In this document: positions 1 through 6,176 of the stretch, one piece after another
Layout of the letters: each line of letters opens with the position of its first letter
How positions within the stretch are numbered: position 1 is the first letter of the stretch
From: a virus
Taxonomy: Duplodnaviria; Heunggongvirae; Uroviricota; Caudoviricetes
Length of the DNA stretch: 6,176 nt
IMG/VR virus record: IMGVR_UViG_2671180770_000013
Direction: 5' to 3' (one strand)
Notes under the pieces: generated by a model
Seen by the model: only the letters and a program-made list of their open reading frames with translations
The model's database searches: none
Told to the model about the DNA's origin: nothing
Position numbers and translations under genes: made by a program

Positions 1-3
1 AGT

Positions 4-1932
4 TCAGCGACTGTAACCATTCACTCCTCCGGACAGCTTCGCTGCCAGTTCTTTAAGGGTTGGCCGGGTCGTCTCTTCTTCCCGGGATTTTGCCAGTACA
101 GCCAGATCAAGCTGCCAGCGTTGCACGGACACACGTAATGCCGCGTAGGCATACACCAGGCAGTCCAGCGCTTCGTTACGCCGCTTTTTGTTATCCCACA
201 GCAGACGCATCTTTCCTTTTTCCCACTTCTCCACCAGCTCTTCCGCCACCAGTTGCTGCGCCTCTGTCTGCGAAAAAATCTCCGGATCATCAGGAAAACG
301 GATGGCATACGACGTGGCTTCATCCGCAGGCGTGGGATCGGCTTTCATACGGGCATAGAGAATTTCTTTTGCGGTGTCCGTCCCCACTTCGCACAGATAC
401 ACGCCCCGCTGATTGCGGGTTTTTGGCATGGTGATCACCGGCTTGCCATAAACAGATGCGCCTTTTACCGGCAGCACCCGGAAAACACCGTGTTTTTTTG
501 ACCTCTGATAGACAATTTCGCCATCGATCCCCCCGGTGTCCCAGCAGACACGGGAAATGGTCATTTCGGTTCCGTCTGCATGGCGGTATTTTTTGTTGAT
601 CGCCACATCCACACGTAACAGCGTCTCTTCCTCATCGGGACGCCCCATAATGATGATTTTATCCACCAGAAAGGCTTCCTCTCCCGGAGCCCATCCCCAG
701 ACATACATCTCAAAACGGTTTCGCTGCGAGTCAATGCCCGCCGTCAGATAAACCACCCGGGAAGGCACCGCAGCCGTGTAACGCACAACCTTATCCATCA
801 GCACCTGGTGATCGAGTTTTTCGCCCACGGCCTCTTCCCAGGTCTCGCCCAGCGTGGTGTTCACAAAGGTTTTCAGGCCGTTGGGATCTTTCAGTGCATC
901 CAGCCAGTCATAGACAATCTGTACCCAGGTGGTGAACGGACTGTACGCCGTCCAGATATGGAATGTGATGGAGCGCGGCGGCGGAATTTCATTATCCGCG
1001 GCGCTGAAAAACGTCAGACCGTCGCGGGTCCACATCCCCGTGTTTTCGCAGATCCACCGCCCGTTGCTCTGGTCAAGCTCAGACTGATGGATCACGCAGC
1101 CATGATGTTCACAGAGGTAGAAAACGCTTTCGGGGCTGTCCTTCTCCCATTTAAGGCCAAAAGGCGTGGACTCATCGCCAAATTTCAGATACTGCGCCTC
1201 CCCACAGTGCGGGCAGGGCACATAAAAACGCATGAAATGCGCCGACTCGTTGGCCGCTTTTTCGATCTGGCAGGAGCCTTTTATTTTAGGCGTCGAGCCG
1301 CGAATGGATTTTGGCCATACCGAGCCCTCAATACGCTTATCCCCCAGCAGGGTTGGCGAGCCCTCTTTTTCGACATCCGGCTCGAACGAGGAAAGTTCGT
1401 CATAGCAGACCACGTCCACGGATTTTTCACGGTAGTTTTTTGCTGCCGCACCACCCAGGCACCAGAAGCCCACCCCCGATGAAAAGCGTTTCAGCGTGAG
1501 AGTATTGTCACGATGTTTACGACCCAGCCACGGGGAAAGATCTTTCAGGCATGGCACGTCCCGAATCGTCGCCTCCACGTGAGACTTCATAAAATCTTCA
1601 GCGGCAGAATCCGTGGGCTGAAAAAGCAGACTGTTTCGGGATTTATGCTCAATAAAATACCCGGCGACTCCCAGCAACATCTTTGTATAGCCAACACGGG
1701 CAGATTTAATCAGATTAACAGTGCGGATCTGATCATTCCCCATACTGTTCATGATGGCGATCTGGAACGGCAGCGTTTTCCATTCGCCGTCACCGTATGA
1801 GGATTCTTTCGGCAGATAATAATACTGGTCAGCCCATTCAACTGCCGTCATCGGTACAACCCTGACCAGAGGCTGCAGCGCAACCGAAACGGCGGCCACC
1901 ATATTATTCAGTTGTTGCTCTGATATATTCAT
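4..1932 (-). CDS. A: phage terminase large subunit (lambda gpA-like)
   Basis: 642-aa ORF. From the MNIS start it aligns along its length with my recollection of lambda gpA (e.g. TAVEWAD..YYLPKES, KSARVGY(T/S)KMLLGV, GDKRIEGSVWPKSIRGSTPK, CPHCGE.QYLKFGD, FHIWTAYSPFTTWVQIV, KKRRNEALDC). Start placed at the ATG at 1932 by that alignment; the ORF track extends to 1989 with a non-homologous 19-aa leader. Stop at 4-6. Confidence 0.9.
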   Translation of the reverse strand: MNISEQQLNNMVAAVSVALQPLVRVVPMTAVEWADQYYYLPKESSYGDGEWKTLPFQIAIMNSMGNDQIRTVNLIKSARVGYTKMLLGVAGYFIEHKSRNSLLFQPTDSAAEDFMKSHVEATIRDVPCLKDLSPWLGRKHRDNTLTLKRFSSGVGFWCLGGAAAKNYREKSVDVVCYDELSSFEPDVEKEGSPTLLGDKRIEGSVWPKSIRGSTPKIKGSCQIEKAANESAHFMRFYVPCPHCGEAQYLKFGDESTPFGLKWEKDSPESVFYLCEHHGCVIHQSELDQSNGRWICENTGMWTRDGLTFFSAADNEIPPPRSITFHIWTAYSPFTTWVQIVYDWLDALKDPNGLKTFVNTTLGETWEEAVGEKLDHQVLMDKVVRYTAAVPSRVVYLTAGIDSQRNRFEMYVWGWAPGEEAFLVDKIIIMGRPDEEETLLRVDVAINKKYRHADGTEMTISRVCWDTGGIDGEIVYQRSKKHGVFRVLPVKGASVYGKPVITMPKTRNQRGVYLCEVGTDTAKEILYARMKADPTPADEATSYAIRFPDDPEIFSQTEAQQLVAEELVEKWEKGKMRLLWDNKKRRNEALDCLVYAYAALRVSVQRWQLDLAVLAKSREEETTRPTLKELAAKLSGGVNGYSR

Positions 1933-2410
1933 CCAGCAAATCCGGTAATTTATCCCCTGCCCGCGCACACTGATTTGCGCCCTTTGCAATAAGGGTTTTC
2001 AGATGGTCAATATGACGTGGCGTTAAATCCGGGAACTGTCGCTGCATGGATAACGGAATGGAATCAAGCGTACTGGACAATGCCATCGCCAGTTTGCTGA
2101 GGGCGAAAACGCAAAAGTCTGAATCGATGAGCTTACCTTCGGTTACCTGATTTTTAAGTTTTTGAGCTACAGCCTGTTCTTCTGTCAGTTCAGCTCTGGC
2201 CCGAAGCAGCCTTTCCTCCAGTTCTCCCCCGTCATCAGGTGTTCTCTGATTGTGTTGTCGCCGCTCGCGATCTATCTCCAGTACAGTTTTAACGTCATAT
2301 AAAACTTCCCTCCCCCGACGTTCAACAGGAGGAACGCCCCATTTATCAAATGCCTGAACAGAGATACCGATGGAGGAGGCCATATCACTTTTATTCAATA
2401 AAAAGGCCAT
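1904..2410 (-). CDS. nu1: phage terminase small subunit (lambda Nu1-like)
   Basis: 168 aa from the ATG at 2410, which has GGAG 5 nt upstream. Resembles recalled lambda Nu1 (G.EVLYD, FC.F.LS, LD..PLS.QR.FP.L..RH.D.LK, LL.EYI). Sits directly upstream of gpA with a 29-nt overlap and about 215 bp downstream of cosN, as in lambda. Start is uncertain: ATG at 2428 and the ORF-track start at 2515 are alternatives but lack a Shine-Dalgarno. Confidence 0.8.
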   Translation of the reverse strand: MAFLLNKSDMASSIGISVQAFDKWGVPPVERRGREVLYDVKTVLEIDRERRQHNQRTPDDGGELEERLLRARAELTEEQAVAQKLKNQVTEGKLIDSDFCVFALSKLAMALSSTLDSIPLSMQRQFPDLTPRHIDHLKTLIAKGANQCARAGDKLPDLLDEYIRATTE

Positions 2411-2440
2411 CTCCTCTCCATAAGTCATCGATAAAAAGCG

Positions 2441-2588
2441 AAACAACAACCATGTGTTTTTGCAAAACCATTTGATATCATTGACATTTTTCGCATTGAC
2501 GACATCAAAACACATCGTAAGGTTGTTGTATTTATTTTATTTTCACCTTACTTATCAATTAGATATACCAAACAATTAAACAACAACC
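2441..2588 (-). promoter_or_regulatory. candidate cosB (terminase small-subunit binding region) with three GGTTGTTGT(TT) repeats
   Basis: Identical 11-mers AAACAACAACC at 2441-2451 and 2578-2588 (minus-strand GGTTGTTGTTT) and an inverted copy GGTTGTTGT at 2521-2529, with an AT-rich tract between the distal pair. Arrangement resembles lambda R1/R2/R3 but the repeat sequence differs from the lambda R sites as I recall them. Confidence 0.4.
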
Positions 2589-2626
2589 ACCCCCTCAAAA
2601 AATCTCATAAATAGTGAAAACGCGCG

Positions 2627-2638
2627 AGGTCGCCGCCC
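2627..2638 (-). other. cosN cohesive-end sequence (lambda-type 12-mer GGGCGGCGACCT on the minus strand)
   Basis: Plus strand reads AGGTCGCCGCCC at 2627-2638, the exact reverse complement of the lambda 12-nt cohesive end. Orientation and distance to the Nu1 start match lambda left-end architecture. Confidence 0.75.
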
Positions 2639-2837
2639 CGTAACCTGTCGGATCGCCGGAAAGGACCCGCAAAATGATAATAATTATCATCTACATGTCA
2701 CAACGTGCATCTACGCCATCAAACCACGTCAAATAATCAATTATGACGCAGGTATCGTATTAATTGATCTGCGTCAACTTAACGTAAAAACAACTTCAGA
2801 CAATACAAATCAGCGACACTGAATACGGGGCAACCTC

Positions 2838-3032
2838 ATGTCAACGAAGAACAGAACCCGCAGAACAACAACCCGCAACATCCGCTTTCCTAACCAAATG
2901 ATTGAACAAATTAACATCGCTCTTGAGCAAAAAGGGTCCGGGAATTTCTCAGCCTGGGTCATTGAAGCCTGCCGTCGGAGACTAACGTCAGAAAAGAGAG
3001 CATATACATCAATCCAAAGTGATGATGGATGA
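2838..3032 (+). CDS. small ribbon-helix-helix (Arc/Mnt-like) protein, possibly DUF3950/YlcI-like
   Basis: 64-aa ORF with ATG start and weak GGGG upstream. Arg-rich N-terminal tail, then NIRFPNQMIEQINIALEQKG-SGNFSAWVIEACRRRL, which matches the beta-strand/helix A/G-x-S-x-N turn/helix B pattern of Arc and Mnt (compare RWP/RMP ... NGRS(V/M)NSE). Contains an NFS motif that I recall as the DUF3950 signature. Confidence 0.55.
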   Translation: MSTKNRTRRTTTRNIRFPNQMIEQINIALEQKGSGNFSAWVIEACRRRLTSEKRAYTSIQSDDG

Positions 3033-3219
3033 ACATCCCGGTTTCTTCCACCATCGCACCGGAAAAGCGACTATGAGGGTAACCCTGCGTCTGTCAGCAC
3101 AGTAAAACCCGGTGTGCATCGTTTTTGATTATTCCCGCACACTCACGCAGAAGGAATTCCCCGTCGGGCTACGGTCATGGTTAATGCGGGAATACGGCGA
3201 CGATACAGCGCATAATGTG

Positions 3220-3768
3220 TCAGGCTTGAATACCTTTATCGAATCCCGGTAATAAAAACTGTCCCTGTCTCTCCAGACGTTCCAGCTTTGCAAGCAATTG
3301 AGGTTTTTTCGTTCTCCCCCAGCGATTGAGCAGACGGCCTGACATGCTGGCGACATCCTTCTCTTTCATGTACTCCAGCATTACGGCGTTACGTTCTGCT
3401 TCATAACTTTCGCTGTACTTACGGAGTTCTGCTGACATCCAGTTAAACGCATTGATATAGGCTTCTTTAACAGCATCGGCTTTTGCCCCGTTAAATCCCA
3501 TAACCAGCATAACGAAGCCACTAAAGTCCATGCGGTAGTAAATCTGTTTCTTGTCAAAAATACCTAAGTCATTGATTTTCTCGACGGCCCAAAAATGGGT
3601 TGTCGAGAATTCCTCAGAACATCTCAAACATTTAATAGCCCTAATCACATGCTGATGGCGTTTACCAAATGCCCTGGCAATCTGGAAGGTGTCAGTTACC
3701 GGTTGACCTTCTGCTGCGGTAACTAACTGGCGAAAGTCGAAGTCATGATTCGCAATTAATTCATTCAT
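3220..3768 (-). CDS. rha: Rha-family phage regulatory protein
   Basis: 182 aa from the ATG at 3768. N-terminal signature LVTAAEGQPVTDTFQIARAFGKRHQHVIRAI is typical of the Phage_pRha domain. The ORF-track start at 3837 is a GTG giving a 23-aa extension; the ATG was chosen by domain boundary. Confidence 0.7.
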   Translation of the reverse strand: MNELIANHDFDFRQLVTAAEGQPVTDTFQIARAFGKRHQHVIRAIKCLRCSEEFSTTHFWAVEKINDLGIFDKKQIYYRMDFSGFVMLVMGFNGAKADAVKEAYINAFNWMSAELRKYSESYEAERNAVMLEYMKEKDVASMSGRLLNRWGRTKKPQLLAKLERLERQGQFLLPGFDKGIQA

Positions 3769-3921
3769 GGCGTTGCCTGCTTCTTTGAAATGAACCTTTG
3801 CCGCACAGGAAACCAGCCCACCGAGGCTCGCCAGCACTAACTGGTATCCTCAAAGGCCCATTCCAAAGGGTCAGGTTCGGTGTTTATTGTGCGCTGCGGT
3901 GCGCGGTGAAATACCGGTACA

Positions 3922-3949
3922 AAAATGCCCCGCATCTGCGAGGCATTTT
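3922..3949. terminator. GC-rich hairpin flanked by T/A runs; candidate bidirectional intrinsic terminator between Rz and rha
   Basis: AAAATGCCCCGCA-TC-TGCGAGGCATTTT: 12-13 bp near-perfect inverted repeat. A U-run follows the GC core on both strands (ATTTTTG on minus, ATTTTCC on plus). Lies 40-65 nt downstream of the Rz stop. Confidence 0.4.
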
Positions 3950-3986
3950 CCTGAAAGTCACTTGTTAAATTTCAGTGAAATTAAAA

Positions 3987-4424
3987 TTATTTTAAGCACT
4001 GCGTCCTGATGTATTCCTGCAGGTAGTTAACCTGCGCGGTTATCTTGTCGATTCCACCTCGGAGACGGTAATAATTGAGTTCAGCATCTGCTGTAAGTCC
4101 TGGGCTTTCTCCATCGCCCATGCTGCTGGCTCCGGTCGTTGACTTTGCACAGGTGGCGGAGACTTGCAGGCGCTTACGCCCAGCAGAAACATCAGCACGG
4201 AGACTTTCGATAGTCGCATTAGCATCAGCAAGCTCCTTTGTGTATCTGGCGTCAAGTTCTGCTACATCACGTTGCCGCTTCTGCATATCAGCGATGATGG
4301 ATGTGGCTTTATCGCGCTGCTCTTTGTAGGCGATGGCGTTATCACGGTAATGATTAACAGCCCATGACAGGCAGGCGATAATGCAGATAACCAGAGCGGA
4401 GATAATAACGGTTACCCTGCTCAT
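3987..4424 (-). CDS. Rz: i-spanin Rz
   Basis: 145 aa from the ATG at 4424. N-terminus [31 protein letters not shown] closely matches recalled lambda Rz. Has an N-terminal transmembrane segment and a coiled-coil-like body. Its start overlaps the endolysin stop (ATGA). GGGGG Shine-Dalgarno upstream. Confidence 0.9.
4040..4225 (-). CDS. Rz1: o-spanin Rz1 (lipoprotein) embedded in Rz in the +1 frame
   Basis: 61 aa from the ATG at 4225 with AAGGAG 7 nt upstream. Signal peptide with lipobox (LLGVSA-C), then a Pro-rich mature region ([13 protein letters not shown]). Lies entirely inside Rz in another frame, as in lambda. Confidence 0.8.
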
Positions 4425-4918
4425 TGTTGCCCCCACAAACAGACTTCACGCTCAATCTCGCGGCGAGTCATCAGCCCTTTCCATTGCTTACCGCCAGCGT
4501 ATGTCCAGCGCCGTAGCTGATCACATGCGCTTTTGATATCGCCCTGGTTTATTTTGCGAAGAAGCGTCGATGTTCTGAAATTGCCAGCGCCCACGTTGTA
4601 AACGAACGAGTAAAGAGCGCCGCGCGTTGTTTCCGGTATATCGACTTTGATGTACGGGTTTATTTGTCTGGCGACCGTGGCAAGGTCTTTATTCAGGAGG
4701 GCTTTGCATTCTGCTTCGGTATACGTTTTACCGGGCATGATGTCTTTTCCGGTGTGTCCGTGACATACAGTCCATACGCCAACGATATCTTCGTATGGTA
4801 TGTAGCTGACACCTTCCAGGCCATCGTCACCACTCGGACCAGTGATGAGCACAGACGCTATGGCAACAGCCCCACCACCAATAGCAGCAGCAACGGCTTT
4901 TCGTAATGATGGAGGCAT
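4421..4918 (-). CDS. R: SAR endolysin (phage-21 R-type lysozyme)
   Basis: 165 aa. N-terminal Gly/Ala-rich signal-anchor-release segment ([20 protein letters not shown]). Lysozyme catalytic motif E-x8-D-x5-T ([24 protein letters not shown]). Near-identical to my recollection of phage-21 R and DLP12 RrrD. Confidence 0.9.
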
Positions 4919-5124
4919 TATTCACCTCTCACAGCCTTGCGCTTATCTTCTTTAATCTTGAAATAAAGGTTTGTCAGATACGTCAGCAGGCCAAACAGCA
5001 GACTCCCCAGCACACCTATCGCCACCCACTGGGACGGAGAGACTTTGTCCAGCAGCTGCAGTAACCAGTATCCCGTCCCCACCGCTGACGTGGTGTATGA
5101 CACACCCGTTGTGATTTTTTCCAT
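4918..5124 (-). CDS. S: pinholin (phage-21 S-type class II holin)
   Basis: 68 aa, [68 protein letters not shown]. Two transmembrane segments and a charged C-terminus. Stop overlaps the endolysin start by 1 nt. No in-frame upstream start for an antiholin form. Confidence 0.85.
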
Positions 5125-5167
5125 CTGATGTATGTCTCCGTCACCGCCGACAGAAAATGAAAGTAAA

Positions 5168-5204
5168 GGAAAACAAAAAGCCGCCAGTGTCGCCCACTGA
5201 CGGC
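5168..5204 (-). terminator. intrinsic terminator of a short late leader RNA (tR'-like)
   Basis: Minus-strand RNA GCCGUCAGUG-GGCGA-CACUGGCGGC (10-bp stem including one U-G pair) followed by UUUUUGUUUU. Ends about 44 nt upstream of the holin ATG. Confidence 0.5.
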
Positions 5205-5281
5205 CAACGCCGGGAGCCGTGATTATGGCATTCAGGCTCTGCTAAAAATGCCAGATAACATTCCGGCTCCCCCCCTGATTC

Positions 5282-5310
5282 AGGTTATAAATGACACAAT
5301 ATCTTGACAA
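5282..5310 (-). promoter_or_regulatory. candidate late promoter (pR'-like)
   Basis: Minus strand TTGTCA (5310-5305), then TATAAC after a 15-bp spacer or TAACCT after 17 bp. Lies about 105 nt upstream of the tR'-like terminator with a structured segment between. Identical in the second repeat copy. Spacing is suboptimal and the assignment is tentative. Confidence 0.25.
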
Positions 5311-5380
5311 CACCCATCACTGTCTGTCAGAAAATGTACTGCCAGATATAAGTATCATGTGAAACCCAACTATCCTTCTT

Positions 5381-5423
5381 AGCCAGTACTTCTCCGACGA
5401 AAGTCAGTACTGGCTGTTTTTTT
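5381..5423 (+). terminator. plus-strand intrinsic terminator directly 3' of the gene X stop
   Basis: AGCCAGTACT..(GAC-GAAA-GTC)..AGTACTGGCT: 10-bp perfect stem with an inner GAAA-capped 3-bp stem, then G + T7. On the minus strand no U-run follows the hairpin, so it is terminator-like only on plus. Confidence 0.5.
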
Positions 5424-5424
5424 A

Positions 5425-5808
5425 TTATGCTGCCGGTGCATTTATCTCCAGCACCAGACTTTCTATCTCAACGCCATACGCTGCATTTTTTGTAACATCC
5501 GTCAGCGTCAGCGCATTCAGCCCCAGTGTCAGACTGTCTTTTATGACCTGGAATGCCGGGCCAGCCACTCCATTCAGTTTCGGAGTAACCGTGGCACTGC
5601 CGGCGGTGAACACCAGCTCCAGCGTCTGCCAGTCGTTACCGTAATCGCCGAACTCCCCCAGCTTCGTGTTTCCGGCTTTCCTGTGATGCATCAGATTCAC
5701 TCTAGCCACCCACTGGGACGGAGAGACTTTGTCCAGCAGCTGCAGTAACCAGTATCCCGTCCCCACCGCTGACGTGGTGTATGACACACCTGTTGTGATT
5801 TTTTCCAT
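5425..5808 (-). CDS. chimeric ORF: pinholin N-terminal 35 codons fused in frame to the C-terminal 92 codons of an unidentified protein (gene X)
   Basis: ATG at 5808 is the duplicated holin start. Residues 1-35 are identical to the holin, with one synonymous difference. After the junction at 5704/5705 the frame continues through [92 protein letters not shown] to TAA at 5425-5427. Whether it is expressed or functional is unknown. Confidence 0.45.
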
Positions 5809-6063
5809 CTGATGTATGTCTCCGTCACCGCCGACAGAAAATGAAAGTAAAGAAAAACAAAAAAGCCGCAAGTGTCACCGACTGACGGCCAACGCCGGGA
5901 GCCGTGATTATGGCATTCAGGCTCTGCTAAAAATGCCAGATAACATTCCGGCCTCCCCTGATTCAGGTTATAAATGACACAATATCTTGACAACATCCGT
6001 CACTGTCTGTCAGAAAATGTACTGCCAGATATAAGTATCATGTGAAGTACATCTACCCGTTTT

Positions 6064-6099
6064 AGCCAGCGTCCTTCAGAGTGGGCGCTGGCTTTTTTT
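6064..6099 (+). terminator. plus-strand intrinsic terminator, copy-2 variant
   Basis: AGCCAGCGTCC-TTCAGAGT-GGGCGCTGGCT (11-bp stem with one U-G pair) followed by T7. Flanks match copy 1 but the stem interior differs while still pairing. Confidence 0.5.
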
Positions 6100-6100
6100 A

Positions 6101-6176
6101 TTATGCTGCCGGTGCATTTATCTCCAGCATCAGACTTTCTATCTCAACGCCATACGCTGCATTTTTTGTAACATCC
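6101..6176 (-). CDS. 3' end of unidentified gene X (continues beyond window)
   Basis: Same reading frame and C-terminus as the gene X segment in the chimera ([24 protein letters not shown], one Val-to-Met difference). Stop TAA at 6101-6103. Open to the window edge. Confidence 0.5.
   Translation of the reverse strand, partial: DVTKNAAYGVEIESLMLEINAPAA

Follow-up and report, generated by a model that had tools for sequence, protein, structure and literature searches.

The question raised by this locus is which packaging specificity its cos site encodes. The window, i.e., the whole 6,176-nucleotide stretch of Caudoviricetes DNA analyzed here (IMG/VR record IMGVR_UViG_2671180770_000013), had been described in an earlier note as carrying a lambda-identical cohesive end followed by a distinct repeat set, which was taken to suggest a packaging specificity different from that of lambda and matched to the N-terminal domain of the neighboring Nu1 protein. 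Read on the minus strand, the region is a real and ordinary cos, and the combination of elements that it holds has already been described for the “Monarch” prophages. We are confident that positions 2441-2668 represent the cos of a lambda-like Escherichia coli prophage in which N15 packaging specificity is combined with a lambda-style tripartite cosB, i.e., the “Monarch-group” arrangement. On the minus strand, cosQ, cosN, cosB, Nu1, and gpA follow one another as in the lambda gene order (Table 1).

Table 1. Features of the cos region and terminase genes in the window, with bp numbered from the cohesive end and compared with the records of phages 434 and 21
Feature	Window position	Strand	bp in window	bp in 434 and 21	Evidence and remarks
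cosQ, GGGTCCT, packaging-termination subsite	2662..2668	-			82 bp right of cosN (2639-2720) match the right end of phage 434, which has an annotated cosQ, at 100% identity
cosN, 12-nt cohesive-end sequence GGGCGGCGACCT	2627..2638	-		1-12 (identical)	lambda-identical; single exact match, 0.03 expected by chance
Conserved cosN-R3 segment, CACTATTTATGAGATTTTT	2597..2615	-	24-42		89-94% conserved across tripartite relatives; flanks 45-62%
R3, GGTTGTTGT core plus conserved TTAATTGTTT extension	2570..2588	-	51-59 (core), 60-69 (extension)	50-65	exact core at 2580-2588
I1-like putative IHF site, TATCAATTAGATA	2553..2565	+	74-86	74-86 (I1)	one mismatch to WATCAANNNNTTR
R2, inverted GGTTGTTGT	2521..2529	+	110-118	108-123 (434); 107-122 (21)	exact; 59 bp from R3; within R2 of 434 and 21
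Possible second IHF-like site, TATCAAATGGTTT	2465..2477	-	162-174		between R2 and R1; one mismatch to IHF consensus
R1, direct GGTTGTTGT	2443..2451	-	188-196	151-166 (434); 150-166 (21)	exact; 78 bp from R2
Terminase small subunit Nu1/TerS, 168 aa	1904..2410	-	229 (ATG)	190 (434); 189 (21)	Pfam Phage_Nu1 (PF07471), E = 1.4e-21
Terminase large subunit gpA/TerL	4..1932	-			GpA_ATPase, E = 1.9e-54, and GpA_nuclease, E = 5e-71 (PF05876 and PF20454)

The features by which a lambda-like cos is recognized in DNA sequence are all found in the window: a 12-bp cosN with lambda cohesive-end identity, just as the earlier note had read it, a 7-bp cosQ upstream, and the TerS and TerL genes downstream. The nicks would be expected on the minus strand after 2639 and on the plus strand before 2627. 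The cosQ sequence is invariant across all tripartite relatives, including the diverged locus L019, and the bp 24-42 segment between cosN and R3 is also recognizable in lambda, 21, and N15. The start of Nu1 at 2410 is the one annotated by PGAP in a 96.7%-identical E. coli locus (L001), and the first 29 nt of gpA are shared with the end of Nu1, again as PGAP annotates L001.

Downstream of cosN, the exact copies of GGTTGTTGT that make up the repeat set are direct, inverted, and direct in lambda orientation, in agreement with the three repeats and inverted middle copy listed in the earlier note. Comparison of the coordinates with those of phages 434 and 21 superimposes R3, I1, and R2 on the lambda layout and places R1 and the gene start 37 to 39 bp farther out. 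R1 lies 37 bp farther from cosN than lambda R1 (bp 151-166). It precedes the Nu1 ATG at 2410 by 33 bp and an alternative ATG in the same frame, at 2428, by 15 bp, in agreement with the third repeat seen earlier next to the Nu1 start. By analogy with characterized systems, R3 is predicted to be the critical TerS binding site, and R1 is probably an accessory one. The spacer between R3 and R2 (2530-2579) reaches 82% A+T compared to 50% for the window, which bears out the AT-rich, possibly bent region that had been noticed there, and it holds an IHF-like site whose coordinates and strand equal those of the annotated I1 of phages 21 and 434. This I1-like site is conserved in the Escherichia copies, and in L019 it is 69% identical, with three mismatches to the IHF consensus.

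These repeats differ from those of both lambda and phage 21. The lambda R core is GTTTCC(K)TTCT, versus GGTTGTTGT here, and hidden lambda-type sites were rejected since a search of the window for the lambda-type R (CGTTTCCNTTCT) returned no matches with up to two mismatches. Phage 21 shares with the window its cosN and the tripartite layout with I1 but has the R core CATGTCGG, whose sole match with one mismatch or fewer is distant from cosB, inside gpA at 561-569. The comparison with phage-21 cosB that had been proposed earlier consequently revealed no relation. A cosB of the PICI/Rpp type, in which an R3 equivalent alone is followed by rpp (PMC9026076), was also considered and rejected, the window encoding full Nu1 and gpA proteins.

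The protein expected to read the repeats points in the same direction. TerS comprises an N15-type DNA-binding domain, probably a winged helix-turn-helix (wHTH), followed by a lambda-like C-terminal half. Its DNA-binding domain is identical to that of N15 gp1 at 35 of 45 positions (78%), and the helix GISVQAFDKW is identical, all 10 differences being located outside the recognition helix. The corresponding residues of this helix are SVQAFDKW here, SIRTIQNW in lambda, and DPRTIERW in phage 21. Lambda and 434 have the same cosN, the same R3, I1, and R2 coordinates and orientations, and the same Nu1-then-A order as the window, but their TerS proteins are just 36-38% identical overall to that of the window and carry another recognition helix. 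In an AlphaFold model, the N-terminal 50 residues (pLDDT of about 80) adopt the strand-helix-helix-hairpin-helix topology of a wHTH. The top Foldseek matches of the model include the lambda TerS structures 6HN7_B and 1J9I at nonsignificant E values of 0.03 to 0.09, and a phmmer search of the PDB with TerS gave E values of 0.2 to 0.4; the structural support for a wHTH is suggestive only.

The link with N15 was found by a protein-guided search of the DNA upstream of TerS relatives and then in the N15 record itself. In distant relatives of TerS, the same box recurs in the upstream DNA, equally spaced from a cosN-like site, and one of these relatives turned out to be N15-like. The sequence of the N15 left end is ...GACATGAGGTTGTTGTTTAATCATTG..., in which GGTTGTTGT occupies bp 50-58; gene 1 begins at bp 89. 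In this phage, R3 was defined by block mutagenesis as bp 48-59 (GAGGTTGTTGTT) and is critical, scrambling of bp 54-59 lowering the yield about 100-fold (PMC4669245). The R3 core of the window is identical to N15 bp 50-58 and thus corresponds to bases within the mutationally defined site. N15 and the window share the GGTTGTTGTTTAAT R3, which begins at bp 50 in N15 and at bp 51 here (1 bp apart), as well as cosQ and the bp 24-42 segment. Both marks of N15 specificity that can be read from DNA, i.e., a recognition helix identical to that of N15 gp1 and a match to R3-N15 at the R3 position, are accordingly present. Since this pair of repeat and domain is the one known from N15 packaging, the specificity predicted for the window differs from that of lambda and yet is not new. 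The earlier proposal of a distinct specificity matched to the Nu1 domain therefore holds with respect to lambda and 21, and its novelty does not: judged by sequence, the repeat set appears to be that of the N15 specificity already known.

An alternative would be that substitutions in the TerS wing and flanks, together with the tripartite layout, create a new packaging specificity distinct from those of N15, lambda, and 21. Ten of the 45 domain positions do differ from N15, including some near the wing (VPPVERRGREVLY versus VQPVEKRGREVFF), R3 is displaced by 1 bp (51-59 versus 50-58), and the flanks of the R cores are not those of N15. However, the recognition helix is identical, as are the 9-bp core and the adjacent TTTAAT, and the same core is retained with TerS proteins whose domains share just 54-75% identity; a protein divergence much larger than that seen here is thus compatible with the core. 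Furthermore, the wings of lambda and 21 are interchangeable with no change in phenotype (PMC9026076), and lambda tolerates shifts of 1 to 2 bp in the cosN-R3 distance (PMC4669245). We consider a new specificity very unlikely and retain that of N15.

A more basic objection is that the GGTTGTTGT copies are chance or slippage products of low-complexity DNA, or sites for another factor such as a regulator of Nu1, and that TerS reads something else. Three copies of any 9-mer within 160 bp arose in 3 of 1,000 first-order Markov simulations of the whole window and in 12 of 5,000 simulations of a 341-nt stretch with local composition; some triple 9-mer cluster appeared in 62 of 1,000 simulated 6-kb sequences of local composition. 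Because GGTTGTTGT is itself of low complexity, consisting of G and T only and being close to (GTT)3, the repeat count alone is weaker than it appears, and an unrelated fourth copy exists in the window. The statistics alone are not decisive, and the argument is carried by conservation and position. The boxes coincide in position with lambda R3 and R2, all 25 loci, from many genera, have the motif at the R3 position, and L019 retains the boxes at 100% identity and with unchanged spacing between randomized spacers. Moreover, mutation of the same bases in N15 lowers the yield 7- to 100-fold (PMC4669245). Taken with the N15 mutagenesis, this conservation leaves the objection with hardly any probability, and we regard the boxes as R sites.

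The fourth exact GGTTGTTGT lies at 2865-2873 (-), inside the ORF at 2838-3032 (+), which is a ylcI/DUF3950 gene in which it forms the codons for TTT in RRTTTRN. It was rejected as a remote cos element in favor of ylcI/DUF3950 coding sequence. The GGGTTGTTGTTC string recurs in the ylcI homologue of phage PhiR11_1, whose cosB is of the lambda type, and the fourth copy is consequently regarded as coincidental.

The conservation of the box was evaluated by scanning one genome per species for the TerS domain, with GISVQAFD as one of the two search patterns; helix identity was thus largely selected for in the 25 loci returned, and the co-occurrence of the DNA box was not. The loci belong to seven or more genera, namely, Escherichia, Trabulsiella, Pluralibacter, Erwinia, Pseudomonas, Halomonas/Vreelandella, Aeromonas, Oceanimonas, Oceanisphaera, and others. 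In all 25, GGTTGTTGT with one mismatch or fewer was detected upstream of TerS, and wherever cosQ was recognizable in this set, the box was located about 80 bp after it. Most of the 25 loci are simple, with R3 only; tripartite ones were found in Escherichia (L013 and L014) and in L019, and a Pluralibacter locus has R3 and R2 without R1. The R3, R2, and R1 cores and bp 60-69 of L019 are 100% identical to those of the window, with the same spacings of 59 and 78 bp, while its spacers are 28-57% and its cosN 33% identical. One further locus (L006) is N-masked over most of cosB.

At the level of close relatives, about 230 of 5,426 complete E. coli genomes carry this tripartite cosB at 80-100% identity, the copy in E. 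coli 300709 being 100% identical. A blastn search against 50,697 phage records returned no match to cosB itself, the cosQ-cosN part alone being matched. The module made up of the N15-specificity cosB and TerS domain, coupled to lambda-type cosN and cosQ, is widespread in E. coli prophages (about 4% of complete genomes).

Two groups of N15-like cos sites were recognized by Feiss et al. (2015), one of which, comprising N15 and five prophages, has a simple cosB with R3 and a remote rR2 (PMC4669245). In the other, the Monarch group, the helix and the R sites are of the N15 type, the R sites number three and are accompanied by an IHF site, and rR2 is absent (Feiss et al., 2015; PMC4669245). The window differs from the first group. 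A simple N15 cosB has one R3, a TerS start at about bp 89, an rR2 about 200 bp distal within gene 1, and no IHF site, whereas the window has three R sites and a TerS start at bp 229, and no match to GGTTGTTGT with one mismatch or fewer, i.e., no rR2-like copy, was found within the Nu1 gene (1904-2410). In addition, the N15 cosN differs from that of lambda at bp 9 and 12, and that of the window is lambda-identical. The second group and the window have in common an N15-identical helix, three N15-type R sites of which R2 is inverted, a site for IHF (putative in the window) that separates R3 from R2, the lack of rR2, and a lambda-like cosQ and cosN. Because each feature named in the published verbal description of the Monarch group, on which the comparison is based, is found in the sequence (three R sites with R2 inverted, an IHF-like site, and no rR2 in TerS), we assign the cos to the Monarch type. 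No difference from the Monarch prophages could be demonstrated by comparison with that description.

In the lambda model, dimeric TerS places its wHTH domains on R3 and R2, which are brought together by IHF bending of I1; R1 is accessory, and the anchored TerL nicks cosN (PMC4669245). By homology, the N15-type wHTH domains of a dimeric TerS would bind the GGTTGTTGT boxes of the window. IHF would bend the A+T-rich I1 (bp 74-86) and so draw the inverted R2 (bp 110-118) toward R3 (bp 51-59), so that the TerS dimer could contact both, and R1 (bp 188-196) would add affinity. The anchored TerL (gpA) would then introduce staggered nicks in cosN, giving lambda-identical 12-nt 5′ cohesive ends, and cosQ would serve termination at the next cos. 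What the sequence shows is the elements themselves, where they lie, how well they are conserved, and that the recognition helix and R core equal those of N15; binding of TerS and IHF at the sites listed in Table 1, the positions of the nicks, and the functionality of the prophage are inferred.

Functionality in particular has to be weighed against the possibility that this cos is a relic of a defective prophage, unused unless a superinfecting N15-specific phage acts on it. Nearly identical cosB sequences do occur in degraded Qin-like prophages, such as L001 with its capsid and tail-fiber pseudogenes, an IS1 interrupts the cos/Nu1 region of a 99.9%-identical locus in E. coli N25 (NZ_CM165897.1, ~1853729-1855242), and no isolated phage among the 50,697 records has this tripartite cosB. 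On the other hand, TerS and TerL of the window are full-length ORFs and every cos subsite is intact; the boxes show purifying conservation, and the element is kept in about 230 genomes. We regard a relic as somewhat unlikely, though deserving more weight than the other alternatives considered. It concerns the activity of one copy and leaves the identity of the element as a Monarch-type cos undisputed. The match to the N25 locus is split in two pieces, with cosB covered from query position 73 onward.

What such a cos would accept and reject can be anticipated from published packaging data. In the N15 study, lambda and 21 terminases failed to package N15 DNA, but the N15-specific terminase did package lambda DNA (PMC4669245), and we predict the same one-way asymmetry here. 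As cosN and cosQ are lambda-identical, one-way cross-specificity in nature is possible. A second IHF-like sequence at 2465-2477 adds a further element: at the aligned position, L019 has a one-mismatch site (AAACAATAGGTTA) between diverged flanks. A role of 2465-2477 as a second bend site is speculative, and the match may be a product of chance. Together with R1 being 37 bp farther out, the retention of this IHF-like site in the diverged L019 might point to folding with two bends. We can thus imagine, with low probability, a two-bend initiation complex unlike the single hairpin of lambda, whose terminase would package the DNA of resident lambda-type prophages while its own DNA would be immune to lambda-type terminases.

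The result adds little that is new and confirms that N15-type specificity circulates in E. coli. Its uses lie in correct annotation of cos and packaging specificity and in predicting cross-packaging among coresident prophages or PICIs. The element is also a natural lambda-cosN/N15-cosB construct, which could serve to address a question already raised in the literature, namely, whether TerS-N15 makes use of a hairpin when cosB is complex. The points of mild interest left are the displaced R1, accompanied by a second IHF-like site that may be conserved, and how broadly GGTTGTTGT is conserved across the Gammaproteobacteria, the R3 box tracking the TerS helix well past the enterics (Pseudomonas, Halomonas, Aeromonas, and Oceanimonas).

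The relatives also revealed how the parts of the module have been combined. In E. coli Sx181 (L003 ~1470-1500, aligned to 2615-2660), another cosN (GGGTCGGTGGAC...) with other flanks precedes the same tripartite cosB and TerS (~90% identical), which indicates that cosB moves together with the TerS domain rather than with cosN. Further cosN alleles are GGGCGGTAGACG in L010 and GGGCGGCGTCCG in N15 and L008, and given the several alleles found across relatives, cosN is shuffled relative to cosB. A lambda-identical cosN also precedes an N15-type simple cosB in the Ravinvirus Enterobacter phage MStein-2023a, so the pairing of a lambda cosN with an N15-type R3 is not unique to the window. Inside Nu1, a mosaic breakpoint is located at ~2160-2175 (codon ~81), as would fit an exchange of cosB and the DNA-binding domain as one module. 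Residues 81-168 of Nu1 are about 90% identical to TerS of PhiR12_1 and PhiR12_2, the match stopping short of the N-terminal half, and about 1,100 other E. coli genomes, including O157:H7 strains, match just the 3′ 300 nt at ~84%.

Variants of the cosB layout were observed as well. A metagenome contig (L010, 620-730; TerS 58% identical) has an intermediate cosB, with R3 (GGTTGTTGTTTCGTTGTT) at bp 51-59 and a single inverted copy (ACAACTAACAACAACC) that immediately precedes the Shine-Dalgarno sequence; R1 is absent, and no IHF site is obvious. In loci L017 to L037 (Pseudomonas, Halomonas, Aeromonas, Oceanimonas, and others), GGTTGTTGTTT is found ~40-60 bp upstream of locus position 901 and is followed by ATG within a few bases, as in GGTTGTTGTTATG and GGTTGTTGTTTAGTCCATG. 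With this box-then-ATG order and an N-terminal extension of TerS ahead of the DNA-binding domain, the nonenteric R3 abuts or overlaps the translation start. Pseudomonas phage vB_Pae_BR299a presents the same R3-at-start pattern.

The remainder of the window holds a Rha-family regulator with an ORF11CD3 domain (3220-3837, minus strand; 205 aa), located between cos and the lysis genes Rz, lysozyme, and holin (3987-5124). The position of this regulator varies in relatives, being taken by cspI/gnsB cargo in L001 and by perC in L002. Beyond the lysis genes, a direct repeat of ~480 bp (5016-5500 and 5700-6176; 92-99% identical, with a period of ~684 bp) has doubled the holin 5′ end together with the DNA upstream of that gene, and the second copy runs past the end of the window. 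The ORF at 5425-5871 (minus strand) encodes the first 35 holin residues fused to an unrelated C terminus.

Follow-up and report, generated by a model that had tools for sequence, protein, structure and literature searches.

The Pas RNAs are Hfq-dependent small RNAs (sRNAs) that were found by RIL-seq in EPEC E2348/69 and confirmed on Northern blots, with their coordinates, probes and orientation ('> < >') given in table S6 of that study (Pearl Mizrahi et al. 2021, PMC8550237). The genes for two of them, pasA and pasC, are flanked by a sialic acid esterase gene on one side and the holin-lysozyme operon on the other; among 1,362 genomes the closest pasA pair was 22,551 bp apart and the closest pasC pair 48,389 bp (Zhu, Shabalina & Storz 2026, doi 10.64898/2026.05.13.724894). 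The EHEC homologues of PasA and PasC are EcOnc51/52. Such a locus is distinct from the true late leader of lambdoid phages (with qut/pR', a 6S-type short transcript and tR'; lambda, 82, 21, H-19B, 933W), which directly follows Q and precedes the esterase gene, as well as stx in phages that have it. The lysis genes that concern us here are those of the phage 21 S pinholin / SAR endolysin system; in the S21 holin the first transmembrane domain (TMD1) is the regulatory (SAR-type) helix and TMD2 is the hole-forming helix. Genome assemblies are also known to contain errors in which two versions of one locus are wrongly set in tandem (Ko et al. 2022, PMC9516828).

The window, by which we mean the whole stretch of DNA analysed, is the entire 6,176-bp draft contig CYAV01000159.1 of GCA_001277695.1. 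Its ORFs, Pfam matches and annotated relatives show it to be lambdoid prophage late-gene DNA, written in reverse orientation. Reading along the minus strand, one meets in turn the 3' end of an esterase gene, a spacer, nt 1-104 of a holin gene, a junction, the last 280 nt of an esterase gene, a second spacer, and a complete holin gene, followed by an RrrD-type lysozyme gene, Rz, a Rha regulator, a DUF3950 gene (+ strand), cos, and the small and large terminase subunits. The complete holin (4918-5124, minus strand, 68 aa) is a class II, P21 S-type pinholin that matches PF04971 (Phage_holin_2_1) essentially over its full length (111.4 bits, above the gathering score, profile positions 1-63 of 64), and its counterparts in relatives are annotated 'class II holin' or pinholin. 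With the RrrD-like (SAR) endolysin behind it (4421-4918, minus strand, 165 aa; PF00959, 155 bits; 'lysozyme RrrD' or 'SAR endolysin' in relatives) and Rz/Rz1 after that, it reproduces the phage 21 arrangement. The esterase, called only 'gene X' in the sequence-only reading of this DNA, is recognizable by homology as a SASA/DUF6645 sialate O-acetylesterase (NanS-p/YjhS-like), and relatives carry it under the annotation 'SASA family carbohydrate esterase'. The relatives referred to by handle are phage 434 (L001), the strains Z1322HEC0005 (L002) and A1 (L003), and a further locus, L004.

That reading had also described a unit repeated head to tail at 5021-5704 and from 5705 onward, and the repeat is indeed present. 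A repeat search of the window gave four co-linear direct-repeat blocks, at 5016-5179 / 5700-5863 (98% identity), 5170-5273 / 5855-5958 (93%), 5269-5386 / 5952-6069 (92%) and 5417-5500 / 6093-6176 (99%); that is, ~480 nt occur twice, at 5016-5500 and 5700-6176, spaced by 676-685 nt and, apart from one replaced block, 92-99% identical. Tandem Repeats Finder reported no repeat, because the period exceeds its 500-nt limit. The MAFFT alignment of the copies has 37 differing columns in an overlap of 472 nt, 25 of them within 5364-5417 and the remaining 12 scattered (~3%). The repeat had been supposed to continue past the window, yet the window is the whole contig and the contig ends inside copy 2; since it stops at 6176, repetition of 5501-5704 cannot be seen. 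Because the late genes read along the minus strand, the copy lying upstream is copy 2 (5705-6176). We agree that this is not a fresh in-situ duplication: the copies are too diverged, and they match two different natural phage alleles. The sequence-only reading had itself singled out an assembly error as the possibility to be excluded.

Copy 2 begins with the last 77 nt of the esterase gene, stop codon included (6100-6176, minus strand, up to the contig end), which match the corresponding ends of the L001, L003 and L004 esterase genes at 100% identity. Next to it, on the plus strand and antisense to the late genes, is a sequence (6022-6099) whose intrinsic terminator, at 6064-6093, precedes a T-run and was called by a terminator scan, on the plus strand. 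The PasC Northern probe (PMC8550237, table S6) matches exactly at 6047-6071, the PasC-specific sequence being CGCTGGCTAAAACGGGTAGATGTAC (6071->6047), and 76 of 78 nt are identical to the mapped PasC of E2348/69, with an identical terminator. On the strength of the probe match and this identity we assign 6022-6099 (+) as the pasC gene. The spacer between esterase and holin (5809-6021, minus strand), 99% identical to those of L001, L003 and L004, holds a weakened sense-strand hairpin (~5863-5890) and the holin ribosome-binding region. The copy closes with the holin fragment (5705-5808, minus strand), which is 100% identical to the holin 5' ends of L001-L004 and scores 45.8 bits with PF04971 over profile positions 1-34 only. 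Its length, given earlier as 105 nt, is 104 nt (5808->5705), or codons 1-34 plus 2 nt.

Copy 1 has the same layout and different alleles. Its esterase fragment (5425-5704, minus strand) comprises the last 280 nt with the stop codon and is 100% identical to positions 6001-6280 of L002. The plus-strand sequence beside it (5339-5424), likewise antisense to the late genes, has a PasA-type terminator stem, a CGAAAG loop and a T-run. Over 84 nt its identity to the mapped PasA of E2348/69 is 82%, and within the longer, PasA-type stem it shows a compensatory change from C-G to U-A relative to PasA. The conserved PasA seed GCCAGCACCU, which overlaps the terminator stem (fig. S5, PMC8550237), reads GCCAGUACUU in copy 1 (8 of 10 positions), a comparison that applies to copy 1 only, copy 2 being PasC. 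The PasA Northern probe found no match in copy 1 within 3 mismatches; for this reason we rejected PasA itself as the identity of copy 1 and filed the gene as a PasA-family variant. In the spacer that follows (5125-5338, minus strand), a strong hairpin and its T-run on the sense strand (5205->5179) closely precede the holin ribosome-binding site (RBS).

In both copies, then, an esterase 3' end is followed by a hairpin with a T-run on the plus strand and then by a minus-strand holin. This is the position and the antisense '> < >' orientation of PasA and PasC in E2348/69, and the 3' stem-loop plus U-tract adjoining the esterase stop codon is a further shared trait. Both putative sRNAs fold with a 3' stem of 11-14 bp followed by U7, at a predicted energy of -24.1 kcal/mol for copy 2 and -19.5 kcal/mol for copy 1. 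Position, orientation, similarity and terminator thus place both in the PasA/PasC family, although a search of Rfam 15 at a permissive E-value gave no family at threshold, Pas or other, and a chance match to ncr982 only (E = 0.45, copy-1 hairpin). Two hairpin interiors had been reported as replaced between the copies. Because copy 2 is PasC and copy 1 a PasA-family variant, the larger of these (5364-5417) is the known PasA/PasC dimorphism, an allelic difference. The consensus scan called no sigma-70 promoter for either sRNA. A perfect TTGACA stands 30 nt upstream of the mapped sRNA 5' end in both copies (5304-5309 and 5987-5992), with no acceptable -10 hexamer found at 16-18 nt from it in either; the lack of a called promoter agrees with a published proposal that processing generates the 5' end of PasA.

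Elsewhere, each of these alleles stands alone. The esterase and sRNA stretch of copy 1 is 100% identical in L002, a segment of its spacer is 99.7% identical in many genomes, and the best match of copy 2 outside the window is 98.9%. The fetched loci included 10 PasA-type, 8 PasC-type and 5 copy-1-type alleles, and none had two pas sites within one locus; similarly, none of the 98 fetched loci with a match to the holin 5' end had two such matches. All related top matches carry the module as a single copy. The comparison with related prophages that had been proposed to find single-copy versions thus recovers them for the alleles of both copies, and does not recover the tandem. The patchwork of identity between the copies and different relatives points to frequent exchange or conversion among modules. 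By these comparisons the repeated unit is an ordinary lambdoid-prophage module, consisting of an esterase 3' end, a pas sRNA gene on the opposite strand, a spacer and a pinholin 5' end, and E. coli strains often have several such modules, PasA-type or PasC-type, in separate prophages. Two distinct natural alleles, each single elsewhere, are what would be expected if two prophages of one strain had been strung together.

What sets the window apart is the junction at 5704/5705, where holin nt 104 abuts an internal T of the esterase gene. The two sides share no sequence, and breakpoint alignments showed no microhomology. The junction is in frame and creates a chimeric ORF of 127 aa (5808->5425, minus strand) composed of holin residues 1-35 and the C-terminal 92 residues of the esterase, with Pfam matches to PF04971 on residues 2-35 and to PF20350 (DUF6645) on residues 36-88. 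Compared with phage 21 S, the holin part keeps TMD1 plus the loop, lacks TMD2 and is fused to an unrelated esterase C-terminal domain; we know of no such holin-esterase fusion, and this one is probably not real. Its database entry, CTT82547.1, forms a cluster of one member from one contig among ~15 billion proteins, and is probably a spurious GenBank protein. A 161-nt junction query proved misleading, its halves being joined from single-copy loci, and was replaced by a 50-mer centred on the junction, which cannot seed on either half alone. Neither the 5,426 complete E. coli genomes nor the 50,697 phage records searched contained a match to this 50-mer, and exact junction strings were absent from the GTDB representative genomes, IMG/VR and the JGI metagenomes.

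The two breakpoints themselves are peculiar. Alignment with five relatives puts the end of the holin fragment, after 104 invariant nt, immediately ahead of a G/A site, and the start of the esterase fragment right on a T/C site. We scored these sites in 39 module-spanning loci, of which 36 are distinct, with population alleles serving as a proxy for the other prophages of the source strain. Holin nt 105 is G in 2 of the 36 alleles and A in 34, while the first esterase base after the junction is T in one allele (L002) and C in the other 35. The copy-1 haplotype has the rare base at 2 of 680 esterase and 4 of 207 holin positions, so that by this rare-allele criterion the joint chance of the breakpoints hitting one rare site of each gene is ~6e-5. 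An a-priori criterion, which counts a site as variable when one or more of 15 close alleles depart from the copy-1 haplotype, gives a joint chance of 0.0053; at each boundary site 14 of the 15 close alleles differ. We know of no biological process that predicts both breakpoints on allele-variable sites. The coincidence has the signature of two assembly-graph edges written as adjacent.

With all parts identified, the junction unique and both breakpoints on allele-variable sites, we consider the tandem to be a false duplication, in which two alleles of the prophage module were placed in series by an assembly error, at a probability of roughly 0.7; the join itself would be the work of the assembler or scaffolder. 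In all natural copy-2-like alleles holin nt 105 is A, and in copy 1 it is G, so a genome with both alleles would have a graph branch exactly there. One de Bruijn-graph edge would end at that branch vertex, just before nt 105, where the natural continuation of copy 2 is expected to read '...GTGGGTGGC-A-ATAGG' (for PasC-type spacer variants, with A at 5791). A second edge, appended minus the k-overlap, would then begin at its first allele-specific base, the esterase T as opposed to C. In this way the PasC-type piece (5705-6176) would have come to stand before a PasA-variant-type piece running on into holin, endolysin, Rz, Rha, cos and terminase, a false 'heterotype' duplication in which paralogous alleles are put in tandem and not assigned to two prophages.

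A plain de Bruijn contig cannot contain k-mers absent from the reads, so such an error calls for an extra step, in scaffolding or path writing, at which edges are joined without Ns. Some path writers may append the 'next edge minus k' at small estimated gaps, without Ns. The nearest known variants lie 46 and 54 nt from the true ends of the contig, values that are inconsistent as an estimate of the assembler's k. The product resembles published false heterotype duplications (PMC9516828) in that two diverged versions of one locus are adjacent and a spurious extra gene results, with the difference that those involve the two haplotypes of diploid vertebrates and this one paralogous prophage modules of one haploid bacterial genome. 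The spacing is also at odds with the published survey of Pas genes: there, copies of the same Pas gene were never less than 22 kb apart, and here a PasC and a PasA-family gene are 683 nt apart, probably as an artefact. If the tandem is an artefact, it would show that in short draft contigs of E. coli with several prophages, spurious tandems and ORF chimeras can be recognized from their letters alone, through breakpoints at allele-variable sites.

It is unlikely, though it deserves weighing, that the contig reports a real hybrid prophage, in which illegitimate recombination between two related phages or prophages linked a PasC-type phage, at holin nt 104, to a PasA-variant-type phage, at an internal esterase site. 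Since the junction has zero shared k-mers, a pure graph assembler would have needed spanning reads to produce it; each copy is an intact natural allele whose sRNA body and terminator are complete, and mosaic exchange among these modules is rampant. The in-frame junction, with both Pfam halves in one ORF, is expected of a selected fusion, yet arises one time in three by chance. Set against this, the arrangement is seen in one draft contig and is absent from very large collections, both breakpoints fall on allele-variable sites (chance <=0.005), and a non-homologous crossover between resident prophages would also rearrange the chromosome between them. A real hybrid would have two sRNA genes, Hfq-dependent by homology, each with ~320 nt of native upstream DNA, and between them a predicted late-expressed ORF that fuses holin TMD1 to the esterase C-terminus and retains the RBS and start codon of the holin. 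As the first case of Pas sRNA genes in tandem (PasC-PasA), it would be a natural experiment on the dosage and diversification of sRNAs, and also on a pinholin fragment reduced to TMD1; the TMD1-esterase chimera, a putative product, could then act as an antiholin-like modulator of lysis timing.

We give a much smaller chance to a real but old in-situ duplication of the 684-bp unit, after which gene conversion from another prophage would have swapped the sRNA body. The holin 5' and esterase 3' blocks are 98-99% identical between the copies and the differences are concentrated in 5364-5417, as such a history would have it, and the patchwork identity to different relatives speaks for frequent conversion. 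However, an old duplication should recur in related genomes and its junction is in none, the breakpoints at variable sites are left unexplained, and several conversion tracts would have to be invoked for the twelve differences that are scattered beyond the sRNA body.

Finally, the unit had been taken for a Q-dependent late leader, with a candidate late promoter and a tR'-like terminator. The two do resemble each other, in belonging to the same late operon, in lying upstream of the lysis genes and in having hairpins with T-runs in the spacer, but the repeated unit is downstream of the esterase gene and shares zero sequence with the leader. In phage 434 a Q82-like Q gene and the terminator following it are ~3.7 kb upstream of the holin, with three small genes and the 1.85-kb esterase gene in between (Q 272-961, terminator 1010-1035, esterase 2432-4282 and holin 4730 in L001 coordinates), and the layout in strains Z1322HEC0005 and A1 is like that of phage 434. 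The ORF list of the window contains no Q gene. Compared with the window, the 300 nt downstream of Q in these three relatives matched no better than chance inside the repeat (E = 0.77 or weaker), and the consensus scan found no sense-strand sigma-70 promoter in 4900-6176, in either copy. The sense-strand hairpin and T-run just upstream of the holin RBS in copy 1 would suit a leader, as would the terminator marked upstream of the holin at the equivalent site in the phage 434 record. The phage 434 record also has a terminator at the site equivalent to the post-esterase hairpin, on the strand antisense to the late genes. The main hairpin, formerly read as a late-gene terminator after gene X, has its T-run on the plus strand and is the terminator of the antisense PasC or PasA-variant sRNA. 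Gene order, promoter scan and leader comparison contradict the leader assignment, and we regard a Q-dependent leader (pR', tR') standing twice in series and altering lysis timing as very unlikely; the predicted change in Q-dependent read-through loses its basis, as the unit is not the leader and the tandem itself is probably absent from the genome. In the corrected anatomy, the esterase-holin spacer is a PasA/PasC sRNA locus.

The second of the two hairpin interiors reported as replaced (5179-5205) is the sense-strand hairpin of the spacer, which three substitutions weaken in copy 2. The predicted energy of this hairpin, upstream of the holin RBS, is -21.6 kcal/mol in copy 1 vs. -12.4 kcal/mol in copy 2, and the copy-1 version was called as a terminator-like site on the minus strand.

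The spacing between the sRNA terminator and the esterase (SASA/DUF6645) stop codon separates the related loci into two forms. In the window the stop codon directly adjoins the terminator in both copies of the module (5425 and 6100), as it does at PasC of E2348/69; at PasA of E2348/69 and in phage 434, unlike the window, about 150 nt lie between the two (comparing window positions 5425 and 6100 with 2767-2916 of L004 and 4283-4432 of L001, the phage 434 locus). The spacer length is therefore dimorphic, at approximately 300 vs. 450 nt, and this dimorphism is why some relatives match the window in two pieces and others in four.

A perfect TTGACA hexamer occurs on the plus strand in each copy (5304-5309 in copy 1 and 5987-5992 in copy 2), 30 nt 5' of the mapped PasA/PasC 5' end. 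No –10 hexamer of acceptable quality was found 16-18 nt from TTGACA in either copy; published work on the Pas sRNAs has proposed that they are processed out of a longer RNA. Immediately 5' of the holin ribosome-binding site, the minus (late-gene) strand carries a hairpin that is conserved and has a T-run (5179-5205 in copy 1 and 5863-5890 in copy 2), with a predicted energy of –21.6 kcal/mol in copy 1 vs. –12.4 kcal/mol in copy 2. This hairpin may act as an attenuator or mark a processing site, or it may have no role at all. Position 5192 is C in copy 1 vs. T in all 20 of the 20 aligned alleles.

If the copy junction is an assembly artefact, the database entry CTT82547.1 is spurious, namely, the chimeric minus-strand ORF (5425-5808) deposited in GenBank as 'phage protein YjhS encoded within prophage CP-933O'. 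The closest complete genomes, compared over window positions 2400-3990 (matches H101-H124), belong to the O121:H19 and O145:H28 lineages; in these genomes IS66 or IS3 insertions sit somewhere in the window-matching stretch, and the window itself has none. No complete genome matched the entire window at 99% identity or more.

On the minus strand, positions 2627-2638 match the lambda cohesive-end 12-mer GGGCGGCGACCT exactly, with the DUF3950 gene on one side and the gene for the small terminase subunit on the other; the cos site, where the packaged phage genome ends, thus falls within the window. A 71-aa ORF (4040-4255, minus strand), embedded in a different frame within Rz (3987-4436), carries a lipobox-like LLGVSAC motif and is probably the embedded Rz1 o-spanin, which is annotated in phage 434.

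The enterobacterial prophage holin was also found on contigs of GTDB MAGs (loci L010, L015, L018, L023, L041 and L044) named as Candidatus Nanosynbacter, Bacillota, Veillonella parvula, Segatella copri and Geobacteraceae. Such holin contigs in non-enterobacterial MAGs most likely reflect binning contamination with Enterobacteriaceae prophage DNA.

Follow-up and report, generated by a model that had tools for sequence, protein, structure and literature searches.

What are the two hairpins that end beside esterase stop codons in this late phage region, and why does one piece of DNA carry two versions of them? The window (the whole 6,176-nt stretch of Caudoviricetes DNA analysed, IMG/VR record IMGVR_UViG_2671180770_000013) holds one hairpin at 5381-5423 (copy A) and one at 6064-6099 (copy B). 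A first-pass annotation had reported both hairpins and their common flanks, and the coordinates, the shared AGCCAG/CTGGCT and the orientation antisense to the late genes were all confirmed. It did not recognise each hairpin as the 3′ end of a short plus-strand sRNA gene. We consider it highly probable that the hairpins are the terminators of two paralogous prophage sRNA genes, PasC and a variant of the PasA family, which lie in the esterase-holin interval antisense to the late operon.

The window corresponds to the late region of a lambdoid prophage of the E. coli type, and its late genes are on the minus strand (Table 1). The segment 4900-6176 was matched in 4836 of 5426 complete E. coli genomes, and the best records listed are annotated 'SASA family carbohydrate esterase / class II holin / lysozyme RrrD'. 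The order esterase-holin-lysozyme is also that of Stx1 phages, 434 and H-19B, and the esterase fragment is 99% identical to the 3′ end of the phage 434 esterase up to ...ATTCACTCT and matches Pfam DUF6645. Nu1 and the DUF3950 ORF are separated by a lambda-type cohesive end (GGGCGGCGACCT on the minus strand), from which it follows that the ends of the phage genome are joined within the window.

Table 1. Features of the window, in order of position.
Feature	Position	Strand	Basis or remarks
Terminase large subunit	4-1989	-	late gene
Nu1	1904-2515	-	late gene
cosN	2627-2638		AGGTCGCCGCCC on plus strand
DUF3950 ORF	2838-3032	+	
Rha-type regulator	3220-3837		
Rz	3987-4436	-	
SAR endolysin R (lysozyme)	4421-4918	-	
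Intact class II (P21-type) holin S	4918-5124	-	434 annotation, Pfam
Promoter-like box, copy A	5304-5335	+	TTGACA (5304-5309), 10 nt, CTGTCTGT, CAGAAAAT
PasA-family sRNA gene, copy A variant	5339-5423	+	85 nt; alignment to PasA
Copy A intrinsic terminator (predicted)	5381-5423	+	fold, pair counts
SASA/NanS-p type sialate esterase 3′ fragment	5425-5703	-	93 codons including stop; fused to holin fragment upstream
Chimeric ORF ('gene X')	5425-5871	-	P21-type holin N-terminus (ATG at 5808) and esterase C-terminal 92 residues, in frame
Tandem duplication junction	5703-5707	.	esterase ...CACTCT, extra A, GCC common to both partners, then holin codon 35
Promoter-like box, copy B	5987-6018	+	same box as copy A
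pasC sRNA gene, copy B	6022-6099	+	78 nt; 76/78 identical to E2348/69 PasC
PasC intrinsic terminator (predicted)	6064-6099	+	fold and terminator scan
Second esterase 3′ end	6101-6176	-	runs off window

In copy A, positions 5381-5391 pair with 5405-5415, a 3-bp inner helix within the stem is capped by a GAAA loop, and G5416 and T5417-5423 follow. Copy B has an 11-bp stem (6064-6074 with 6083-6093), an 8-nt loop and a T run up to 6099. The plus-strand minimum free energies are -18.7 kcal/mol (z -4.7) for copy A and -22.7 kcal/mol (z -5.2) for copy B, with 0 of 200 dinucleotide shuffles as stable in either case, and the claim that each version keeps a stable stem ahead of a T-tract held up. The corresponding minus-strand folds reach -18.0 and -18.1 kcal/mol, so that the plus strand is just slightly more stable. 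Only on the plus strand do seven T stand 3′ of each hairpin; on the minus strand both lack a U tract, and AAGAAGG or AAAACGG is found instead. Moreover, the copy B stem contains a U-G wobble that pairs on the plus strand only, and the minus-strand fold has an internal A.C mismatch. Since the U-G pair is formed in plus-strand RNA only, it identifies the strand. In variant L011 this pair is turned into U-A.

A stable GC-containing stem with at least five U directly 3′, the criterion for an intrinsic terminator used here, was found for both hairpins on the plus strand and for neither on the minus strand. Both are predicted Rho-independent terminators, with the signal on the plus strand alone as had been proposed, and the annotated 3′ ends of PasA and PasC in E2348/69 coincide with the last U. 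A simple terminator scan ranked copy B first in the window and missed copy A only because of its loop-size limit. The T runs stop one base short of the esterase stop codons (5425-5427 for copy A and, by homology, 6101-6103 for copy B), which agrees with the placement at the stop codon of 'gene X' given in the first-pass annotation. The outer stem AGCCAG/CTGGCT is common to both copies, and the stem positions that follow it (T-A, A-T, C-G and T-A in copy A; C-G, G-C, T-G and C-G in copy B) are changed on both sides. The compensatory stem changes first noticed between the two copies are therefore real at the inner pairs, and they extend to the whole family (see below). The interiors had also been called unrelated. 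They do differ strongly (52.8% identity in the diverged patch), but the term overstates the case, as the elements are paralogues that align end to end.

Copy B is PasC. The E2348/69 PasC gene, read from NC_011601 1290909..1290832, gives a 78-nt RNA ending on the last T of the run, and the reverse complement of the published 25-nt PasC northern probe corresponds to window positions 6048-6072 base for base. The PasC of EPEC E2348/69 has the same probe site, the same terminator, the same site directly 3′ of the esterase stop and the same antisense orientation. It differs at sRNA positions 7-8, which are AG in E2348/69 and GA in copy B, a variant that recurs in other IMG/VR prophage contigs. The E2348/69 locus also has an IS element in place of the holin side, whereas the window has a truncated duplicate holin there. 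Near-identity over the full length, the antisense esterase-holin locus and a stem-loop with U tract were thus all found, and the PasC core is present in 206 of the 5426 complete E. coli genomes.

Copy A was assigned to the PasA family by end-to-end alignment (70 of 85 positions identical to PasA, 82%), its 5′ end being set from alignment to the annotated PasA and PasC ends of E2348/69. It differs from PasA at 4 of the 25 probe positions, aligns along its whole length with PasC as well, scores 98.7 bits with the covariance model described below and has a full-length core in 87 of 5426 complete E. coli genomes. Its locus, orientation, promoter box and terminator architecture are those of the PasA family. 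PasA of E2348/69 and EcOnc51 of EHEC Sakai share with it the length of 85 nt, the promoter box, the leader, the stem base, the locus, a GAAA-containing apical region and a tail of G plus seven U. The 5′ stem arm of copy A matches the PasA seed site (GCCAGUACUU vs GCCAGCACCU in PasA), but the published seed is not conserved, since 2 of its 10 positions differ. The first of these changes is matched on the 3′ arm by a G-to-A change relative to PasA, and copy A has one extra U-A pair. A further difference lies in the arrangement: copy A is a single module adjacent to the stop codon, while PasA usually precedes a second module, and in E2348/69 PP2, phage 434 and H-19B it is the first hairpin that carries the PasA probe site. 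The expression and targets of copy A would be those extrapolated from PasA.

PasA and PasC are known from E2348/69 as Hfq-dependent sRNAs, with coordinates and northern probes in Table S6, where the orientation '> < >' denotes a gene antisense to both neighbours, as in the window (Pearl Mizrahi 2021, PMC8550237). On northern blots they are RNAs of about 79-85 nt (~79 nt for PasC, whose expression was seen in E2348/69), abundant and stabilised by Hfq, and in RIL-seq they form chimeras with many mRNAs and rank high by partner number (Pearl Mizrahi 2021, PMC8550237). According to the same study, this Hfq regulon covers virulence-gene mRNAs and the neighbouring esterase mRNA, with 668 PasA chimeras to E2348C_1246 and 34 to E2348C_0688 at the esterase mRNA 3′ end, and the PasA seed is located in the terminator stem, on its 5′ arm (fig. 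S5; Pearl Mizrahi 2021, PMC8550237). The EHEC homologues named there are EcOnc51 and EcOnc52 of Tree 2014; the Hfq-CRAC cluster coordinates of Tree 2014 in Sakai place EcOnc51 on the PasA-type module of Sp12 and EcOnc52 on module 2 of Sp4. A more recent report assigns pasA and pasC to the interval that separates the sialic acid esterase from the holin-lysozyme genes, derives both from a common ancestor with compensatory changes in the consensus fold, and terms a seed that doubles as the terminator 5′ arm unusual (Zhu, Shabalina, Storz 2026 preprint).

The pasA/pasC locus is therefore already described, and the only new item in the window is a private duplication that sets the PasC and PasA-type genes 683 bp apart. 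The main value of the analysis lies in the correct labelling of the hairpins, and the locus ties this prophage to a published Hfq regulon. No sRNA model of Rfam 15 matched anywhere in the window at E up to 1; the sole hit was ncr982, an unrelated, terminator-like Bacillus model, which reached 28.5 bits at the copy A terminator, short of its gathering score of 50. Likewise, no feature is annotated under the RefSeq E. coli matches listed for the copy A and PasC cores. With neither features nor a model to go by, a reader of the sequence alone sees just a hairpin at a stop codon.

Each sRNA gene is preceded by the same promoter-like box, which ends 3 nt upstream of the sRNA 5′ end in copy A. The box and its spacing are kept across PasA and PasC modules and in the otherwise diverged module 2 sRNA of 434 and H-19B. 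The box, which has a weak -10 region, would act as a promoter, and the mature 5′ end of PasA may stem from processing of a longer transcript (Zhu, Shabalina, Storz 2026 preprint). The box was missed by a simple promoter scan of the window. The hit that heads the list of that scan (6075-6104) lies inside the PasC terminator and was rejected as a coincidence with the consensus. When GTDB species representatives were scanned for the promoter box, E. albertii came up together with three hits in unrelated phyla. These three were taken as chance, given an estimate of about four chance matches for the pattern, and the scan returned no new stem variants.

Several related systems help to place the two genes. 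In many relatives a third paralogue, module 2 (EcOnc52), which has its own promoter box, separates PasA from the esterase stop (L001 2607-2689; L002 2475-2554; L126 399-476; L129 4990-5069), which means that a natural array of two sRNAs exists. In phages 434 and H-19B the interval has two tandem hairpins, each following TTGACA, 10 nt, CTGTCTGT and an A-rich stretch, and the phage 434 record annotates both as terminators on the same strand. Module 2 (434, H-19B, Sakai Sp4/Sp12, E. albertii) resembles the window genes in promoter box spacing and in its site next to the stop codon, and shares with PasC the AGCCAGCG...CGCUGGCU stem base and the U tail. It differs in a shorter, unrelated leader and another loop; the window contains none, having one module per esterase stop. 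AgvB and AsxR (RF02702, RF02703) are likewise short Hfq-binding sRNAs of the lambdoid prophage late region with a variable part and a conserved terminator, but they lie 3′ of PR′ in a moron site, form convergent pairs and combine a variable 5′ end with a conserved 3′ region. An AgvB/AsxR identity of the window hairpins was rejected, as neither of their Rfam models gave a hit in the window up to E = 1.

In their GC-rich stem and seven U the hairpins also resemble the terminators of Hfq-dependent sRNAs in general. Such sRNA 3′ ends also bind the proximal face of Hfq, and the Pas terminators are probably Hfq-binding 3′ modules as well. The Pas RNAs differ from the generic case in that, according to the published work, their seed is at the same time the 5′ stem arm.

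Relatives were collected by an exact-pattern scan of IMG/VR for the esterase 3′ end, which returned at least 120 stretches and, together with the reference loci, at least 124 occurrences. The esterase-holin interval is about 305-316 bp long in the one-module form and about 456-462 bp in the two-module form. Among the matches listed from IMG/VR and the reference loci, four hairpin types account for nearly all copies: the PasA type (stem GAGCCAGCACC...GTGCTGGCT), the copy A type (TAGCCAGTACT...AGTACTGGCT), the PasC type (TAGCCAGCGTCC...GGGCGCTGGCT) and the module 2 type (TAGCCAGCGTC...GTCGCTGGCT). Both hairpin versions of the window were found again, exactly, in other prophage contigs. Moreover, leaders and hairpins occur in mixed combinations, one example (L027) joining a PasA-type leader to a PasC hairpin.

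Covariation was assessed in 14 distinct family sequences, which represent about four lineages. The six outer pairs are invariant and the five inner pairs are altered on both sides. Standard pairing is present in 91.6% of cells, compared with 19-49% after a shift of the 3′ partner by 1-3 columns, and RNAalifold recovered from this alignment the same helix as the pair counts. Related phages thus yielded further covarying variants, in the form of four hairpin types at one locus with paired inner changes. As there are only about four lineages, the paired changes amount to a handful of events, and some may have been brought in jointly by recombination, not by stepwise compensation.

A covariance model built from the same alignment was used to search 734 kb from 78 sources (the window and 77 prophage or phage loci). 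All hits with E < 0.001 came from the esterase-holin interval, with the exception of two. A closer inspection of these reveals that the first (L076 1566-1644) is a PasA copy broken inside the 3′ arm of the terminator, apparently by inserted DNA; it may be the terminator-less PasA-3 of Zhu, Shabalina, Storz 2026 preprint. In the second (L035 5821-9402) a block comprising pasA, holin, R, Rz and PerC is inverted relative to the esterase and module 2, and pasA keeps its holin side. Within the 734 kb searched, the sRNA element is tied to a single locus or to rearranged derivatives of it.

Both hairpin versions are present in one window because of a 684-bp tandem duplication, seen as a direct repeat with copies at 5016-5500 and 5700-6176. 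In the right copy, the esterase 3′ end is followed by pasC, the intergenic region and the first 35 holin codons; the left copy has the PasA-type gene, then the intergenic region and a holin that is intact. Identity between the copies is 96.3% before 5364, 52.8% in 5364-5416 and 98.8% after, so that the sharply bounded diverged patch comprises the hairpin and about 17 nt upstream. At the junction, an internal esterase site 276 nt before the stop is joined to the holin through 3 nt of microhomology (GCC) and one added base. The holin-esterase fusion designated 'gene X' is a consequence of this duplication, and in its product the Pfam matches are Phage_holin_2_1 (residues 23-56) and DUF6645 (residues 57-109). 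In 5426 complete E. coli genomes a 51-nt query spanning the junction had no match, and a 30-nt exact pattern had none in IMG/VR and GTDB species representatives; absence from these collections indicates that the junction is either private to its source or an artefact. The repeat copies also differ by scattered substitutions outside the sRNA core. With scattered substitutions as well as a differing core, a single illegitimate exchange fits better than duplication followed by divergence, and we infer that illegitimate recombination between two related prophages, one with pasC and one with a PasA-type gene, stacked both sRNAs. If real, the duplication is one route by which prophages can gain a second sRNA specificity.

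The mapped position of the PasA seed suggests how the stem might diversify. In each sRNA gene a conserved promoter-like box containing TTGACA precedes a leader of 26 nt, which is conserved too, a core that varies, and the stem-loop. The stem base AGCCAG/CTGGCU, with seven U after the stem, is invariant across the family. Seed changes in the inner stem would alter the choice of targets, and the 3′ arm would match each seed change, which would keep termination and RNA stability intact. The location of the seed in the 5′ arm of the terminator would then be the reason for the paired diversification of the inner stem. A more far-reaching version of this idea, in which the inner stem is a changeable seed and a recent illegitimate recombination stacked two specificities 683 bp apart as a live example of how the 434 and H-19B arrays arose, is decidedly speculative, and we doubt that it holds as a whole.

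Possible targets were considered within the window. The sole substitution in the last 84 nt of the two repeat copies (5454 vs 6130) falls inside the published PasA target motif (site 5448-5458) of the esterase mRNA. The copy A mRNA has CUGGUGCUGGA there and the copy B mRNA CUGAUGCUGGA, the alleles of E2348C_1246 and E2348C_0688. Full-length duplex predictions of each sRNA against the esterase 3′ end were within about 1.5 sd of shuffled targets. A seed scan of the window gave as the best PasC site a 10-bp match in the endolysin R mRNA (-22.6 kcal/mol), which at 4582-4594 (minus strand) carries GUGGGCGCUGGCA, nearly the 3′ arm of the PasC terminator (6081-6093). This energy is about the extreme expected among some 6000 positions, and the R mRNA is not claimed as a PasC target. 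The RIL-seq tables contain no lysozyme chimeras because the late genes are silent in lysogens.

Three other readings of the hairpins were weighed against that of sRNA terminators. Were they insulators only, barring stray antisense transcription from the esterase gene, the short RNA would be a functionless by-product. The T run does end one base before the esterase stop codon. In E2348/69, moreover, a minor 236-nt form of PasA reads through to a second terminator 151 nt downstream, beside the stop codon, so that the first terminator is leaky and the one at the stop codon of such two-module prophages catches its read-through. However, PasA and PasC are abundant and Hfq-stabilised and have many RIL-seq partners (the 668 chimeras of PasA with E2348C_1246, for example), and hundreds of genomes have kept promoter box, leader and terminator together as one conserved unit. 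This makes a pure insulator very improbable. What stands of the insulation of 'gene X' suggested by the first-pass annotation is that the terminator keeps sRNA transcription out of the esterase gene, as a by-product; nothing points to a primary role. It is equally hard to believe that the relevant element is the minus-strand hairpin, stabilising the late mRNA at its 3′ end or serving as its processing site. The minus strand folds too and its hairpin begins right after the stop codon, but it has no U tract, the PasC U-G becomes an A.C mismatch, the PasA hairpin of two-module prophages is about 150 bp past the stop codon, and the published probes detect plus-strand RNA. The further suggestion of a mobile boundary element, a small mobile or recombinogenic unit marking the junctions of phage modules, was abandoned and is given next to no credence here. 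The sharp edges of the diverged patch (96%, 53% and 99% identity) and the mixed leader-hairpin combinations such as L027 are what one would expect of such a unit; against it, the covariance hits in the 734 kb searched are confined to the esterase-holin interval apart from L076 and L035, terminal repeats and target duplications are absent, the recombination junction of the window (5703-5707) is inside coding sequence and not at a hairpin, and the mosaicism fits ordinary homologous exchange between conserved flanks.

The remaining alternative concerns the duplication and leaves the sRNA terminators untouched: the 684-bp repeat could be an assembly or cloning artefact, a chimeric join of two prophage copies whose hairpins are nonetheless real. 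The junction is absent from the 5426 complete E. coli genomes, from IMG/VR and from the GTDB representatives, and some genomes carry both sRNA types in separate prophages, the two cores in E. coli O145 RM9872 being about 1.15 Mb apart. On the other hand, the join is between non-homologous sequences with 3 nt of microhomology and one base, which is not an outcome of repeat collapse, the fusion ORF keeps the reading frame, and the rest of the window is free of anomalies. We regard an artefact as unlikely, though to be reckoned with, and retain the reading of two sRNA genes stacked by recombination.

A separate pair of hairpins is present on the late strand. A short way upstream of the holin start, at 5179-5205 (minus strand), there is a hairpin that resembles a terminator and has a T run; it recurs at 5863-5889 (minus strand). 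The first folds at -21.6 kcal/mol; the second, with three substitutions, reaches -12.4 kcal/mol and is no better than shuffles. The phage 434 record marks the hairpin upstream of the holin start as a terminator, and it could be either a late-operon terminator with Q-dependent read-through or the point where another short RNA ends.

Follow-up and report, generated by a model that had tools for sequence, protein, structure and literature searches.

A 3' fragment of the prophage esterase gene nanS-p joined in frame to a duplicated pinholin gene start in a draft Escherichia coli contig, probably by misassembly

NanS-p, class II pinholins and the genes of the window

NanS-p is a prophage sialate O-acetylesterase that is encoded between stx or Q and the holin gene S, and its expression is raised by prophage induction (PMC10462455). 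The functional literature describes a protein of three domains (PMC10462455; bioRxiv 10.64898/2026.04.10.717836). DUF1737 is the anchor in the phi24B orthologue gp84, a capsid-decorating protein (bioRxiv 10.64898/2026.04.10.717836), the central SASA/SGNH domain takes the 9-O-acetyl group off sialic acids, and the C-terminal lectin-like jelly-roll is thought to be a carbohydrate-binding module (PMC10462455). As cargo between Q and the lysis genes, nanS-p is co-transcribed with the late genes after induction. In the full-length esterase of phage 434 (616 aa) the domains follow in the order DUF1737, SASA and DUF6645; the catalytic core matches PDB entry 3PT5, i.e., the E. coli NanS/YjhS 9-O-acetyl-N-acetylneuraminate esterase, and the C-terminal domain matches PDB entry 6YP6 ("NanS-p"). 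The second system of relevance is the class II pinholin of phages 21 and 933W, a protein of ~68–71 aa with two transmembrane domains, a SAR-type TMD1 and a pore-forming TMD2.

The stretch of DNA analysed here (6,176 nt, hereafter the window) corresponds in full to one contig of a draft E. coli assembly, GCA_001277695.1; this contig, CYAV01000159.1 (6,176 bp), ends within a repeat. All of its genes are on the minus strand except that for DUF3950, and its features are listed in Table 1. The intact holin gene encodes both transmembrane domains, and the phage 434 record annotates its equivalent as a pinholin.

In the relatives, the late region is present in single copy with the order Q, small membrane proteins (DUF3927 and others), esterase, holin, endolysin and Rz, i.e., the upstream neighbour of the holin is the esterase, and Q lies ~3 kb further upstream. 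Because the relatives place the esterase in between, Q is not expected to adjoin the holin gene in phages of this group, and the premise of the sequence-only reading that Q normally occupies that position is wrong for it. The same reading correctly assigned the gene to the cargo slot between Q and S: the nanS-p gene occupies this known slot of lambdoid and Stx phages, and the fragment in the window falls within the late region between Q and the holin gene S, 300 nt upstream of the holin.

Some further observations concern the remaining genes. The 203-aa frame of the small terminase gene is a mechanical ORF; the source record gives a product of 168 aa (1904–2410), and translation probably does not include the additional N-terminal residues. 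On the minus strand, 2627–2638 is an exact lambda cosN core, GGGCGGCGACCT, with the small terminase gene (Nu1 type) on one side and the lysis/Rha module on the other; since this core lies inside the contig, the sequence extends across the cos junction, as would be the case in an integrated prophage or a concatemer. Within Rz, an out-of-frame ORF at 4040–4255 (minus strand) carries the lipobox-like motif LLGVSAC and is consistent with a nested Rz1 o-spanin; an Rz1 o-spanin nested in the i-spanin gene is annotated equivalently in the phage 434 record.

Table 1 Features of the window, with coordinates counted from its first nucleotide
Feature	Position	Strand	Basis or remark
Lambda-type large terminase	4–1932	-	642 aa
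Nu1-type small terminase	1904–2515	-	mechanical 203-aa ORF
DUF3950 gene		+	
Rha-family regulator	3220–3837	-	
Rz	3987–4436	-	
SAR endolysin (phage lysozyme, RrrD-like)	4421–4918	-	Pfam Phage_lysozyme, E = 1.6e-45
Intact 68-aa class II pinholin	4918–5124	-	Pfam Phage_holin_2_1, E = 2e-32, profile positions 1–63 of 64
Esterase–holin intergenic region, first copy (allele 1)	5125–5424	-	99.7% identical to L139–L141
3' terminal fragment of NanS-p-type SASA-family esterase gene	5425–5704	-	sequence and profile matches
Blunt esterase/holin junction	5704–5705	.	aligned with both parents
Duplicated 5' fragment of class II (S21/933W-type) pinholin gene	5705–5808	-	Pfam and nucleotide identity
Esterase–holin intergenic region, second copy (allele 2)	5809–6100	-	repeat families D1–D4; own hairpin variant
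3' end of second esterase copy, 434-type allele, runs off contig	6101–6176	-	translation

The esterase fragment

Translation of the minus strand over 5428–5703 yields 92 residues that end in LEINAPAA and are followed by a stop codon at 5425–5427. The sequence-only reading had flagged this C-terminal peptide (at 5425–5700) as beta-rich, free of a zinc motif, not basic, not Q, and of no assignable family. The peptide is real; it contains no Cys and no zinc-finger pattern, its translated residues are not basic, and the guess of a beta-rich structure is borne out by a match to the beta-sandwich C-terminal domain of NanS-p (6YP6). The view that no family could be assigned is not: the peptide is identical at 91 of 92 positions to residues 525–616 of the phage 434 esterase, a protein also encoded by many E. 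coli prophages, and its coding sequence is identical to that of the esterase of E. coli S1-IND-01-A at 279 of 279 nucleotides. It covers positions 61–115 of the 119-position DUF6645 profile (Pfam; 29.6 bits against a cut-off of 27), matches the C-terminal end of PHROG 143 (a 634-position profile) as well as PHROG 3591 and PHROG 6393, and aligns with residues 127–218 of the 6YP6 chain, the second half of the domain, with E = 2.4e-11. Judged from these matches, 5425–5704 encodes the distal half of the C-terminal lectin-like jelly-roll (DUF6645) of NanS-p. The gene family is already known and structurally characterised (3PT5 and 6YP6), and no new family is involved.

A Q antiterminator at 5425–5704 was considered and rejected: there is no Pfam match to a Q antiterminator family (Phage_antiter_Q / Phage_antitermQ) at E ≤ 1, no Cys is present, and Q is located elsewhere in the relatives. 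A novel, unassigned beta-rich moron in the slot of Q would agree with a peptide that is truly beta-rich and is not Q, and with the Q–S slot being a hotspot for cargo, yet this reading has next to no probability, given 99% identity to an annotated, structurally characterised gene family and the presence of Q further upstream in the relatives.

The fragment thus belongs to the same family as NanS-p of 933W (L0105/z1466), phi24B (vb_24B_21/gp84) and phage 434 (CPT_434_71; YjhS-like); with the last of these it shares 99% identity over the C-terminal 92 residues and the same DUF6645 and 6YP6 jelly-roll. Further features in common with these systems are the place directly upstream of a class II holin and the downstream intergenic region with terminator hairpins. 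In contrast to them, 5425–5704 retains no more than the final 15% of the protein; the fragment lacks DUF1737, the SASA catalytic domain and the initial half of the jelly-roll, and a holin N-terminus is fused to it. A SASA/SGNH catalytic domain, which is present in the full-length relatives, was found neither in ORF 5425–5808 nor elsewhere in the window, and ORF 5425–5808 has no Pfam match to the capsid-binding domain DUF1737, its N-terminus being holin-derived.

Since the fragment comprises the last 92 residues only, it would be neither catalytic nor an independently folding binding module, and ORF 5425–5808 is, on sequence grounds, a piece of a NanS-p family member and not a functional member; 9-O-acetyl sialate esterase activity is not expected of a 92-aa jelly-roll fragment. 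When the 6YP6 alignment is mapped onto phi24B, the fragment starts at about residue 549 in phi24B numbering, and Y510, Y515 and Y540 (same numbering), three of the four aromatic residues with a proposed role in sugar binding, would be absent from it.

Incomplete forms of NanS-p are found in other contexts as well. In a degraded P2-like prophage of a closed E. coli genome (LR134157.1; 6001–6516 of L007), P0014 combines a membrane-anchored N-terminus of ~50 aa, which sits after an M15 peptidase where LysB sits in P2, with the last ~118 residues of NanS-p, and represents a real NanS-p 3' remnant in a foreign context. P0006 and P0011 (~195–201 aa) contain DUF1737 and DUF6645 without SASA and are apparently NanS-p with a deletion of the catalytic domain, and many short ORFs with DUF6645 only (PHROG 6393, 12088 and 3591) are apparently truncated remnants or partial genes at contig ends.

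The chimeric frame and the two-allele repeat

Upstream of 5705 the frame does not continue into esterase sequence, as had been expected of a long gene with its 5' part beyond 6176, but consists of the first 35 codons of a duplicated holin gene and stops at an ATG at 5808 (or at a mechanical TTG at 5871). The sequence-only reading had overlooked that the copy in the window is a 3' fragment fused to a holin 5' fragment. An interruption of the frame in related genomes, which it had named as evidence against itself, exists in reversed form: the relatives are intact (616 aa) and the copy in the window is the truncated one. The resulting chimeric ORF 5425–5808 encodes 127 aa, composed of pinholin residues 1–35 and esterase residues 525–616, and corresponds to protein record CTT82547.1.

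The holin fragment contains the ATG (5806–5808), codons 1–34 and the first two bases of codon 35, and spans TMD1 and the inter-helix loop without TMD2 (Phage_holin_2_1 profile positions 1–34 of 64; Pfam). It is identical to the holin alleles of L001, L003, L004 and L006 at 104 of 104 nucleotides, and the N-terminus of the chimera is identical to the intact holin of the window at 35 of 35 residues. The chimeric frame is preceded by the holin's own ribosome-binding site and ATG, the same as those of the intact gene. Compared with the pinholins of phages 21 and 933W, the chimera has TMD1 and the loop, but neither TMD2 nor the charged C-terminus, so that no pinholes would be formed, and it falls outside the two-TMD class. 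A fold predicted for the chimera with AlphaFold2 was set aside as uninformative, being a single-sequence model with a pLDDT of 50 in which the TM helix is mispredicted as strands. Among ~15 billion proteins, CTT82547.1 forms a cluster of one member, and no other protein combining holin and esterase parts was found.

Repeat analysis (families D1–D4) shows that the sequence at 5016–5500 recurs at 5700–6176 with a period of ~684 nt. Followed in the direction of the late genes, the region runs from an esterase end (allele 2) through intergenic region 2 and holin codons 1–35 to the junction, and continues with esterase codons 525–616 (allele 1), intergenic region 1, the intact holin and the endolysin. 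The esterase sequence at the contig end comprises 24 codons and a stop codon, and its 76 nt match 5425–5500 with one mismatch. The two copies are 92% identical, and their differences are clustered in the hairpin beside the esterase stop codon, where each copy has a stem of its own that is complementary within itself. For copy 1, prophages in complete genomes (L139–L141) show 99.6% identity and S1-IND-01-A shows 98.8%, and copy 2 is 99% identical to an O121 prophage allele over its first 192–296 nt. A recent self-duplication within one phage was rejected for these reasons, i.e., the 92% identity, the distinct hairpin alleles, and the match of each copy to a different natural allele.

Concerning the intergenic hairpins, a terminator scan located a terminator-like hairpin at 5205–5179 (minus strand), in the late-gene direction and just upstream of the holin ribosome-binding site; in its equivalent in copy 2 the stem is weakened by three substitutions. 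Plus-strand hairpins with a T-run abut the esterase stop codons at 5380–5424 and 6064–6100 and represent the two alleles. Three terminators are annotated in the equivalent intergenic region of the phage 434 record, and an Rfam scan of the window returned no family at its gathering score.

Origin of the junction

At the junction, ...CAGTGGGTGGC abuts TAGAGTGAATCTG... in frame, without microhomology and without an N. Including base 5704, the esterase fragment is identical to the natural allele L006, a rare type, at 280 of 280 nucleotides. The idea of an untemplated, frame-restoring insertion of one base at the junction, which arose when the comparison took in alleles of the 434 type only, was dropped, as the L006-type allele accounts for this base.

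We infer that the holin–esterase fusion is probably a false join between two prophages. On the real chromosome, the esterase sequence at 5425–5704 would most likely be the end of an intact gene for ~616 aa that adjoins the holin on its upstream side, as it does in the complete genomes most closely related, and the truncated, holin-fused ORF would have arisen in a short-read draft through the abutting of two repeat-bounded pieces from different prophages. Piece A (6176–5705) would consist of allele 2 of both the esterase end and the intergenic region, followed by the shared 5' segment of the holin gene, and piece B (5704/5703–1) would begin inside the esterase end of allele 1.

The positions of the breakpoints are the strongest argument for an artefact. 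Over their last 280 nt, the esterase allele types are distinguished by four sites only (5454, 5521, 5545 and 5704), and over the first 105 nt the holin types by two (the equivalent of 5020, and 5107); the holin site at the junction is a common biallelic SNP (T 70%, C 29%; 127 loci). The junction touches one esterase SNP and one holin SNP, for which the chance is ~3e-4 to 2e-3 in the case of a real breakpoint. Contigs of sister drafts start at the window equivalents of 5544 (two assemblies of the same CY series) and 5520, each one base past a SNP (5545 and 5521), and the start of piece B at 5703 is likewise one base past 5704. At the right end, the window terminates 46 nt beyond allele SNP 6130, as expected of a de Bruijn node boundary. 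As SNPs are where de Bruijn-graph contigs begin and end, the coincidence of breakpoints with SNPs favours a false join.

The junction is, furthermore, without support elsewhere. Among the matches listed from 5,426 complete E. coli genomes and 50,697 phage records, it is represented only by two pieces 547–683 bp apart, which is the normal single-copy layout, and never by one contiguous piece, and exact junction patterns gave zero matches in IMG/VR, the GTDB species representatives and JGI metagenomes. With the endolysin (4421–4918) as lineage marker in an exact-sequence look-up, complete genomes with an identical endolysin were found to have one copy and an intact 616-aa esterase (L139–L141), and their alignment to piece B (99.6% identical) ends exactly at 5703. 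Breakpoints at allele SNPs, a junction seen nowhere else and a single copy in closed genomes are what a false join would be expected to display.

The exact TerL was discarded as a lineage marker, being too widely shared among mosaic prophages with differing lysis modules. The exact 642-aa large terminase of the window is present in 191 blocks of the collection, and in the ten places shown (L129–L138) the modules of the lysis and Q region joined to it differ widely (DUF1327/DUF1398 types, a lambda-S-type holin, IS insertions), which illustrates mosaicism at the cos/Nu1 boundary. L139 and L140 are two prophages in one closed E. coli genome, CP148357.1; they match the first 683 nt of piece B (esterase 3' end, intergenic allele 1 and holin 5' end) equally well (99.6%), and have an identical endolysin protein but different downstream modules. 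Repeats of this kind fragment short-read assemblies.

A scaffold joint at the identical position in the holin gene, after ...CAGTGGGTGGC, is present in the L008 draft, where a single N gives rise to a spurious 97-aa "holin". The protein in question (P0028; four member sequences; GCA_020861245.1, JAJBBW010000083.1, 570–863) has a duplicated TMD1 and is an artefact, with an 86-nt overlap duplicated on either side of the N. The two cases have in common the position, the duplicated flanks and a spurious chimeric or duplicated protein. They differ in that L008 keeps the literal N and joins overlapping pieces that are truly adjacent, whereas the window has no N and its two pieces would derive from different prophages. 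L008 was not accepted as independent evidence of the junction, being an N-bearing scaffold joint whose boundaries are explained by SNP branch points.

As to how such a join could have been made, the accession series and annotation style suggest that GCA_001277695.1 was produced by the Sanger pipeline. The pipeline paper reports 4–10 misassemblies per test genome, and its SSPACE and GapFiller steps are greedy and may create false joins, with N gaps closed afterwards (PMC5320598). A de Bruijn assembler cannot make an N-free, overlap-free join without spanning reads, which speaks against an artefact; a putative route to the N-free abutment would be a single n introduced by SSPACE and filled by GapFiller. 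By our own reasoning, an order of A before B, if derived from read pairs, would correspond to a gap of about -680 nt, a further point against an artefact, and strongly negative gaps are usually rejected by scaffolders. Base 5704, as the rare L006-type allele, fits a simple real breakpoint equally well.

A real junction, formed by illegitimate recombination between two lambdoid prophages or by a ~684-bp tandem duplication with allele exchange, is the more tentative explanation and appears rather unlikely. The esterase 3' end, the intergenic region and the holin 5' end would have been copied upstream of the lysis cassette, leaving the 127-aa ORF as a non-functional scar that is possibly transcribed and translated, as the ATG and ribosome-binding site of the holin are still in place. 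No N interrupts the contig at the join, as would be expected of real DNA, and the perfect agreement of the fragment with the L006 allele, base 5704 included, is in line with a natural origin. Lambdoid prophages that share a cell recombine frequently, and complete genomes contain real NanS-p 3' remnants fused to foreign N-termini (P0014, P0027 and P0032), which indicates that scars are not rare here. However, both breakpoints would then fall by chance, to the base, on allele-distinguishing SNPs (joint chance ~1e-3), a signature also carried by genuine starts of contigs from sister assemblies; RecA-independent rearrangements in E. coli seldom lack microhomology altogether; the junction and the protein are unique in all collections searched; and the closest complete relatives are single-copy.

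All evidence for an artefact also applies to the proposal that the chimera is functional, in which a membrane-targeted TMD1 with half a jelly-roll, produced from the late operon, would act in trans on the timing of lysis in the manner of an antiholin. The fusion is in frame with the holin translation signals retained, its holin part consists of precisely TMD1 and the loop and breaks off immediately ahead of TMD2, and in the phage 21 pinholin TMD1 reportedly restrains TMD2. Yet an in-frame join has a chance of one in three anyway, half a beta-sandwich is unlikely to fold (the single-sequence AlphaFold2 model being poor), and no second occurrence is found, hence no conservation, all of which makes such a function highly improbable.

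The finding is ordinary under a false join and a real junction alike. The sole unusual aspect of the locus is the truncation and the fusion to the holin N-terminus, for which an assembly artefact is the most likely explanation. Were the junction real, it would add one more recombination scar of the sort common around nanS-p, with a small chance of biological consequence; were it both real and functional, it would represent a lysis regulator born of an illegitimate duplication and expressed just ahead of the true holin. The main value of the analysis is one of caution. The flagged peptide belongs to NanS-p, a well-studied prophage cargo and decoration gene, and the holin–esterase chimera, known from a single protein record, probably stems from the scaffolding of multi-copy lambdoid prophage sequence. 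Such joins seed databases with spurious singleton proteins, of which P0028 is a second example.
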